Positions 1-64,000 of a DNA stretch of 64,000 bases are shown here, in pieces. How positions within the stretch are numbered: the stretch's first letter is position 1; every line of letters begins with the position of its first letter. The stretch comes from Candidatus Bathyarchaeota archaeon (GTDB taxonomy: Archaea > Thermoproteota > Bathyarchaeia > 40CM-2-53-6): contig CAVTBR010000001.1 in assembly GCA_963733055.1 (NCBI GenBank), positions 896,001 through 960,000 on the forward strand. The letters are read 5' to 3'. Position numbers and translations under genes: made by a program. The notes below the pieces were generated by a model. It worked only from the letters and a program-made list of their open reading frames with translations. It was not told the DNA's origin and made no database searches.

Positions 1-1
1 G

Positions 2-250
2 TTGAAATCAGTCTTGAATCAGGGTATCGGTGTGGTGACCTTCACGAGCCCGTCGACTGTGCGAAATCTCGCTCAAATTGTGGACGCAAATGAGTTGGTC
101 ATTTTGCTGAAGGGAGTTAAGGTCGCATGCATCGGCCCGGTCACGGCTGAAGCGACTAAGGAATTAGGGATTCATGTCGATATTGTGGCGAGGACACACA
201 CAATTGATAATCTCGTAGAGGCGATAAAGAATGACATCAGAACTGTATGA
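2..250 (+). CDS. hemD: Uroporphyrinogen-III synthase, C-terminal part (5'-truncated by window; may be a CobA-HemD fusion)
   Basis: HemD motifs VTFTSPSTV and ACIGPVTA; directly upstream of hemB. Confidence 0.85.
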   Translation: MKSVLNQGIGVVTFTSPSTVRNLAQIVDANELVILLKGVKVACIGPVTAEATKELGIHVDIVARTHTIDNLVEAIKNDIRTV

Positions 251-1244
251 AATTTCAGAGAAAAGACGGCTTACTAATCGGCTCCGGAGACTAAGGAAAC
301 AGGATTCTCTGCGGACCCTTATGAGGGAAACTCGGCTCTCAAGTTCCGATTTCATGTATCCTATCTTTGTCGATCAACGCCTCTCAGTCCGCGAAGAGAT
401 ACCATCAATGCCAGGTATCTACCGCTTTTCAATGTCTGAACTGACTAAGGAAATTGCCGACGTCATAAGTTTGAAAATACCTGCCGTGTTGCTGTTCGGC
501 CTTCCTAATCACAAAGACAGCTCTGGAAGCGCAGCCTACGCAACCGATGGCATAGTCCAACAAGCCGTACGGGCCATCAGGAAGTCGGCCCCACAGCTTG
601 TCATTGCCACAGATGTTTGCCTGTGTCAGTATACTGATCATGGGCACTGTGGCGTAATTCGCGATGGCAGAGTAGAGAACGATGACACGCTGGAATTGTT
701 GTCGCGAATCGCAGTTTCACATGCCGAAGCTGGTGCGGACATTGTCGGACCAAGTGCCATGATGGACGGCCAAGTTCAATCTATCCGGCTTGCCCTAGAC
801 AGTCGAGGCTTCCAGGAAACCGCAATCATGGCATATTCAGCTAAGTTTGCATCCGCCTTCTACGGTCCCTTCCGTGAGGCGGTCGAATCATCCCCGTTAT
901 GGGGAGATCGGCGCAGCTACCAAATGGATCCACCGAACCGCAGGGAGGCGCTTCGGGAGATAGAAATGGACATCAGAGAAGGGGCGGACATCGTGATGGT
1001 CAAACCTGCACTCAGCTACCTAGACGTAATTAGAGACGCAAGAAATCAATTCCGTCACCCGCTAGCAGCTTACAATGTGAGCGGAGAGTATGCGATGATT
1101 AAAGCAGCCGGACAGAAAGGGTGGCTCGACGACAAACGGGTGGCACTGGAAACATTGACAGCAATAAAAAGAGCTGGGGCAAACATCATAATCACATACT
1201 TTGCGAAGGACGCGGCCAAATGGTTACGGGAGGCTAACCAGTGA
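231..1244 (+). CDS. hemB: Porphobilinogen synthase (ALA dehydratase), Zn-binding type
   Basis: RLRRLR N-terminus, DVCLCQYTDHGHCG zinc site, SAKFASAFYGPFREA, MVKPAL catalytic Lys, AYNVSGEY. Confidence 0.97.
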   Translation: MTSELYEISEKRRLTNRLRRLRKQDSLRTLMRETRLSSSDFMYPIFVDQRLSVREEIPSMPGIYRFSMSELTKEIADVISLKIPAVLLFGLPNHKDSSGSAAYATDGIVQQAVRAIRKSAPQLVIATDVCLCQYTDHGHCGVIRDGRVENDDTLELLSRIAVSHAEAGADIVGPSAMMDGQVQSIRLALDSRGFQETAIMAYSAKFASAFYGPFREAVESSPLWGDRRSYQMDPPNRREALREIEMDIREGADIVMVKPALSYLDVIRDARNQFRHPLAAYNVSGEYAMIKAAGQKGWLDDKRVALETLTAIKRAGANIIITYFAKDAAKWLREANQ

Positions 1245-1966
1245 AGACGCAGACCTCTACAGATGTTGAACCAGTTCAAGTCACAGAACGGCAATTCCTC
1301 AAGTATACATTCTTCAGAGTCGACTCGCAATGGAGACGGCTCAGCACCGAGGAAAAATCGTCCGCGAGACGGGAGTTCGCGTCAATAGTAGCAGGCTTTG
1401 CGAAAAATAACCTTCTCAGCAGTTATTCTCTTGTGGGCATCCGTGGCGACACCGACTTCATGCTATGGACCATTGCCGGGCAGCTTGAACAATTCCAGGA
1501 CTTCACCTCAGATTTACTATCGTCTAATCTTGGAAAGTATCTCAAGATACCCTACTCCTATCTAGCCATGACCAAGAAATCCGAATACCTAGGTGGCCAC
1601 CATCATGAAGGACAGGAGGGTGCCTCTCCTACCAGCTCAACGAGCAATTCGAAGTACATGTTCGTTTACCCTTTCATCAAGAAACGTGAATGGTACTTCC
1701 TTCCACACGAGGAGAGAACCAAGATGATGGCGCAACACTTCAAGATCGGGCACAAGTATCCTTCAGTCCAAATTCACACCGGGTATTCCTTCGGCCTGGA
1801 CGATCAAGAATTTGTTCTCGCCTTTGAAACAGATCAACCAGCCGACTTCTCAGACTTAGTTATGGAGTTGAGGAGCAGCGAAGCGAGTCGCTACACAGAG
1901 CTAGAAACCCCCATCTTCACGTGCATAGCTGCGCCCATAGATGAGATTCTTACTCTACTAGGATAA
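1241..1966 (+). CDS. hemQ: Chlorite dismutase-family protein, probable coproheme decarboxylase (HemQ/ChdC)
   Basis: YPFIK motif, proximal His (MMAQH), YSFGLDDQEF; the distal Arg of true chlorite dismutases appears replaced by Ile; lies inside the hem operon. Confidence 0.8.
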   Translation: MKTQTSTDVEPVQVTERQFLKYTFFRVDSQWRRLSTEEKSSARREFASIVAGFAKNNLLSSYSLVGIRGDTDFMLWTIAGQLEQFQDFTSDLLSSNLGKYLKIPYSYLAMTKKSEYLGGHHHEGQEGASPTSSTSNSKYMFVYPFIKKREWYFLPHEERTKMMAQHFKIGHKYPSVQIHTGYSFGLDDQEFVLAFETDQPADFSDLVMELRSSEASRYTELETPIFTCIAAPIDEILTLLG

Positions 1967-1992
1967 GCCAGCTCCATCTCTTGTGAACTCCG

Positions 1993-3318
1993 TTGAAGGT
2001 TGACGCATCTAAAGCCCTTTACGAGCAAGCCAGTCTGGTTCTCGTTGGTGGCGTGAACAGTCCAGTTCGAGCCTTCACCGCCGTGGGCGGCACACCGCGC
2101 TTCATTAAGAGGGCGCGAGGTTCAAAGATACAAGACGAAGACGGCAACAGTTACATCGACTATGTTTGTTCTTGGGGAGCGCTAATCTTAGGATCCGCGA
2201 ACCCAAGGGTCGTAAGGACCCTGCGTGCTGCGTTACCTCGAGGAACCAGCTATGGGGCTCCGACCCGACTTGAGACTGAGCTTGCCGACTTAGTTATGAG
2301 TTCCTTTCCTTCGATTGAAAAGTTGCGTTTTGTGAATTCCGGAACCGAAGCCGTGATGTCGGCACTTAGGGTTGCGCGAGCATACACGAAGCGCAACAGG
2401 ATCTTGAAGTTCGAAGGTTGCTACCACGGTCATTCCGATGCAATGCTTGTGAAGGGAGGTTCAGGCATGGCAACGTTCGGTACCCCAGACTCAGCAGGTG
2501 TTACCGCTGGGGCAACAGCAGATACGCTCGTTGCGCCTTACAATAACCCAGACTCTGTCAAAACAATCTTCGAAGAGCATGGTAACGATATCGCTGCCGT
2601 GATTGTTGAGCCAATTGCCGCAAATATGGGGCTGGTTCCCCCAAAATCAGACTACCTCCGTGACCTCAGAGAAATCACCGGGAAATATGGAACCCTGCTC
2701 ATCTTTGATGAGGTAGTTACGGGATTCCGAGCTTCTCTAGGCGGAGCTCAGAAGCTCTACCGCGTCCAACCGGATCTTACATGCCTAGGGAAGATCATCG
2801 GCGGGGGTCTGCCCGTCGGAGCATACGGCGGCTCTCGAAAGATTATGGACCTTGTAGCACCGACCGGTCCTGTCTACCAAGCGGGAACTCTTTCTGGGAA
2901 TCCGTTAGCGATGACCGCGGGAATTGTTACCTTGAAAGAGATCAATAAGCGAGGCTTCTATGAGAAACTGGAAAGGGCGTCAGCTCGGTTGGAACGGGGG
3001 CTACTGGAAGCCGCGAAAGAAGCCGACCGCGATGTATGGTTGAATAGGGTTGGGTCGATGCTGGGATTGTTCTTCACGGACAGCGAGGTCAAGGATTTCA
3101 GTTCCGCGAAGTCCAGTGATACGTCTGCCTACAAGGTATTTTTCAATACTATGCTGGAACAGGGAGTCTACCTCCCTCCCTCTCCCTTTGAGACAATCTT
3201 TGTTTCAGCAGCACATTCCCAGCGAGATGTGACGAAAACGTTTGATGCTGCTAAGCGAGCACTTCAACGGTTGAAATCGAGGAGTGTTGTTTCGAGAGAT
3301 GGAACACCGATTCATTAG
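1993..3318 (+). CDS. hemL: Glutamate-1-semialdehyde 2,1-aminomutase
   Basis: GGVNSPVRAF, FVNSGTEA, FEGCYHGH, DEVVTGFR, LGKIIGGGLP, YQAGTLSGNP. Confidence 0.97.
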   Translation: MKVDASKALYEQASLVLVGGVNSPVRAFTAVGGTPRFIKRARGSKIQDEDGNSYIDYVCSWGALILGSANPRVVRTLRAALPRGTSYGAPTRLETELADLVMSSFPSIEKLRFVNSGTEAVMSALRVARAYTKRNRILKFEGCYHGHSDAMLVKGGSGMATFGTPDSAGVTAGATADTLVAPYNNPDSVKTIFEEHGNDIAAVIVEPIAANMGLVPPKSDYLRDLREITGKYGTLLIFDEVVTGFRASLGGAQKLYRVQPDLTCLGKIIGGGLPVGAYGGSRKIMDLVAPTGPVYQAGTLSGNPLAMTAGIVTLKEINKRGFYEKLERASARLERGLLEAAKEADRDVWLNRVGSMLGLFFTDSEVKDFSSAKSSDTSAYKVFFNTMLEQGVYLPPSPFETIFVSAAHSQRDVTKTFDAAKRALQRLKSRSVVSRDGTPIH

Positions 3319-4345
3319 GGCTTGCAAGCGTCAATCAGTGGATGTGACGCCTGTCTGGTTCATGCGCCAAGCAGGCCGTTTTCTACCCGAATACAGGAAG
3401 ATCAGAGAGAAACACGACATAATTTCAATCTGCAAGAACCCCGAGCTGTGCGCTAAGGTTACAACGATGCCCGTCGATATCTTGGGCGTCGACGCCGCAA
3501 TTATGTTCGCCGACATCATGCTTCCTCTAGAAGGGATGGGAGTGGCGTTCAAGATTGAGGAAGGTGTTGGCCCGATCATCAAACAACCAATCTCTGACGC
3601 CCATTCCGTCGCGTCCTTGCACAAACTTGACCCGGTAAACGACGTGCCCTTTGTACTCGAAGCTATAGGAGTAACAAGAAAGATGTTGGATGGAAAGGTG
3701 CCGTTGATCGGATTCTGCGGGGCACCCTTCACGATTGCAAGTTATCTAATAGAGGGACGGCCGACGAGGGAGTTCATCAAGGTGAAGACTCTCATGTATC
3801 GCGAGCCAAAGACTTGGCACGCCCTTATGGAGAAACTTTCAGAGTCGATGACCAACTATCTCCTAGCACAAGTACGAGCTGGTGTTGATGTGGTTCAGAT
3901 TTTCGACAGCTGGGTTGGATGCCTCAGCCCCCACGATTATCACAACTACGTGCTCCCATACTCACAGCATATTTTCCAGGAGCTCGTTGGGACAAAGGTG
4001 CCAAGAATCCACTTCGGAACTGGCACTTCGACACTTCTTGAAGAAATGAGGATGGCCGGTGGTGATGTCTTCGGAGTCGACTGGAGAGTCCCAATTGATG
4101 TTGCGTGGGAAAGGTTGGGTTACGATGTTGGCATTCAAGGAAACCTTGACCCCGCAGCCTTGCTAGGAGACATGGAATTGGTCAAATCATTGTCGACCGA
4201 AATTCTCAAGAAAGTACAGGGCAGGAGCGGACACATATTCAATCTTGGACATGGCATGCTACCTGAAGCCTCAGTGCAGAAAGTTATCGACCTAGTAAAA
4301 TTCGTTCACGATTCAACCCAACAATCGGCAATTGACGCTATGTAG
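3299..4345 (+). CDS. hemE: Uroporphyrinogen decarboxylase (likely start ATG 3299; ORF open from 3284)
   Basis: PVWFMRQAGRFLPEY, GFCGAPFT, QIFDSW, QGNLDP, HIFNLGHG. Confidence 0.96.
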   Translation: MEHRFIRACKRQSVDVTPVWFMRQAGRFLPEYRKIREKHDIISICKNPELCAKVTTMPVDILGVDAAIMFADIMLPLEGMGVAFKIEEGVGPIIKQPISDAHSVASLHKLDPVNDVPFVLEAIGVTRKMLDGKVPLIGFCGAPFTIASYLIEGRPTREFIKVKTLMYREPKTWHALMEKLSESMTNYLLAQVRAGVDVVQIFDSWVGCLSPHDYHNYVLPYSQHIFQELVGTKVPRIHFGTGTSTLLEEMRMAGGDVFGVDWRVPIDVAWERLGYDVGIQGNLDPAALLGDMELVKSLSTEILKKVQGRSGHIFNLGHGMLPEASVQKVIDLVKFVHDSTQQSAIDAM

Positions 4346-5266
4346 GTGGGCATTACGAGCGATTTAGCGGTTCTTCTGATGGCATACGGGACACCGAGTT
4401 CAATGGAAGATATCGAGGCCTATCTCACCGACATTAGGAGAGGCCACAAGCCTGCACCTGAGGCCGTTGAGGATTTGAAGAGCCGATACCTAACGATAGG
4501 GGGACGATCGCCGTTATTCGAGATAACTAAGACTCAGGCGTCGTCCCTCAAACAGAAGTTGAGTTCGGAGGGTTTGGGGACTGAGGTTTACATTGGGATG
4601 AAGCATTGGCATCCCTATATTCGGGAAGTCATCCCTCAAATTATTGACAATGGTTTCGAGAGAATAATCGCACTCGTACTCGCTCCTCATTACTCACAAG
4701 TGAGCATCGGGGGATACAAACAGGCGTTAGAAGAGGCAGTCCCTAGCTCAAGCCATTTGGATGTGGATTTTATTGAGAGTTGGCACGATCACCCTCTATT
4801 CCACAAGGCAGTCCAAGAAAAAATTCAGGCTGCCCTCAGTCAGTTTTCAAAGCCTTCAAAAGTCGAATTGCTCTTCACTGCTCATAGCTTACCCGAACGG
4901 ATCCTTCAAACGAAAGATCCGTATCCAACACAACTTCTAAGCTCCTGCAAATCAGTAGCAAACCTTCTAGGGCGTGAACAATGGTCGTTCGCATACCAGA
5001 GCGCAGGTCAGACCAAAGAAAAATGGCTAGGTCCAGACCTCATAGACTTCTTACGTGAGTTCCAAGGTCGAAGAAGTCTTACCGACGTTCTTGTGGTGCC
5101 CATAGGCTTCGTAGCCGACCATCTTGAGATACTCTACGATATTGATGTGGAAGCCCAGGATTTCGCCCGAAACAACGGCCTTAACCTCAAGCGAACCGAT
5201 TCACTAAACTCAAGTCCCGCCTTCATCTCCACCCTGGCGGATCTCGTCCAGAAGCGAACAACTTGA
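4346..5266 (+). CDS. hemH: Ferrochelatase, probably coproporphyrin ferrochelatase (CpfC type)
   Basis: LLMAYGTP, IGGRSPL, GMKHWHPYI, FTAHSLP, YQSAG..WLGP, GFVADHLEILYDID (Firmicute-like HemH signature). Confidence 0.94.
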   Translation: MGITSDLAVLLMAYGTPSSMEDIEAYLTDIRRGHKPAPEAVEDLKSRYLTIGGRSPLFEITKTQASSLKQKLSSEGLGTEVYIGMKHWHPYIREVIPQIIDNGFERIIALVLAPHYSQVSIGGYKQALEEAVPSSSHLDVDFIESWHDHPLFHKAVQEKIQAALSQFSKPSKVELLFTAHSLPERILQTKDPYPTQLLSSCKSVANLLGREQWSFAYQSAGQTKEKWLGPDLIDFLREFQGRRSLTDVLVVPIGFVADHLEILYDIDVEAQDFARNNGLNLKRTDSLNSSPAFISTLADLVQKRTT

Positions 5267-5270
5267 AGTA

Positions 5271-5669
5271 TCAAGTGGTCAACTGGTTCATTCTGACAGT
5301 GACCCAATAATCTCCGGTGGATCCTAAGCTTAGGGTGCTAGTTCCGCTCACCTGCCAACTGTAGTAAGCGCCCCAGGTTGCTTGACCGTAGGCAGATGCT
5401 GTGAGTGTGGAAACGGGTGTGGGCGTTCTAAAGGAAATTGCGACTTCTCCACCATACGGACTCGTCGCAACGCCAAGCAGGTTACCTGATGAGTCGTAAA
5501 GTGAAACTTTCGTTATGTCTAGGCTGCAGGAGTATGCAAAGAAGTCAACATGAATCGTGTACTCAATCGTTACACTTTGAGCAATAACTGTTGATATCAG
5601 AGTAGAGTTCACGAGAATTACTAACGCGACAGCGATGAACCTTACATTCATCTTCGACACCAACGACAA
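5271..5669 (-). CDS. Small secreted beta-rich hypothetical protein
   Basis: Signal peptide ending VIAQ, then a Ser/Thr-rich beta-strand domain; co-directional with neighbours. Confidence 0.65.
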   Translation of the reverse strand: MSLVSKMNVRFIAVALVILVNSTLISTVIAQSVTIEYTIHVDFFAYSCSLDITKVSLYDSSGNLLGVATSPYGGEVAISFRTPTPVSTLTASAYGQATWGAYYSWQVSGTSTLSLGSTGDYWVTVRMNQLTT

Positions 5670-5699
5670 AAGTGTATTGTGAACGGAGAGGGAATTGTG

Positions 5700-6044
5700 T
5701 TAGCTCGAGGGTTGAAGGGAAACGACGCCTCCGGCGTCGTACCATTGAACGTTCATGTTGATCTGGAAGGTTTGGGTCACATACCCAGGAGCTGAAAATG
5801 TGATTGTGCCAAGAACTCCATATGGGTAAGACAGCTCCCAAGCTCCATCGGATCCCGTCAAAGCGGTTTGTGTGTTAAAGCATCGGCTTAAGGTGACAGT
5901 CGCTGCGATTGGTTTGCCGGTGCTCGCGCTGTATACCGTTCCGTAGAGGATCCTGGATTGAGCGTTCGCGAGGGGGACTGCTTGTGACGAGACAAGCACG
6001 GCAAGGACCCCCAAGGTGAATAGTAGCCCGCTAATTCTCCGCAT
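5700..6044 (-). CDS. Secreted protein with carboxypeptidase-regulatory-like (transthyretin-like) beta-sandwich
   Basis: Signal peptide; pattern LYGTV...GKPIAATVTL...TGSDGAW...FSAPGY.TQT. Confidence 0.7.
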   Translation of the reverse strand: MRRISGLLFTLGVLAVLVSSQAVPLANAQSRILYGTVYSASTGKPIAATVTLSRCFNTQTALTGSDGAWELSYPYGVLGTITFSAPGYVTQTFQINMNVQWYDAGGVVSLQPSS

Positions 6045-6077
6045 GCTGTCTTCCCGAGTCTAATTATGAATCTTGGG

Positions 6078-6692
6078 CTATAAAGGTGGCCGGGGAATTA
6101 GTGCTCGACGTTTCTTCAGCATCACGTAGGAAACTCCACCTATACCGATCAACGCTACGACTCCCACGGCTGCGAGCCAAATCGAAATGTTTTGTTGCTG
6201 TACGGATGCACCTGGGACGCTTAGTAGGAAATCGTTCTGTTCCACTTGTTGTAGGCCGGTTGCAGTCAGATAGCTTATTTTGATTAGGAGGGAAACCTGC
6301 GGCGTGCCGCTTGTCGCGTTTGCGGCTTGAATCCTCGCCGGCATGGCTAGATTGAATGTCCAGATTGCTGATTGCAGGTAACCGAGGTGGAAATTACCCA
6401 AACTCTCAGAATGGATCAGTTCCCATGTGTTGTTCAGTCCCGGGTCTATGTAGGCGTTCCCTTCCGATAGGTAAACATCAGATGGTGCGACATTAAGAAT
6501 TTCCATCTTCAGCTCTGTCGTCTGTCCCGCGGGGACAACGTAATGTCCAGCATCTTGTCCGATCAATGTTAGCGATAGTTGGGGAGTTGTTTGTGCAAAG
6601 ACGGGTGAGAGGACTGCGATGAGTAGTATGATGGGTATCAGAATTACTCGAAACGAGACCGGCATCGTGTTTCTACAGAGTGCCTCAGCCAT
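6078..6692 (-). CDS. Exported protein with C-terminal membrane anchor
   Basis: Signal peptide, Ig-like middle, C-terminal TM helix followed by KKRR. Confidence 0.7.
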   Translation of the reverse strand: MAEALCRNTMPVSFRVILIPIILLIAVLSPVFAQTTPQLSLTLIGQDAGHYVVPAGQTTELKMEILNVAPSDVYLSEGNAYIDPGLNNTWELIHSESLGNFHLGYLQSAIWTFNLAMPARIQAANATSGTPQVSLLIKISYLTATGLQQVEQNDFLLSVPGASVQQQNISIWLAAVGVVALIGIGGVSYVMLKKRRALIPRPPL

Positions 6693-6947
6693 TGTACAGT
6701 CTATTTACGTTTTCAACTTCGTTTTCGTCAATTTTGAGAGCGCCTTGATTCACGGCCACATGGTATTGGTGATTGGCGCTGCTTTCGTTCGGAAAGTGGA
6801 ACCATACAGAGATCAAAATCCAGTTTAGGCCGCATGAGTCAAAAGCCTCGTAATTCATGGACTTATCTCATGTCGATCCATCGATTTCTTGTCACCAGCG
6901 TCACCAATCTTTTAATTTCACTTCACGAAATTAACTTGAGGATTAAC

Positions 6948-7448
6948 ATGTTGCGTCGCGGTTTCGGAATAGCATTGGCCGCTACCCTTCTTGCCATGAC
7001 TTTGACTTTAGTGGTTAGTGGCGTATTCGTCAACGCAACACAATCGCCACCATATCCGTTCCCTCCGACTTTCCCCGTGAACAATTTCGATTTCACGATC
7101 ACGACGAGCACGACACTCGTGAAGATTCAGCAGGGTCAAACCGGTGGGGTAGTTGTGTGGCTGAACCTTTACTGTCCCAACTCCTCGGCAACTATCAGAT
7201 GTGACTCAACCGTCCTTCAAACCGTAACCTTGTACATTTCAGGCTGCCCCGCGGGCGCTTTCTGCTCACTTGATCGGCAACAAGTTCTACTGCCCCCGCT
7301 TTATCAAGGCGCAAGCAATCTCATCGTTTACACATTCTCAACAGTCCCAGTCGGCAATAATCAAGTTGCACAAATCACCGTAACCGGCGTCGACCAGTTT
7401 GGACAGACTCATTCAACATCTTTCGGCGTAATAGTCTGCTACTGTTAA
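6948..7448 (+). CDS. Secreted Cys-containing hypothetical protein (ORF open from 6834; ATG 6948 precedes the signal peptide)
   Basis: MLRRGFGIALAATLLA signal peptide, Pro-rich linker, six Cys including C-terminal CYC. Confidence 0.65.
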   Translation: MLRRGFGIALAATLLAMTLTLVVSGVFVNATQSPPYPFPPTFPVNNFDFTITTSTTLVKIQQGQTGGVVVWLNLYCPNSSATIRCDSTVLQTVTLYISGCPAGAFCSLDRQQVLLPPLYQGASNLIVYTFSTVPVGNNQVAQITVTGVDQFGQTHSTSFGVIVCYC

Positions 7449-7561
7449 ACGCTATCCGACCACCACACCGAATTTGTCCGAACGTTCGGTCATTGCCAAG
7501 CATTGCACGTCATCGATCTAATCATCGAACAATGTGCTTCGTCAAGAATTGTGAATCTCCT

Positions 7562-8194
7562 TTAGGATTGCTGGCTGAGCTCATAATCCTGTGGGCTAGT
7601 CACCGTGTTCATGTACACTAACGTCGTAGGTGAGGTTGGCTGAACAGTTGCAAAACCTGAAGTGACTAACGATCCGAAACCGGAGAAGTCGAGTACTCTG
7701 GAAACGCTTACACGAATTGTGAAGGATGGGACCTGAGCAGGTAACGTGAGATAGAATGTTACGAGCTGATATCCGCTCGAAACCGGCAAGTGAATTTGGA
7801 CATTGGCCGTGTCAGTGTAGGGCCCGTAATAATTGCCCGGAGCCGGAGCGACGACGGCGTTCATCGCGTGTAGAGAGACGATCACGGTGATGTCCGTGTT
7901 GCCTGAATTCCTTACCAGTACATGGGTGATATCGATCGTTGACAGTTGGTACGAAGACATCGCAGTGAGCTGATAAGACCGACGAACATCGTTTGTTCCA
8001 CCGAAGGTGAAGTCAATTACAGCCGCGTGAGACCAGCCATACCAAGCGACAACTACAGGAGCTGTAACTGCAACAACTAAGAGGACAATAACCCAAAGGC
8101 TGTGATTGCCCAGGTGCCCTCTCCTACGTGTCGTCTTAGGTCGTGCCTGTACCTGACTATTTTTCTTCTCACGTTTGGTTCCGGGCAGCGGCAC
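7562..8194 (-). CDS. Membrane-anchored hypothetical protein
   Basis: Basic N-terminus, one TM helix, beta-rich extracellular domain. Confidence 0.65.
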   Translation of the reverse strand: MPLPGTKREKKNSQVQARPKTTRRRGHLGNHSLWVIVLLVVAVTAPVVVAWYGWSHAAVIDFTFGGTNDVRRSYQLTAMSSYQLSTIDITHVLVRNSGNTDITVIVSLHAMNAVVAPAPGNYYGPYTDTANVQIHLPVSSGYQLVTFYLTLPAQVPSFTIRVSVSRVLDFSGFGSLVTSGFATVQPTSPTTLVYMNTVTSPQDYELSQQS

Positions 8195-8396
8195 TCACTC
8201 CTTAAGCATTTTCCAATGTATCCGTGTATTTGCGGGTGAAGATTCAAATAGTTTCCCGATGCCGACTCCCACGCGACATGGCACTGCTATCAACAACCGG
8301 TTCGCCGGTAATCGCTTGATTGTGACAGGCATTGAGGCATTTGTTAGACGAGGGTCGGAGAAAGGCTTAACAAAACAAGCTCCCCTGCCATAGGAT

Positions 8397-9767
8397 ATGG
8401 TTAGTCAATCTGCGTTAGACAGTGTTCTGAAGAGAGTTAAAGAAGAGAAAATTAATCTGATTAAATTCCAGTGGCTCGGGAACGATCTGATTCCGCGCGC
8501 AATGGTTTCACATGCGGATTTCTTAGCCGAGCAAATGAGGGATGGGATCGGTATTCCCATGGCGCTCCAATGCTTCAATGTTCTCGACAAGGTAGCTTAT
8601 GAAGGGTCTTGGGGTTCCGAAGCCCCAGAACTCAAGATCATGCCCGACCCAACTACCTTCTCACCCCTACCCTACGCCCCGGGAAGTGCACGAATGATGG
8701 GCGAGCTTTGGGATCTAGACTTGCAGCCGCATATCACTGATGCGAGGTATTTCCTCCGCAGGATGATTGGGAAAGCTCATGAGATGGGGTACTCTCCGAT
8801 GGTCTCGTGCGAGACTGAGTTTTATGTCTTGCACGCGGATGGGGAAAACATAACACCTTTCGTAAACACGAAGTTCGCTACTAGTTATGGTTACGACCTT
8901 TACAACGACTATATTCAGGAAGTCGTGTCAAACCTTTCGACGATGGGAGTTCATCTTGAGCGATTGAAGAAAGAGTACGGGCACGCACAAATAGAGCCCA
9001 GCTTCAGGTACACTGATGCGTTGGCGGCTGCTGATAGTTTCGTCGCTGTGAAGGACGTTACTAAGGCCATTGCCGCAAAGCGTGGATTGTTCGCGTCTTT
9101 CATGCCGAAGCCTTTCGTTGGTCTTCCAGGAAGCGGTTGCCATATACACTTGAGCCTGTTCGACTTGAAAACGAAACGCAACGTCTTCTATGATTCAAAT
9201 GACAAAAGAGGGTGCAAGATGAGCCAGCTAGGATACGGGTTCATCGGGGGAGCATTGAAGCATATGAACGGAATAAGCATCTTCGGAGCGCCATTATCTA
9301 ATTCCTACAAACGCCTGCTGCCCGGAAGTTGGGCACCCGCCCACGTCTGTTACGGTTACGATCATAGAGGAGTTGCCATCAGAATCCCGTCAACCTCTCC
9401 TCACGCCGACGGTTCAGGCCAAAGAGTAGAATACCGTGTGCCTGATCCCTCCTGCAACCCTTACCTGGCCGTGGGAACCCTACTCGCCGCAGGTCTCGAA
9501 GGCATCAAGAACCAAATTGATCCAGGCGAACCACTGAAGGAAGACCCAGCACGTCTTAGCGATCAAGAACTCGAGCGAAGAGGAATTCTATGGCTACCGA
9601 GGACGGTAGGTGAGGCCATAGCCGAAGCCAAGAAAGACCCGTTCATAAAGGAAACCCTTGGCGAGGTAGCGTTCCGAGAACACATTAAGGTAAGAGAATC
9701 GGAATGGCGCGACTACCGCGAACAGGTCACACCATGGGAAGTCCAGAACTATCTAACTTCAATCTAA
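8397..9767 (+). CDS. Glutamine synthetase-family protein (GSI-like; possibly a gamma-glutamyl-amine ligase)
   Basis: CETEFY, EYGHAQIE, SFMPKP, GSGCHIHLSL, NSYKRL, RVEYRVPDPSCNPYL; the canonical FDGSS N-terminal motif is absent. Confidence 0.88.
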   Translation: MVSQSALDSVLKRVKEEKINLIKFQWLGNDLIPRAMVSHADFLAEQMRDGIGIPMALQCFNVLDKVAYEGSWGSEAPELKIMPDPTTFSPLPYAPGSARMMGELWDLDLQPHITDARYFLRRMIGKAHEMGYSPMVSCETEFYVLHADGENITPFVNTKFATSYGYDLYNDYIQEVVSNLSTMGVHLERLKKEYGHAQIEPSFRYTDALAAADSFVAVKDVTKAIAAKRGLFASFMPKPFVGLPGSGCHIHLSLFDLKTKRNVFYDSNDKRGCKMSQLGYGFIGGALKHMNGISIFGAPLSNSYKRLLPGSWAPAHVCYGYDHRGVAIRIPSTSPHADGSGQRVEYRVPDPSCNPYLAVGTLLAAGLEGIKNQIDPGEPLKEDPARLSDQELERRGILWLPRTVGEAIAEAKKDPFIKETLGEVAFREHIKVRESEWRDYREQVTPWEVQNYLTSI

Positions 9768-9817
9768 CCAACGCGTAACCCCTGCCGATAGTACTAACGC
9801 TTGAAACGACTGGCAAA

Positions 9818-10930
9818 CTAACTCTTTAGGCGCGACACAAATTTTCCGAATCTCTCCAGCCCCGCCATCAAATCTTCCTCCTTAACAGCGAAAGAAATCC
9901 GCACAAAATCTTTCCCACGCTCACCAAACAAGTTTCCGGGCAGCACTCCAACTCGTTCGCGTTGAAGTAGTTGATAAGCAAATTCCTCACCGGTCATGCC
10001 TGTCTCGGCAACATTAACCCACGTGTAGAATGTTCCTTGTGGCGGAAGCGCCCCAATCAGGGGAATCTCAGAGAGGCTCTCCAAGACTAATTTTCGCCGA
10101 GCCGCGAATTGACCGACCATTCGGTTGATCGTGAGGGTCATTCTCGGATCCGTTAGAGCGCTAAATGCAGCCTTTTGCGAGATCGTACTTGCGCAAACCA
10201 AGACATATCCATTCAGAGCAACGATTTTCTCGACAATCTCCGGAGGTCCGGCTAGATATCCAACTCGCCAACCAGTCATCGCGTAAGCTTTGGAGAACCC
10301 GTTACTCGTGATAACACGTCCCTTGAAATCAGACAACGATGCGGGGCTTACATGCTCATAACCCGAGTAGAGTATTTTTTCATAAACCTCATCGGAAATG
10401 ACCGTCAGATCATATTTCTCCGCGAGTTCTCCAAGCGCCCGAATGTTCTCGTTAGAGAGGATGATTCCCGTAGGGTTACTTGGACTGTTTAAAATCAGAA
10501 CCTTAGTCTTTTCAGTGATTCGTCTCTCAGCCTCATCAACATCCAGCGACACGTTATTCGTCAGATTCAGGGGAACAGGGATTGGTTTTGCTCCACAGAG
10601 GCCGACGAGCGTCGTGTAGTGGAACCATGAGGGGTCTGGGACGAGGACTTCATCCCCTGGATCAACCAAGGCTAGCAACGCTGAGAAAATCCCTGAAGAT
10701 GAACCTGGAGTGATTAGAATGTCACTCTCATAGTCGCATTGGATTCCATTGTCGCGTCGGAGTTTTTCCGCGACAGCTCTTCTAAGCTCATCAAGGCCCG
10801 TGGCCGGGCTGTAGTGCGTCCATCCCTCGTCGATAGCTCTCTTCCCTGCTTCCCTCACGAAATCTGGTGTTTCGAAATCCGGTTCGCCTACGCTAAGGCG
10901 AATCACATCCCGGGGAAGTTTGAGTGCCAA
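9818..10930 (-). CDS. PLP-dependent aminotransferase class I/II (aspartate aminotransferase-like); true start probably further upstream
   Basis: LSVGEPDF, NSPSNPTG, SDEVY, GFSKAYAMTGWRVG. Confidence 0.93.
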   Translation of the reverse strand: MALKLPRDVIRLSVGEPDFETPDFVREAGKRAIDEGWTHYSPATGLDELRRAVAEKLRRDNGIQCDYESDILITPGSSSGIFSALLALVDPGDEVLVPDPSWFHYTTLVGLCGAKPIPVPLNLTNNVSLDVDEAERRITEKTKVLILNSPSNPTGIILSNENIRALGELAEKYDLTVISDEVYEKILYSGYEHVSPASLSDFKGRVITSNGFSKAYAMTGWRVGYLAGPPEIVEKIVALNGYVLVCASTISQKAAFSALTDPRMTLTINRMVGQFAARRKLVLESLSEIPLIGALPPQGTFYTWVNVAETGMTGEEFAYQLLQRERVGVLPGNLFGERGKDFVRISFAVKEEDLMAGLERFGKFVSRLKS

Positions 10931-11049
10931 CTTGAATGGTTCGGGAGAAATCTGGCTTACACGTTGCGCGATTTTTCTTCCCGCTAAGACGATCGCCTCC
11001 GGAGTCGGCTTCGTAGCCCTCTATTAGTGGCCTATAGGTTCTTCGTGGT

Positions 11050-12081
11050 ATGAGAGTTCGTCGGAGGTTCCAGACAACTTTGTCAAGAACCAAATTATCA
11101 AGCGTCAGGGTGACTGTGCCCGCCTCCACCGCAAACCTCGGGGCAGGCTTTGATGTGCTTTCGATTGCTTTAGAGTCGCCACGACTTGAACTAGAATTTC
11201 AGGCGGCCGATTCTGGGATAAGGACGATACGGGTTGATGGCGCTTACGCTGATGCGGTTAGTACAGATCCCAACCTGAATGCGGCAGGTAAAGCGCTCTC
11301 GGCTGTCTTTGAGAGGTTTGGGAAACCAGAAGGATACACTCTGCGAATGAGGGTCAACATACCGCCAAAGAAAGGATTAGGATTGTCAGGGGCCGAAGCT
11401 GTTGGAGCGGTTTTCTGTGCCGACCGAGTCTTCAAACTGGGACTAGAGGGACAATCTCTAGTTCAGCTCGCCGGAGAAGCGGAACCATCACATCATATGG
11501 ATAATGCCTCTGCGTCAGCACTCGGCGGATTTAATATCGTTTCCACAAACCCGCTAGACGCAGGACACGAGATCACAACAATCCGACCGCCGACCGACCT
11601 GGGAGTAGCACTTTTGATACCGAACGTTGAGAAGAGTTCGACAGAGGCGACACGCCAACTTCTACCTTCCACGATCCCCACTCCAGACCACATTCAGTCG
11701 ATGGGTTATGTGGCGAAGATCGCATCCGCGTTCGCCATGCGTGACGTGAAAACTATCATCGAAACCCTGCCATGGGACGAGATCATTGAACCATTACGGG
11801 CGGATGACGGTGTTTACGGGAAGGGAATAGATTCATCGTTCTTGCGAAACGAAAAGAAAATGCTACTTAAGCGATTCCATGTTGCAGAAACCATCAGCGG
11901 GGCGGGTCCATCCCGCGCGCTATGGTACAGTATCTCCGACGATCTTAGGCGGCGGAAGAATAAGACCGGTCTCATTCAACCAGCTATCGCGCTAGTGTCG
12001 GACAGGTTAGAGTCTCTTGGGTACGAAGTCATGGAAGTATTTCTCACCAAACCCTCTGCAAAGGGGGTCATAATTATCTAG
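11050..12081 (+). CDS. thrB: Homoserine kinase
   Basis: VPASTANLGAGFD, GHMP loop PPKKGLGLSGA, H.DN, ISGAGPS; adjacent to thrC. Confidence 0.9.
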   Translation: MRVRRRFQTTLSRTKLSSVRVTVPASTANLGAGFDVLSIALESPRLELEFQAADSGIRTIRVDGAYADAVSTDPNLNAAGKALSAVFERFGKPEGYTLRMRVNIPPKKGLGLSGAEAVGAVFCADRVFKLGLEGQSLVQLAGEAEPSHHMDNASASALGGFNIVSTNPLDAGHEITTIRPPTDLGVALLIPNVEKSSTEATRQLLPSTIPTPDHIQSMGYVAKIASAFAMRDVKTIIETLPWDEIIEPLRADDGVYGKGIDSSFLRNEKKMLLKRFHVAETISGAGPSRALWYSISDDLRRRKNKTGLIQPAIALVSDRLESLGYEVMEVFLTKPSAKGVIII

Positions 12082-12098
12082 AACTTGTTCCCGAGTCG

Positions 12099-13277
12099 AT
12101 GCTCACAATGAAACGAAGTCCATACCATTACCTCGAATGCATCGAGTGTTCAGCGAGATTCAAACCGACTCAAATCTACACCTGCCCAAAATGTGGCAAC
12201 TTACTTCAGATCGGTTACAAATATCAATCATTAAGGCGCAGATTCATTGCCTCAATCCGAAAATCTGACCCGATTTCGGTTTGGCGGTACAAGAATCTTC
12301 TTCCTTCATCAAGACGTAGTGCCGTGAGCCTCGGGGAGGGCGGAACACCGCTATCTCCCTCGGTTCGGCTCAAAGATCAATGGGGACTTTATGATGTCTA
12401 CTTCAAGAACGAAGGACAAAACCCAACGGGGTCGTTCAAAGATAGGGGTATGACTGTAGCAATTACAAGAGCTGTCGAGCTAGGCGCGAGAACCGTGATA
12501 TGTGCCTCGACTGGGAACACTTCAGCGTCGATGGCGGCCTACGCCGTGCGAGCGGGCATGCGGGCCGTGGTGCTTATTCCAGCGGGGAAGGTCGCCAAGG
12601 GGAAACTTCTTCAAGCCGTAGTTCACGGAGCGAGAATCCAGCAGGTGAGCGGAAACTTTGATGCTGCTCTCGAAAAAGCCAGAAAGGTGGCTCAAAACAG
12701 GAAACTCTACCTCGTCAATTCTTTAAATCCCTACCGAATAGAGGGCCAGAAGACCCTAGCACTCGAAATCTGGGAACAGCTTCACCACACGGTTCCGAAC
12801 GCAATCATCGTCCCGGTAGGAAACGCGGGCAACATTAGCGCCATCTGGAAAGGATTCTGGGAACTACGGAAGCTCAGGCTCACAAACCGCACGCCAAGAA
12901 TGATCGGCATCCAGGCCTCAGGCGCAGCACCCATAGCGGCTGCATACGCTAAGCGACAGAGCCGAGTAATCCCATGGAAACACCCTCAGACTTCAGCAAG
13001 TGCGATTCGAATCGGTGCCCCCGCGAGTTGGAAGAAGGCGCTGAGAGCTGTGAAGGATTCAGGAGGAACGATGCTAACCGTTTCAGATAACGAAATATCT
13101 CGAGCTCAACGCCTGCTTGCAAATCAGGAAGGGATATTCGCGGAACCAGCTAGCTCGGCATCGGTTGCCGGGCTAGCAAAAGCGGCAAAGTTAGGTTTAG
13201 TTAAACCTCGAGACCGCGTAGTCTGCATCATAACCGGCCACGGACTCAAAGACCAACAAGCAGTCGGCATTAGCTGA
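12099..13277 (+). CDS. thrC: Threonine synthase
   Basis: N-terminal Zn ribbon, LGEGGTPL, NPTGSFKDRG, CASTGNTSAS, PVGNAGN, TGHGLKD. Confidence 0.95.
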   Translation: MLTMKRSPYHYLECIECSARFKPTQIYTCPKCGNLLQIGYKYQSLRRRFIASIRKSDPISVWRYKNLLPSSRRSAVSLGEGGTPLSPSVRLKDQWGLYDVYFKNEGQNPTGSFKDRGMTVAITRAVELGARTVICASTGNTSASMAAYAVRAGMRAVVLIPAGKVAKGKLLQAVVHGARIQQVSGNFDAALEKARKVAQNRKLYLVNSLNPYRIEGQKTLALEIWEQLHHTVPNAIIVPVGNAGNISAIWKGFWELRKLRLTNRTPRMIGIQASGAAPIAAAYAKRQSRVIPWKHPQTSASAIRIGAPASWKKALRAVKDSGGTMLTVSDNEISRAQRLLANQEGIFAEPASSASVAGLAKAAKLGLVKPRDRVVCIITGHGLKDQQAVGIS

Positions 13278-13352
13278 AGAACATACTTCATCGCTGTTGA
13301 AGGTTACGCTCCGAGCTTCTGTGCTTGTTTTGCTCGTTTCCAGGTCCGTTTG

Positions 13353-13679
13353 CTAAAGAATTGAGTGTTCATCAATGTACAATGAAGTTAGGCTTCCGGC
13401 AAAGTTCTCCGTGTCCTTCTGTGTTGCCTTGCCTTCGGGTGAGTTGAACGCTTGTTTCATGCTGTCTGTATCATTGAACCATAGTTCCACGAGGCCATTG
13501 TAATCGGGCTCCCGGTTAGGAGGTCTCTTTACCACGTTCACAACGTACTTTCTGAGACCAGGCATTTTCTGGGCTAACGGCGCGTGAATCTCTAACCAGT
13601 ACTTTGCGAAATCATCATCGGTCAACCCCGCTCGCTTCTTTAGCAATATGATCATCTTGAACAAGGAAGTCCCACTCAC
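13353..13679 (-). CDS. EthD-family dimeric alpha/beta-barrel protein
   Basis: F..YW...HAPLA..MPGL..Y, ELWF, F.SPEG. Confidence 0.85.
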   Translation of the reverse strand: MSGTSLFKMIILLKKRAGLTDDDFAKYWLEIHAPLAQKMPGLRKYVVNVVKRPPNREPDYNGLVELWFNDTDSMKQAFNSPEGKATQKDTENFAGSLTSLYIDEHSIL

Positions 13680-13863
13680 TTTTCTATGCTCGACACAACC
13701 GTTCGAACTGCCAAATTAACCGTTTTGATGCAGCTCAAGACGATCACCTACCCATCCCCCGATCGGTCTTAATCCAAATAAGGTACTCATCCAACTTCAG
13801 TAATCCTGTTACACCACAACTGGCTAGTTAGTAAGAAGAAGAAACAAGTCTCGGGTGAAAAAG

Positions 13864-15156
13864 ATGCTTGACATGAGATTCGTTCGTGAAAATGTTGATC
13901 TGGTCAAAGAGAACCTCACACGTCGGGGCGAATTAGACAAGCTTCCTTGGGTGGATCAACTAATCGACGACGACAAGAAATGGCGGAGTGTTCAGAGCGA
14001 AGCGAATAATCTTCGGGCCAAGAGAAATAAGCTCACGGAAGAAATCGCGCAGTTACGAAGAAAGGGTGAAGACACTTCAAGTCTGGTCAAGCAAGCTGAA
14101 CAAATCCCCGACCAAATCAAGCATCTTGAGCAAGAAACGGCTGACCTTGAAAAGAAGGTAACTAGCATACTCACGAATTTGCCAAATATCATGCATGAAA
14201 GCGTGCCTTACGGTAAAGATGAGAACGACAATCTTGAAGTGAGAAAGTGGGGAATTTCTTCGGGGTTCGACTTTCAACCGAAAGACCACATCGACCTCGC
14301 CACAGGTTTGGGGCTTATCGACATGGAGCGAGCTGCGAAGGTTGCGGGCAGTAGATTCTACTACCTCAGGGGCGACTTGGTAAAGCTAAACCACGCGTTA
14401 ATCATGTTCGCCTTAGATTTCATTGAGAAGAAAGGATACAAGCTGACGCTTCCTCCGTACCTTCTACGAAGAGAAGCAGTCGGTGGTGCTGTAGCCCTCT
14501 CAGATTTCGAGGACGTGATATACAAAATCGAGGGCGAGGATCTTTACTTGCTAGCCACGTCCGAGCATGCTTTGCTTGCTCAGCATATGGATGAGATACT
14601 GGATGGCAAGTGTCTTCCTTTGAGGTACGCTGGTGTAAGTCCTAACTTCAGAAAAGAGGCTGGTGCACATGGCCGGGATACGAAGGGTATCTTCCGGACA
14701 CACCAGTTCGAGAAGGTTGAACAATTCATATTTTGCAAACCCGACCAATCATGGGTGGAACATGAGAAACTAATCGCTAACGCCGAAGAGTTCGTTCAAT
14801 TGCTAAAGCTACCCTATCGAATCGTCAACGTTTGTACTGGTGACCTAGGAACTGTTGCAGCAAAAAAGTATGATTTGGAAGCTTGGCTGCCGGGTCAGGG
14901 GAAATACCGAGAGATCGTATCATGCAGTAACTGCACAGCCTACCAAGCCGTGCGATCCAAAGTCAGGTTTAGAGTTAAGCCCGGCGAGCCAACCCAGTGG
15001 GTTCACACGCTTAACAGCACTCTAGTGGCGACTGAAAGAACACTAGTCGCCATCATGGAGAATTATCAAACGAAAGACGGGTCGATCGCTCTCCCCGATT
15101 CACTGCAAGCGTACATGGGGAATGCCACAAAGATCAAGCCTTTCACTTCGCAGTAA
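13864..15156 (+). CDS. serS: Serine--tRNA ligase (standard type; ORF open from 13855)
   Basis: MLD..FVREN, N-terminal coiled coil, ATSE, FRKEAG, RTHQFEKVEQ, EIVSCSNC, HTLNST. Confidence 0.97.
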   Translation: MLDMRFVRENVDLVKENLTRRGELDKLPWVDQLIDDDKKWRSVQSEANNLRAKRNKLTEEIAQLRRKGEDTSSLVKQAEQIPDQIKHLEQETADLEKKVTSILTNLPNIMHESVPYGKDENDNLEVRKWGISSGFDFQPKDHIDLATGLGLIDMERAAKVAGSRFYYLRGDLVKLNHALIMFALDFIEKKGYKLTLPPYLLRREAVGGAVALSDFEDVIYKIEGEDLYLLATSEHALLAQHMDEILDGKCLPLRYAGVSPNFRKEAGAHGRDTKGIFRTHQFEKVEQFIFCKPDQSWVEHEKLIANAEEFVQLLKLPYRIVNVCTGDLGTVAAKKYDLEAWLPGQGKYREIVSCSNCTAYQAVRSKVRFRVKPGEPTQWVHTLNSTLVATERTLVAIMENYQTKDGSIALPDSLQAYMGNATKIKPFTSQ

Positions 15157-15197
15157 ACGGTATAAGCGGTTAAACTGTACGACGAAACGACTCATTG

Positions 15198-16397
15198 ATG
15201 GCCAAGTTATCCTCTCGAATCGACAGGATTCACACTTCTCCCATTCGCAGAGTTGCCGGTCTCCTAGACGAGGCGCGCGAACGCAGCGACATTATCTCAT
15301 TCGGAGGAGGCGCGCCCAGCCTTCCACCACCCAAGAAATTTCTCGACGAATTCAGTCGGCTATTGAAGGAAAATCCCTTGAGAAGCTGCGGATACACTGG
15401 AACAAAGGGTATTCCGCAACTTCGAGAAGCCGTGGCACAAGACGTGAAGAAGTACGGCCGCGTTAACTTCGACCCTCACTCCGAAATAATCGTAACGACC
15501 GGCGCAACAGAATCCATCTACACCACACTCATGTCCATCGTCGACCCAGGCGACGAAGTGATCATCACGGATCCGACTTATCTTGGATACGGGGAGACGA
15601 TTGAGCTTGCACAAGGACGGCCTAGGTGGATCCCAGTCCATGTCGTCAATGGGTATCAACCGGATGACGAGCAACTCAAGGAGGCGGTCTCACAGAAAAC
15701 TAAAGCAATGATCGTGCTTTCCCCAGACAACCCCACTGGTAGAATTATCAATGAATCTTTTGTCAAAACCCTCATAGATTTGGCGGTGGATCACGACTTC
15801 TGGATAATCAGCGATGACATCTACAAACACATTATCTACGAGGGAGAACACCAATGGATCAGTCGCTTTCCCGAAGCCAAGGAACGCACGATTACGGTCT
15901 GCAGTTTCTCGAAGGAAGCTGGTATACCAGGCTTAAGGCTCGGGTATACCCTGGCTTCGAAGCAAGTAATTGATTCGATCGAGAAACTCCAACAGTACTG
16001 CACTTTGGCCCCTGAAAGCATCGCGCAATTCGCGCTCGTGAAATTCCTTAACGAAGACATGAAAGCACACTACATCAAAGAATCATTGACTAATTACCTC
16101 AGCAAACGGGACCTGATGGATAGCGCGATACAACAGTATCTGCCATTGGCCAAAACCGTAAAGCCGGCAGGCGCCTTCTACTACTTCGTCGATGTGCGCA
16201 ATTATCTCACGAAAGCTAGCCAAACCGAAGAGGAATTTGCAGAACAACTGCTTAGAACCGAAAACGTTGCAGTGATTCCAGGCCGATTCTTCGGGGATAA
16301 CGGAATCGGACACGTCAGGATGACTTTTGTAACCGAACCAGAAGAACGAATCAAACTCGGCATGGAGAAGATCCATCAATTTTGCGAGGCATTGTAG
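15198..16397 (+). CDS. PLP-dependent aminotransferase class I/II
   Basis: ISFGGGAP, SPDNPTG, SDDIY, SFSK...PGLRLG. Confidence 0.92.
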   Translation: MAKLSSRIDRIHTSPIRRVAGLLDEARERSDIISFGGGAPSLPPPKKFLDEFSRLLKENPLRSCGYTGTKGIPQLREAVAQDVKKYGRVNFDPHSEIIVTTGATESIYTTLMSIVDPGDEVIITDPTYLGYGETIELAQGRPRWIPVHVVNGYQPDDEQLKEAVSQKTKAMIVLSPDNPTGRIINESFVKTLIDLAVDHDFWIISDDIYKHIIYEGEHQWISRFPEAKERTITVCSFSKEAGIPGLRLGYTLASKQVIDSIEKLQQYCTLAPESIAQFALVKFLNEDMKAHYIKESLTNYLSKRDLMDSAIQQYLPLAKTVKPAGAFYYFVDVRNYLTKASQTEEEFAEQLLRTENVAVIPGRFFGDNGIGHVRMTFVTEPEERIKLGMEKIHQFCEAL

Positions 16398-16446
16398 TTC
16401 GGCTAGATTTTGGCCTGTACTTGTTTTGCTAGCGTATCTATTGCAT

Positions 16447-17136
16447 CTAAGATATTTTTGTCTTCGAGAGATAATCTTTGAGGCCGTTCCAGCCCTTGTC
16501 TGTTTTGATCCTCACAGTTGCGAAAGCTTGCTTTCCCGTCAAGGTTCGAGGTTCTTCCCCTGTTATTTCACGAATCATGAATCGAGCTGCACTCAGCACC
16601 TCGCCGTTAAGTTCCGCTTCCGCATGATCGCCTAGGTGGCAAATGAGGGCTTCAATTGTCATCGGTCCCATGGGTCCGAACTGCCTGCCGTGACTTGCAG
16701 CTACGACATGTACCGCATCTAAGGGGAAGTCTCTTCGGACTAACTCCGCAGTGGCGAGTGTTAGGTGATCAAGCCTCTCGGCTAAATCCGAACGACGATA
16801 TCTTCCGTCCCCTCGCTCAATATAGGTAGCGGGTTTGAAGATGTCATGCAAGAGGACGCCACAGATTACAAGGTCCTTGTTCACTCGGCAATTGTAGAGG
16901 TCTTCAACGATTTTTGATAAGGCCATGCAAAGTTGGTAGAGAGCCAGTGTGTGTTCCACGAATCCGCCTGGGTAGTTGTGATGGTGCCATACGCTAGCAG
17001 GGGATTTCTCGGTCGGTATTCCGGAGTAGGTTTTGCCCCCGATCTTGATTGATGGGTTCTGAAGTAACCCGTGAACTTTCTGTCGGAGTTTTCTATCTTG
17101 GATTCGGTTGACGACTGTAAGGAGATTCTTGTCCAA
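16447..17136 (-). CDS. mptB: HD-domain phosphodiesterase resembling MJ0837/MptB (dihydroneopterin 2',3'-cyclic phosphate phosphodiesterase)
   Basis: SPAS..HH.YPGG..EHT, LLHDIFK, LDHLTLA.AEL..RDFP, SHG motifs recalled from the MJ0837 family. Confidence 0.7.
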   Translation of the reverse strand: MDKNLLTVVNRIQDRKLRQKVHGLLQNPSIKIGGKTYSGIPTEKSPASVWHHHNYPGGFVEHTLALYQLCMALSKIVEDLYNCRVNKDLVICGVLLHDIFKPATYIERGDGRYRRSDLAERLDHLTLATAELVRRDFPLDAVHVVAASHGRQFGPMGPMTIEALICHLGDHAEAELNGEVLSAARFMIREITGEEPRTLTGKQAFATVRIKTDKGWNGLKDYLSKTKIS

Positions 17137-17268
17137 TGAAACCTTCGCTATAGTTCGCCTTTGTGCAATTAAATGTGGGCTATGCGGAATTTTGGTTTCA
17201 GTGGGACATCGTGCAGGTTTGAGCTTAGATCGGCGGATTTCGGTCGGGGCGTATTCAGGGACTGGTAG

Positions 17269-19854
17269 TTAGGAGCATGCGCCCCAACCGCATTCAGGGC
17301 AGATATAGCAACCTTCCTGGTATACGACTTGGCTCGTGCATTGGGGGCAAATCTTGAGTTGCTCCCCTAAGCCTTGGGCGCCGCCTACTAGAGGGACCGC
17401 GAGAAGTTTTGGCGTGTTGTGTACCTGTTCCTCTTCAGGTTTTTCTTGGCTTTGGGAAGATTCATGTTTCTTGCGCGATGCTACGAGAACCTGGCCTTTG
17501 ATTGATGTATCTCGGAACACGGTCACATCTTTGCAACCTAGCCTGTAGGCTAACAAATACGACTCACGCATGTCTTCGACCGTTGCGTTTGCGGGGAAGT
17601 TGTTTGTTTTGGATATTGATGAGTCAGTCCATCTTTGAAAGGATGCTAAAGCCCGTATGTGGTCTTCGGGGCGAATGTCCATCGCAGTGATGTATACGCG
17701 TTTCAGATCTTCGGGTATGTAGGTGATCCTTTGGATAGAGCCGCCGTGGTCTGTAACGTCCATGAGCAAATCTTCTCCGAATAATCCTTCTTCTGTCATA
17801 ACCCGTTCGAAGACCGGATCTATGTAGTAGAAACTTCCAACCTTGACGTGCTTCTCAAAGACTAGGGAGTAGATGGGTTCAATTCCACTACTGCAACCCG
17901 CGATCATTGAGATGCTTCCCGTCGGTGCAATAACGGTCGTGTATCCGTTCCGGACACCATGCCGCTTAATCATATCCGCGACCTTGTCCCATTCGAAGTG
18001 CCATGCTTTTCTATCCTTGAATGCGGAGAAGGGAAGCTTTCCTTCAGGGTAGAAGCTCTTGTTGTAGTACGGCAGAGATCCGCGTTCTTTTGCGAGTTCG
18101 ATTGACGCAATCTTGGAGTGGTAGTTGATGAATTCCATGAGTTCTTCCATGATCTTCCTACCTTGCTCGCTACTGTATGTAGCGCGCAGTTCAAAGAGCA
18201 TGTCAGCGAGACCCATTACCCCCAAACCGATCTTTCTTGTTGCCAACGTCATTTCTTCGATGGCTTTTAGCGGGAAGTTGTTCACGTCAATGACGTTGTC
18301 GAGAAATCGAGACCCGGCGTACACTGCCTCTCGTAGTCCATCCCAGTCGTATGTTGTTTTGCCATTCGCATCATGCTTGATGAATGCCCAGACATTGATG
18401 CTGCCAAGGTTGCATGATTCGTTAGGGTAGAGTAGGACTTCGCCACATGGGTTCGTAGTAACTATCGGCCCTAGGTGCTGCAGGAACGGGTTGTGCTCGT
18501 TCACGTGATCGAAGAAAATTACTCCTGGTTCAGCGCTTTCCCAAGCCTGGTACACGATCATGTCGAACAGTAATCGTGCGTTTATGTCACGCACAACCTG
18601 TCCCGTTCTGGGGTTGACGAGAGGGTAGGGTTTGTTGGTTTTGTAGCTTTCCCAGAACTCTGGCATTATTAGAACGGATATGTTGAAGTTTCTGAGAGCC
18701 TTGTTTCCTTTCTTTGCAGTGATGAATTTCTCGACGTCCGGGTGATTACTGTCGAGGATGCCCATGTTAGCTCCTCGTCGGATCCCGCCCTGTTTGATAA
18801 CGTCGGTCATAGTGTCGAATAACATCATGAAGCTGATTGGGCCAGAAGCTACACCTGAGGTCGAGCTTACATAATCTCCTTCCGGCCTTAGTTTCGAGAA
18901 ATTGTATCCCATCCCGCCCCCAGCCTTGAATACTACGGCGGTCTGTTTCAGTGTCTCCATGATACTCTCAATAGAATCATCTACTCCAAGAACGAAGCAG
19001 GCGGAGCCCATGCCGAGGACGTTTCCGAAATTGGCAATCGCCGGGGTGTTGGGCATGAACTTTCGAGTGACCATTAGTTCGTAAAACGAGTTAATTGACT
19101 TCTCAAATTTGTTAAAGCGTCCGTTCTTGAGCATGTCGAAGAACGTAGGCCATGAAACCTTTGCTTCTCCTCCGAGATCGAATCTGTCGTACATTCTCTT
19201 CAGTGCTTCGAGGTGATAGCGGTTAAGTGAATATTTCCCGATGGAGATCTTCTCATGGAACTGTTCAGGGTCGAAAATTTCCCGCGGGTGTGGACGCTGT
19301 TTCTTGGTGATGTCGAAAACCTCGACGTCGTATAGCAGATCCGGTAAAGCTGCGTGAACGGCTATTCTTGTAAAAAGTTGTTTCGGCGTTTCTACGAGTT
19401 TACCGGTCTCATCCTTCTTCAGATATCGGGCTTTGAGGACACGTAGGGCGTTCAGGTCGAATACTTTGTCAACCTCGTCGATGACTTCTTTCTCGAGGAT
19501 TCTCTGTTTTTCGCGTCGAATCTCGGCGCACTTTTGCCTGTAGATAATGTATGCTTTAGCTACCTTGGCCTGTCCGTTTTCAACTAGCGCCCGTTCGACT
19601 ACGTCCTGGACATCTTCGACCGCAGGGATCGTTCCTGTTCCGTATTTTTCGTCGAGAATTTCGATCACTCGCGCAGAGAGCGACTCTGCGAGAGTTCGGT
19701 CTTCTCTTCCGCCTGTGGCGATGACGGCCTTGTAGACTGCGCTAGTGATCTTTTCTTTGTCGAATGCGACGATGCGTCCGTCACGTTTTCTAATCTGACT
19801 GATCTTCAAGCTAGATGGGACCTTTCTCTTCGATGACTGAACGTGGGCTACCAA
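17269..19854 (-). CDS. nrdJ: Adenosylcobalamin-dependent (class II) ribonucleotide reductase with N-terminal ATP cone and C-terminal Zn ribbon
   Basis: KRDGRIVAFDKEKI ATP cone, SACFV, RRGANMG, TNPCGE, IAPTGSIS, ISKTNN, CPQC..CPECGWGAC. Confidence 0.95.
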   Translation of the reverse strand: MVAHVQSSKRKVPSSLKISQIRKRDGRIVAFDKEKITSAVYKAVIATGGREDRTLAESLSARVIEILDEKYGTGTIPAVEDVQDVVERALVENGQAKVAKAYIIYRQKCAEIRREKQRILEKEVIDEVDKVFDLNALRVLKARYLKKDETGKLVETPKQLFTRIAVHAALPDLLYDVEVFDITKKQRPHPREIFDPEQFHEKISIGKYSLNRYHLEALKRMYDRFDLGGEAKVSWPTFFDMLKNGRFNKFEKSINSFYELMVTRKFMPNTPAIANFGNVLGMGSACFVLGVDDSIESIMETLKQTAVVFKAGGGMGYNFSKLRPEGDYVSSTSGVASGPISFMMLFDTMTDVIKQGGIRRGANMGILDSNHPDVEKFITAKKGNKALRNFNISVLIMPEFWESYKTNKPYPLVNPRTGQVVRDINARLLFDMIVYQAWESAEPGVIFFDHVNEHNPFLQHLGPIVTTNPCGEVLLYPNESCNLGSINVWAFIKHDANGKTTYDWDGLREAVYAGSRFLDNVIDVNNFPLKAIEEMTLATRKIGLGVMGLADMLFELRATYSSEQGRKIMEELMEFINYHSKIASIELAKERGSLPYYNKSFYPEGKLPFSAFKDRKAWHFEWDKVADMIKRHGVRNGYTTVIAPTGSISMIAGCSSGIEPIYSLVFEKHVKVGSFYYIDPVFERVMTEEGLFGEDLLMDVTDHGGSIQRITYIPEDLKRVYITAMDIRPEDHIRALASFQRWTDSSISKTNNFPANATVEDMRESYLLAYRLGCKDVTVFRDTSIKGQVLVASRKKHESSQSQEKPEEEQVHNTPKLLAVPLVGGAQGLGEQLKICPQCTSQVVYQEGCYICPECGWGACS

Positions 19855-20091
19855 TTTGATTTTTGCCTCTCAAAAGGTAAGGACTCGTGTAAGCCCCCTT
19901 TCGCACTTTAATAGTTTTCGACAGAATTGTATAAAATATTGTACCATTCCGCAGAGGAAATGCATCGTCGCATTCAACAACCTTTGGGGAGTTTCGACTG
20001 GAAGGGTTGACTTGTCAATTCTCGGCCCATGGATCCGAGTGGAAAAGGCTTTTATTATTTGGAACTGGGCCTACGAAAAATTGTATCCGAG

Positions 20092-20766
20092 CTACCGCCT
20101 TCGTATTCTTCCTAAAAGCAATGGATCTGGGATGTCTAGGGTCTTGAACGCTGACTGGCGGTTGTTGCAGCCGCGGCATTTTCCGCATGGTGTCTTGGAG
20201 TTTTGGTAGCAGCTCCAGGTTAATTGAAGTGGGACCTTCAATTCTAACGCGAGTTTGAGCACTTCCTTCTTGTTGAGGTTGATTAAGGGGTTGACCGTTT
20301 GGATCACGAGACCTTCATTTCCCGCTCGTGTCCCAATGTTTATCAACTCATTCATGCGTTGAATGAACGTCGGCCGAGCGTCAGGAAGCTCCTTCGCATC
20401 ATCAGCATTTGAACCAAAAACTATCTTGCTCGCCTTGAGCGTTTCCGCGTAGGCAGCTGCGATGCCGTAGAAGATTATGTTTCGTGCTGGAACATAGGCA
20501 GAAGATATTTTCAAGGACGGGTCTGGCTTATACCGCTTTTCGATGTCCTTGAAGAATGGAAGGAGTATGCTGAAATGTTCTCTTACGTGTGCTGCCCGGG
20601 CGAGCTTTCTTGACGCTTCGGCTTCGCTGTCGTATGACCGAGCATAGATCATGTTCATGGTGTAGATATCATCAGTCTGCTCTTTCGTCAAGTAGAGTGC
20701 GGTCGCAGAGTCGATTCCACCCGATAAGAGCACAAGCGCCCGAACCACACACAACCACCCCAACAA
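20092..20766 (-). CDS. queC: 7-cyano-7-deazaguanine synthase
   Basis: LLSGGIDS, YVPARN, PDAR, TWSCY...PCGKCRGC. Confidence 0.93.
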   Translation of the reverse strand: MLGWLCVVRALVLLSGGIDSATALYLTKEQTDDIYTMNMIYARSYDSEAEASRKLARAAHVREHFSILLPFFKDIEKRYKPDPSLKISSAYVPARNIIFYGIAAAYAETLKASKIVFGSNADDAKELPDARPTFIQRMNELINIGTRAGNEGLVIQTVNPLINLNKKEVLKLALELKVPLQLTWSCYQNSKTPCGKCRGCNNRQSAFKTLDIPDPLLLGRIRRR

Positions 20767-20884
20767 GAGCCTGGGGACTCGTAGATTTCTCGGTTTTGTA
20801 TCTTCTCACTCATTCTTCCATCTAGGGCTTCATCGGTGTCGTCGTCGAAATGGTCGAGGCGTATTCTAGTTGGTTGTTATGGTT

Positions 20885-20933
20885 ACAATTTCTACCTGTG
20901 GCCCCTGGGGGGGCATAGTTTTCTATGGCGCGT
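20885..20933. repeat. Degenerate direct repeat, copy 1 (identical 24-bp core GGGGCATAGTTTTCTATGGCGCGT at 20910-20933)
   Basis: Core identical to 26916-26939; upstream flank also aligns; contains a CATAG-TTTT-CTATG inverted repeat. Confidence 0.9.
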
Positions 20934-21570
20934 GGGTCAGCTGCCCTGGGTGGGGGGCTTCGCGTGTCGGAGTTGGTTGGAGGGGGGGTTTTGGTTTGGG
21001 TGGGTTGTTCTGGGCGGATTTCGGTGAGTGGAGTGAGTGGATTTTCGATAGGGTAGGGTAGAGTAGAGTGGAGTTTGGGTGTCTTTCTGCTGGTGGCTTG
21101 CTAGGTCAGGTTCCCCAGCAAAGGCCAAGATGGCAATCCGCGTGTTTTCCTTTCAAACATTCGTCGCACGAGCACTCGCAGTCGGTTTCATATTCCGACC
21201 CGACACCGTACTCCAACTCGACTTCGCTCACGACCCCGAACCCCAAGCCGTTTCATGCAACCAGACTAAAGCCCACTTTGTTACCACGAACCCCGAGGGT
21301 GAGTGACACGATGCAACCTAGGAAGATGGGGGCTTAGGGAACGAATTGGGGTGAAGGCTTAGGGATACGTCAACTGAAGTGTTTCGTTGAATTTTCTACG
21401 TATGCCACCCATGAGATTAAGGCGTCCCATGACCCCGTAGCTTCCTTTCGAACTGAACCTGTGAGGGTTGCCTAATCAGAAAGTTGGCGTTTCCAGGTAC
21501 ATTGAGGATGTGGATGATTTGGGACGTCGTTGCCTCTTCTGGAGGAGCGTGTAAGAACGTGCAATCGATG

Positions 21571-21653
21571 CTGGCAGTAACCGAAGACGTGGAAAAGGCT
21601 ATTGAACCCGAACGAAAGAAACGTGTGTTGGGTTCAATCCCCGAAACCGCCAG
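21571..21653 (+). other. Possible degenerate tRNA-like element
   Basis: T-arm-like TTGGG-TTCAATC-CCCGA (21628-21644), closing stem CTGGC/GCCAG, D-loop-like GTGGAAAAGGC; no recognisable anticodon stem. Confidence 0.25.
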
Positions 21654-21688
21654 GGTCATTCTGGGTGAATACCTAGCCCGTTCAGAAA

Positions 21689-22195
21689 ATGAGCACAAAA
21701 CACGAACTAAGGCGAAGACAAGAAGACGGCTGGATACTGGATGGGGACCAGCGGGTCATATCGTTCAGAATCAAAACTTTCCAAGCAATGCTTGACCACC
21801 TTCGCTCTATAGCGGGGCCAAAGGTAGCGAATACAGTTCTTAATCAAATTGGAGAAGAGATAGGACGCGCAACATTCGAATACTCAAAGAATGATATAAA
21901 ATCAGAAAATCACTGGAAGATTTTGGATGAGGTTCTCAGCGTGGGCGGTTGGGGCAGGTGTATTAGCGTCAACAGAATCAATCACGAGCCCTACGTCACC
22001 TATGCTTACACTATAAGAGACTGCCCAGTATGCTACGGCCAGAAAGCCGCGGAACCGATGTGTGACATTGTTCGCGGGATCGTCACAGGTTGGCAAGAAT
22101 CCATCGTAGGGAGGAAGGCTGAATCAGCTGACGAAACGCGTTGTACCGCTACCGGAGCAGCGTTCTGCATTTTCCATATATCATTCAAGAATTGA
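21689..22195 (+). CDS. V4R (4-vinyl reductase) domain protein
   Basis: GWG, CPVC, PMC...RG...G, E.RC.A.GA..C.F pattern. Confidence 0.88.
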   Translation: MSTKHELRRRQEDGWILDGDQRVISFRIKTFQAMLDHLRSIAGPKVANTVLNQIGEEIGRATFEYSKNDIKSENHWKILDEVLSVGGWGRCISVNRINHEPYVTYAYTIRDCPVCYGQKAAEPMCDIVRGIVTGWQESIVGRKAESADETRCTATGAAFCIFHISFKN

Positions 22196-22399
22196 AAATG
22201 AACCAGTCAGTTAACAGCCCAAAAGAACCCCGGTTTTTCGCGCGTGAGCTGTCATCTTGACAGAACCCACGTCCAAATGACCTGAAGACGCTGTTTCTTT
22301 GGACATTTTCATTGCCTCCTCGACCGTAGCGCCAATATATCCGGACAGAAGGTCAGCCGTCCGCTTCGCGGTCATCTAACCTGCTTGGATTGATTTGCC

Positions 22400-23191
22400 A
22401 TGGGAGCTGAAGAAAGTGATATCACCGCTCTCCGCAGGCTAGGTTTGACCGAATACGAGTCGCGACTCTACCTAGCCCTTCTGAAGATGGGCCCAATCAA
22501 AGCTAGCCAACTCAGTTTTTTCGGGCAGGTTCCACGAACAAAGACTTACCATTCGATAAAGGAACTTGAGCGTAAGGGATTAGTCAGCATCTCCCCTGGA
22601 AAACCAGAGATCTATTCCCCACGCTCCCCCATGGAAGTCCTAATGCCCATTGTTACGAGGCTGGACCACGACGTTAAGGATTCTGAGCAGGTCGTGCAGT
22701 CACTTGCGATGACTTATGAATCTAGCAAGTATGTGAAGCGCGATACTCCTAAGCAGTCGGATCAGTTTTGGCAGTTGGATGGCAGACAGAGCATATACAA
22801 TAAACTGAACCAACTCATGAACGACGCCTCACACTCCATCAACTACTCAACAACCTCAGCCGGCCTAATTCGAGCATACAGAGTCCACGCTAACGCACTT
22901 GAACACGCGGCCAAAAAAGGAGCAACAGTGAAGCTACTCGCCCCAGTCACAACAGAGAACTCTGCGCTGGTGAATGAGTTCTCTGAAATCGTCAAATTCA
23001 AAGCTACCCAAGAACCGCTCGCAAGCTTCGTCTGCGTAGACTCTAAGGAATTGGTTGTTCTCGAAAGTAGGCCGGATGACGTCAGAACCGATCAAGGGTC
23101 CGATTTTGCAGTGTGGACCACGAACAGGCTCCTCGTGGAGCTCTTCGAGAAGCTCTTCGAAGAGGTCTGGCGGAATAAACCCGAGAAGTAG
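22400..23191 (+). CDS. TrmB-family transcriptional regulator
   Basis: LGLTEYESRLYLALL, VPRTK.Y, L..KGLV wHTH, plus C-terminal effector domain (VDSKE). Confidence 0.92.
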   Translation: MGAEESDITALRRLGLTEYESRLYLALLKMGPIKASQLSFFGQVPRTKTYHSIKELERKGLVSISPGKPEIYSPRSPMEVLMPIVTRLDHDVKDSEQVVQSLAMTYESSKYVKRDTPKQSDQFWQLDGRQSIYNKLNQLMNDASHSINYSTTSAGLIRAYRVHANALEHAAKKGATVKLLAPVTTENSALVNEFSEIVKFKATQEPLASFVCVDSKELVVLESRPDDVRTDQGSDFAVWTTNRLLVELFEKLFEEVWRNKPEK

Positions 23192-23593
23192 ACTAAACGG
23201 TCCGCCTGATTGTTGATCGACAACCAAACCGATCCCGCTCAAATATCTCCTGAGCTTAGCCGCCCATGACGTGAATCTTCTTAATCGTAGCGAATGCTCT
23301 CATTCTGCACGCGCGAGCGAGTTCATCATTCTAAAGCTCGGTGCCCATGAATTGGTGGAGTTCACGGATTAAGGACAGCCCCTTTCTCTTGCCATCCTCA
23401 GCGTTGACCGGTCGCCTCAGAATGGCTTCCACTCCTTTCGATTGTTTCTCGCTCAAATTATGCAGCCCGTAATCCGGATTAACCCGACGCAGTCGACCCT
23501 CTGATCCTGCCTCGTTACTACACTTTTACCTTTCCGTAGGTTCCCGTGCGTCATACTTTTCTAAGGGGAGACTGAGACCTTCGCGCGAAGCCT

Positions 23594-24067
23594 TTGGACT
23601 CCTTCATCCAGATCGACGAGAAGGAATGGAAAGCGTTTCTTGAGCAACTCTCTCAATTCGAGAAGAAGTATGGATCTCTGCTCAATATGCTGGACATGGA
23701 TGAGAGCAGGCTTCAGGCATTAGCTACACCCGAACAGAGAAAGGTGGAAAGTGTAGAAGCCTCGAGGCAGGAATCTGTGAAGAATCCGGAGAAGCATCAA
23801 GCCGAGCAAGTTAAGATGGGCTTTGTGAGTCGATTGAAGACGAAGCTTGAACACGTCGGTAATGCTTCGACGGGGACGGGCATCCGACAAGGGATTCTCA
23901 ATAAGTCGCAAGCCTTCGCGTCCTGTAGCCGATGTGGGTTCCAGATACTGCAGCCCACCAGATTCTGCCAGCGCTGTGGCGCCGATTTCGGAAAATTGTT
24001 GTGTTCTTGTGGGCGCGAGTTAGGTGCTGGGGATAAGTTCTGCGATCGTTGCGGGCGTGCGTTATGA
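23594..24067 (+). CDS. Double zinc-ribbon protein with N-terminal coiled coil
   Basis: CSRCG..FCQRCG..CSCG..FCDRCG C-terminus. Confidence 0.8.
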   Translation: MDSFIQIDEKEWKAFLEQLSQFEKKYGSLLNMLDMDESRLQALATPEQRKVESVEASRQESVKNPEKHQAEQVKMGFVSRLKTKLEHVGNASTGTGIRQGILNKSQAFASCSRCGFQILQPTRFCQRCGADFGKLLCSCGRELGAGDKFCDRCGRAL

Positions 24068-24104
24068 AGTTGGAGGAGTCGAGCGGTTTGTGAGGGCCGA
24101 TCTG

Positions 24105-24383
24105 TTACTTTGAGATTCGCTTGTCTGCCTCTTTTGCCAGCCGAGACATAATTTCCCGAGCCTTTCTCAGGGAATCATCAGCCTGACGAGTATTATTGGC
24201 CATGTTTGATTCTATGGAGCCAAGCCTCGCCTTTGTAGCCTGAAGTTCATCCCGTAACTGTTTGTTCTCGTTTTCAAGCTGGTCGATCTTGTTCATGAGT
24301 GCTTGGGAGCGGTCGAGCAGTTTCTGGTTTTCTGCGAGGAAGCCCTCGAATTCCTTTCGCTCAACCGTAACTCGATCTGACAT
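24105..24383 (-). CDS. Small coiled-coil protein
   Basis: Continuous heptad pattern over about 80 aa; ATG start. Confidence 0.7.
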   Translation of the reverse strand: MSDRVTVERKEFEGFLAENQKLLDRSQALMNKIDQLENENKQLRDELQATKARLGSIESNMANNTRQADDSLRKAREIMSRLAKEADKRISK

Positions 24384-24508
24384 AAGCGATCAAGCAGTCA
24401 GCTCATTTGCTGGGATATGAGCCATACGGTCTGCTTACTTCTTGCATGACAAAAACAAAGTCAAAAACCGATTGACCGAACAGCTTCCTTGCTTGTTCGT
24501 GTCCTAGG

Positions 24509-25219
24509 TTAGGTGGAGGAGGATGATTGGAGGAAGACGGTGACGGGTGTGAATTGGTCTTGGACGCCATCTGGCAACGTTACGAAGGCTGGAGCGCTTC
24601 CTTGGGCTAGGACATGTAGAGCGTAGAGGTCGAGGGTTGAGAGGTTCGGTACCTGCGCAATCCTTTCTGGGGTGTACCTTGGCTCCATGATGTCTTTGCC
24701 GTCGAGGATGCTGCCCAACCCCAGAATCCTGCCCAGCTCATGTAACGCGAGCCAAAACGCATACCGCCTCGCAGTCGCGTTACTGCCTTGCGCGTCATTG
24801 AAGACTGTTGGCGTCAGGTAGGTTTGGGTTGAGGTTACCGAAGTTCGCGAACCGGCCGCATACTTGTAGGTCGTCCAGCCAACCGCGATTGAAGCGACCG
24901 CGGCGGGCATCGAGAAACTTACGGTCGAGGTTGCGGTTCCGTCGTCTGTCTCAACGAAATTGTACAGTGTCGCGGTTGGGTTGTTCTGTAGGTTCCAGAG
25001 CTGCGCTTTGTTCCAGGCGATCATTGCGTTCAGAACGACGTCATGCGCCCATTTTGGCGTCGTGGGGATGTAGATTTTGATCGTCAGAACGGAGTAACGT
25101 CCGTTGATGGGGATGGAGGGTTGAGCGGCATGGACCGGGGTCAGAGCTGCGAGTGTGATTAGGAGTAGCGGGATGCTGTAGCTGGCAGCCTTAGTTAACC
25201 CCATCTTTCTTCTAGACAA
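24509..25219 (-). CDS. Secreted matrixin/metzincin-like protein with degenerate zinc motif
   Basis: Signal peptide, A...WN, HELGRILGLGS (vs HExxHxxGxxH), Met-turn DIMEP, LS..D..AL. Confidence 0.75.
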   Translation of the reverse strand: MSRRKMGLTKAASYSIPLLLITLAALTPVHAAQPSIPINGRYSVLTIKIYIPTTPKWAHDVVLNAMIAWNKAQLWNLQNNPTATLYNFVETDDGTATSTVSFSMPAAVASIAVGWTTYKYAAGSRTSVTSTQTYLTPTVFNDAQGSNATARRYAFWLALHELGRILGLGSILDGKDIMEPRYTPERIAQVPNLSTLDLYALHVLAQGSAPAFVTLPDGVQDQFTPVTVFLQSSSST

Positions 25220-25761
25220 TTTTATGAAGTCGTCTAGAATGGGTCAGTGTGACGGTTCTATGGACGAGAGCAGTAACATTTCTGTGGCATACAGCGTTAC
25301 TAGCAAAACCTCTACTCATGAATCAATCAGGTAACGCATCCGTGATTGTCACTAGCCCCTCCGAGAGTTGAGTGACACAAAGACGAGGTTCACAGAACGC
25401 CAGCATGGCTCAAGAACCGCATGCGTAACCTACGAAAAGCTGTTCAGTAGTTCGCGCGGGCGTCGGACGCGTTCCGGCGCTTCAGGCGCGATTGAACGCC
25501 AGCGTTCGACTAATTCACCGTTGTCACCGCTCTGTGCCCCACCCTGTTGATCCTGATTGCGCGCAAAGCCCGAAAGGTCTCCTTCGTCGGTTCGTCAATG
25601 AGCAGATCGGCACGGACTTAGTGTTGGACGAATACATCGAGATTGGTCGCGCTAGCGGATGACCTAGAAGATTACTCGCATATCTTCTGTCACGGATAAT
25701 TCCGGCTGGAAGTCACACGAAGCTTACCCCATTCTCCCATAGTACAAGCGACCGATCGGAC

Positions 25762-26004
25762 ATGCAAGCATCCTGGACCGACGCCCTTTGGGCGACAATG
25801 TCGCACGGCAAATACTACACTATGAACGACCTAGCAAATATTACCGAACAACCCCGAAGCAGTGTAGCTGAAGTGCTGAAGTTCCTAACGAAATACGGTT
25901 TCGTTCGCCGCATTGGCGTGAACGAGCCGGTCTTCACGAAATCTTCGGCCAAGTTCTCCCCAACAGAATCAATCAACCTACTCAAGTGCATCGCAAAGCC
26001 ATAA
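25762..26004 (+). CDS. Small winged-helix DNA-binding protein
   Basis: YTMNDLA..T...RSSV.EVLKFLTKYGFV wHTH pattern. Confidence 0.6.
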   Translation: MQASWTDALWATMSHGKYYTMNDLANITEQPRSSVAEVLKFLTKYGFVRRIGVNEPVFTKSSAKFSPTESINLLKCIAKP

Positions 26005-26130
26005 CCTTCCGCAACATCAGCCTCTTCATTCCGATAACCAATACGTCCGGTTTTGTCTGTTCCGGGCTTGTCTTCGACGGTGGCTCTGTCTTAATCGGTA
26101 ATCATAAAAGCGAAAGCTTCACTGTTTTTC

Positions 26131-26874
26131 ATGGTTATCATGGTTCGCATCAAGTATCTCATCACTGCGCTCATCTTGTTAGTTCCTCTCCTTTCAGCCG
26201 CTCAGATCGTGCAGAGCCAACAGTACTCAACAACAACCGTCACGACGCTGTTAACGGGTAGCCAAGCGAGCACTGTAACACTTGGAACCCAGACGTTGAC
26301 GACGTTTCAGGGAGGGTCGACCCCGGTCTTTGCTGGTGCCGTTACGATACCTCCCACGCATGGAGTGTGTGGTATCTACTTTGTCCAAGCTTTCAACGGC
26401 ACCTCGAATCAGGTTCTCACTGGATCCGTTACTGCTAACAGTAACGTTGATGTTTACCTCATGACTGCGCCGGCGTTTCAGGCTTGGAGTCATCAGGTTG
26501 TAGCTGGGGGGACGTGCACTCCCGCGAGCTTGGTCGCGAGTCAGAAGGCGACGATGTCTTACAATTTCACGGTTACGATTCCTTCAGTTGGTGTCTATGA
26601 TTTGGTTGTGAACAACCTGTCGCACTCGACCGTTGTTGCGCAAGTGAACGCCAACCTCTCCACGTCCGCACCCACACTGGTCACAGTAGTCGCCTACTCC
26701 ACCATGAGTCAGCAGATGGTTCAAACGGTGATGCAGACTTCTACTGCGACCATGCAGCCGACGAGTGGCGGGCCGGACCCCACAACCCTAGCAGCCCTAG
26801 GGCTAGTAATCGTAATCATCGCGGCCGTAGCATATTTTGCGATGAAGAGACGAGGCAAGACGGGGAAGAAGTGA
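26131..26874 (+). CDS. Thr-rich exported protein with C-terminal membrane anchor
   Basis: Signal peptide, Thr/Ser-rich linkers, C-terminal TM followed by KRRGK. Confidence 0.75.
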   Translation: MVIMVRIKYLITALILLVPLLSAAQIVQSQQYSTTTVTTLLTGSQASTVTLGTQTLTTFQGGSTPVFAGAVTIPPTHGVCGIYFVQAFNGTSNQVLTGSVTANSNVDVYLMTAPAFQAWSHQVVAGGTCTPASLVASQKATMSYNFTVTIPSVGVYDLVVNNLSHSTVVAQVNANLSTSAPTLVTVVAYSTMSQQMVQTVMQTSTATMQPTSGGPDPTTLAALGLVIVIIAAVAYFAMKRRGKTGKK

Positions 26875-26889
26875 CTCTAGGTAAGAGTG

Positions 26890-26939
26890 ACCTTTTCCAC
26901 CAGCGACCCCTTGGAGGGGCATAGTTTTCTATGGCGCGT
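26890..26939. repeat. Degenerate direct repeat, copy 2 (core 26916-26939)
   Basis: 24-bp identity to 20910-20933. Confidence 0.9.
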
Positions 26940-27056
26940 TGCTGGCGGTGGGTTCTTCGAGCTCTGTTCGTTTTGCTTCCGTGATGTTCCCGCCCCAGAC
27001 CTTAGAAAGAGGAAAATGATCTCGCAATGACATGCCTCATATCGAGCAAAAGTTAT

Positions 27057-27073
27057 GTATTGCAATGTAATAC
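27057..27073. promoter_or_regulatory. Imperfect palindrome GTATTGCA-A-TGTAATAC, candidate TA operator
   Basis: Ends 10 bp upstream of the antitoxin ATG. Confidence 0.4.
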
Positions 27074-27082
27074 GTCGTATGC

Positions 27083-27385
27083 ATGGCCCAGAAAACGGCA
27101 ATAGTCACACTGCGCCTCTCACCCCGTGAAGCAAGACGAGTAAGCGCGGTTCAAGCGTTGACGCACCTGGATAAGGCAACACTCCTGAGGGATTTCATCG
27201 AGGACGGGTTGAGGAGGAGAGTCCTAGAATCCTACAGGGAAGGCCACATCACGTCCCAGAGGGCGGCCGATGTACTTGACATTCCCCTACGAGAATTCCT
27301 CAGCCTGCTGGAGAAGAATGGAATAGTTGTCAACTGGGACAGCGACCCAATCCGCGACTACATGACTAAACGCTACGGCGAATAA
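27083..27385 (+). CDS. UPF0175-family antitoxin (RHH + HTH)
   Basis: VTLRL...DKATLLR, Y..G.IT..RAA..L.I....F...L...GI. Confidence 0.85.
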   Translation: MAQKTAIVTLRLSPREARRVSAVQALTHLDKATLLRDFIEDGLRRRVLESYREGHITSQRAADVLDIPLREFLSLLEKNGIVVNWDSDPIRDYMTKRYGE

Positions 27386-27388
27386 CCC

Positions 27389-27928
27389 GTGCCCGCCGTC
27401 GCCGACTCGGGCCCACTAATCCACCTAGCCCAGACAAATCAAATCCACCTGCTCAAACGCATCTTCGGAACAATAATCATCGTCCCCGTCGTTAAGCATG
27501 AAGCGGTGGACCAAGGAGGATTGTACCCTGACGCCAAACTTGTGGCAGACGGATTACAAGAGGGCTACATCACCGTCCGCAGACCCAATAGACAAATTTC
27601 AAACCGAGCCTCAAGACTCGCAAGGCAAGAGAAGATTTCCGAGGCCGACGCACAAACACTCCTCCTAGCCAAAGCCCTGAGAAAACCACTGCTAACAGAC
27701 GAGAAGATTCTTTCGACGCTGGCAAAGATGTACGGCCTTGAAGCCTGGAACACCTGGACGATCCTCTTGGAAGCCTTAAGAACGAAGAATATTGAGAAAC
27801 ACGAAATCCACCAAGCCATTAGCGAACTCGGAGACAGAAGACACAAACTCTCCCCCACCTACACGAAGCAGATCCTTGATGCCGCGGACCGAATCACCGC
27901 ATCGAAGACCAACAACCAAAGCAACTAG
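27389..27928 (+). CDS. PIN-domain toxin (DUF3368-like)
   Basis: VADSGPLIHLA, V..EAV, LLTDEK; paired with the UPF0175 antitoxin. Confidence 0.85.
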   Translation: MPAVADSGPLIHLAQTNQIHLLKRIFGTIIIVPVVKHEAVDQGGLYPDAKLVADGLQEGYITVRRPNRQISNRASRLARQEKISEADAQTLLLAKALRKPLLTDEKILSTLAKMYGLEAWNTWTILLEALRTKNIEKHEIHQAISELGDRRHKLSPTYTKQILDAADRITASKTNNQSN

Positions 27929-28113
27929 CCAACGAAACTTAACCCCGAACAAAACCCACAGCTGAAACGCTAGGGTTTTGAAAATCAAAACGGTTGAGTC
28001 TCTCACTCTCTCTATGCCACCCAAACCTAACCACCCCTTATCCCACCCCTGAACACGGATCAGCCATATTCTGAATCTGTAAACCCCGTAGAGTTGGGAG
28101 TGAACGATAGGAA

Positions 28114-28467
28114 ATGGGACGTGGGAAGTGTAGGAGTTTGCTCCTCCTTACCCAAGAAGAGGCACACCGCCTAACCGACGCCCTAACCCCCTACCACATA
28201 TCAAAAAGCTTCATCATCCAAGAAGCCATCCAGCTCGGATTACAAACCCTAGACCACACAAACATTCCCGGGCCAAGAAGCAGAATACTCCAATTTCGTC
28301 TCCCCGCCAAACTCCACAAGAGGGTAAGAGAACTGGCTCAGGAACGGCACATTAGCCAACAAAGCCTCATCCGATATTTCCTCTTCACATACCTCTCCCA
28401 GTTGGAAAGAAAGAGCACCCCCCTAACAAAAGCCCGAAGCCACAACAGGAGAGGCGGTAGCTGTTGA
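28114..28467 (+). CDS. Tandem ribbon-helix-helix DNA-binding protein
   Basis: Two RHH-like repeats (ISKSFIIQEAI; LQFRLP..L..RVRELA....ISQQSLIR). Confidence 0.65.
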   Translation: MGRGKCRSLLLLTQEEAHRLTDALTPYHISKSFIIQEAIQLGLQTLDHTNIPGPRSRILQFRLPAKLHKRVRELAQERHISQQSLIRYFLFTYLSQLERKSTPLTKARSHNRRGGSC

Positions 28468-28877
28468 AGTTCAGGCATAAATCAAAATGGCAAGAGGCTG
28501 GCCCGATTAGAATCGCAACCTCCGACGAAGACAAACCCGAACACGAGCGGTTGAAGAAGGGAATCATCAAACTCCTCAACAAGTTCGGAGGATACGAACC
28601 CGACCTCGACGATATCTTCGTCGAAGAGATCGCCTCCTCCACCATATACTACAAGAAAATTGAACAATTCCTAGATACCGCCTCCGCAACCGAATACACC
28701 TACGCCAGCATCGCCGACTCTAAACTGAAATGGCAAAAAACCATCCAAACCGCCATGCGCGAACTCGCATTAACTCGCCGCGACCGCCTCGACCAAAAAG
28801 ACCAAACCAACTTCACCCGACAACTTCAGGAAGCCATAGACAAAGCGAAAAAGGCAAAGAAACATTGGGCGATCTAG
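28464..28877 (+). CDS. Putative terminase small subunit (helical hypothetical protein)
   Basis: Size and position directly upstream of, and overlapping, terL; MRELALT..DR resembles the ELGLTP.SR motif of P27-type TerS. Confidence 0.5.
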   Translation: MKFRHKSKWQEAGPIRIATSDEDKPEHERLKKGIIKLLNKFGGYEPDLDDIFVEEIASSTIYYKKIEQFLDTASATEYTYASIADSKLKWQKTIQTAMRELALTRRDRLDQKDQTNFTRQLQEAIDKAKKAKKHWAI

Positions 28878-30202
28878 AGAAAGCCATCCGTGAACTCACC
28901 GAAATCTACCTCCAAGCCCTCACCGACGAAGTTGAGTTCGCTAGGAAGATCCTAGACTTCAACCCCTTCCCCTACCAAGAAGAATTCCTACGCGACCGAT
29001 CCCCGTTGATTGTAGCGTGTTGCGGCAGGCAGGTTGGAAAAACCACCCTAACCGCCATCAAAGCCCTCCACTACGCCCTATCCCAAGACACCACCCGAGT
29101 GCTGATCGTAAGTGCCGGACTAAGACAATCCAAGATATTATTCAACAAAATCCTAGGATACATCGACACCTCCCTACCCCCCAAAGTGTTGACCACCAAG
29201 AAAACCAGCACCCAGGTCAGGTTCGCGAACGGCTCCGAAATAGTAGCCCTACCCTGCGGCCATGATGGGGTAAGCCTCCGCGGCTACACGAGCGACCTCG
29301 CCATAGTCGACGAAGCCAACTTCATGCCCCCCATCGTCATAGACTCCGTCATCAGACCAACAACAATAACCCGACCAGACGCCCGAATCATTATGGTCTC
29401 AACCCCCTGGACCAGAAACCACCCATTCTACGACGCCCTAACCAAACCCGACCAAGGCTTCAAAGCCTACACCTGGCCAAGTTCAATGAACCCGCTAACC
29501 ACAAAGGAGAAACTTGAAGTTGAAAGGAAGACGATTGGAGAGTATGATTTCAACCGCGAATACAACGCCAACTTCCTCGACGACCAATTCAGCTACTTCC
29601 CAAGCAAACTCATCCTAACCTGCACCGACGACTACACCCTCACCGATCAATCCCAAATCAAGTATACACCCAAAGGCAAATACTATGTTGGCATAGATTT
29701 CGGCAAACACGTCGACCACACAGCCATCGCCATAGTAGAAGAACAGAACGACCACTCCCTCCGACTAGTTTACCTCCAAGAACTCCCACTGGAAACCCCC
29801 TACACCACCGCAATAGAAACCATCCACACATTACAAGCCGCCTACCAATTCAGAGGCGGACGCCTCGACCAAACTGGAGTCGGGGAGGCGCCCTTTGAAG
29901 AAATAAGAAAATTCGCCCCAACCATCCAAGGCATCAAATTCACCGCCCCCATCAAAGAAAACATCCTCAGCAAACTACTACTCAAAATGGAACACCACGA
30001 AATCACAATACCCAGAGAACCACAACGCCTCCTCACACAACTAACCCAACAACGCTGCGAACCAACCCAGAGCGGGAACCTGAAGTTCTCGCACCCGGAG
30101 GGAACCCACGACGACCTCGCCTGGGCATTCGCCCTAGCCGTATACGCATACCCAGGAAACCTAGACTGGATGGGCACAGTAATCGGCGTACCCCATTCCT
30201 AG
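28865..30202 (+). CDS. terL: Phage-type terminase large subunit (ATPase + RNase H-like nuclease); ORF open from 28730, likely TTG start 28865
   Basis: PYQ adenine motif, Walker A CGRQVGKTT, LRG, Walker B LAIVDEA, coupling STP, REY.A.F, nuclease VGIDFG, DQTGVG, HDDLAWA. Confidence 0.9.
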   Translation: MGDLEKAIRELTEIYLQALTDEVEFARKILDFNPFPYQEEFLRDRSPLIVACCGRQVGKTTLTAIKALHYALSQDTTRVLIVSAGLRQSKILFNKILGYIDTSLPPKVLTTKKTSTQVRFANGSEIVALPCGHDGVSLRGYTSDLAIVDEANFMPPIVIDSVIRPTTITRPDARIIMVSTPWTRNHPFYDALTKPDQGFKAYTWPSSMNPLTTKEKLEVERKTIGEYDFNREYNANFLDDQFSYFPSKLILTCTDDYTLTDQSQIKYTPKGKYYVGIDFGKHVDHTAIAIVEEQNDHSLRLVYLQELPLETPYTTAIETIHTLQAAYQFRGGRLDQTGVGEAPFEEIRKFAPTIQGIKFTAPIKENILSKLLLKMEHHEITIPREPQRLLTQLTQQRCEPTQSGNLKFSHPEGTHDDLAWAFALAVYAYPGNLDWMGTVIGVPHS

Positions 30203-30278
30203 ACTGAAGACAGAGGAGCATTGGCAAGCAGCGGCGTAAGCGAGAAGCCCCCGGCCCCTTGGCGTAAGAGGAGGCCAC

Positions 30279-30324
30279 GTAAGGAATCCTTACTTACTAG
30301 AACATTACTAGAAGCCTTACTAGA
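30279..30324. promoter_or_regulatory. Candidate operator: palindrome GTAAGGA-A-TCCTTAC plus three TTACTAGA direct repeats
   Basis: Inverted repeat at 30279-30293; repeats at 30294, 30305 and 30317, directly upstream of the AbrB antitoxin. Confidence 0.55.
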
Positions 30325-30335
30325 GGCATATTTCG

Positions 30336-30632
30336 GTGGCGGCAAGCCAAGTCGTGAAAATAACTTCAAAGGGACAGTTTACGCTTCCAGTTGAAATACG
30401 GAGAGAACTGTCACTGGGCAAAGACAGCCACGTCTATGTTACGAAACTGGGGCGACTCATTGTAATCAAGAAGGTTGAGGAATTGTCCTTGGATGACATC
30501 TCAGCCATCCTCGAACCCCTTGCGAAAAGAAACGGCCTCACGCGCAGGATACTCATGGAAGATATTGAGAAGGCAAGGGAGAAAATGCTTGGAGAGAAAC
30601 AAGGCAAAGCCCACCCCCACCGTTCTCATTGA
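30336..30632 (+). CDS. AbrB/MazE/SpoVT-family antitoxin
   Basis: KITSKGQFTLPVEIRRELSL. Confidence 0.88.
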   Translation: MAASQVVKITSKGQFTLPVEIRRELSLGKDSHVYVTKLGRLIVIKKVEELSLDDISAILEPLAKRNGLTRRILMEDIEKAREKMLGEKQGKAHPHRSH

Positions 30633-31044
30633 CACAAACATCCTCGTTTCCGGCCTAGTATTCCTTGACGGTAATGAGCATCGAATACTCAAACTTGCAG
30701 AAGACAAAGCCATAACCCTCGTCCTACCTGACTTCGTACTGAAAGAAGCGAGGGCCGTCCTAAGCCGCCGCTTCCCAGGCCATGAAATATTCCAAGATGC
30801 GTTTCTTCTGCGAGTGAAGCACACCATAGTTCCTTGGAACCGAATCGAACAAGACATCCCCATCCACCGGAGCGAGGTCAGAGACGCAAAGGACGTAGCA
30901 GTGCTGACCTCGATAATTCTAGCCAAACCCGATTTCGCAATAACAGGAGACAAGACTCTAAGAGAGGACATAAAGCACTGCCACGACGCTCAGACCACAA
31001 CTCTTTGCTCTTCAAATGAACTCCTAAAGAAAATCGCGAAATGA
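30589..31044 (+). CDS. PIN-domain toxin (VapC-like); ORF open from 30475
   Basis: VLIDTNILVSG, L.E, RDAKD..VL, ITGDK. Confidence 0.87.
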   Translation: MERNKAKPTPTVLIDTNILVSGLVFLDGNEHRILKLAEDKAITLVLPDFVLKEARAVLSRRFPGHEIFQDAFLLRVKHTIVPWNRIEQDIPIHRSEVRDAKDVAVLTSIILAKPDFAITGDKTLREDIKHCHDAQTTTLCSSNELLKKIAK

Positions 31045-31125
31045 GCTTAGCATACACGGACACCCTTCCCTGGAACTCTTCATGAGCACCCCTATGGACG
31101 GCTACTACATCGACCTCGGTTCCGC

Positions 31126-31256
31126 AAGATTCTTCGCGGCGCCGTGGCGATTTCGCGAGAGGATGGCGCCTAGGATTTTCGATACGAAACTTAGTCTGGT
31201 GCAGAAAGCATCTTTAGTTCCAGCGTGAAACTTGAAGAGGAAGGCGCGATCCTCAA
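31126..31256 (-). pseudogene. Collapsed flippase remnant: copy of the wzx 3' end fused to a copy of the wzx start/upstream region (repeat A)
   Basis: 31159-31202 matches 32881-32924 (40/44) and the wzx tail; 31199-31256 matches 35327-35384 (48/58); junction at GTGC microhomology. Confidence 0.8.
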
Positions 31257-31269
31257 GAAGTTCAATCCC

Positions 31270-31299
31270 TTAAATACATGTCATACATGTTATACGTAC
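31270..31299 (+). promoter_or_regulatory. TATA-like TTAAATA with ATACATGT direct repeats (31274, 31283); probable leaderless, autoregulated TA promoter
   Basis: Within 30 bp upstream of ATG 31300. Confidence 0.5.
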
Positions 31300-31509
31300 A
31301 TGACAGAAGCTGTGTCCGTTAGACTTCCAGAGGATACGGCCAGACGACTAGAAGAACTGGCCCAAGTACTTGAACGTCCGAAGACCTACATTGTCACGAA
31401 GGCTCTGCAGGAATATCTGGAAGAGTACGAGGATTACCTGATTGCAATGCACAGGTTAAACAACAAAGCCGATAAAGTGATCTCAGAGAAAGAACTGGTC
31501 AAGAGTTGA
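31300..31509 (+). CDS. RelB/CopG-type RHH antitoxin
   Basis: VSVRLPED...RLEELA...ERPKTYIV..AL.EYLE..ED. Confidence 0.88.
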   Translation: MTEAVSVRLPEDTARRLEELAQVLERPKTYIVTKALQEYLEEYEDYLIAMHRLNNKADKVISEKELVKS

Positions 31510-31760
31510 CCAGTAACATTTTCTACAAATCTTCCGTCCGCCACGACCTCAAGAAGATTGACCCGAAGAACCTGACGAGAATACTTCGTGAGATAAGAGA
31601 GGTATTGGGAAATAACCCTCATGCAGGCGAAGCATTACGTGGAGAGTTCAAGGGACTATACAAGCTACGCGTCGGTGACTACCGGGTTATCTATGCTCTC
31701 ATAAGTCAAGGGGTGCTTGTGCTGAGAATTAGGTACAGAAGTAAGGCCTACGACTCCTGA
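31506..31760 (+). CDS. relE: RelE/ParE-family toxin
   Basis: DLKKID, NPH.GE.L.G, LYKLRVGDYRVIY, R..AY. Confidence 0.9.
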   Translation: MTSNIFYKSSVRHDLKKIDPKNLTRILREIREVLGNNPHAGEALRGEFKGLYKLRVGDYRVIYALISQGVLVLRIRYRSKAYDS

Positions 31761-31786
31761 GGACGATAGGTACGGTGATTGGTAGC

Positions 31787-32011
31787 TTAGACGGTGACGG
31801 TAATTAGTTCCAACTTGTCCGGTTTCTGTGCCTCGGCACGCGTGTTAAGTTCTTCAAGCACTAACTCGATCGCTTCCCTGATGTTCGAAAGCGCGTGCTC
31901 AGTTTCCCCCTGGCTTATGGCCGCAGGTAACTCAACACACCTAACCGAGTACGCTCCCGTATCCTCCTTCTTGAGGGCAACAGTAAACGTGAGACTCTTC
32001 GACAAGACCAT
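31787..32011 (-). CDS. HicB-family antitoxin (short form; no hicA partner seen)
   Basis: Y.V.C.ELP.AISQGET..AL.NIREAIEL. Confidence 0.85.
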   Translation of the reverse strand: MVLSKSLTFTVALKKEDTGAYSVRCVELPAAISQGETEHALSNIREAIELVLEELNTRAEAQKPDKLELITVTV

Positions 32012-32079
32012 TCACACGCCTCATGTCAGTTAGTGCCTTTTAGGTTTCTCCTCAGAAAGTTACGCACCGAGTTTTCGTT

Positions 32080-32129
32080 CGTTTCGGATCCCCTTACAGG
32101 CGCGTTACTTTGCGATGCGGATGGCGCCT
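32080..32129. repeat. Degenerate copy of the wzx 3' end and downstream flank (repeat B)
   Basis: 32100-32129 vs 33759-33788 = 26/30; keeps an in-frame minus-strand stop (TAA in place of TAG). Confidence 0.75.
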
Positions 32130-32197
32130 CTTCTATTTGAACCGGCGAATATCGTCGAGTCAAACAATGCCTTTGAGAGGTATGCCTTTTATGGTGT

Positions 32198-32218
32198 TTC
32201 CCACTTAATCAGTGGGAA
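32198..32218. promoter_or_regulatory. Inverted repeat TTCCCACT-N5-AGTGGGAA, candidate AbrB operator
   Basis: Perfect 8-bp arms between a TTTTAT box (32187) and ATG 32224. Confidence 0.55.
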
Positions 32219-32223
32219 TACGT

Positions 32224-32460
32224 ATGACCCAGACTGTTGTAGATCAACGTGGTAGAGTACTCATTCCCGAGGATGTGAGGGAAGACTCTGGGCTTGATGA
32301 GGGAACCGTCGTTAAGGTGGAGACTCAAGACGAGGGAATACTGATCAAACCCATTCGGAAAGCTAAGAGATCTTGGAAGCAGCTTTGCGGAATAACACCC
32401 ACCAGGACCGGTAAACCCGAGTGGCCAACACCAGAAGAGATCAAAAACATCTGGCGTTAG
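32224..32460 (+). CDS. AbrB/MazE/SpoVT-family antitoxin (VapB-like)
   Basis: VDQRGRVLIPEDVRE..GL.EG......GILIKP. Confidence 0.88.
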   Translation: MTQTVVDQRGRVLIPEDVREDSGLDEGTVVKVETQDEGILIKPIRKAKRSWKQLCGITPTRTGKPEWPTPEEIKNIWR

Positions 32461-32855
32461 ACTCAAACGTCCTAGTCGCGTACCTCGACCTAGAGCACCC
32501 TCAACACAGCAAAGTAAGATCACTGGCTTCTCGTAGGGTTGCGTTGAATCCGACGGTTGTGCATGAAAGTTACCATACCCTAGTGTTCAAGATGAAATGG
32601 CCATCAAACGAAGCCGCGGAAGTACTGAGAGAGATGCTTGATGACAACCACGTACTATTCCTAAATCAAACTAAAGACACAACCAAGACCGGCTTGAAGT
32701 TCGCAGAACAGTATGGGCTCGGTGGGAGAGACGCCTTAATTTTAGCGAACTTTGTCAACCCTTCTATTTCAGAGTTCGTAACATTCGATAAAGAGCTGAT
32801 TCGGCTACGTAGAGTAGAACATGGCCGCCGCAAGATAACGATACGTGCCACGTAA
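32421..32855 (+). CDS. vapC: VapC-family PIN toxin
   Basis: LDSNVLVA, VVHE, RDALI.A, TFDKEL. Confidence 0.88.
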   Translation: MANTRRDQKHLALDSNVLVAYLDLEHPQHSKVRSLASRRVALNPTVVHESYHTLVFKMKWPSNEAAEVLREMLDDNHVLFLNQTKDTTKTGLKFAEQYGLGGRDALILANFVNPSISEFVTFDKELIRLRRVEHGRRKITIRAT

Positions 32856-32867
32856 CTCGCTAACGTG

Positions 32868-32955
32868 GCTACTTTGCGACGAGGATGAGGCCTAGGATTT
32901 TCGAAACGAAACCTAGTCTGGTGCCTAGGAATTTGTGTATGAGTTCAATATCATG
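32868..32955. repeat. 88-bp copy of the wzx 3' end (repeat C)
   Basis: 75/88 identical to 33763-33850 with no indels; 21-bp identical end GTGTATGAGTTCAATATCATG. Confidence 0.92.
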
Positions 32956-32974
32956 TAGGCCAGACAGGAGGTGC

Positions 32975-33658
32975 TCAAATCAGAAGGTGGAGAGTCACGA
33001 GCATAATCTGTATACAGTGCGCTCTTCCCCGCGATAGAGGTGAGGGCCAGTGACTCTTACCCCCCTGTCGTGCCCTAATGGTAATAGGGACCTCGACGAT
33101 TCTTGCCCCATGTTCTCGCGCCTCAAGGGCAAGACTACCGCATAGGCAATGCCCCCAAAGTTTGACGCTGTGCGCCAGGTCTAATCGAAAAGCCCGGTAA
33201 CCCGACCCTACATCCTCACACCTTACACGTAACCAAGTAAGTGACGATATGATTCTCTCTGAGAAGGGGCGGCTGAGCGCTCTTCTTCCAAGAACTAGGT
33301 CAGCGTAGCCATGAATGATTGGATTTGCCAAGACTGGTATTTCAGATGGGTCATGTTGTCCGTCACCATCAAGCGTTACAACTATTTCTTTGGATGCCAA
33401 CCGTAGACCGATCTCAGTGCTCCTCACAATCCCAAGCCGAATCGCATTTCGGGTGACCTTTGCGCCAGCACGCCTCGCGACCTCAGAAGTCAGATCACTA
33501 CTTGCATCATCGACGACGATAACTTCGTCACAGTAACGCTTGCACCCTTCCACAACTTCACCGATCGTGCTCTGTTCGTTGTTCGCTGGAATTACTGCAG
33601 AGATCTTCAAACCCGTTCCACTTCTTCCAGCCAGATCTCGGCGAAACCCTCCAGCCAT
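32975..33658 (-). CDS. Glycosyltransferase family 2 (DPM synthase-like)
   Basis: VIPANNE, VVDDASSD, LDGDGQHDP, SGYRAF, EVPI. Confidence 0.9.
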   Translation of the reverse strand: MAGGFRRDLAGRSGTGLKISAVIPANNEQSTIGEVVEGCKRYCDEVIVVDDASSDLTSEVARRAGAKVTRNAIRLGIVRSTEIGLRLASKEIVVTLDGDGQHDPSEIPVLANPIIHGYADLVLGRRALSRPFSERIISSLTWLRVRCEDVGSGYRAFRLDLAHSVKLWGHCLCGSLALEAREHGARIVEVPITIRARQGGKSHWPSPLSRGRAHCIQIMLVTLHLLI

Positions 33659-33763
33659 TGTAGAATCGCTAGCTCAATAGTGAAATAAAATATTTCTATA
33701 TCCAACCATTCACAAGTTTGGTAGAGCTAGGAAGCCGTTTAGGATCTTTCGTAGCGCCGCGCG

Positions 33764-35339
33764 CTACTTAGCGACGAGGATGGCGCCTAGCACTTTCGAA
33801 ACGAAACCCAACCTGGTTCCTAGATATCCGTGTATGAGTTCAATATCATGCTCCTTTACCACCTTCAGCAGCCGAAGGGCTGCTAAGTATATGATTCCGC
33901 CAAGAATTATGTATGCAGGTAGCAGAATTCTACTGTAGAAAACCATCTGTACAAGCACGAGAACTCCCGCCATCATTCCCCCCGCAGCCAAGGTTTTCCA
34001 AAACGTCGTTAGGTCAATGCTTATCGCGTTCTTCCGTTTCAAAACAATGATCCCTAAGAGAACGGAGATGACCATCGCTAGTCCGCGGTGCGATCGAAGC
34101 CCCCGTAATTCCCATGAGTGGCAGGAGTACGTACGCGGAAGCGATTGCTAATAGCGTGGACGCAATCGTGATCAACAGGGCCGTTCGAGTCTGTGATAAC
34201 GCTACTAGCATAATACCTAGAACTGAGCCGTACGCGGTGAGGGCAAAGAAGAATGACAATATCGCAAGAGAGGCGGCTCCGCCGCCATATGCTTGACCCA
34301 CAAATGTAATGAGGGCAACCTTGGCAGTCGCGAGCAAGCCGAACGAGAGAGGAACCATCACTAGACTCGCATAACGTGAAGCCAGCCACGTAGCCCTCCT
34401 GCAGCTCTCAAGCCCGCTCCGCCCATGGATATCGGAGTAGGCGGGAAGAAGGGCACTGTTTACTGAACCAGTAATGCCGGTAAGAACACCAAAGGCTGTC
34501 AAGGAAGCATTGTAGACTCCGAGAGCGGCCAGAGGTACAAACGCTATGAGTATCGCGCGATCGAACCAGCTATACACGAAGCCGATGGCGTTCTCGATGC
34601 TCAGCGGCCAAGAGAAGCTGATCAACTTCCTCACCGAAAAAGACTTCTTGGGCAGACCGAGCACGCGAAGTATCAACGCCGCATAAGCCACGAACATAGC
34701 GAGGTCTGACAAAATCCAGCCAATCACGAGACCAACCAAGTTCCGCATCAAAATAATCAGTAAAACAATCAAGCACTGTCTGAGTATGATACCGGCAGAC
34801 CCGATCGTAGCAGCCTCCTTGAACCGTTTCATTCCGAGTAATGTCCCTATGGCGACGGGGAGAGCGCCTGAGTAGACAAGAACGTCGATAGCCAAGAACC
34901 TGAACAGATCGGCTTGCGCAATTGAGCCAAGTAATCGTGACGCGATCGCGGGTGCGGCTAAGAAAACGACAGCCGTTATCGGAATTGAGAACAGGACAGT
35001 CACGCGAAGCGATTGGTAGAATACGGCTGACGCAGTCTCTCTCGAACCTGATGCTAATTCTCCTATGAATGTCGTCGCCGCCAATGTAAACGCCCCTCCG
35101 TTTAGTGTTTGAGAGAGCGCAATGATGAGGGAAAGAATAGCCAGAATCCCCACTTCGGCGGGTGTAATTAGCCGGGCTAAAATAGCGAATGCTAACGCTT
35201 GTGCGACGCTCGTGATGATTATTTGAATCGTGAGGTATGAGGCGCCGCGTGACACTGAGACTGCAGATGTTATGTTTCTGCTGGACGGACCTACCGGACC
35301 AGGCTGGGGTTCCAGGTTCGGGGTAAGTGCAGAATCCAT
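33764..35339 (-). CDS. wzx: Wzx/MOP-family oligosaccharide flippase, split by a +1 frameshift at ~34087 (ORFs 34014..35384 and 33764..34075)
   Basis: LARL..P.E.G, FSWPL, DR..L, LGVYNA, LLP.MGI.GA; deleting one C gives ...IARGLAMVIS... and a continuous ~524-aa protein. Confidence 0.85.
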
Positions 35340-35553
35340 CTTTGGTCCCAGCGTGAAACATGCAGAGGATGGCGCGGTTGTCAACTCATTATGAGTAGAT
35401 AAATCGTTGCACGCGGCATGACGATATTTGGGATCAACCCGACGCTACAAGGTTAGGAATTATGGGATATTAGCAAATGAGGAGATCCTATGTTTCCTGT
35501 TGGATGATTATGCGAAAAGAGCTATCTTCAAGCTGATAGCATTAGCGCGTAAA

Positions 35554-35811
35554 ATGAAACTTAGAACGGAAACTCGCCGCGCTCTTCTATCTACGTTATT
35601 TGTCTTTGGATTGCTTACTTGGGTCTACGTGGTTATTCTACAGATGGCACATCCAGACTGGCTGACCGGGCCACTTACTCACATCAACGCCTTCCCGTTC
35701 GACCTACGCGTCGACGTGACCGGTATGGTGGCGTTCGTGGTTTCGGCGTTGGCCTTCTTCTTCCTACAATTGACACCTAAGAGAGAAAAAGGAAGTGAAA
35801 CCGATCATTGA
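35554..35811 (+). CDS. Small two-TM membrane protein
   Basis: Two hydrophobic helices; ATG 35554. Confidence 0.55.
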   Translation: MKLRTETRRALLSTLFVFGLLTWVYVVILQMAHPDWLTGPLTHINAFPFDLRVDVTGMVAFVVSALAFFFLQLTPKREKGSETDH

Positions 35812-35894
35812 TGTACCAAAATCTGACGCGGCTGTTTGCAATTCTTAGCCCAGTTGTCTAGTGGGCAACGTATGTCCAACTTGGATAGTTTATC

Positions 35895-35903
35895 TTATAT
35901 ATA
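35895..35903 (+). promoter_or_regulatory. Archaeal TATA box (TTATATATA) of the large surface-protein gene
   Basis: About 75-80 bp upstream of the TTG start; the putative leader holds an inverted repeat CTCCGA/TCGGAG (35928-35950). Confidence 0.55.
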
Positions 35904-35976
35904 GTAGGTTCGAAAGCACGAGTTTGGCTCCGAGTTTCTATAGATCGGAGTAATTCATCTGGATGGAAGTGGTAAT

Positions 35977-38900
35977 TTGATTAATAGGCTTAAGGGATTT
36001 TTTCTCATCGGACTATTCCTCTTAGGCATACTTGCAGTGGGAGTTCCTGTTCAAGCTCACTTCACGCTTGGCAACCTCACAGGCACTTATCCGTATCATA
36101 CTAATGATTTCGACCCGCATGTTCCGGGCGTTATTGGCTACGTATGGCCCGGCAGCGGTCAATGCGCGTATGATGGATTCCCGAACCAGGCGAACACAAA
36201 TGGCTGTGGACCTGGTTATCAGGCACCCTACCCAAACGGAAACCCGCCGGGTGCACCAAGCAATTCTTGGTACCAACTTCAAGGGGACACATATGCTCCA
36301 TTCGGAGCTATTCTCACGGGTACTTCCGGCGACTTGATTTTTGCATTGAACGCATCGGCATGGTCCACAGCTGCGTGCCAGGCCTCCAACGGTGGAACAG
36401 GCTGTACCCGCTTCAGTGGAAGATGGCAGGGGGTCGATATCCTAATCCCGCCGGGCTTCGGTGTTCCCGGAACACCCCAAATTGTCTCGACCATTACGAA
36501 CGATTACTCCGGGATTGCTGTGGCGAGAATCAGCCGCAATGACAGGTACGCACCTGGTTGGACGATGGTCGAGATTCTAGCTGACGCCGGCTTCGATTCG
36601 TCAAGCCCAACCGCAACCCCATATTACGATCACCAAAGCATTGACTTCTCGAGCGTGGGAGAATGGTATTACATTCGAATTAACGGCGTGCTCGCACCAT
36701 CGGTTGCCGGAAGGTACTTCTTCAAAATCCTTCTTGAAGGTGGAACCCCGTCAATCTGCGGAGAAGAAGGCACGGGCACGGGCAGTGGGGCTCTTCCGGG
36801 TGGAAGCTGTTCAGAATTTATTCCAACTGAGAACTGGCCCGTTGTACTCGTGAAGGGGGAGGTTGACCCAGCCATACTCACAGGCACGATCCGGTATGCC
36901 GGTTACAACTCGACACTCTACGGCCAACCAATCCAAGAAGCGGGAAGAGTTTCGGCAAAGATGAGCATGCGTATTGACCCCTACACAGGCCAGCAGAGAT
37001 CAGATTTGCCAACGATTGATGCGATCGGTTACTTCAACGCCACAGCCGACGGCCATTATGAAGTCGAGGGCTTGGCGCCCGGTGTATATGATATCTACGC
37101 TGAAGCTGCGGGATATCCACAGACGTTGTGCACGAGTGGCGTAACCATCCTCAAGGGCCAATCGTTGCACTTCGACTGCTACCTCCAACCGGGGCCGGTG
37201 ATTCACGGTAACGTGTTCACGAAGCACCAGTTCGGTGATGAACCCTGGCCTCTGGGAGACACTGGAACCCCAGGCGGACTAAACGGGCTGGCTGGCACCG
37301 GAGCCGACGTTAACGGTGAATACATGAAAATTGAACTCTACGCCAACGCAACACTCAACAACATACCCGATCCAAGCGCGAACCTGGTGTCATGGTCTCC
37401 TCTTCCATGCGTTGCTGGGGGGCAGGAGCTTTACACAGGTCGGTATACGGCGGGTGCATGCAATGATCCGCGACTTGGCAGTCAGGTAGCATTTCCGTGG
37501 CATGAATACACGCCAAGCAACGGTTACGGCGTTCCTAACCCCGCGACTGCAGTGAGTAATGTCATACCTGGCGGCTACTACCAAGTGTCCGCGGGTGGCA
37601 GGGCGGGAAGTGGTGTTTACTTCGGAAACCTAATGCAAGACCCACAGGGCGTTGGCCCACCACAGCACTGGTTTGTCAACGGCGGAACAACAACCCCATT
37701 CCACTTCGAATTCGGTGTGAAGGGCGAGTATGGTGCACCACGAGACCTTGACGGAATGGTTCCTCAGGTGTATGCCACTTGGGTTAACGGTCTCACGCCA
37801 GGAAGGTACTATGTGCGTGCTTGGACCTTCCGTTACGTTCAAACTGCCCTGGACGGTTCCACGTTCCAAGAATACTACTTTGATGTGACTCCGAACGAGT
37901 GGGCGGGCGACGTAACATTACCAATTGACCTACGCTTGTCGAGCTGGGTGAATAAGACGGTGTACTTCCACGACACCGCCCTCAATACCATAACAACTTC
38001 ACCAATCGACACAGGCGCCGGAGTCATGTCCGGCGTATTGGTTGATGCTAACGGCGTTGTTTGGTCGTACAACCAGACGCTACTAGGTTACAGAGGCTTC
38101 TACACGCTGGGTGCAAAGTCTGGATGGGGCGCAGGAGCCTTCTTCTCCACCTCGACTCTGAGAGTCAGGAACGACCTCGATAAGGCGAAACTGAACGCCC
38201 ATGCAGTTGAGATGGGTCGAGCAGATATTCAGTTCTGGGGTTGGAACGATACTTGGGGTGGTGAGAATTACGGTATTCCGAGTGGAACGTACACCCCGCA
38301 CGTCTATGTGCTCGGTTACCTTGAGCATGGTTCTGAGCAGGTTTCAGTAACGCTGAGTGGTAACCCAACCGCTATCAGCGACCACATGTACCGCGGCGTA
38401 GGCTTCAACCTCACCGTCTACAGCATCGACTGGGAACGGCCCCGAGTTAGCAGGAATTGGGTTTGGGGCAACCCGGTCGGCTACACAGTTACACCGGGCG
38501 GTATTACTTCACCGACTGCGCCCTCAGGAATACCAACCACTCATGGAAGTGACCCAAGCTTCGCCGGTGACCCACGCAACGTGAACGGTATATACATGGT
38601 CGGTGAAGAGATCGATATTGGCGTATACGCGAATGGCACCCTAATCGACTTCATCGGCGACGTTCCTTCCAATTTGCAAGACACGGTGCTGACCAGTTGC
38701 CTCTTCCAGGACGATTCAAACTCCACTGTTCAAATGTGTGGAGGCGGCTGGGACGCCCAATACCAGCAACCAGGCAGCGGCTTAGTGCCGTACCAAGGTA
38801 ATTCGAATGACGCGTACTTTGGCCAAGAGATGAGCGATCCGGGTTTTGTGGGTGGTTACACAGGCGGCATATCCTACTTCACCACTAGAACCCAATTGTT

Positions 38901-40308
38901 CGCGCCAGCCCATTGGAGCCCAACCACCCTATCGGACGGAGGAACGTACAGCCAAGCCGTCACAGGCTACCTCCCACTATACCCATCAGCGATCCCGAGC
39001 GGCCAATATGATTTGAGAGGGTTCACTTACGGGTACATTCAGGACAAATCCTTCTCCGTCTACGCGCAGCCCAGCCAAGTGGCAGATATGAAGATTAACC
39101 TCGTAATCGGTCTCAACGTGAGCTTGGACATCCTCTTCAAGAAAGAGAGCATCATCACGCCAACCGACGCCAACATGTCTGCAAGGGTAAGGTTGTTCGA
39201 TGATTCAGGCACTTTGGTCGCCGAATGGATGTCGAGCGAAGGCACGTACGTAACAGGAAAGGGATTCGCAAGAGCAGCGGACGGAACGGACCAATACCCG
39301 TTCGGCCCACTACACCCCGCGATCCCCGTACCCAAACCACTCAACACCTACAACTACTTACCCGGAGGCGTGACACTGCTACACGTCTTAATGGCTGGGT
39401 TCCCTCAGGTACCTGCCGCAGGCACTGATGCTGGAGTCCTATCACCTTTCGTTCCCCAGCAAATATACTTCAACGATCCACTATTCGCAACCACGATCTG
39501 CGGCTTCCAAGTAGACTGCTACACAAGCCCAGGCACCGGACTAGGCGTAGGCGTGCCAGGATATTTCCCCAACACTGGAATCTCCGGGGCACCAGATTAT
39601 ACCGGCGGCTGGACGGCTGAAGTAGACTTCGTCCCATGGTACGCCAACAACACAAGCACGATGGAATTTGCGAGTGGCGGTGTACAAGTCGCAACGCAGG
39701 GCAGCACCTTCGCACAGTACTATCCCCCAGTCAACGGCTTGCTCATGGGCGAATCTTATCACATCATCCCAGGCACCACGGCGACCTCAGGCATCAGCCT
39801 AACAGAGGACACCGCGCTCAAACCTGAACTGATCGGACACAGCCTCGCCGCCAACCACCTAGGACCATACTCGCAGAAGGGCGTCTGGCAAATAGCCGGC
39901 ACCCACAACAGCGGTGAAGCAAGCGGCATATTCGAAGTAGACCTCAACGGCTTCGTGTCAGGCAACGCCTTAGCATTCACTTGGAGCAACGAGTTCCGGC
40001 CATTGAGCTGGGGCTTAGTCAACGTCGTCGGCGCGAGCGCAATCAACTCGACCGGATGGAACTTCTACACGTACGACGGCATCTACCAAGCCTACCTACC
40101 CACGGGAACATACAAGTTCACCATCAGCGCACCAGGGTACGCGGCTCAAACCTGGTCAGTCTCAATCTCACCAGGCCAGACAGGCACAGGCCAGAACATC
40201 TACCTAGAACAGACTAACATACCCGTCCCAGAATTCACCGCAATCGCAATAGTCACCATCTCGGCGCTAGCAGGATCACTATACCTACTAAGACGCAGAC
40301 GCAAGTAG
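35977..40308 (+). CDS. Large cell-surface glycoprotein with PEF-CTERM archaeosortase signal (S-layer candidate)
   Basis: Signal peptide, several carboxypeptidase-regulatory-like beta-sandwiches, many N-x-S/T sequons, C-terminal VPEF-TM-RRRRK. Confidence 0.88.
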   Translation: MINRLKGFFLIGLFLLGILAVGVPVQAHFTLGNLTGTYPYHTNDFDPHVPGVIGYVWPGSGQCAYDGFPNQANTNGCGPGYQAPYPNGNPPGAPSNSWYQLQGDTYAPFGAILTGTSGDLIFALNASAWSTAACQASNGGTGCTRFSGRWQGVDILIPPGFGVPGTPQIVSTITNDYSGIAVARISRNDRYAPGWTMVEILADAGFDSSSPTATPYYDHQSIDFSSVGEWYYIRINGVLAPSVAGRYFFKILLEGGTPSICGEEGTGTGSGALPGGSCSEFIPTENWPVVLVKGEVDPAILTGTIRYAGYNSTLYGQPIQEAGRVSAKMSMRIDPYTGQQRSDLPTIDAIGYFNATADGHYEVEGLAPGVYDIYAEAAGYPQTLCTSGVTILKGQSLHFDCYLQPGPVIHGNVFTKHQFGDEPWPLGDTGTPGGLNGLAGTGADVNGEYMKIELYANATLNNIPDPSANLVSWSPLPCVAGGQELYTGRYTAGACNDPRLGSQVAFPWHEYTPSNGYGVPNPATAVSNVIPGGYYQVSAGGRAGSGVYFGNLMQDPQGVGPPQHWFVNGGTTTPFHFEFGVKGEYGAPRDLDGMVPQVYATWVNGLTPGRYYVRAWTFRYVQTALDGSTFQEYYFDVTPNEWAGDVTLPIDLRLSSWVNKTVYFHDTALNTITTSPIDTGAGVMSGVLVDANGVVWSYNQTLLGYRGFYTLGAKSGWGAGAFFSTSTLRVRNDLDKAKLNAHAVEMGRADIQFWGWNDTWGGENYGIPSGTYTPHVYVLGYLEHGSEQVSVTLSGNPTAISDHMYRGVGFNLTVYSIDWERPRVSRNWVWGNPVGYTVTPGGITSPTAPSGIPTTHGSDPSFAGDPRNVNGIYMVGEEIDIGVYANGTLIDFIGDVPSNLQDTVLTSCLFQDDSNSTVQMCGGGWDAQYQQPGSGLVPYQGNSNDAYFGQEMSDPGFVGGYTGGISYFTTRTQLFAPAHWSPTTLSDGGTYSQAVTGYLPLYPSAIPSGQYDLRGFTYGYIQDKSFSVYAQPSQVADMKINLVIGLNVSLDILFKKESIITPTDANMSARVRLFDDSGTLVAEWMSSEGTYVTGKGFARAADGTDQYPFGPLHPAIPVPKPLNTYNYLPGGVTLLHVLMAGFPQVPAAGTDAGVLSPFVPQQIYFNDPLFATTICGFQVDCYTSPGTGLGVGVPGYFPNTGISGAPDYTGGWTAEVDFVPWYANNTSTMEFASGGVQVATQGSTFAQYYPPVNGLLMGESYHIIPGTTATSGISLTEDTALKPELIGHSLAANHLGPYSQKGVWQIAGTHNSGEASGIFEVDLNGFVSGNALAFTWSNEFRPLSWGLVNVVGASAINSTGWNFYTYDGIYQAYLPTGTYKFTISAPGYAAQTWSVSISPGQTGTGQNIYLEQTNIPVPEFTAIAIVTISALAGSLYLLRRRRK

Positions 40309-40568
40309 AGCCACAGACCAACTGGGCACGCAGATGCCCTCGAATCCTCCCATTTTCATTAGTTGCCGCTTTGAAACAAGACGAGAGAGTTTCCTGCTAA
40401 GATACGACGAAGCGCGCTGGTTCCAGGAATTGCGTCAAGTTGAGGGCTGACCTTTCCGAGTCAGATCTTGCCAGCAAGCAGGTTTCGAATCGTTCACAGA
40501 AAAGTCGGTAGAGTAGATGTGATCTTTTGCAAGACATTGCATGACTATTACGCCTATGGCTCAATATG

Positions 40569-41207
40569 TCATAGGTGAGGCAGGTGGGTAGTACTCGACT
40601 TTGGGTTTTGGACTGCGAGTAAGAATTGTCGGGCCAATGCAATCATTGTAACCCCTACCGTGAGCAGACTGAGCGCGATAAGGATGGGAGTCAAGCTGAT
40701 TCCCCATGGTGTGTAGTTAACCAACACGCCCGTAAACATCGTCAAGGCTAAACTTAATCCAATACTCAACGCGAAGCGTTCGATTGAATTCAATTCACTG
40801 CCTCTGGGAAACAGAGCTTCAACCGTCGCGAAGCCTGGTATGAAGAGAACGAATATCGACCCCAGGACCCACCGAAGAACCACAAATGGAAATTGAACTG
40901 GCACCGCATAGACTGTGAAAATGGCAGCGAACGAGATGATCAATGTTCCGTAAAGCCAGAGATTTCTCTCCCAAAGTAGCAGATATTGACCAAATGATGC
41001 TTCGAGTGGAATGTCTTCCAACTTAGCTTTACCTTGGTCAGCCAATCTCCAGAGTGTATCCGCTAATTCCGATTCACTGAGTGAAGGAATCTCAACCCTG
41101 AGTAGCTCGTAGAGCGCGCGCACGCTGGTTGCACTATTTCTTTCGAGTATTTGCAAAGCTCGATCGTCGAGGCTCACGTCAGAATCTCGTGATTTCGCAG
41201 TTTTCAC
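40569..41207 (-). CDS. DUF1616-like membrane protein with N-terminal wHTH-like segment
   Basis: LFIPG.A.V.ALFP, ERFALSIGLSLAL, NYTPWGI. Confidence 0.8.
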   Translation of the reverse strand: MKTAKSRDSDVSLDDRALQILERNSATSVRALYELLRVEIPSLSESELADTLWRLADQGKAKLEDIPLEASFGQYLLLWERNLWLYGTLIISFAAIFTVYAVPVQFPFVVLRWVLGSIFVLFIPGFATVEALFPRGSELNSIERFALSIGLSLALTMFTGVLVNYTPWGISLTPILIALSLLTVGVTMIALARQFLLAVQNPKSSTTHLPHL

Positions 41208-41355
41208 TTTTGCGAATCCCCACCGATATTGCTATATTTTATGCGTGTGGATACTTGAATCAATCTTGATGGGTATGGATTTCCATGCTAACCATGATTA
41301 ACATGTTCGCATTATTAGCCGTGAACCTAATTTACCTCTAGAATGGATATGTCGC

Positions 41356-41847
41356 TTGTCGACTTTCATGATTAGAGTCTCGGCGCTGCTGGTGTTTTCT
41401 CTTTCATTCGTCGCTATCGTTGTGCTCGTGCAATCGGCTTCGGTGACCTCGCAATCTGTCAATTCTCAAATGCAGTTGAGCAAAGCGATTCAAGACGTAC
41501 AAGCAGCTGAGTTGTCAGGAGCGAACCCTGACGAAATGAGAGAACTAGCTGTCCAGCTCAACACGATAATTGGGATACAGGTTGAGTTGCAAAACTTGTC
41601 TCCTCAAGAGCTGGGCAAGAGAGCACAACTTACCGAGCAAATCAACAATACACTGACGAGTATAGATATGCAATCGAATGAAATCACGACCAGAGCGTCA
41701 CAGAGAACCTCCATCAACCATCTTGTCGCCTATTCTTCGGGTGTTGTCGGAGCGGTAATCGTAACTGTCGTGTACCATTATGGCACCTTGCTCCGGCGCA
41801 GATATCGAGTTAAGCGAACATTTCAGATGAAAATCATTCTAAGATGA
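41356..41847 (+). CDS. Membrane protein (TM - helical domain - TM)
   Basis: Two terminal hydrophobic helices and a basic tail. Confidence 0.65.
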   Translation: MSTFMIRVSALLVFSLSFVAIVVLVQSASVTSQSVNSQMQLSKAIQDVQAAELSGANPDEMRELAVQLNTIIGIQVELQNLSPQELGKRAQLTEQINNTLTSIDMQSNEITTRASQRTSINHLVAYSSGVVGAVIVTVVYHYGTLLRRRYRVKRTFQMKIILR

Positions 41848-41863
41848 CGGAATAGTGAATTGA

Positions 41864-42502
41864 TTGGGCTCCAGGAGCGGGATCATTCGCCTACTGCCGG
41901 TCTTCCTGACGTTACTCATCGTCTTAGAAAGCGTTGCATACGCAACCACCATTCCGAGGCCTAGCGAGAAATTCTTTCAGTTATACATGCTCGGATCTAC
42001 TGGAACAGCGGGTAACTACTATCCGAATAATTCATCTAGTCTCAAGCTCGGCGAAAACGTTCAGTGGAATCTTGAGCTAGTAAACAATATGGGTTCACTG
42101 CAGTACGTTTCGATCCTAGTGAAACTGGGCAATCAAACAATCAATTCCCCTAACGATACCCTGGCACAAGCCTCGCCAGCTCCCCTGATAACCGAATTCA
42201 AACATTTCATACTGAACAACGAAACTTGGAGCGTTCCATTTGATTGGCAAATTGCGAACTACACGATAACGACGGACGGACATCTAAGAATCCATTCGTT
42301 TACAATAGACAATGCGACTTATGTATTTGAGAACTCACCTGTTTGCCCCGGAATCAATTCGTGCAGCTTCAGACTAATCTTTGAACTCTGGACATGGAAC
42401 GTTGACTCCAACAATTTCCAGCCGGGCTGGTCGAACGATGGCCAACAGAGAATAGCGTGGCTTCAACTCTGGTTCAACTTGGTCCCAGCGGGACCCCGAT
42501 AG
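41864..42502 (+). CDS. DUF1616-like exported domain protein
   Basis: E.F..LY.LG..G.A.NYP, V.N.MG, RLIFELW, LQLWFN. Confidence 0.75.
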   Translation: MGSRSGIIRLLPVFLTLLIVLESVAYATTIPRPSEKFFQLYMLGSTGTAGNYYPNNSSSLKLGENVQWNLELVNNMGSLQYVSILVKLGNQTINSPNDTLAQASPAPLITEFKHFILNNETWSVPFDWQIANYTITTDGHLRIHSFTIDNATYVFENSPVCPGINSCSFRLIFELWTWNVDSNNFQPGWSNDGQQRIAWLQLWFNLVPAGPR

Positions 42503-42851
42503 ATAGACATCATCGCCTTCATTTTCCGAATGAATATTACGGTTCAAATTCAGTTACCCTCACCAGCTTAAACACACAAAATTACTCAAACGACAACGGG
42601 TCAAATTTGATCGATCGACGGGCAGCTTGGGGCGACACCCCCGGCAGTCCTCTACGCTCATGACAGGACCTGCACGTAGGTCTATCAAGATCAGAATCAT
42701 AGTTGCCTCCAAAGCAAGCAAGAGGATTAGCAAGATCAACACTACCCTGCATAAGACACCTATCAAGAAGATCGAAGATATTCACTAACCCAATTCGCAT
42801 GAAAATCCAACTCTCACAACGGATAAGAGATACTAGCCTGATTTTTCCTCC

Positions 42852-43634
42852 ATGCCTTACGAGAAGATCGAGAGCGAGCGGGTCAGGAGATCCTTCCTTG
42901 AGACTTCGGCCAAAGGTACATTCTCGGATTACGTGAATAAATATCCCTCGGAGGTTGCGAGGCTCCGATCTTTCTCCATGAAAGTACTGCAGCCGGAAGG
43001 AAAAACCTGTCTCTCAGTAGGCTGCGGAATGGGAGGTTACTTAGAGGCGTACCGAATGAACGGTGCCAGAATGGTCGTTGGTGTTGACATAAACCGAGAA
43101 AACCTTATGCTTTGCAAGAAAACAGGTGCAGGACTGTTACTCAGTGACATAGAACATCTAAGTATCCGGGATGATGTCGTAGATGCTCTGGATTGCGTTG
43201 AAGCAATGCAGTACCCCCCTAATCCAGAAATAGTGATGCAAGAGGTGTATCGAATACTAAAAAAGAGAAACGGAATTTCTTTCATAACTTGGAAGCATCA
43301 TGATATGGGCTACTGGCTGAAAGCGTTCCAAGATCGAGACGTGAGCTTGAGGGCGGTCATAGGCATCAGAGATCTGATCCTTGATAAATATCCTGCCGTT
43401 GTTAGAAAAAGAATGCGAGAGAGTAAGTTGCTGAGTCCGATCATTAGGGGGTATGCCACCTTCGGAAGTCACACCCGAGGCTTCTCTTTCCGATATGTAT
43501 TGGCAATCTACAAGAAAACAACCATGGAAATCATTCTCTTGAAGTGGATTAACGATCAACATACGATTGTAGTCGTAGGTAGGCCAGCAACCCCTAGAAA
43601 TAGGCTTAACCTCGTGAGTCGAAAAGGACGATAG
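42852..43634 (+). CDS. Class I SAM-dependent methyltransferase
   Basis: LSVGCGMG, VVGVDI, SDIEHL, EVYRILK. Confidence 0.85.
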   Translation: MPYEKIESERVRRSFLETSAKGTFSDYVNKYPSEVARLRSFSMKVLQPEGKTCLSVGCGMGGYLEAYRMNGARMVVGVDINRENLMLCKKTGAGLLLSDIEHLSIRDDVVDALDCVEAMQYPPNPEIVMQEVYRILKKRNGISFITWKHHDMGYWLKAFQDRDVSLRAVIGIRDLILDKYPAVVRKRMRESKLLSPIIRGYATFGSHTRGFSFRYVLAIYKKTTMEIILLKWINDQHTIVVVGRPATPRNRLNLVSRKGR

Positions 43635-44029
43635 TCATTGTACAGGAAACCAAAGGATCAGGCACCAAACGCAAGTAAACAGACCTAGCAACCGAGCGTA
43701 GACGACGCATTACCTACCATTGGAGATAACCATTGAGACGGTTGAAGAAGTTCTTAAAGAAAGGTAGCAAATTCAAGCGATTTTTCACACCTCATTCAGC
43801 CGATGCGTATCAGCCAATCGCTTCATGTTTCTACAATAAATCATCTTTCTGTTGTGGTAATCTACTTTATCTTCGGCAGTATATTTGTTGCGTTTGGAAT
43901 ATCCTATCACCCCACGAGATGGGCTAATAGATCTATGGGGTTGCGGCTGCCTATGCCGGCGGCACGAAATTTATCCGGTTTATCATAGGCTTTTGGAAAG
44001 AGTCGGCTGCTTCTTGTCGTTGCCCTGAC

Positions 44030-44236
44030 ATGATACTGATTTCGGTCGGATTGGCTGGTCTGGTTTATGTGACCACATTCGGTGTGTCGAGTCAACCATC
44101 ATATTTGTTCGAGTCGCTCGATATCCTTACGTGGATTTGTGTTGTTTCCTCGCTTCTTGTCTTCGCTAGCGAATGGATCTTGGGCAGGCGACGAAAGAAC
44201 AGCGCAAAGGAGATGCGAAATGTCGAGCGCATATGA
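44030..44236 (+). CDS. Small membrane protein or fragment (possibly continuous with 43803..43988)
   Basis: Two hydrophobic stretches and a basic tail; no family recognised. Confidence 0.3.
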   Translation: MILISVGLAGLVYVTTFGVSSQPSYLFESLDILTWICVVSSLLVFASEWILGRRRKNSAKEMRNVERI

Positions 44237-44320
44237 CTTCTCATTTGGGGACGTGGGTGGCGCGGTGCAGGCGTCCAGATTTGAACCAGACTGGTGTGTG
44301 CACCAGCCTTGCCACGATAA

Positions 44321-45013
44321 CTATGCTCGTTTTCTAATGACTCTGGCGGGGACCCCTGCCGCAACGCAATTCGGAGCTATGTCCTCTGTAACCACCGAGC
44401 CGGCCCCCACTACAGAACCTTTTCCAATTGTGACTCCCTTCAAAACGATTACGTTGGCACCTATCCAAGTATTTGAGCCAATGGTCACTCCTTTTCCAAG
44501 ATTCCCTTGTTCCCCGATGAGTTTGTTCACGTCACCAAATGAATGATCATAATCAATTATGCAGCATCTATACGCAATTAGTGCGTCCTCACCAATCTCC
44601 AACTTATTCTCGATATCCATTACTGTAGAGTCATGAACACTAACTCTTTCTTTAATGTCTACCATCCCATTGGAGGCACAACGTATTATTACCCCGCGGC
44701 CGATGTAGCATCCTTTCCGAATAAGAATCGCTCCCTTGCGATCTTGTACAAAGCGATTCTCACCTGCGAGCATGACAGAGAAATCAATTTCATAACCTCG
44801 GGCTCTCAGAAATATAATGTGCAGTTTTGAAGCCAAGAAGAGCAGTAAGAAACAAATTGAAGAATATGCCCATTCAACCATACCTTTTGCCTTCAACTTA
44901 GAAATTTCAAGCTTCAACTGACGACAGAAGTAGAGATACGCACGACGTCGTAGAGAAGAACGCTCTCTAGCCGTCCTAAGGTTGGTGATTGGGCCTTCGA
45001 CGCTCTCTGTCAT
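44321..45013 (-). CDS. Hexapeptide-repeat (left-handed beta-helix) O-acyltransferase
   Basis: IG..TWIGANV.VL.GVTIG.GSVVGAGSVVT.D..P..VAAGVPARVI. Confidence 0.9.
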   Translation of the reverse strand: MTESVEGPITNLRTARERSSLRRRAYLYFCRQLKLEISKLKAKGMVEWAYSSICFLLLFLASKLHIIFLRARGYEIDFSVMLAGENRFVQDRKGAILIRKGCYIGRGVIIRCASNGMVDIKERVSVHDSTVMDIENKLEIGEDALIAYRCCIIDYDHSFGDVNKLIGEQGNLGKGVTIGSNTWIGANVIVLKGVTIGKGSVVGAGSVVTEDIAPNCVAAGVPARVIRKRA

Positions 45014-45610
45014 TCGATATCGCCGCGTCGTTTGATCCTCATCGAATACGACGTTGTGCGACAGACATATTTGAGTATTAAAAGCCGTTTCCGAGTGTCA
45101 TCCCATTTTTACCTAATCAGCAATTGCGCGGCAAAGGGCGCTTCCAACGTGATGTTGAGGTAAGTTGGTCTCTTGCCAACGTTTTTCATGACGGTGGGAG
45201 TGTTTCGACTGTGCAATCCTATGGCCAGTTCTTCACAGGTAGCATTGCCAGGTCGAAGTTTACTCAAGCTCGAATGCGTCACTAACATAGCCAAGTAGAC
45301 AAGAGGGTTCCTGCAGTTTTCCTAAAATCCCTGATCGCGTACCGACTATGGCACTCTGAGCACGCATCCCCCGCGTGTATTTTGGTGGCTATCTCTGATA
45401 GACGTGCGGGTTTGCGTACGAATCGCTGCAAAACCCCCAAAGTCATCCTCGGATGGCAACCATACACGACCTTCTTGAAGGGATATGAAGAAACATTAGA
45501 ATGGAGTTCTTGAGCTAATCAGAGCCAACTACTGCACGAATTGACACCGGTTATCTTGAGTCGTTCGGTTGCGTCTTTGATTGAAACGGACAGACGTGTT
45601 GCATGTGACT

Positions 45611-47424
45611 TTATGTTCCTGCAGGTTGATAGACAGTAGCTCCGTCAGAGAAGATTCTATTCTGACTCAAGAGTTCGTTTGAGTATTTGGCAACGGGCCA
45701 CAATTCATCACCGTATCCTGTCCCATAACCCGAAACCGTATTGAATAGACTTAAGTAAAGATAGCTTCCCGACGCAGTGCACTTCCCGAGTGAGACCTGT
45801 CCCAGTTCATAGTTGTCGCCTTGAATCGGGTCTCGATTACCGTAGACGGCTAGGACATGAAGTATCGAAACGTAATCCGCACACACCACCCGCGAATTAG
45901 AGCCATACACCTTGAGCCACAAAGCGGCTTGCTTGTCTGGCTCCACAATATACCATCCATAATATTCGAATTGCATGTCGATGTTTTTTGAATCTTTCAT
46001 CCTATTCCAGTCAAAAGTAATTGCGGTAGGGAGAGGGTCCATGGCGACCGCCCAGACCCATCCAGAGGTGAATAGGAGGTACGAGAACAGTATCGCCGCA
46101 GCCACTGGCCTATCAGGAAAAGTGATGTGAACACGTTTAGCAGGTATGACGGGTATATTGCTCCGACAGAGGAAATGAGCCACTCAATACCTATCGGGAA
46201 GCAAGGCGAAATGAACAAAAGTGCAATGTGAAAGAAACGCGTGAAGTTGAGCAGACTTCCGAAGAATGGAAGAGCAACAGTGGCGAGGATGAGAAACAAA
46301 GATCCCGCCATAAGTGGAAGCATCTTTTTTTGGGCCGCGTTAGTATTTTTCCTCATTAGTAGAACGAAAAACCCGATAATGAGACTCATGATGACTAGAT
46401 ATTGTATGACTCTGTTCAACAAGTGCAGAGGTCCAGCCGTCGGATTCAACCCTAATGCAAGTTGGACCTCCGCTGGCCGCGTAACCGGATTCGATAGACC
46501 TCCCAAGCCACCCAATACTAATGAAAAAGAGCTGATGGCTCCAATAAGCGATGATCCGGCTGCAATGTATGCATACCAAGCGAGAGCTGCTACGCCCCAC
46601 AGAAGAAGAGTGAAATTGTCCAGGAACCGCTTGGCGTGATCAGGAAATATTCTAGCGGCAGCGATCGAGATTAGCATAAGAAACAGAAAGATATATGCTA
46701 CCGAATAGTGCGCCACAATTAGCCCAAGTGACAATATCATTGTAACGATTATTCCCGAACCTCTGCTCGATCGACTTCCCGAGAGTGAGAACATCAACAA
46801 TAACACCAAAAGGATTTCCGCGATCTCTTGTCGCCCTAAAGATGGCAAGTCAACGTAGAATGCGTAATAGGATATGAACAGAAAGACAGCCATGAAGCTC
46901 GCTGACGGAGCAAGAATCTGGCGATAGGACTTGTAAAGTATCACAGGAACCAACGAGAAGAGTATGGGAAGAACGAATTTGAAAATGGACAATCCATCAA
47001 GAGAAGAAACGATGCTTAGAACCGTTGGAAGAATCGTTATGCTCAAAGCCGAATTGTAAGGCAGGTTTCCAAAGCCAGCATTCCAAAGCCACGATCCGTG
47101 TTCCAGCACTTGAACAAATAAGTAAAACTCTTCGTTGACATCAGCTCCAGACAGATTACTTGAGGCCAAAGATCCTGAGAGCAACAAGAACACACTGATA
47201 CTCATGACTGCAACAAGGAACAGACTATCCGCGGTGTCCGTATCGTGCTTGAGCAGAACAATGAATACAGTCGAACCTAGCGCAAAGAGAATGATCAGTA
47301 TTGTACCTCGAGCGTCGAAATATGCGGCTAACATCCCTGTGCATGATAGTACAAGCATAAAACCCGCCAGGCACCACTGCACAAAATGTTCGGAAGAAGA
47401 TGGACTCTTGACCATGATGTTCAA
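45611..47424 (-). CDS. DUF2206-like polytopic membrane protein, split by a frameshift near 46150-46185 (ORFs 45997..47424 and 45611..46183)
   Basis: G.D...E, YNSALSITILP, RQEIAE, AHYS, RFFH; C-terminal ORF has D..AA.WL and NRIFSDG. Confidence 0.75.
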
Positions 47425-47752
47425 CTCAGCTTCGCTCCTTGATATCCGCTTCCAGATTCTCTGCTATCGCTTCGACTGAATAACGTGAGGCAATGGTTCG
47501 TCCCAAAACTGTTCATAATGAACGAGTCCGTAAATAGCCAGGGTAATAGACCCATGATAAATCAGACAGAGCATGTTCCCCTATTCTAAGTTTCGATCTT
47601 GGCCGACTGCTTCTCTCTCTTACTTAACCTCATAAGCCGTCAAGGTCAGCGAAACTCATCTTCACTTGTTTGCAAGCAGAGTCGATACCGATGACTTGTG
47701 TGAGTCATTAAGTAAAAAATGCGGCGCTCTGCTTTGTTTCTTCTTGAACCAC

Positions 47753-49120
47753 TCACGCAAGGTATTGATCAAACCGTGTTATATCCGAAAATTGCCCGAA
47801 AATCTGAACTTGCCATCCTTTCTTGAGATATGTTGTGTCCTCAGGCACCACTGGATAACCTTGTGAATCGTAAATTAATTCTATGGTAATCATCGGATGT
47901 TCTTTTCGTAAGTCGTGTATCTTTCTCGGTTTACGTACACTAAGGAGGCGATAGGAAGCTGATCCATCAGGCATGTAGCTGGTTGGTTCTAAGCGAAGCA
48001 AACTCTCGCGCTCACCCGCGCATATTGCGACGATTCGACGCGAAGCTGTTCCGTCTCCGAGTGGATTCTCATTGTTACGCAGTTTGGAACGTAATGTCTC
48101 GTCTTGCAGGAGTTTTCTTGATGCATTGACTATTACCGGCATTTCAGTTCCAACAAGGACATTGCCACCCGCTTCGATTGTTTCAGGCCTCTCAGTACTA
48201 TAACGCAAGGTCAAACAGGGGACTCCTAGTGTTAATGCCTCCTCTTGAACGCCACCGGAATCCGTAAGGACTATTCTTGACGCTTCTAACAAACGAAGGA
48301 AGTCCCAGTAGCCAAGTGGTTTTGTTACCTTAATGTGTGTGGATCGTTGCAAGGCTCTAAGCAAGTTGAACCTACGTAGCTTGTTTCGGGTTCTTGGATG
48401 AACAGGAAAAATGACTTGACAATCCTGTAGGCGCAGAAGGGCAGATATTATGTTATGAAGCCTTCGGGGGCTATCTACGTTCTCGCTTCGATGTGTAGTT
48501 ACCAATACTAATGGTTTTTCATTATCCGGAGCAAAACTCTCAAGAATGTTGGACTTCTTGTGAGCTTTCTTTGTTTGTGCTAAGCAGACCTCAACGATCG
48601 TATTGCCAGTGACATGAATCTTTTTGGGGGCGATACCTTCGCGTAAGAGGTTTTCTGCTGACCGCTTAGTTGGAGCAAAACAGAGCTGCGCGCATGCATC
48701 AGCGATCGTGCGGTTGATTTCCTCTGGCATGGTTCGATCGTAGCATCGTAGGCCAGCCTCAACGTGTCCGAAACACGTATTTAGTTTGACGGACGCGAGA
48801 CCCGCTGCGAGCACTGTATTTGTGTCACCTTCTGCAAGCACGATGTCGGGTCGATGACGTTCAATCAGATTCTCATATCCTTCGAGCATTTGCCCAGTCT
48901 GTCTCGCATGTGACCCTGACCCAATCTTCAGATTGAAGTCGGGAGCGGATAGCTCGAATTCCTGAAAGAAGAACTCAGACATCTCCATATCATAATGCTG
49001 TCCGCTATGAATGACTGTTAGCTTCACGTTTCTCCTGCCTGAGAACCCGTTTATGACCGGTGCCATTTTGATAATCTCAGGTCGAGTTCCTACGATGCAC
49101 ATTATGTGCCGCATTTTCAC
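47753..49120 (-). CDS. wecB: UDP-N-acetylglucosamine 2-epimerase (non-hydrolysing) with C-terminal extension
   Basis: GTRPEIIKMAP, SGQHYD, GDTNT, HVEAGLR, PEEINR, HRSEN, TDSGGVQEEA, TERPE. Confidence 0.94.
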   Translation of the reverse strand: MKMRHIMCIVGTRPEIIKMAPVINGFSGRRNVKLTVIHSGQHYDMEMSEFFFQEFELSAPDFNLKIGSGSHARQTGQMLEGYENLIERHRPDIVLAEGDTNTVLAAGLASVKLNTCFGHVEAGLRCYDRTMPEEINRTIADACAQLCFAPTKRSAENLLREGIAPKKIHVTGNTIVEVCLAQTKKAHKKSNILESFAPDNEKPLVLVTTHRSENVDSPRRLHNIISALLRLQDCQVIFPVHPRTRNKLRRFNLLRALQRSTHIKVTKPLGYWDFLRLLEASRIVLTDSGGVQEEALTLGVPCLTLRYSTERPETIEAGGNVLVGTEMPVIVNASRKLLQDETLRSKLRNNENPLGDGTASRRIVAICAGERESLLRLEPTSYMPDGSASYRLLSVRKPRKIHDLRKEHPMITIELIYDSQGYPVVPEDTTYLKKGWQVQIFGQFSDITRFDQYLA

Positions 49121-49256
49121 GGTTCACCTCGGAAGCTATCTGCGCAGTTGCGGTTAATTTGGAACGCGTTACCTCTCCAAAAACGGCCCAGAAACGACTG
49201 CAGCGTCTCTTGAGGTCAAATTGTAGATACCAAGTATTCGGCGCATGAGTTCGCGG

Positions 49257-50681
49257 TCATGTCCACGGCCGAAAGAGTTGTGTGGGTATTTGAGGACGAT
49301 GAATCAGCCCGTAGCCGACACCCCTAAAGATGAACCCAGCCTCAGTAGCCTTTGTTGGATCAATCAAGTGCCTAGTATCAACCAGAACCGGTTTGACACG
49401 CATTGCTTTGACCAGATTCCGGAGTTTCATTCCCTTGAACTCATCATGCTCTGTGAGAATGATGATACAATCAGCTCCCACCACCGCTCCCTGAATCGTC
49501 CGAGCGCGCGGAGCGCCGAAGGATTCGTCAGCGCGAGGGTCAAAGACAGTCACTTTCGCGCCCATTCCGAGGAGACCTCTAATCACAAGTCTTGCGGGGC
49601 TTTCACGCGTATCCCTAACGTTACCTTTGTAGGCTGTGCCTAACACCGCAACCTTGCTACCCTTGATGTGCTTCCTCGCCTCCGCAAGCCCCTGTTGAAC
49701 GAGTTCGATTGCATGCTCGGGCATAGCATCGTTGACTTCTCTCGCCGCACGTATCAGTTTCGGGCGAAAGCCCATCGCCTCAGCAAAGAATGTGAGAAGG
49801 AAAGGGTCCTTCGGCAAGCATGGCCCCCCAACCCCTGGCCCAGGCTGGAGAATTCTCACCCGCGGATGAGAGTTCGCCAGATTGATGACGCTTGAAGCGT
49901 CAACGCCCAACCTCTCGCACAATAGTGCAAGCTCATTCGCAAACGCTATCCCAACATCTCTGGCCGCGTTCTCAGCAAGCTTCACCACTTCAGCCGTCCG
50001 CGCGTCCGTAACCAGCAATTCGCCTTCTGTTATTTCTCTATAGAAACGCGAAATCATGTTGCCGCTTGACTCGTTATATCCACCGACCACCCTCGGACCT
50101 TTGCGAAGCTCCTCAAGCGCTCTTCCAGGAGACAATCTCTCGGGACAATGTGCTAACCAGAGATCAGAATCGCACTTAAGCCCGGATTCACCTTCAATTG
50201 TTGGGGCTATGAAGTTCTCTGTAGTTCCTGGTGGAATCGAACTCTCCACGGAGATCAGCTTCCCTCGGCTCAGGTTTCTACCCAGCAACTTACATGCTTG
50301 TTCGAGGAAGGACAGATCAGGTCTGCCTTCTCTCGATAACGGGGTCTGAACACATACAATCAGAAGATCAGATTCCTTCGTAAGTTGCTCTACATCGGTA
50401 GTCGTGCTGAGTCTTCTCAACCGGATGTTACTCTTGAGCAGTTTGTCAAGACCAGGTTCGTCAATGTGAGTCTTGGCCAATGCGACTTTGGAAACGATTC
50501 TCCTATTCACATCCGCCCCCACAGTTGTGAAGCCTCTCGAAGCCACCACCGTGGCAGTCATGAGCCCTATCTGCCCTAAGCCTATCACACCGACCCTGAG
50601 TTTCTTCGCAGTTATCTTCTGAGCCACTCTTCCCTCAGATAGAGCGCCCTTTCCGAGGAGTGAAGATACAGAATCATTCAA
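49257..50681 (-). CDS. wecC: Nucleotide-sugar dehydrogenase (UDP-ManNAc/GlcNAc 6-dehydrogenase type)
   Basis: GLGQIG, CVQTP, HCPER, AEVVKLAEN, GVGGPCLPKDP, D.RESP. Confidence 0.88.
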   Translation of the reverse strand: MNDSVSSLLGKGALSEGRVAQKITAKKLRVGVIGLGQIGLMTATVVASRGFTTVGADVNRRIVSKVALAKTHIDEPGLDKLLKSNIRLRRLSTTTDVEQLTKESDLLIVCVQTPLSREGRPDLSFLEQACKLLGRNLSRGKLISVESSIPPGTTENFIAPTIEGESGLKCDSDLWLAHCPERLSPGRALEELRKGPRVVGGYNESSGNMISRFYREITEGELLVTDARTAEVVKLAENAARDVGIAFANELALLCERLGVDASSVINLANSHPRVRILQPGPGVGGPCLPKDPFLLTFFAEAMGFRPKLIRAAREVNDAMPEHAIELVQQGLAEARKHIKGSKVAVLGTAYKGNVRDTRESPARLVIRGLLGMGAKVTVFDPRADESFGAPRARTIQGAVVGADCIIILTEHDEFKGMKLRNLVKAMRVKPVLVDTRHLIDPTKATEAGFIFRGVGYGLIHRPQIPTQLFRPWT

Positions 50682-51619
50682 CCTGAAACTACCTTGGGCC
50701 TATGGTAGATACCCCCCATCCACTCGATCGTCTTCGGTATTCCTTCCGAAAGTCGAGTCGCCGGGTTATGTCCTAGGTCATGTTTTGCTTTTGTTATGTC
50801 AGGCCTTTTGCTGACAACATTGTGTTTGTCTTCAGACAAGTATTCTACCAAAGAATCATTCTTGCCCAGATATCGAAGAATCATGTCCGAGGCAGATTTA
50901 ACATCCACATACTCCTCCCCTCCGATATTGTAAACTTCACCCGGCTTGAACCTATCAACGATATTTGCCAGTGTCCGGATTGCGTCATCAACATACATGA
51001 ACACTCGTTTGTAATCCAAAAACACTTGATACGGCAAGTCATGCATTGCACGGTAGATGAACAGGCACACGACGCTACGGTACGGCGTGTAGTACTCCCC
51101 TGGACCATACAGGTTAAACAACCTCACCGTCGTTGTCTCAGTTCCGCACCGTTCACTCGAATTTCTAATCTGACGCTCGTTAACCCACTTCGAGATCGCA
51201 TAATCATTCTTCTGTTGCAGTGGGATCTTCTCAGACAACTCCTCGGAAAGAAGTGTTCCAGTAGGAAGCTGGGGTTCTCCGTAGATTTCCGATGAGGAGA
51301 AATGAATGAGCCTGAAAGGCTTGGACTCTTGCACCCGGAGAATATTCTTTAATCCTATGACATTGGTCTCCCAGAGTTGTTCATAGAAGTCTTCGCCGTT
51401 CTTCCTCCCAAACTCGGCAGCGAGGTTGTACACGTAGTCGAAGCTTTGATTCAGCAAGGATTCAACCTGGCGGAATTTGGAGATGTCGCATCGCGTATGC
51501 CGAGGATTGTAAGAGTGGTGGAAGTCGCTCGTAAACACCTCGTGTCCCCTTTTGGTGAGTTCTTCAACCAAGGGACGCCCGACTGTCCCCGCACTTCCAA
51601 GAACTAGCACTCTAACCAT
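50678..51619 (-). CDS. NAD-dependent epimerase/dehydratase (extended SDR)
   Basis: GSAGTVG, SSSEIYG, YAISK, RLFNLYGP. Confidence 0.92.
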   Translation of the reverse strand: MVRVLVLGSAGTVGRPLVEELTKRGHEVFTSDFHHSYNPRHTRCDISKFRQVESLLNQSFDYVYNLAAEFGRKNGEDFYEQLWETNVIGLKNILRVQESKPFRLIHFSSSEIYGEPQLPTGTLLSEELSEKIPLQQKNDYAISKWVNERQIRNSSERCGTETTTVRLFNLYGPGEYYTPYRSVVCLFIYRAMHDLPYQVFLDYKRVFMYVDDAIRTLANIVDRFKPGEVYNIGGEEYVDVKSASDMILRYLGKNDSLVEYLSEDKHNVVSKRPDITKAKHDLGHNPATRLSEGIPKTIEWMGGIYHRPKVVSG

Positions 51620-51797
51620 GGAACTTCCCTAATCGACATCTACGGTGAATCGTTGTGTGTCTATTTGTACTTGTCCGTCGAGCACGACGTCGGATTGAAC
51701 TGTCCCCTGATCGAATCTTCACGACCAGTTAGCATCTGCCCTGACGCCGATGCGTTGACAACCATTTTGTATATGACATATTACCTAAGGGGTTTCG

Positions 51798-52865
51798 TCA
51801 CGGAAAGCGGCTCATAACGACTGGTGCTCCACGCCGGGAGAAAATCGTCTTTCGCACCCACCTTCGAAAAGCGGAAGGAGCTGAAAGTATGAAGGGATGT
51901 AAACAGACCTTGCATCCATAAGTCGGCGACCGGCCTCGTCGTCTACGTTTGCTTAATGTAGCCGCTATATGCTTGATATTCCATGCGTAGGCCCTCAGCA
52001 GCAACGTCTTTCCGCTCGCTCTAGGCTCCATCGTAAACCAGATAAAATCGATCAGGAACGAGGAAAATAGTCTCCCAACACCAAAATGAATTAGGTTTGA
52101 GCAAATCCTATTCCTGTTTGCCGAATAATCGGTGAAAAATTGATTCATCTTGCCGATGGTAGCCTGCCGTCTATGCCAAAGAACGGAATCGAAAACGTAA
52201 ACCACTCTGTAACCTGCTTCGCGCACACGAAGGCATAGATCAATATCTTCTTGATATATCGCAAAATCAGAATCATACGGGCCGACCTGATCTATGACCG
52301 ACCGTTTTACTATCATGGCGCCCCCGACATAATCGAAATCGCAAACATTTCTGTCATATTGCCCGGTGTCGATTTCTCCGAGTCCAATAACCCTCACTCT
52401 TCCACATAAGTACAGGTCACCACCTATGAAATCAATCGACTTAGTCCCAAACGCTAGCATCTTGCACCCCGACACGCCGACGCGTGGATCCAGTTGCATG
52501 AGCTTCACAATGGGTCTAAGCCAGCTGCGATCCACAACCATATCATTACAGATCAGAGCTAGACATTCACCTCTCGAGGCCCTAATCCCCGAATTAAAGC
52601 CTTCAGCGATTCCAAGATTACGATCGTTCTTAATGACGGCAACCTTGCTTCCGTAGTTACGTTCAACAAAAACGGCACTGCAGTCGCTTGATCCATTATC
52701 GACAAATATCGTTTCCAAATGAGGGTAGTCGCATTCGATGACGGAATCCAGGCACTCCTTGAGTTTTTCTTCCCCCATATATGCAAGGCCATTGTGATTG
52801 AGTATAACCACTGAAACTCGAGGAAAAACAGTTAGAGTCTCTTGCGACTCTTCGGAAGTCATCAC
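51798..52865 (-). CDS. Glycosyltransferase family 2
   Basis: VSVVILNHNG, VDNGSSD, NLGIAEGFN, EDIDLCLR. Confidence 0.92.
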   Translation of the reverse strand: MMTSEESQETLTVFPRVSVVILNHNGLAYMGEEKLKECLDSVIECDYPHLETIFVDNGSSDCSAVFVERNYGSKVAVIKNDRNLGIAEGFNSGIRASRGECLALICNDMVVDRSWLRPIVKLMQLDPRVGVSGCKMLAFGTKSIDFIGGDLYLCGRVRVIGLGEIDTGQYDRNVCDFDYVGGAMIVKRSVIDQVGPYDSDFAIYQEDIDLCLRVREAGYRVVYVFDSVLWHRRQATIGKMNQFFTDYSANRNRICSNLIHFGVGRLFSSFLIDFIWFTMEPRASGKTLLLRAYAWNIKHIAATLSKRRRRGRSPTYGCKVCLHPFILSAPSAFRRWVRKTIFSRRGAPVVMSRFP

Positions 52866-53077
52866 TCCATCCTCATTTGGTTTCTCTCAACTTGCAGTCG
52901 ACGTGAGACGAATACATTAGCAGATGTAGAAGAAACGCATAAAAGAACTTGTAGAGGACGACGGTACTATTCGTTACCACGACCGAACTCGATAAATGTG
53001 CTCGACGTTAGGCTCGTTGAGAAGGAATCGACAAGGCAATTTTCACCTGAAACACATATCGTCCAGACTTAATTCGC

Positions 53078-53962
53078 TCACGTGGCCGCGCTCCTAAGCA
53101 TTTCATACCTCGAGGAAAGCCCTAGCAACGCCCCTGCCGTTTCGGCCAGACCAGAAACCGCCCAAAACGGAATCATTCTAAACTTCAGTGTAAACAGACT
53201 TTTGACAATTTGGTACAAGGCATCCCGCGTCATTTCAAACGCAATTGGAATCGATCCGGATTTGAGAGCAAACTGTGCGTCCCCACGGCCGAAGCGAAAT
53301 CGCTGCTTGAAGAATGCTCGGAACTCACGCCGGTGTAAGTGATATGCTACGGCGGACGAGACACCGACCACATATTTGTCATTGCGAAGGCGTTCACAGA
53401 CGTCTTTATCCTCGCACGCAAATTCTAGAGCGGGATCAAATGGATATTCTGTCAGCAGATCTCTTCTGAAAAGCGAAGCGGCCATCCCAATATGATGCTT
53501 AGGTCCTTCCTGGTTGAATGACATGAAATTTTCGTCTTCGGCCCTTTGCCAATATGTCTCGTTCCGAAGGCTGAATACCTTCGCATTAATGCCGGCCCAG
53601 TGATGTTCCGCCAGCTCAGAAACCATCGTGCTAGTGCTGCCGGGCTCCAACACAACATCGCTGTCAACGAACATCACTAGTGGCTTTAGGGAAGCTTTGA
53701 CTCCGAGTGCTCTTGAATACCCTATAGATTTACCGTCGTTGATTAGGATAGACGCATTATACCGTTTGAGAATTTGGACAGTATCATCCGTTGAGAGCAT
53801 ATCCACGGCGACTATTTCCCCCGGCTCCTGGCCGCAAATAGATTTTAGACAAGCCTCTAACGTCGAAGAAGAGTTCTTTGTCAGAATTATAATCGACACA
53901 TTAGAATTCTTCCTCATGCGGCCATTATCCTCTATTCTATTGTTTCCGGCCTTCATTGACAA
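53078..53962 (-). CDS. Glycosyltransferase family 2
   Basis: VSIIILTKN, VD..STD, FVDSD, EDKD, QRFRFGRG. Confidence 0.9.
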   Translation of the reverse strand: MSMKAGNNRIEDNGRMRKNSNVSIIILTKNSSSTLEACLKSICGQEPGEIVAVDMLSTDDTVQILKRYNASILINDGKSIGYSRALGVKASLKPLVMFVDSDVVLEPGSTSTMVSELAEHHWAGINAKVFSLRNETYWQRAEDENFMSFNQEGPKHHIGMAASLFRRDLLTEYPFDPALEFACEDKDVCERLRNDKYVVGVSSAVAYHLHRREFRAFFKQRFRFGRGDAQFALKSGSIPIAFEMTRDALYQIVKSLFTLKFRMIPFWAVSGLAETAGALLGLSSRYEMLRSAAT

Positions 53963-54051
53963 TTATTCCACAAAAAGATAGCATCGCAAGTTGCCCTCGA
54001 CGAGGTCGATTGGGCTCTTCAAAGGTTGCACGACCATATCCTTGTCGGCAG

Positions 54052-56112
54052 TTATGGAGGCCCCAAGAATCCTTGATTTCTGAACCACTCGATCGAGTTT
54101 CTTAAGCCTTCATCGAGTGAATAAGTCGCGTCAAACCCTAGCAGTCTCCTCGCTTTGTCTCCTGAATAAATTGCGCCTCGCCCGTACACTTCGAGGTCGC
54201 TCTCTGAAGGGGAGATCGATTCAAGTCTCTTCAACGATGACATCAGCCTTCTTCCGCGTTTCAAAATGAGCGGCGGCTAGCTTTAGCGGTCCCAAAGTTC
54301 TGGAGGCGACACCGAGAGCTTCCTTCATAGCTACCCGAGATCTCAAGTCTGTCTTACCCGTCTCCTCAATTGGAGGAAACCCCAAGGCTCCATTGAGGCG
54401 TTGGAAATACTCGTTCCACGTAACGACCTCGCGGCCGTTTATGTTGAAAGCCTGCCCTATCGTCGGCCTCCTGCTCCAGAACCGACACGATTGCCCTCAC
54501 CAAGTCGTCCACATACACTAGATTACAGATTCCGCGACTCTCTCCGTACGCGAAGAGCTCCCGTGCAATGATCGCCTTTGCGAATTGTATGATCCAGTTC
54601 CTGCTGAACGGTCCATAGACGATCGACGGACGGAGGATGGTTATTGGGGCTCCTTGTTCGATGTACTCCCAACATATCTTCTCCGCCTCTATCTTGGACT
54701 CATTGTAGTCATCCCCAGTGTATGCAAACGGGGTGCTCTCATCGACGGTCCCATCGACGTGACCATATACCTCTGCCGTGCTCAAATGGACGAAACGCTT
54801 AACCCCCTTGCCCAGGGCCGCGTCCAATAGATTTCTCGTCCCTTCTTCGGTCACGCCTTTTGGACCTATCGCACAATGGACGATTTCGTTGACTCCGTCC
54901 AGAGCCTTTGAGATTTCGTTCTTGTCCATCAAATCAAATTTCCGAAATTTCACCGGAAACCGTCCTACGCGGTGCCGCACTCGACCAGCGCCTTATTCCG
55001 GCCGTTACGTCATGGTTGTTCATGTGAAGTACCTCGACAGCCCGGGCACCGACGAAACCGGTAGCGCCGGTGACCAAGACCTTATGCGTACTTCCTAACG
55101 AAACTCTCGGGCCTTCATACCACGGCATTGAGAATCTGGTTCTTTTTCGATAGTAGTCTTCAATCATACCGATTGAGTTAACTACGTCCTCTCCGGAAAC
55201 CAGCGGCCTCTCATGAGAAGTTATAACGTTCACGAAATTTGAAATCACTCGTACGAAGCAGTCCTCATAAGACTTCATGTCAGTTCTGATGTTCTGAACG
55301 GCGATGTTTCCCGAACGGTCAGTCACACTTATTCTGTTCCATTCTGATAGTTTGCCATGAGCAGAGCCCGAGTCTCCCTTAACATCAAACCGACTCTCAA
55401 GATCGAAGAAACGATTCAGGAATAACCGAATCTTGCATTGACCAGCAGATGCCGTAATCAATGACACTGATTCAGGTCCCCCATACGAATCATCTTGACC
55501 AAGGATTAGCTGTGGTTTTTTGTTTACCCACCAGCAGATCGAATCGATTACATGGGCCCCAATATCCAACACGACCCCTTTTGAGGACACTTCGGGGTTC
55601 ACGTAGAACCCCGCGGAACTCGGTGAATCGAACCTACGCCCCTCGTAGAAATCTATGGATGCCAAGTCGCCGAACTGGTGAGCGTCTATCATTTCCTTCG
55701 TTCTTTTGAGAGATGGATATAGCCTCCTGGTGTTGTCCACGCAGAGCGCGATTTCATTCTCAGCCGCCGCTTCATTGAGCTGTTGAACTTCGTTGGTGGT
55801 TTCCGCTAGCGGCTTCTCGCAGAGAACATGAATTCCAGCCTTCAAGAAGAACATGGCAACCTTGTAATGCAGCGAGTGCGGCACGGCAACAACGACGCCG
55901 TCCACTTTGTTTGTTATGTCTCGGTACTCTTCGAAAACCTGTCCATGATTCAGTCTCCCCGCCAGTGCTTTAGCCGCGTTTCGATTCGGGTCCACCAGAC
56001 ACAACTTGTCCAGTACTTCAGGAAATTTCTCAAGAGCCGAGGCGTAGTAGTCTGTTGCAACTGCTCCGCAACCCACAATTCCTATCCGAACAGTTTGCAC
56101 GATGGTCTCCAA
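54052..56112 (-). CDS. Gfo/Idh/MocA oxidoreductase fused to an NAD-dependent epimerase/dehydratase; three +1 frameshifts (~54971, ~54465, ~54273)
   Basis: GCGAVA, CEKP, LDIGAH; then in frame VLVTGATGFVG; shifted frames carry YNESK, RPSIVYGP, GQAFNING and DKARRLLGF; ~685 aa once corrected. Confidence 0.8.
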
Positions 56113-56430
56113 TACGAGGATGGTTTAAGCATTTATTGTGTGTTATCCCAGTATAGGAATAGAAGGCCACTGTACCATCGGAATCGTTTTCAGGTTTTGC
56201 AGAGGCACTCGATTATGCGACGAACATGCAGTTCAAGTTCTCGCGTCACCTAATTTGTGAAGAAGATGACTAGATACTAGACGCTAATGCTCATGCACAC
56301 TAACCTGAAACGCGATTCAATTCGTCTAGAGCTAGAACTTCGTTCACGCTTTTCAGAAGCAAGAACTTCAAGTTAATTATCCAGTTCCGCCATAGACACT
56401 TTCTCGAACCGCGAAAGGCGAGGGCCATAA

Positions 56431-57564
56431 ATGACTTCAGTTTTCATACCACCCGCAAAACCCTGTTTCTCTCAATCAGACATTGAAGAGATCAAAGGCG
56501 ACGTAGGTAAGATACTCGGCTCTGGAATGCTTACGCTTGGCGAGTATACAAAGAGATTTGAAAGCGAGTTCTCCAAGCTCGTGGACGTGCCACACGCAGT
56601 GGCCGTGAACTCAGGTACCAGCGCACTTGAGATTGCACTTCGAGCACTGGGTTTGAAGAACGGTGAAGTCATACTTCCAACCAACACTTTCGGTGCAACA
56701 GCCGCGGCCGTAATTTTTGCGGACGGAACACCAATCATAACGGACGTCAGTCGTGATGGCCTAACAATTGACTCAGATATCGTGAAACGCGCTCTAACTC
56801 CCCGGACAAAAGGTGTCATAGCGGTGCATATAGGAGGACTAATCTGCCCTGACATCGACAGCATGAGAGAACTGTGTGACGAGAAAGGCCTATTCCTGTT
56901 AGAAGATGCAGCACACGCGCATGGATCTATGATTGGAAACAAGAAAGCAGGTAACTTGGGGGCTGCAGGGTGTTTCAGCTTCTATCCCACTAAAATAATC
57001 ACGTCCGGAGAAGGCGGAATGATAACCACAAAAAGCGAAGAAGTCGCCACAGCCTCTAGAATTATGAGAGATCAAGGCAAGGAAAGTTTCAGTAGCAACA
57101 GAATCGTGCGTTTAGGGTACAATTGGAGATTGCCGGAAATCAGCGCTGCCATCGGCCTAGTGCAGCTTCGCCACCTTTCCGAGTTCATTCAAAGACGGAA
57201 TGCGATCGCGAGAATGTACGACAAGACCCTTGAAAACCTCGGAATTTCACGTGTAGTAACTCCCCCGAATCAATTGAACAACTTCTACAAGTACACTTAC
57301 TTCCTTCCTAAGAACGTGAAAAGGGACGAGTTCAAAGCAAAGTGTCGAGAACGGGGAGTAGCCTACGGTGGAGAAGTCTACTGGCCGCCCTTGCACCTGC
57401 AACCCGCCTTCAAAGACTTCCTACAAAACGGAACTCGTTTCGAAACTGCTGACGACCTATGCCAGAGAATGGTGAATCCACCAATTTTCAGTCAGATGAC
57501 TGACCAAGAGGTTAATTCGACGATTGACGTTACGCGGGAAGTCCTCAGTAAGCTAATGAGTTGA
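56431..57564 (+). CDS. DegT/DnrJ/EryC1/StrS sugar aminotransferase
   Basis: AVNSGTSAL, EDAAHAHG, FSFYPTK..TSGEGG, GYNWR. Confidence 0.94.
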   Translation: MTSVFIPPAKPCFSQSDIEEIKGDVGKILGSGMLTLGEYTKRFESEFSKLVDVPHAVAVNSGTSALEIALRALGLKNGEVILPTNTFGATAAAVIFADGTPIITDVSRDGLTIDSDIVKRALTPRTKGVIAVHIGGLICPDIDSMRELCDEKGLFLLEDAAHAHGSMIGNKKAGNLGAAGCFSFYPTKIITSGEGGMITTKSEEVATASRIMRDQGKESFSSNRIVRLGYNWRLPEISAAIGLVQLRHLSEFIQRRNAIARMYDKTLENLGISRVVTPPNQLNNFYKYTYFLPKNVKRDEFKAKCRERGVAYGGEVYWPPLHLQPAFKDFLQNGTRFETADDLCQRMVNPPIFSQMTDQEVNSTIDVTREVLSKLMS

Positions 57565-57570
57565 TACTAC

Positions 57571-58461
57571 TTGGTTGCCCTAGTTACAGGCGGTTCAGGT
57601 TTTATCGGTAGTCATGTAACAGACGCGTTGGCTGCCAAGGGCCTAACTGTTAGAGTGTTCGACAAGGCGCGGCCACTGCGAACTGATGTTGAGTGGTTTC
57701 AGGGAGATCTTCTTTCGAATGATGACGTTTACGAAGCATTGCAGGACGTTGAAATGGTCTTTCACCTCGCTGCCGTGGCGGATGTCAACGTGGCCTTAAC
57801 GGACCCTGAACTCTGTCTTAACGTGAATGAACTCGGCACGCTGAAATTACTTGAGGCCTGTTCCGGCCGTGAAGTGGAACGATTTATCCTGGCTTCAAGC
57901 GTCTGGGTATATGGTAAGGCAAGTGGAGAGGTGACTGAAGAGACACCACTCTCAATACCCGGAGACGTCTACACCAAAACAAAGATCGGCCAAGAACACC
58001 TCGTCTGTTCCTGGGGGCAGACCCATTCCCTCCCCTACACGATATTGCGATACGACATACCATACGGCCCTAGAATGCGAAGCAATATGGCAATAGCCGC
58101 ATTTGCTAGAAGGGCGATAAACAAGGAACCGATAACAATCTTTGGTGACGGAACACAAGGACGATGCTGGATCTTCGTAACCGATCTGGCAGAGGCGCAC
58201 ACCTTAGCCATGAAACCGGCAGCCAGCAAACAAATCATTAACATCGCAGGCAGGGAATTCGTCACCGTATCAAACATCGTTACAATGCTCACAAAGATAT
58301 TGGGCAACTTCCCAATCAAACATGAACCCCCAAGGCCGGGTGATTTTGCTGGTGTAAGGACTAGCATCGAGAAAGCAAAATCTGTACTTAGTTGGACACC
58401 GCAAACGTCGTTCGAAAAAGGTCTCTCGATTTATGTTGACGGAGTAAAAGCCAAACGATAA
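57571..58461 (+). CDS. NAD-dependent epimerase/dehydratase (GalE-like)
   Basis: TGGSGFIGS, HLAA, YTKTK, GDGTQ.R, RPGD. Confidence 0.92.
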   Translation: MVALVTGGSGFIGSHVTDALAAKGLTVRVFDKARPLRTDVEWFQGDLLSNDDVYEALQDVEMVFHLAAVADVNVALTDPELCLNVNELGTLKLLEACSGREVERFILASSVWVYGKASGEVTEETPLSIPGDVYTKTKIGQEHLVCSWGQTHSLPYTILRYDIPYGPRMRSNMAIAAFARRAINKEPITIFGDGTQGRCWIFVTDLAEAHTLAMKPAASKQIINIAGREFVTVSNIVTMLTKILGNFPIKHEPPRPGDFAGVRTSIEKAKSVLSWTPQTSFEKGLSIYVDGVKAKR

Positions 58462-58528
58462 CGGCGTTCAGCCCCAGCGCAACGGTAACGCTTGCCTAAG
58501 CGAAGAGAATTCAATGCGAGGATAGTGG

Positions 58529-59773
58529 TTGATTATGGAGAATCATGGGAGGGTACCTAGACCGCGACCATTGAGATACTTGCAAGTCAAGTACAAGTTT
58601 TCCGATGTCACCTTCGCCGATCTCTCTGTGGAATCTGAACTCAATGAGTTGGTCGCGTTAGCACGTCAGGGTCATAGAGTAACTCTAATGGGGGCAACTC
58701 TCGGCCTACCAAGGTCAAAGGAAACGGCCGGCGAAAGGCTGAAACTCGAACCCGTGTATGTACGAAGGAGCACTTCCATCATCGCTTTGTTAGTCTTTCA
58801 GATGATCGTCGCCTTTCGACTAATACGAAGAATCGGCCAACTCGATGCGTTGATTACGGACTGCTCAACTCTCACCCCTATCCTGTGCCTAATTCTGTTC
58901 ATCAATCGCTTAGTTAACCATCACCCCGTACTCATCCTCCGAGTTACTTCGAATCCGGTAGAAACTGGAGGTACTCTTCGATCGATGATAACTATCTTTC
59001 ATTGGATGACTTCAGTGAAACTTGCAGGAGTCCTCTTTGACCGAATCTACTTCATAAGCCCCATGATGGGACAACACTATTCCAAACTACTACACATTCC
59101 ACCCAACAAGATAGGAACTTGGCCGTCCACCATCAATATGCGCCTCTTCGATTCGGAGGCGAAGAGTCTTCGAGCGTCTGCTCGCAGCATACGTCAAAAG
59201 CTCGCATTGTCAAGACGATTTGTTGTCCTACACCACGGCGTGTTGACCAAATCAAGAGGAGTCATGGAAACCGTGAAGGCGTTTAAGTTATTGAAAGAAA
59301 AAGACGTGAAAACTACGCTGTTTCTGCTGGGAGATGGCTCTGCTAAAGCCGAAATACAGGAGTATGTTTCGACGAATGACCTCGATGGATACATCAGACT
59401 GCATGAACCCGTACCCTACCGGGATGTCCCAATTTACGTCGCCATTTGTGACTTAGGTATCGTACCACTCCCCGACAATTCGTGGTGGCGATACCAATGT
59501 CCCACAAAGCTGCTTGAGTACTTGGCAATGAACAAACCTGCGATAGTCACAGACATACCCGGTCACAGATGGATACTCGGCAGCGCAAATTTCGCGCAAT
59601 ACATTAACCAAGTCAGCGCGACCGAAATATCCAACGCTGTTATGAAAGCCATGAGTGAGCATGAATCGCTCGATCCTAGAACAGGCCGACGCATTTCGAG
59701 TGCTTTCTCCGGCGAACGAATTGCTCAGATGCTTGAAGACGATGTGCTTGAGAGTCTGAAAACGAACAAGTAG
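58529..59773 (+). CDS. Glycosyltransferase family 4
   Basis: HG.L...RG, LGDG, PTKLLEYLAM.KP.IVTD. Confidence 0.9.
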   Translation: MIMENHGRVPRPRPLRYLQVKYKFSDVTFADLSVESELNELVALARQGHRVTLMGATLGLPRSKETAGERLKLEPVYVRRSTSIIALLVFQMIVAFRLIRRIGQLDALITDCSTLTPILCLILFINRLVNHHPVLILRVTSNPVETGGTLRSMITIFHWMTSVKLAGVLFDRIYFISPMMGQHYSKLLHIPPNKIGTWPSTINMRLFDSEAKSLRASARSIRQKLALSRRFVVLHHGVLTKSRGVMETVKAFKLLKEKDVKTTLFLLGDGSAKAEIQEYVSTNDLDGYIRLHEPVPYRDVPIYVAICDLGIVPLPDNSWWRYQCPTKLLEYLAMNKPAIVTDIPGHRWILGSANFAQYINQVSATEISNAVMKAMSEHESLDPRTGRRISSAFSGERIAQMLEDDVLESLKTNK

Positions 59774-59896
59774 ACGAGTTGGACTGGTAATTCTCAAGCC
59801 TCCCAACAGGAAGCTAAAGGCATCAGCGTTCTAGACTTGGCGGGGCCAGATCGACGTCTGATCGCACGAACGACAATCGACTGTTCTTTTTGCGCC

Positions 59897-60958
59897 CTAA
59901 CCATTCACTATAGCAGTCTGAATTTGCTTTGAAATACGCTCAACAATTTCAACGGTCTTGTATGCTGTGTTTGGACTAATCCGAGCACTGGCGTCTTCTT
60001 CTGTGCCATCGATCAGAGATCGATAAGCGCGCCGAAAGGCATAGGCTCCGTAAGCATCTAGCATAAAGCGGGACACATTTTTTGCATCGGCAAGGACAAG
60101 CTTGCCAGCCAGATTAAGTGTGTCGGTGGCGGATTGAACTCTCCCCGGAGTTCTACGACCCATTGCGATCAGTGTTTGGTTGGTTAAATCAATCCTCAAA
60201 ATCTTCTTTGTGCAATAAACGTCTACAAGCTCCGCAACTCGCGCAGCGTTAAATGAAACGTAGACATGACCGGTTCCCATCGATGAATGCAACATTACGC
60301 GAAGCTCGTCGGCCGGCATCCAAGCTCGGCTTCCCCGCTTAGTTGCATAGACTGAATCAACTAACAAGTCATCTCCCAAGAACGCTTGCAAAACATAGAC
60401 TGGGTGCGGGAGCATTTCCGTAAGTCTACCCCCGGTTAGCTTGTGACACCAATGGTTTGGATTTGACCCCATCACATCCTCATTGGGTCCTGCGACAAGC
60501 GTTACTGTAACGCCCAAGATCTCTCCCAACTCTCCCCTCTTTACGTTCATCAAAGCTTCTTGGACGACTCTACTGAGCAGATAGTGGTACACGACAGTCA
60601 TCTTGCCTTTGCCTTGCTGCAGCGTGTTAAGAATCAATTGAGCATCGCTTGTTGTCAATGTCATAGGTTTCTCTATTAGGACACGTGTGCCGAGCTTCAG
60701 AGCATCTACTGCTATCTCAGCGTGAGTCTGGGGGGGAGTCAAAATCGAGGCTATGAAGGGGGTCTCCTCACGGAGCATCAAAGAAGCGTCTACGTAGTGT
60801 TTCTCGATACCCCATTCGCTAGCCATCTGGGCGGCCTTTCGTTCATCAGTGTCACATATCGCGACCACCTTCATTTCCTTCATATTTCTGAGTGCTCGTA
60901 GGTGCTCCTGTGCAATGACTCCCGCACCAACTAGTGCAACGTGATATTTCTCCTGCAT
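59897..60958 (-). CDS. Gfo/Idh/MocA-family oxidoreductase
   Basis: GAGVIA..H, TPP.TH, IEKPM, GG.L.E..PH. Confidence 0.9.
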   Translation of the reverse strand: MQEKYHVALVGAGVIAQEHLRALRNMKEMKVVAICDTDERKAAQMASEWGIEKHYVDASLMLREETPFIASILTPPQTHAEIAVDALKLGTRVLIEKPMTLTTSDAQLILNTLQQGKGKMTVVYHYLLSRVVQEALMNVKRGELGEILGVTVTLVAGPNEDVMGSNPNHWCHKLTGGRLTEMLPHPVYVLQAFLGDDLLVDSVYATKRGSRAWMPADELRVMLHSSMGTGHVYVSFNAARVAELVDVYCTKKILRIDLTNQTLIAMGRRTPGRVQSATDTLNLAGKLVLADAKNVSRFMLDAYGAYAFRRAYRSLIDGTEEDASARISPNTAYKTVEIVERISKQIQTAIVNG

Positions 60959-61470
60959 AATTCAAATCATCCTTGAGCCAACATTGGTTAGGGGCAGTTG
61001 GTAATAGCTTGAACGCAACGGGCTCAACTTTTCACGCACTATTGTCCCAATTGTCGCCGACGAAACCACCGGATTAAGTGGTGTAACCTGATAAGATATT
61101 TTGCATTCGAGCATATTGTATCTGGTCCTGGCTGCCGTCGTGTTCATTTCCATTGGAAGTGAGTCAAATTACAATCATCCCAAGAAAAACGCTTCCTCCC
61201 TCATTCTTGTTTAGAACAGCATTAACTGGAGGCAATGCAGCCGCCACTCATCACGAGAAACCGCTTTGCTTCGCGGAAGCAATTTACCTTGGTTCTTAAA
61301 TGCGGACTGAGTCAAAATTCTGAATGTTGACTGGCTTGCATGTACTTCCTACGGCATTACGCGCATTTCGCTTCTTACTAATCTGAGGCTATCGAATTGT
61401 AGACTTGCAATCGGAATGCGGAAGCCTTCGTCGGCGCCTCGGTACCGATCGAGAAGTCTTGAGAGTTCGT

Positions 61471-63360
61471 TCAACTGAAAATCACTTCAATTAATGGCGC
61501 CGTGATGAATGGACCGAAATCAATTGTGTGACCAGGAGGCAAATAGAATGCTAAGCCATTTGCGTTAGCGAAAGCAGGTTGTCCATCAATCGAAATGGTT
61601 GACCCTGAACCTTTCTTTAGAATAATTATGGTGCAGGGCGTGGTAGTAATTGTGTAGGTGGTGGATGCGACTAGATTGAAGGTTGTTCCGATGGGTGAAA
61701 TAAAGTTCCCATCACCAGCTCCCGAACCTCCTACATACAGAAAATCAGCTATGTCGCCTATGGGGTTGAAACCGATATTCTCCGCGACAATAGTTGAGTT
61801 GTCTGCAATCTGAATCGAAGTCGCACATTCAGACTTCGAAAGAACATTATTGACAACATTCCCACTCACAGGTGTACCTTCTGGACCAATGCAGGTTGAA
61901 AAGCCAGTAACTTTATTCCCTGAAATCACAGTGTTGGTGCCACCCCATCTTATGCCAGTTCCTTGCAGACTAGCAACATTTCCAAGAATCACGTTGCCAA
62001 TTACTTGGTCGCCGTAGGTCTTGCTATCAATGTATAGGGCCTCTTCGCTTTGCGTCGTCGCCGTAAAATCTAGGACGTTATTGGAAATTGTGACATTGTT
62101 TGCATAGGATCCAATCGCATCTGACTCGGGCTTGTGGTTGTTGGTTTCGAAAACGTCGTTGCCTGTGATGAGGACAGCGTTTGCCCCTGCAAGAATCGCC
62201 GCGCTAGTGGTGTCGTTCAGATTATTTGTGCTTACAAGGGCGTCGACGGTTCCTACCCTAATGTCGATCGCGGGCTTATTCGTGTAGGTAGTTGATTGGA
62301 CTACGTTGTTGGCGATGTCTACGCCTTTCGTGTACTGGGTAGCTATTGCACCCCCGCAGCTAACAATTTCGTTTCCGGTAATGATGATGGCTTTACTGAC
62401 CAGGCTTGGGTAGTCGGCGTCCGTTGAAATTGCGTAGTCGGTTGCGTTGTAGATTTGGTTTCCTTCCACGGTGACTTCGGTTGAGTTACCATTGTCTCCA
62501 ACATAAATCCCGTCATGGCCGTTCAAGTGGTATGGGGATTGGTTTAGCGTAATATTTGTGATCACATTACCTTCAACGAGCGTATCAGCTGCATTCAGCG
62601 ATATGCCTACGTCGCTTGCTGTCACAATCTGGTTGTCCTGAATTGTGTCCCAGCGTGCAGGCTGAGTATCACTATACGATAGAAGTAATATGCTGTCTGC
62701 ATCGCAGTTCACGGCAAAATCATTAACCATTTCGGAGTGTAGAGTTCCCTCAAAGACCAGGCAGGAGGTTTTCAGGTCATGTACGTATAGGTTCTGAAAA
62801 GTTATGTAATTGCTAAGGTCGGCTTCTATCCCTACACACTCAGGTGTAGTGCAGGCGTAGGGTATGCTTGCTCGGCTCCCGTCAATTGAAAGGTCTTTGA
62901 CTACGACATTGTTTACTTCATACAGGTACAGAATCGCAAGCGCCCCATAACTCCCTGTTATGGTTGATGCTGCTTTTAGAATTGACCCTGCTCCATCACC
63001 TTCGACGGTCACATTGTTGACTAGGATGTTGATTTGTTGTGTGATGGTGTAGGTTCCAGCCATAATGTATAGGCGGCCACCGGAAGAAAGTTTGCTAATT
63101 GCGGCGCTGATAACTGCGGCCGCGTTTGTGGATTTCATCAGAATCGTCGAGCCTTTACAGGCTTGGGCGTAGGTGGTCCCACTGATTATGTAAATCATGT
63201 ACGTGCAAGGCAAGGCGCCAGCGTATGCGGCGGTTGCGGTTTGTGTTGCGACGGGTTCCAGTTTAGGAGCTAGAGCACTGCCGGAGGCCATTCCGATGAC
63301 GAAAACAATGAGAGCGACGGTGAATAGTTGACGTTTTTCATATGCTGTGATCAAAGACAA
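61471..63360 (-). CDS. Exported or membrane-tethered right-handed parallel beta-helix protein (pectate-lyase-3/NosD-like)
   Basis: N-terminal hydrophobic helix; AAI..L..GG.LYI.AGTY...N.TVEGDG cap; many I.GN.I repeats. Confidence 0.85.
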   Translation of the reverse strand: MSLITAYEKRQLFTVALIVFVIGMASGSALAPKLEPVATQTATAAYAGALPCTYMIYIISGTTYAQACKGSTILMKSTNAAAVISAAISKLSSGGRLYIMAGTYTITQQINILVNNVTVEGDGAGSILKAASTITGSYGALAILYLYEVNNVVVKDLSIDGSRASIPYACTTPECVGIEADLSNYITFQNLYVHDLKTSCLVFEGTLHSEMVNDFAVNCDADSILLLSYSDTQPARWDTIQDNQIVTASDVGISLNAADTLVEGNVITNITLNQSPYHLNGHDGIYVGDNGNSTEVTVEGNQIYNATDYAISTDADYPSLVSKAIIITGNEIVSCGGAIATQYTKGVDIANNVVQSTTYTNKPAIDIRVGTVDALVSTNNLNDTTSAAILAGANAVLITGNDVFETNNHKPESDAIGSYANNVTISNNVLDFTATTQSEEALYIDSKTYGDQVIGNVILGNVASLQGTGIRWGGTNTVISGNKVTGFSTCIGPEGTPVSGNVVNNVLSKSECATSIQIADNSTIVAENIGFNPIGDIADFLYVGGSGAGDGNFISPIGTTFNLVASTTYTITTTPCTIIILKKGSGSTISIDGQPAFANANGLAFYLPPGHTIDFGPFITAPLIEVIFS

Positions 63361-63527
63361 TCTGTCCTGCTATGGGTCGTACTAAATATGAGTTAGCTAA
63401 TTTGCTTCCGTTGGTGAATTCTCATGCCAAATAACATCTCACATCTTCGGGTAACAGTCGCGATCTAATTCCTTAAATTGTGTAAAAGCTCGCGAAAGTG
63501 AAAATTGTGAATACGAGAAAAACATCT

Positions 63528-64000
63528 TCAGGTGCTTGTCAATGACTTATACACTTCTAAGGTGTTCGCGATCATGCTTGCCAAGTTAAATTGCCGACTG
63601 AATGCCATTATCTTAGCTTCGTTATCTCGACGAAGCTTCACGGCAGAGACCATGGCTCTGGCGAGGTCACTCGCGTCAAAAGAGCGAGCCAGAGACGCTG
63701 TAACGTCGCTGATGGCAAACTCCTGAACCCACGCGATATTGAACAGAACGACAGGAACCCCAAGGGAATATGCCTCAAGCAACGCCAGAGGGCATGCCTC
63801 ATAGACGCTCGGAAGGATGAGTGCAGAATTCTGCGCGATCATTGCCAGCAGTTGGTCGTTTGGGATGAGTCCTTCTACGAACACTTTGTTGGACAGCCCG
63901 AGTTCTTCAATCCTTCGCTTCGTTTGAGCTGCTAACGGTCCAGTTCCGTAGAGATGAAGTGTCGCACCCGGAAAGCTCTGATTGACCTTGCGAAAAGCTT
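63528..64000 (-). CDS. Glycosyltransferase family 4, C-terminal part (5'-truncated by window)
   Basis: Frame open to the window end: LYGTGP, LPS.YEACP..LLEA...G.PVV. Confidence 0.88.
   Translation of the reverse strand, partial: AFRKVNQSFPGATLHLYGTGPLAAQTKRRIEELGLSNKVFVEGLIPNDQLLAMIAQNSALILPSVYEACPLALLEAYSLGVPVVLFNIAWVQEFAISDVTASLARSFDASDLARAMVSAVKLRRDNEAKIMAFSRQFNLASMIANTLEVYKSLTST

Follow-up and report, generated by a model that had tools for sequence, protein, structure and literature searches.

The terminase is regarded as a hallmark of tailed viruses, and terminase genes found in cells are routinely taken as evidence of a prophage. Satellites such as SaPIs, PICIs, cf-PICIs, and PLE encode an integrase, replication functions, and regulators that sense the helper, usually together with only the small terminase subunit (TerS), and both satellites and phages alter their pac specificity through fast-changing or swapped recognition partners. 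Type II toxin-antitoxin (TA) operons are organized with a ribbon-helix-helix (RHH) gene first and with overlapping genes. Among archaea, the closest described case is NitKor-E1 in Candidatus Nitrosopumilus koreensis AR1, an isolated example that also has an integrase and a restriction endonuclease, which the passages of Krupovic et al. (2019; PMC6563490) that deal with it describe as a cryptic integrated element that is 'enigmatic, likely a relic'; the same passages state that a terminase has not been identified in non-viral elements. Beyond NitKor-E1, the open-access literature yielded no account of a stand-alone archaeal terminase under selection.

We analyzed a 64,000-nucleotide stretch of DNA (the window) from the genome of a soil Bathyarchaeia archaeon (2.88 Mb in 3 contigs, 96% complete, 5% contamination). 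Positions 28114..30202 of the plus strand hold a cassette of three overlapping genes, encoding a tandem RHH protein, a small-terminase-like protein, and a large terminase (TerL); the ORF calls here agree with the preliminary description of this DNA. The cassette is intact and conserved, occurs in several copies, lacks capsid genes, and has shuffling TA cassettes around it. Its genes and nearest neighbors are:

27083-27385, plus strand: UPF0175 antitoxin-like gene (Pfam), upstream of the cassette
27389-27928, plus strand: weakly PIN-like gene, upstream of the cassette (PIN score 20.6 bits, cut-off 27.8)
28114-28467, plus strand: tandem ribbon-helix-helix (RHH2) protein of 117 aa, whose gene opens the cassette
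28464-28877, plus strand: small-terminase-like helical protein, 137 aa, overlapping both adjoining genes
28865-30202, plus strand: TerL, large terminase, 445 aa, with an N-terminal P-loop ATPase and a C-terminal RNase H-like nuclease
30336-30632, plus strand: AbrB/MazE antitoxin (Pfam), downstream of the cassette
30475-31044 (ORF), plus strand: PIN_3 toxin (E=2e-10), with the PIN domain starting at residue 50

The RHH and TerS-like genes overlap by 4 nt, with the TTG start of the latter and the TGA stop of the former sharing TTGA, while the TerS-like gene and TerL overlap by 13 nt, an arrangement that is also found in relatives. The longest TerL ORF begins at 28730; the TTG start at 28865 is favored by homologues and by the public gene call (445 aa). 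No tRNA was found in the window and no att-like or flanking direct repeats bracket the cassette. Eight sets of DNA contigs, drawn from 6 studies of soil or peat, contain parts of the stretch; no RNA or virome run was found to do so.

Judged by sequence, the identity of the 445-aa protein as a large terminase is secure. Its ATPase domain matches Pfam Terminase_6N with 52.6 bits (cut-off 22), the protein matches phrog_2 at E=1.4e-45, and a TerL profile matches gp17 of T4/RB49 across positions 8-435 (E=2e-22), the nuclease and ATPase domains of thermophilic phages, and the solved nuclease domains 5tge and 5m1f (E~1e-22). With regard to Terminase_6C, the window TerL scores 19 bits, under the cut-off of 22.6, whereas the TerLs of two relatives (L017 and L018) score 35-39 bits. 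In an alignment of 12 sequences with 24-61% identity (numbered by the 445-aa protein), the invariant residues include R55-Q56-x-G58-K59-T60, D149-E150, T180, D278, D335, and H415-D416-D417, and S179 and P181 are nearly invariant; we take these to represent the Walker A, Walker B, and coupling motifs and the nuclease acidic residues. This invariance upholds the earlier view that the ATPase and nuclease motifs are intact.

Profile matches show that the 137-aa protein is homologous to the gene that directly precedes TerL in four true proviruses of Bathyarchaeia (L131, L136, L137, and L138), in each of which this ORF is matched by profile A2 (E 1e-10 to 1e-17). It matches the TerS family phrog_361 at E=1e-3, as 5 of 14 family members do at E<=0.01, and its nearest named clusters in the ESM Atlas are Terminase_4 small subunit (score 0.91). 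An AF2 model (pLDDT 81) has four helices; the protein has no Pfam match, searches with the model by Foldseek (PDB and BFVD) and VIA-align (wide) returned nothing at E<=0.001, and a profile search of PDB sequences gave noise only. When HK97 TerS (8pop) was compared with the model, the scores (Z 6.7, rmsd 3.4 over 88 residues, rank 34; by Foldseek, TM ~0.5 and E 1.3) were at noise level for helical proteins. The suggestion that 28464..28877 encodes a TerS has support from the phrog_361 match and the provirus homology. Profile A2 did not detect the ORFs upstream of the genome's other TerL copies (own2 and own3) or of IMG/VR relatives; the partners in the second orphan clade are linked only through a weak A3 match (own2, E=1.4e-3) and by eye.

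The 117-aa protein is predicted to be a sequence-specific DNA binder and/or an autorepressor. Its AF2 model (pLDDT 75) shows beta-alpha-alpha twice (E5-12/H14-27/H31-44 and E57-64/H65-77/H82-100); the Pfam matches are below cut-off (RHH_1 at 18.4 bits against 20.5, with RHH_1 and CopG_antitoxin both at E~2e-3), and the homologue at locus L023 matches RHH_1 and RHH_3. RHH homologues lie upstream of the TerS-like genes at L016-L021 and L023, and at L022 a single fused protein combines the RHH with the TerS-like domain. No tandem RHH gene was detected at any of the 58 class loci with a TerL ORF, proviruses included.

In agreement with the preliminary description, no portal gene follows TerL. No portal, capsid, scaffold, or tail genes were detected near the cassette or anywhere in the 2.88-Mb genome, and no portal, capsid, or integrase across 8-50 kb of the window. 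PF04860, PF05065, PF10124, PF05133, and phrog_9232 have no match in the genome; PF06074 and phrog_1650 are also unmatched, but their controls were silent everywhere and these two families are hence uninformative. With 38 viral query proteins, the best structural-protein match by tblastn was E=0.003, and four profiles specific to the lineage (portal, capsid, scaffold, and x398) had no match at E<=1 among 9,397 ORFs; the same methods recovered portal and capsid in relatives. The genome has six integrase matches, none of them closer than 60 kb to a TerL copy, and no replication or excision gene or helper-responsive regulator was found among the cassette neighbors (Pfam, PHROGs), although the RHH protein may itself act as a regulator. 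At 11 orphan loci, 0 of 126 flanking proteins match head, packaging, or tail families. Eight proteins of the three cassettes have no meaningful match in PADLOC-DB v2, and NCBIfam likewise shows no defence family.

The genome carries three TerL paralogues, with the other two copies 38-39% identical to the window copy, and each has an RHH/helical partner upstream and no viral neighbors. The window TerL groups with TerLs of the same genus in a well-supported clade (8 copies in 7 genomes, SH-aLRT 99), and none of these copies has viral neighbors; the orphan clade is monophyletic and has diversified to 46% identity, and the nearest viral TerL proteins are 31-45% identical. The RHH, TerS-like, and TerL genes occur together and with nothing else at every one of the nine lineage loci with upstream sequence, namely L016-L021, L023, the window, and, as the fusion, L022. 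TerL is patchily distributed, being present in 14 of the 22 other genomes of the genus, and its contexts vary. In a class-wide tree, the 23 rows without viral neighbors require at least 5 changes, and orphan TerL clades arose repeatedly within the class.

TerL is under purifying selection. The dN/dS between the window copy and its 88%-identical orthologue in a sister species (G019:C62) is 0.17, and values range from 0.11 to 0.23 in the 9 pairs with computable dS (0.27-2.0), a tenth pair (L022-L023) being saturated; internal stops occur in 3 of 116 TerL matches in the class, and within the clade the copy in G021 is broken (1 TGA), while G004 retains fragments only. The corresponding dN/dS values are 0.16-0.54 for the TerS-like gene and 0.32-0.53 for the RHH gene. 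Divergence or exchange of these small partners proceeds much more rapidly than change in TerL. Between L017 and L018, for example, TerL is 79% identical, the TerS-like protein 41%, and the RHH protein 28%; at a locus syntenic between own3 and G019, TerL is 92.6% identical in DNA, homology stops approximately 160 nt inside its 5' end, and the upstream partner is only 25% identical. A simple provirus remnant, with homologues in proviruses and relaxed selection, is not what these data describe, as none of the 8 clade copies has viral neighbors and dN/dS is 0.17; both findings support the view that the cassette is more than a remnant.

TA pairs had been proposed on both sides of the cassette. The downstream AbrB-PIN_3 pair holds up well (PIN_3, E=2e-10), but the PIN-like protein of the upstream pair is weak (20.6 bits against 27.8). 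The upstream pair (27083..27928) and the cassette have an odd strand composition in common. Further downstream, beyond AbrB-PIN_3, lie RHH-ParE, HicB, and AbrB-PIN genes (Pfam). By tblastx, the cassette plus AbrB-PIN is collinear with L016 in G013 (QueC...TerS-TerL-AbrB-PIN); synteny at QueC is partial, as the UDP-glucose dehydrogenases are 34% identical and non-orthologous, and this counts as collinearity only. DNA homology with the sister species locus G019:C62 ends at 30220, 18 nt past the TerL stop, and a different TA-like pair replaces AbrB-PIN_3 downstream of TerL in G019. TA or defence-type genes lie within approximately 3 kb of the cassette in the window and at own2, L016, L017, L018, L019, and L020, with ThiF and CHAT as neighbors at own2, and restriction-modification and an integrase at L019. 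TA genes are very common across these genomes, and adjacency to them is weak evidence. A candidate empty site, derived from the joints 26938>32867 (side 23) and 26633>34362 (side 31), was rejected, as the joints are at repeats and too weak; the four contig sets aligned to the stretch covered it in fragments only.

Our preferred reading, held tentatively and at somewhat below even confidence, is that a virus-derived terminase cassette has been kept as a stand-alone, sequence-directed ATPase-nuclease that would behave like a defence or TA cassette. A number of observations point in this direction, including three paralogues that each have an RHH/helical partner and lack viral neighbors, the all-orphan 8-copy clade with the three genes together in 9 of 9 loci, purifying selection (TerL dN/dS 0.11-0.23; internal stops in 3 of 116 matches), and the lack of detected morphogenesis genes in a genome in whose relatives the same methods are positive. 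The evolution or swapping of recognition partners while TerL stays, the TA-like behavior of the cassette (TA/defence genes nearby; a different downstream pair in G019), and the repeated origin of orphan TerL clades in the class also support this reading. In origin, the cassette would be the packaging module of a head-tail virus of Bathyarchaeia, now separated from all capsid genes and maintained by selection on the chromosome as a self-contained unit. The tandem RHH, fused to the TerS-like domain in some relatives, would provide sequence-specific DNA recognition; the TerS-like protein would recruit TerL via the variable TerL N-terminus, and TerL would cut and translocate the bound DNA in an ATP-driven manner. 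The role would be that of a virus-host conflict cassette (i.e., defence, abortive infection, or an addictive TA-like unit), which might, for example, interfere with related tailed viruses by wrongly cutting or packaging their replicating DNA or by competing for their procapsids, rather than that of a packaging enzyme serving particles of the cell's own. Several points count against parts of this proposal. There is no PADLOC or NCBIfam match, and adjacency to TA genes is weak evidence for defence because these genes are so common. A defence nuclease would not obviously need an intact translocating ATPase, which suits real packaging by a hijacker at least equally well. An ABC-ATPase/GNAT gene that lies beside many TerLs was considered as a defence-style partner and rejected; it is a viral gene, with tail genes upstream in 9 loci, and thus gives no support for such pairing. 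Finally, one clade member is broken (G021) and G004 has fragments only, and at 96% completeness with 5% contamination the genome may have capsid genes in DNA that was not assembled.

A serious rival, although we consider it rather unlikely, is that the cassette is a helper-dependent hijacker, which would mark a pac-like site on the chromosome, with its own TerS and TerL filling the procapsids of an infecting related tailed virus with adjoining DNA; the cargo would be the cassette itself, the TA genes, and the glycan island, as in a minimal satellite or a lateral-transduction-like 'pac island'. Conservation of the whole translocating ATPase and nuclease is expected with ongoing packaging, fast-diverging or swapped recognition partners resemble a change of pac specificity, and the class contains portal-bearing related tailed viruses whose TerS homologues are related to that of the cassette. 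The patchy occurrence (14 of 22 other genomes) in varying contexts also fits, as does the integrase that adjoins the cassette at L019, as one does in the published passages on NitKor-E1 (PMC6563490). By contrast, no integrase lies within 60 kb of the three copies, replication or excision genes and att-like repeats were not found, and two loci look inherited in place (the own3/G019 synteny and the QueC...TerL-AbrB-PIN collinearity with G013); with the nearest viral TerL 31-45% identical, docking on a foreign portal is unproven. Purely selfish addiction, in which the RHH protein restrains a toxic TerL nuclease, the TerS-like protein serves as adaptor, and the unit persists by post-segregational killing with no present link to viruses, is improbable. 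The RHH-first operon with its 4-nt and 13-nt overlaps and the location inside a TA array, multi-copy, patchy, and shuffled like the TA neighbors, would fit such a role; however, a 445-aa two-domain motor with all ATPase residues conserved far exceeds what a toxin needs, and the RHH/TerS-like fusion seen in some relatives is more in keeping with a recognition subunit than with a labile antitoxin.

That the three copies are provirus debris, the last genes of decayed tailed proviruses without present function, is how the one comparable archaeal case has been interpreted in print (NitKor-E1, described as 'likely a relic' in the passages cited above; PMC6563490) and would agree with the stop in the G021 copy and the fragments in G004. 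This explanation is nonetheless largely refuted, and we give it very little credence, given TerL dN/dS of 0.11-0.23, invariant catalytic residues, intact frames, the same three genes alone in 9 of 9 loci, a monophyletic orphan clade that extends to 46% identity, and 0 of 126 flanking proteins with head, packaging, or tail matches at 11 orphan loci. Slighter still is the chance of a GTA-like, dispersed domesticated particle system with capsid genes elsewhere in the genome that escaped detection through divergence or because they are unassembled. As the genome is 96% complete with 5% contamination, capsid genes may sit in unassembled DNA, but the five informative families (PF04860, PF05065, PF10124, PF05133, and phrog_9232) are unmatched, tblastn with 38 viral proteins reached E=0.003 at best for structural proteins, and the lineage-specific profiles are silent among the 9,397 ORFs. 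Of the three options offered originally, a domesticated ATPase-nuclease thus fits best, while a dispersed GTA is unsupported because portal and capsid were not found in the genome, and a canonical satellite because no integrase lies within 60 kb of the three copies and no replication gene was seen.

These results describe an intact terminase set that is maintained by selection, in several copies, in a genome without detected capsid genes. A broader proposal, which we regard as possible but doubtful, is that Bathyarchaeia have repeatedly captured the terminase of their tailed viruses as an inherited, duplicated, partner-swapped and capsid-less cassette, a new type of virus-derived conflict system that sabotages packaging by related viruses or renders its chromosomal neighborhood transducible in the capsids of any relative that infects the cell; it would then be the first description of a domesticated terminase in archaea. 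If the stand-alone reading is true, terminase-based provirus calls would overcount viruses in archaeal genomes, and a DNA motor-nuclease that runs on ATP and has an exchangeable recognition subunit would have been reused for defence, addiction, or gene transfer. The three-gene system may also offer a small test bed for a packaging motor working, or misused, away from the capsid.

Compared by description, as given in the passages on NitKor-E1, the cassette resembles that element in having TerS directly upstream of TerL, no other tailed-virus gene, and an adjoining VapBC, but differs in its three copies per genome, its genus-wide orphan clade under purifying selection, its added tandem RHH gene, and its lack of an integrase. 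With the holoterminase of tailed viruses (T4 gp16/gp17; proviruses L131 and L136-L138) it shares the two-domain TerL architecture and conserved residues, overlapping genes in the order TerS-then-TerL, and a TerS-like gene homologous to the provirus gene, whereas here the genome lacks detected portal, scaffold, capsid, and tail genes and a tandem RHH gene precedes the pair. Like SaPIs, PICIs, cf-PICIs, and PLE, the cassette is chromosomal and brings a packaging-specificity gene of its own, and it could, as they do, exploit or block the capsids of a helper virus, but it has both TerS and TerL and none of the integrase, replication, or helper-sensing genes. Finally, the cassette resembles type II TA systems with RHH antitoxins (ParD/ParE, VapB/VapC) in its RHH-first overlapping operon, its multi-copy and patchy occurrence, and its position in a TA array that is made up of different cassettes in sister species; unlike these systems, it has three genes, and its 'toxin' would be a 445-aa ATP-driven motor-nuclease of viral origin.

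The source genome (2.88 Mb in 3 contigs, 96% complete, 5% contamination), whose near-identical proteins carry the source name Candidatus Bathyarchaeia, includes the window at C1:896001-960000. The window carries a cassette of three genes for which the preliminary description had claimed gene overlaps (28464/28467 and 28865/28877) and intact TerL ATPase and nuclease motifs; both observations were confirmed.

28114-28467, plus strand, RHH gene, 117 aa
28464-28877, plus strand, TerS-like gene, 137 aa; TTG start overlapping the TGA stop of the RHH gene
28865-30202, plus strand, TerL gene, 445 aa; TTG start at 28865, 13-nt overlap with the TerS-like gene

The longest TerL ORF begins at 28730; the TTG at 28865 was taken as the start because homologues are 439-451 aa long and the public gene call is 445 aa. 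Judged from its sequence, the product of 28865-30202 is beyond doubt a large terminase (TerL); it matches Pfam Terminase_6N (52.6 bits, cut-off 22) and phrog_2 (1.4e-45), and a profile of 12 TerL copies aligns end to end with T4/RB49 gp17 and also hits solved thermophilic-phage nuclease and ATPase domains. R55-Q56-x-G58-K59-T60, D149-E150, T180, D278, D335, and H415-D416-D417 never vary in the 12-copy alignment (24-61% identity).

The RHH gene product gave weak matches to RHH HMMs, under Pfam cut-offs, and its AlphaFold model (8 homologues, pLDDT 75) contains strand-helix-helix twice; 28114-28467 is thus predicted to encode two ribbon-helix-helix units per chain. For the TerS-like protein, no Pfam family was found, and its four-helix model (pLDDT 81) has a fold too generic for fold searches to place. 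Its identity is based on the position upstream of, and overlapping, terL, on matches of 5/14 family members to phrog_361 (small terminase), on the ESM Atlas, where the closest named clusters are small-terminase clusters (score 0.91), and, most tellingly, on matches of its profile (E 1e-10 to 1e-17) to the ORF before TerL in four Bathyarchaeia proviruses (L131, L136, L137, and L138) that also bear portal and capsid genes. On these grounds, the cassette has its origin in the packaging genes of Bathyarchaeia tailed viruses. Two of the proviral homologues (L137:7645-8223 and L138:7436-8035) have two hydrophobic, membrane-span-like N-terminal segments and no DNA-binding domain there. In the TerL locus L022, tandem RHH and TerS-like domain form a single 227-aa protein, which points to a functional link between the two.

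A TerL profile run on 9,397 ORFs of the genome found exactly three copies.

C1:924865-926199, window TerL copy
C1:1492674-1494092, second TerL copy
C1:294673-296106, third TerL copy

The window copy shares 38-39% identity with the second and third copies, which are 61% identical to one another. Upstream of each of the three lies an RHH-type and/or helical partner, and no viral genes come after any of them. The second copy adjoins a CHAT-domain gene, apparently frameshifted as judged by eye (459-aa and 75-aa pieces), and a ThiF/E1-like gene (G000:C1:1487876-1492123; L118:1877-6124), both typical parts of conflict systems. TerL matches were found in 14/22 other genomes of the genus. The preliminary description had asked whether the unit recurs without a portal, and it does: the window TerL clade (8 copies in 7 genomes, SH-aLRT 99, divergence down to 46% identity) has viral neighbours at 0/8 copies, and the RHH, TerS-like, and TerL set is present in 9/9 loci of the window lineage with upstream DNA. 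Among 126 proteins flanking 11 orphan loci, none matched a head, packaging, or tail PHROG (cut-off 1e-4), and Pfam searches of the first 150 proteins identified housekeeping, TA, and restriction-modification genes. One such locus outside the source genome, L019 (G014:C16; 7178-8952, 14105-14317), has an integrase in two overlapping ORFs after the cassette, two flanking restriction-modification sets, and, 3.4 kb away, a 70-aa ORF with weak TerL similarity (E=2.6e-4).

The genus also carries a second, split TerL type, in which the ATPase (~315 aa) and the nuclease (~200 aa) are encoded by separate ORFs that overlap (L026-L028, i.e., G014:C4, G015:C1:243-245 kb, and G013:C16, as well as G004:C16), which is nearly identical in several species and has a weak adjoining portal in G014 only. 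The TerL at L025:9229-10698 (G025:C8), on a contig that ends just after the gene, has a ~25-residue CxxC...CxxC zinc-ribbon-like insert in its nuclease domain.

The reported absence of portal, capsid, and integrase genes beside the cassette held, and genome-wide searches were likewise empty. Phage_portal, HK97 Phage_capsid, Mu-like gpT, SPP1 portal, and phrog_9232 had no match in the genome, nor did Portal_Mu and phrog_1650, for which controls matched nowhere and which are hence of low information. Genome tblastn with 18, then 20 morphogenesis and accessory proteins from related viruses gave generic ABC-ATPase matches, one match for an unknown protein, x544_L032 (2e-6), and one capsid-protein match (E=0.003). 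Profiles were also made from proteins of Bathyarchaeia (pro)viruses (15 portals, 14 capsid proteins, 14 'x398' proteins, and 9 scaffolds), and at E<=1 they matched none of the 9,397 ORFs; the same approaches detected portal, scaffold, and capsid genes beside TerL in relatives and IMG/VR contigs. All six integrase matches of the genome lie more than 60 kb from any TerL copy.

Across the class, a TerL relative (E<=1e-40) is present in 85/301 of the Bathyarchaeia genomes sampled; 58 of 60 loci examined have a TerL ORF, and 11 have portal and/or capsid homologues. An adjoining fusion of ABC-type ATPase and GNAT acetyltransferase (~480-520 aa, on either side of TerL and often overlapping it) was found at 22/60 loci (L121-L125, L129, L132, L134, L139, L142, L143, L145, L148, L149, L152, L154, L159, L160, L162, L170, L177, and L179), one of which (L129) is outside the 58 with a TerL ORF, and in five IMG/VR viral contigs (L034-L036, L039, and L040). 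Tail genes lie 4-7 kb upstream in nine of the fusion loci, L144, and L151, in a survey of same-strand ORFs of at least 260 aa within 7 kb, in which a size limit removed 14/130 ORFs and TerL is close to the end of some contigs; this argues that the fusion type belongs to a virus lineage. The best IMG/VR TerL relatives are 31-39% identical. In the TerL tree, the 23 rows for which no viral neighbour was seen fall into several clades with good support that branch among viral TerLs, and they require at least five changes.

TerL appears stable and its partners unstable: loci L017 and L018 are 79% identical in TerL, 41% in the TerS-like protein, and 28% in RHH. Where the third copy and its syntenic counterpart in the sister species (G019) are compared, flanking host genes show 83-86% DNA identity (dS 0.59-0.67) and TerL 92.6% (dS 0.34), similarity is lost ~160 nt into TerL from its 5' end, and the RHH-helical partners encoded upstream share only 25% identity; this breakpoint suggests that the recognition subunit was exchanged along with the TerL N-terminal stretch, which may be the contact with that subunit. 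Between the window and the sister-species orthologue, DNA similarity spans 28755-30220, ending 18 nt past the TerL stop, after which the sister species has a different TA-like pair, with a source-genome homologue near the second TerL copy; gene order is collinear with G013 (QueC...TerS-TerL-AbrB-PIN). These observations point to a cassette with sharp edges among shuffling TA cassettes.

The cassette is surrounded by TA pairs, regulators, and glycan genes. The 3' end of a flippase-like gene has three further copies leftward (72-91% identity), one of them attached to a duplicated 5' end of this gene (31159-31256, 32106-32144, 32868-32955, 33763-33850, and 35327-35384, the gene end itself being 33763-33850); between pairs of copies lie an RHH-ParE and HicB cassette, an AbrB-PIN cassette, and a GT2 gene, a pattern suggestive of a single hot spot where cassettes were inserted serially or gene ends duplicated. 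The genome contains 7 copies of a ~44-nt dispersed repeat (86-100% identity; 20889-20933 and 26908-26939 in the window, six other places elsewhere), one of which ends at the start of a weak metagenome joint. The cassette coding strand has a GC skew of -0.30 and an AT skew of +0.32; among the 473 long ORFs of contig C1, only one combines GC skew <= -0.25 with AT skew >= +0.30. Together with the preceding PIN-like gene (~27400-30200), this strand is very poor in G and T, a genome outlier; the skew is less or absent in the other two TerL copies and absent in viral relatives.

The cassette is intact, selected, capsid-less, and multi-copy, with a fast-changing DNA-recognition part and TA/defence-type neighbourhoods. 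That it is provirus debris seems very improbable; the dN/dS comparison proposed earlier gave TerL values in the purifying range (0.11-0.23 in 9/10 pairs with computable dS; L022-L023 saturated), and the provirus-remnant reading was not borne out. The window TerL has a dN/dS of 0.17 (dS 0.40) against an 88%-identical orthologue, QueC 0.19 between the window and G013, and the small cassette genes 0.16-0.54; stops occur in 3/116 class-wide TerL matches, one clade copy (G021) is broken by one TGA, and G004 has fragments only. A dispersed GTA is, if anything, slightly more improbable still.

We tentatively rank first a role in conflict, as defence, abortive infection, or addictive unit, because in genomic terms the cassette resembles its TA neighbours and is without everything a satellite needs; the tandem RHH and TerS-like proteins would recognise a particular DNA site and bring in TerL, which would then cut and pump DNA. 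The same deficiency counts against a hijacker of helper capsids, a serious rival, if a rather unlikely one, that is favoured by conservation of the whole motor. A pure TA-like unit is more doubtful. PADLOC and NCBIfam had no match for the cassette proteins.

In the text available, PMC10848311, PMC11529989, PMC6393860, and bioRxiv 10.64898/2026.08.12.739948 describe complete viruses only. The cassette is a viral packaging module kept without the virus, and the sole printed parallel found is NitKor-E1 of a thaumarchaeon, where TerS-TerL occurs with VapBC, a restriction enzyme, and an integrase. Its authors considered it enigmatic and probably a relic, and stated that terminase had not been seen in non-viral elements (PMC6563490).

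Follow-up and report, generated by a model that had tools for sequence, protein, structure and literature searches.

Displaced 3′ ends of a flippase gene separate toxin-antitoxin cassettes in a genus of Bathyarchaeia

Why should small toxin-antitoxin (TA) genes behind a flippase gene be separated by worn, direct-oriented copies of the last codons of that gene? This arrangement occurs in an uncultured soil archaeon (Candidatus Bathyarchaeota archaeon, GCA_963733055.1; 2.88-Mb assembly, hereafter G000), of which a window of 64,000 nucleotides was analyzed and compared with related genomes. The relevant features are:

28730-30202, plus strand: terminase-large-subunit-like gene (Pfam Terminase_6N, 6e-14) bordering the TA zone on its outer (left) side, context only
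30336-31044, plus strand: AbrB-PIN module #1, AbrB/MazE antitoxin (30336-30632; MazE_antitoxin, 5e-6) and PIN toxin ORF (30475-31044; PIN_3, 2e-10)
31146-31202, plus strand: tail copy t4, derived from the wzx 3′ end and covering tail positions ~4-56, stop-codon end degenerate
31199-31256, plus strand: wzx 5′-end copy joined to t4, comprising 45 upstream nucleotides, the ATG and 10 nt more, 83% identical to 35327-35384 (E = 1.6e-10)
31225-31760, plus strand: RHH antitoxin (likely start 31300, to 31509; RHH_1, 3.7e-7) and ParE/RelE toxin (31506-31760; ParE_toxin, 5.3e-11)
31787-32011, minus strand: HicB-like antitoxin without HicA partner (HicB_lk_antitox, 2.7e-6)
32104-32129, plus strand: tail copy t3, restricted to tail positions 1-26
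32130-32155, plus strand: 26 non-wzx nucleotides inward of t3, tRNA T-arm-like, travelling with AbrB-PIN#2 (aligned to the cassette's left flank in G007 and G034)
32156-32867, plus strand: AbrB-PIN#2 cassette, AbrB/MazE (32212-32460; Pfam 2e-9) and PIN (32421-32855; 2.6e-11)
32868-32955, plus strand: tail copy t2, tail positions 1-88, frame and stop codon retained
32975-33658, minus strand: family-2 glycosyltransferase (GT2; Glycos_transf_2, 1.8e-21), downstream of wzx and co-directional with it
33763-33850, plus strand: tail t1, the true wzx 3′ end, last 29 codons and stop, 88 nt (direct repeats and sequence reading)
33764-35339, minus strand: flippase gene wzx (Polysacc_synt_3, 2.7e-23), assembled as two ORFs (34014-35384 and 33764-34075)

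The initial annotation had placed the four direct copies correctly to within a few bases. Its spacing of about 0.75-0.95 kb agrees with start-to-start distances of 895, 764 and ~958 nt from t1 to t4. The repeat search yielded the same identity of t2 to t1 (75/88, 85%), and the 26/30 given for 32100-32129 was found to be right by sequence reading. For the core of t4 (31159-31202), identity amounts to 82% with t1 and 91% with t2. A BLAST search of the whole 2.88-Mb assembly with the 88-mer recovered t2 (E = 1e-22), t4 (1.5e-6) and t3 (0.118), and no further copy except a 19-nt match at chance level (C1:1505216). With an nhmmer profile of 14 tails, the values were 2.7e-25, 9.8e-11 and 0.029, respectively. 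By itself, the similarity of t3 to the tail appears marginal: its repeat match (32106-32144) is 72% identical to t1 and clearly tail only in the first ~26 nt, which keep 21/26 identity to t2. Its identity as a tail is secured by orthology to the single tail of L045, a close relative (93% identity to G000 over 5.4 kb), since the first 26 nt differ at one position and both copies share the left flank at HicB.

That the assembler made or collapsed these repeats is barely credible. A one-base assembly error is probable within wzx, which is split into two ORFs because of one extra base near 34087; this base is absent from the contigs of runs X1 (99+% identical) and X2, and L044 contains an uninterrupted homologue of 523 aa. 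The array of G032, a second species of the genus, is moreover broken into contigs at or near tails. The initial annotation had named an artefact as a possible objection, but independent X1 contigs span two junctions (31030-31207 and 32850-33027) with 0 differences, the copies are diverged instead of identical, and the same architecture recurs in other assemblies and metagenomes.

As initially annotated and now confirmed by Pfam, each interval harbors one module (RHH-ParE/RelE plus HicB, AbrB-PIN, and GT2), and AbrB-PIN module #1 lies to the left of t4, the outermost copy. Cassettes point both ways. Tail copies were detected in four of the 23 genomes of the genus (four in G000, eight matches in G032, a solitary one in G013 and one on the wzx gene of G004 itself) and at all six metagenome loci retrieved by pattern. 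The G032 contigs C62 and C82 overlap end to end, giving a single array with five tails, and the 2.8-kb contig C191 bears three more. The cassettes there are mostly other TA pairs (UPF0175-DUF3368/PIN, ParE, VapB-PIN, HicB-HicA). Shared with G000 are AbrB-PIN#2 (90.5% identity to C62:7221-7965), the RHH-ParE/RelE region (31265-31558, 90% to C62:9879-9586, inverted there) and the terminase-like gene (88% nucleotide identity to C62:2-1465), which likewise marks the outer edge of the G032 array.

In L045, AbrB-PIN#2 is missing and the order is HicB (94% identical to the G000 orthologue), one tail, GT2. This tail is t3-like at all four discriminating positions 2, 13, 21 and 22 and t2-like from position 27, so that the presence/absence junction falls at tail positions 22-27. 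The same joint (32093 to 32870) is present in an X2 contig with a depth of 24.7. The variation between relatives for which the initial annotation had called is thus present, and its proposal of an accretion site bordering a variable glycosylation region stands, as relatives differ by whole cassettes at the tails. One G032 cassette, C62:6194-6821, has no Pfam match; its counterpart in L045 shows 98.25% identity over 630 nt and that in L042 96.5%, while the backbone from wzx to the S-layer gene is only 80% identical between L045 and G032. Sequence comparison shows here a sharing of cassettes that is best read as horizontal exchange.

These data also bear on the idea that the copies are remnants of tandem wzx paralogues deleted in place, with TA genes between them and no cassette mobility. 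The genus does have such paralogues (e.g. G002 C43:21994-23181 and 23685-24875), deletions are common, and t4 with its 5′ end copy is a gutted wzx that has lost about 1.5 kb from its interior. Decay of this kind is nevertheless improbable, above all because of the 98% identical cassette in 80% identical backgrounds. In addition, one cassette has three different right-hand neighbors, an entire cassette is present or absent, in register, between close relatives, AbrB-PIN#2 is also found in four other species (G018, G014, G034 and G007) at loci that lack wzx tails, and the surviving pieces are all 3′ ends save one 5′ piece.

The tails themselves behave like former coding sequence. Frame and stop codon are retained in all eight solitary copies of at least 88 nt, and their differences are most frequent at the third codon position, followed by the first and the second (148/115/82). 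For the gene-attached copies (n = 6; M44 and M47 left out because their stop-proximal ends differ), the corresponding numbers are 124/76/23. Tail copies do not group by genome, and pairwise identities range from 72 to 93%. Judged from this pattern, the tails derive from diverged coding alleles; they also evidently erode by deletion. At the site of the 88-nt t2, L045 keeps a wzx fragment of ~458 nt, of which positions 89 to about 451 are lacking in G000, and L046 shows additional internal deletions. Hence, t2 is a truncated stub of a longer fragment. This speaks against the earlier suggestion that each cassette brings a purpose-built replacement tail, as do the inner ends, which vary from tail position 26 to about 458, the joining of t4 to a wzx 5′ end and the tail-less loci of AbrB-PIN#2. 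Cassette joints repeatedly coincide with the stop-codon boundary, and the point of AbrB-PIN#2 that abuts tail position 1 is one in G000 and G032 and another in L046. Elsewhere in G000, other displaced gene ends surround small inserts.

Which enzyme might be responsible? The initial annotation had found no integrase in the window, and indeed none of the six tyrosine recombinases of G000 lies there, the nearest being about 0.5 Mb away. Searches of G000 revealed neither a serine recombinase nor an integron integrase (best score 37 bits, cut-off 265); TnpB was not found either, nor was any recombinase on the tail-bearing contigs of G032, G013 and G004. The tail copies have no consistent fold and no attC-like hairpin. 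Together with cassettes facing both ways, these results speak against the integron-like mechanism proposed initially; the array resembles an integron in layout only.

It is conceivable, though less likely than not, that a tyrosine integrase encoded elsewhere caused site-specific accretion at the wzx end, with a crossover near GGCGCCTAG (tail positions 20-28). The wzx end would then perhaps be a secondary site of a tRNA-targeting integrase, and integrase-less cassettes would have been mobilized in trans, stacked and eroded. The G000/L045 junction at 22-27 fits this idea, and three truncated copies stop close together (26, 28 and 34) beside GGCGCCTAG, the most conserved tail block; with 11 junctions in total, this clustering, which a fixed crossover site predicts, is only suggestive. 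Furthermore, t3 together with the adjoining T-arm-like piece of AbrB-PIN#2 forms a hybrid. The counterpart of this piece in G007 and G034 is a tRNA 3′-end-like fragment at the left flank of the cassette, which in G007 sits between two such fragments, and a 14-nt identity links the G000 piece to a displaced tRNA-Gly(TCC) half (C3:631604-631653). Arrays accompany only wzx alleles with GGCGCCTAG, the block and the arrays both being absent from G002, G018 and G015, a correlation confounded by relatedness. One of the six tyrosine recombinases sits in a 5.1-kb element between perfect 37-nt tRNA-end repeats, and such enzymes thus appear recently active. On the other hand, these perfect repeats contrast with tails of 72-93% identity, no integrase accompanies the tails, and at least one of the widely scattered inner ends is a secondary deletion. 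The tail is not better conserved than the rest of wzx (mean 77% in the last 100 nt, 71-83% in the remaining gene). GGCGCCA terminates none of the tRNA genes of G000, a single such site was found in 23 genomes, and Rfam did not call the G007 fragments tRNA.

A homing-type spread, by which an endonuclease gene cuts the wzx end and is copied in with a resistant, recoded replacement end, was also considered. This is the mode of action of WHO elements at yeast FBA1 and of mobile ORFs of fungal mitochondria. The model predicts displaced ends that keep frame and diverge like coding sequence, as observed, and PIN nucleases and a terminase nuclease are at hand. However, PIN toxins of TA pairs are RNases, and the slot adjoining wzx varies in content: GT2 in G000 and L045, ParE in G032, an unannotated ORF in L042, a large co-directional ORF in L043, and a membrane protein in L044, L047 and G004. 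The scanned cassette proteins gave no match to LAGLIDADG, HNH or GIY-YIG, the ORFs of L043 and L044 being judged by reading alone. Homing is therefore very improbable.

The array can be compared with several known systems. Prophage e14 and phage 21 integrate in icd of E. coli, leaving a displaced icd end. In a similar way, tycheposons build additive islands at tRNA genes of Prochlorococcus, as outlined in bioRxiv 10.1101/2020.12.28.424599. What these islands and the array seem to have in common are direct repeats that are displaced 3′ ends of the target gene, newcomers pushing older arrivals outward while the target stays whole, and degenerate remnants and partial target copies scattered throughout. 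What separates the array from them is a protein-coding flippase gene of an archaeon as target, the lack of an integrase or integrase fragment in or near any array, stubs (72-93% identical) of very unequal length instead of a defined att site, and a cargo of almost only TA pairs of 0.6-0.9 kb. The CIMEs of streptococcal ICEs, which accrete in tandem at att sites, are likewise small integrase-less elements flanked by att-like repeats and are thought to be mobilized in trans; the array differs in having neither an identified helper element or integrase nor a demonstrated conserved att core. Integrons, including archaeal ones, also carry small cassettes between repeats, TA cassettes in the chromosomal ones, and CALIN-type arrays lack a neighboring integrase, according to PMC9668308. 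By contrast, G000 has no IntI, its repeats are pieces of a gene that show no consistent hairpin fold, and its cassettes run in both directions, each with regulators of its own. WHO clusters at FBA1 of Torulaspora and Lachancea (PMC7282813) contain inserted genes amid displaced 3′ fragments of one still-working host gene, but the slot adjoining wzx contains no endonuclease gene. TA pairs of Photorhabdus occupy small high-turnover spots with frequent loss and arrive on mobile elements that are later streamlined away, to which the array may be likened; in the abstract of that work (PMC13617665), nothing is said of displaced gene ends that bound cassettes.

We favor, with a probability of roughly 0.55, an additive recombination hotspot at the wzx 3′ end. 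Segments from related lineages would join there, bringing TA pairs and glycosyltransferases and, at times, a complete new wzx, and each event would leave the former 3′ end as a stub displaced downstream. Whole-wzx events are suggested by t4 fused to a wzx 5′ end and by the solitary tail of G013, which adjoins an epimerase/GT cluster lacking a wzx of this type. A stub may be long at first, with 458 nt or more in one relative, and then shrink by deletions. Because stubs are direct repeats, 75-93% identical over the common 88 nt, they would allow the cassettes lying between them to be lost, re-inserted and exchanged in register. The engine is most likely host homologous or short-homology recombination, with neither a dedicated linked recombinase nor an attC-type site. 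The in-register junction at 22-27 is demanding for homologous recombination owing to the very short homology (26 nt in t3), and the assemblies compared revealed neither a circular intermediate nor a donor molecule. Most of these assemblies are metagenome-assembled genomes and short contigs from metagenomes, and it is from their comparison that we infer how events were ordered, whether each change was an insertion or a deletion, and which enzyme acted. TA pairs may predominate because, as self-stabilizing selfish modules, they outlast the streamlining of their carriers. The locus lies in a hypervariable zone between a TA-rich region and the glycosylation genes of a genus of Bathyarchaeia.

The 3′ end of the flippase gene wzx (t1) recurs in direct orientation at three further sites of the window, and neighbouring tails delimit cassettes that mostly consist of a toxin-antitoxin (TA) pair. 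The features are given below with the E-values of a BLAST search of the 88-mer against the 2.88-Mb assembly and of a profile of 14 tails; identities and lengths are from a repeat search of the window.

33764-34075 and 34014-35384, minus strand: the two ORFs of wzx, Polysacc_synt_3 (PF13440, 2.7e-23; PF01943, 2.1e-16)
33763-33850: t1, true wzx 3′ end
32868-32955, direct orientation: t2, 88 nt, 85% identical to t1; BLAST E 1e-22, profile E 2.7e-25
from 32104-32106, direct orientation: t3, weak, clear tail in the first 26 nt only; BLAST E 0.118, profile E 0.029
31159-31202, direct orientation: t4, 44 nt, 82% identical to t1 and 91% to t2; BLAST E 1.5e-6, profile E 9.8e-11

Tail positions are counted from 33763, one base outside the wzx stop codon. 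The direct copies described in the initial annotation were recovered, t2 and t4 significantly and t3 weakly; besides these, the 88-mer gave only one 19-nt chance match in the whole assembly. A weak match of the tail profile outside the locus lies at C2:25789-25843 of the source genome G000 (E 0.0021). Contigs of the metagenome run X1, 99+% identical to the window, cross 31030-31207 and 32850-33027 without any difference. Thus, both junctions are not assembly artefacts, a possibility that the initial annotation had listed as refuting, and it is extremely improbable that the feature as a whole is artefactual. The target gene of the direct repeats is whole apart from a probable one-base assembly error. 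It is split near 34087 by one extra base which is missing from the X1 contigs (99+% identical) and from those of a second run, X2; the frameshift is probably an assembly error and the flippase intact. A metagenome locus (L044) contains an intact homologue of 523 aa. As expected for a Wzx/MOP flippase, the product is a membrane protein of the Polysacc_synt family encoded in a glycosylation cluster, with a family-2 glycosyltransferase gene (GT2) adjoining. The last 100 nt of wzx are no better conserved (77%) than the rest of the gene (71-83%). Just beyond wzx, 35977-40308 encodes a secreted 1443-aa protein with a C-terminal membrane anchor, S-layer-like as judged from sequence alone, whose nucleotide conservation is 70-72% in the congeneric genomes G018, G015 and G004.

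All tail copies have a common outer boundary at the stop codon or a few bases past it. Their inner boundaries vary (tail positions 26, 28, 34, 56, 61, 88, ~97, ~105, 113, 143 and ~458), and those at 26, 28 and 34 sit near GGCGCCTAG. The outermost copy, t4, is abutted by a copy of the wzx start region (31199-31256, corresponding to 35327-35384; 83%, E 1.6e-10), which, like the frameshift near 34087, had been overlooked in the initial annotation. This ‘tail’ is therefore what a deletion of ~1.5 kb has left of a wzx copy. The closest relative, metagenome locus L045, shares 93% identity with G000 over the stretch that begins at 32955 and runs via GT2 and wzx into the S-layer-like gene; it possesses, left of GT2, a wzx fragment of ~458 nt that is 86% like the allele of the congeneric genome G032. 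Since t2 equals this fragment minus tail positions 89 to ~451, its 88-nt length results from a secondary deletion and does not reflect a designed site, which lends no support to the proposal that each cassette carries a purpose-built replacement tail. A palindrome, GTAGC-N7-12-GCTAC, was seen by eye to straddle the wzx stop codon in the window (33745-33770) and in several attached and solitary copies; its small hairpin appears in some DNA folds.

The wzx frame and stop codon are kept in all eight solitary copies of at least 88 nt, which encode near-normal peptides. Differences at third, first and second codon positions amount to 148/115/82 in the solitary copies and to 124/76/23 in six gene-attached copies, a count made without the gene-attached M44 and M47 because their stop-proximal ends differ. 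Moreover, copies from the same genome are no closer to one another than to the alleles of other lineages. From the maintained frame and stop, the third-position bias and the missing clustering within genomes it follows that the copies are ends of different, once-functional wzx alleles and not drifted local duplicates. The data require pervasive erosion by deletion. They also call for recurrent additions at the wzx end, of which some introduced whole wzx genes. It is unlikely that a pure decay of wzx paralogues generated the locus.

The modules named in the initial annotation agree with the Pfam results. Predicted from sequence, the window contains MazE/AbrB+PIN twice, RHH+ParE and HicB without partner, and G032 contains VapB+PIN, HicB+HicA, ParE and UPF0175+DUF3368; as in type II TA systems, the antitoxin and toxin genes are small, belong to known families and lie side by side. 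The cassette between t3 and t2 (AbrB-PIN#2) borders on the right on GT2 in G000, on a membrane-protein segment in G032 and on a VapB fragment plus HicBA in the metagenome locus L046. It also occurs, at 78-85% identity, in G018, G014, G034 and G007, at loci without any wzx tail. A cassette of G032 without annotation (C62:6194-6821) reappears in L045 with 98.25% identity over 630 nt and in L042 with 96.5%; the backbones carrying it are ~80% identical. The data require an exchange of cassettes among lineages. Degenerate tails suspected by eye beside the AbrB-PIN cassette of G014 were dismissed, as the nhmmer tail profile detected none (L055-L058).

At 28114-30202, a solitary gene similar to terminase large subunits follows an RHH-like ORF and a 137-aa ORF; no capsid genes were seen. 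Its counterpart in G032 (88% identical) borders the TA zone on the same side, G004 possesses an inverted broken pair, and in G015 the gene lies ~8 kb from a tRNA-end-like site. In one X2 contig, from a related population, tail position 60 is joined to a 3′ portion of the terminase gene (joint 33822->30003); in some genomes, the terminase segment may thus itself follow a tail copy. A virus origin was rejected since a viral collection contained neither the tail pattern nor a relative of the terminase.

Among 23 genomes of the genus searched for tails, matches were obtained in G000 (an assembly of three contigs), G032 (8 matches), G013 (1) and G004 (1), all other matches being due to the GT2 part of the query. 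In G032, contigs C62 and C82 overlap end to end and form one array with the order terminase, several TA pairs, tails a, b, c and d, and the real wzx end h. A third contig, C191 (2.8 kb), contains tails e, f and g. As its end is 89% like d together with the ParE cassette, it represents either another array or a variant that was co-assembled. The cassettes present in G032 are a pair of unannotated ORFs, AbrB-PIN#2, a UPF0175-DUF3368/PIN segment of several genes, ParE, VapB-PIN and HicB-HicA. Just left of tail a, the end of an ORF (L035 4693-5034, on C62) resembles by eye a TnpB-type C-terminus. The one tail of G004 belongs to a broken wzx near which TA pairs lie, and the solitary tail of G013 is bordered by a TA pair on one side and an epimerase/glycosyltransferase cluster on the other. 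One scan of metagenome contigs yielded six loci; in five of them, a tail continues into a wzx body, and two tails each are present in L045 and L046. By hand count, tail b matches L042 at 25/26 positions in its left part and at ~75% in its inner part, which is suggestive of a mosaic and explicable either way.

The initial annotation had proposed comparing relatives for gain or loss of cassettes, and such a difference was encountered in L045, which is devoid of AbrB-PIN#2. There, only one tail comes after HicB; it is t3-like at the discriminating positions 2, 13, 21 and 22, has its left flank in common with t3, and is t2-like from position 27 on. The same joint (32093->32870) is present in an X2 contig with a depth of 24.7. 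Close relatives thus differ by a whole cassette, in register, with a junction at positions 22-27. The data require recombination between or within tail copies by which cassettes are added or removed. Two X2 joints that ‘go back’ (33940->32958 and 33822->30003) were considered as circles and discarded because other linear arrangements explain both, the former by a long stub of the L045 type. Runs X3 and X4 gave no usable joint.

Searches for tyrosine and serine recombinases upheld the statement that the window has no integrase. Six tyrosine recombinases (PF00589) are encoded in G000, all of them outside the window, and a serine recombinase was not found in this genome, nor did a PF07282 search of G000 for TnpB give any match. 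Tyrosine recombinases are likewise absent from the tail-bearing contigs of G032, G013 (135 kb) and G004. Among the scanned genes of the window and the tail-bearing contigs, there is neither an integrase gene nor a remnant inside an element, and the searches gave no full-size element that carries a wzx tail. The integron-like character assumed at first was not supported. Over the whole G000 genome, the best score of the integron integrase (IntI) model TIGR02249 was 37.2 bits, against a cut-off of 265. Integron cassettes are mostly promoterless and lie in one orientation behind a common promoter, whereas the G000 modules face both ways (+,+,-,+,+,-). TA pairs bring their own autoregulated operons. 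Integron attC sites are imperfect palindromes folding single-stranded with R''/R' cores. Folding eight tail regions as DNA gave z values from -2.66 to +1.07 (three of eight ≤ -1.96), without a structure common to them and without consistent advantage over shuffled sequences. Archaeal integrons do exist and need IntI and attC (PMC9668308). A homing-endonuclease mechanism was also considered. Displaced ends similar to the wzx tails are known from WHO elements, which encode an endonuclease (PMC7282813). No endonuclease gene of the WHO or mobile-ORF type was seen in the wzx-proximal slots, which are occupied by GT2, ParE, an unannotated ORF, a large co-directional ORF (not domain-scanned) or a membrane protein. 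Homing is very unlikely.

A more serious rival, albeit a tentative one, is an integrase acting in trans with a crossover near GGCGCCTAG. This would account for the junction at tail positions 22-27, for three truncations within 26-34 and for the fact that, at t3, wzx sequence passes into tRNA-like sequence. The 26 nt after t3 align with the tRNA-like flank of the AbrB-PIN#2 cassette in G007, which is bordered on both sides by fragments resembling tRNA 3′ ends, and have 14 nt in common with a displaced tRNA-Gly half elsewhere in G000. Neither ARAGORN nor Rfam calls tRNA genes for the fragments of G007 and G015. It is conceivable, though doubtful, that the wzx end is a true attachment site of a cassette system lacking its own integrase. 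An unlinked recombinase would then capture and stack minimal TA cassettes and exchange them between Bathyarchaeia lineages, with strand exchange at GGCGCCTAG; possibly, the enzyme would be a tRNA-end integrase to which the wzx end looks like its own site. An exact in-register mimicry of a tRNA end by wzx is at most a weak lead, the spacing being off by 2 nt relative to the G015 site, the only tRNA-like site of the genus ending in GGCGCCA. A control for fresh integration in G000 is a 5.1-kb element (C1:1423411-1428536, L052) that encodes a tyrosine recombinase, is flanked by perfect direct repeats (37 nt) of a tRNA 3′ end and looks like a recent integration.

G000 contains further displaced gene ends around small inserts. 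A 50-nt copy (94%) of the tRNA-Gly(TCC) 3′ half lies 964 nt from the gene (C3:631604-632617, L050), with two ORFs without Pfam match in between. An amino-acid permease gene has a second copy of its end 1.8 kb downstream, with two genes enclosed (C1:75586-77495, L051). At C1:622397-623136 (L048), a ParE-like pair next to a GT2 gene lies between the copies of an 86-nt repeat (92%). On the attachment-site reading, the wzx arrays may exemplify a more general, hitherto undescribed way in which archaea stack genes behind displaced ends.

A dedicated recombinase is neither required nor directly signalled by the data, which favours a homology-driven hotspot in which displaced wzx ends would serve as portable repeats. 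We assign this reading a probability of roughly 0.55. The feature noticed in the initial annotation is thus real, while its interpretation was right in part only. Among known systems, integrative elements of the e14/icd type likewise yield direct repeats of a target gene's 3′ end and leave this gene intact, but the wzx arrays are devoid of an integrase or remnant. The wzx architecture also matches that of CIMEs, integrase-less elements whose mobilisation is ascribed to the integrase of a related full-size element. Tycheposons (bioRxiv 10.1101/2020.12.28.424599) are additive islands at gene 3′ ends with a matching architecture, and bacteria have TA hotspots whose carrier elements were streamlined (PMC13617665). 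Among the papers that could be searched, none describes arrays of this kind at wzx or in Bathyarchaeia.

Little is known about the ways in which uncultured archaea acquire and shuffle accessory genes, since in most of them no mobile-element machinery can be recognised near the variable regions. The wzx locus is a clear and recurrent instance of cassette swapping bounded by displaced ends of a single housekeeping-type gene, without an integrase nearby. If host recombination alone is responsible, this would be a simple route for selfish TA modules to accumulate and cross lineages at the edge of a cell-surface glycosylation island. An unlinked integrase, on the other hand, would imply a new kind of cassette platform, and with the wzx end as true attachment site, an archaeal functional analogue of the integron on the last codons of a protein-coding gene. 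Either way, the displaced ends are datable scars of the history of flippase allele replacement, which bears on the diversification of surface glycans and probably also on virus pressure.
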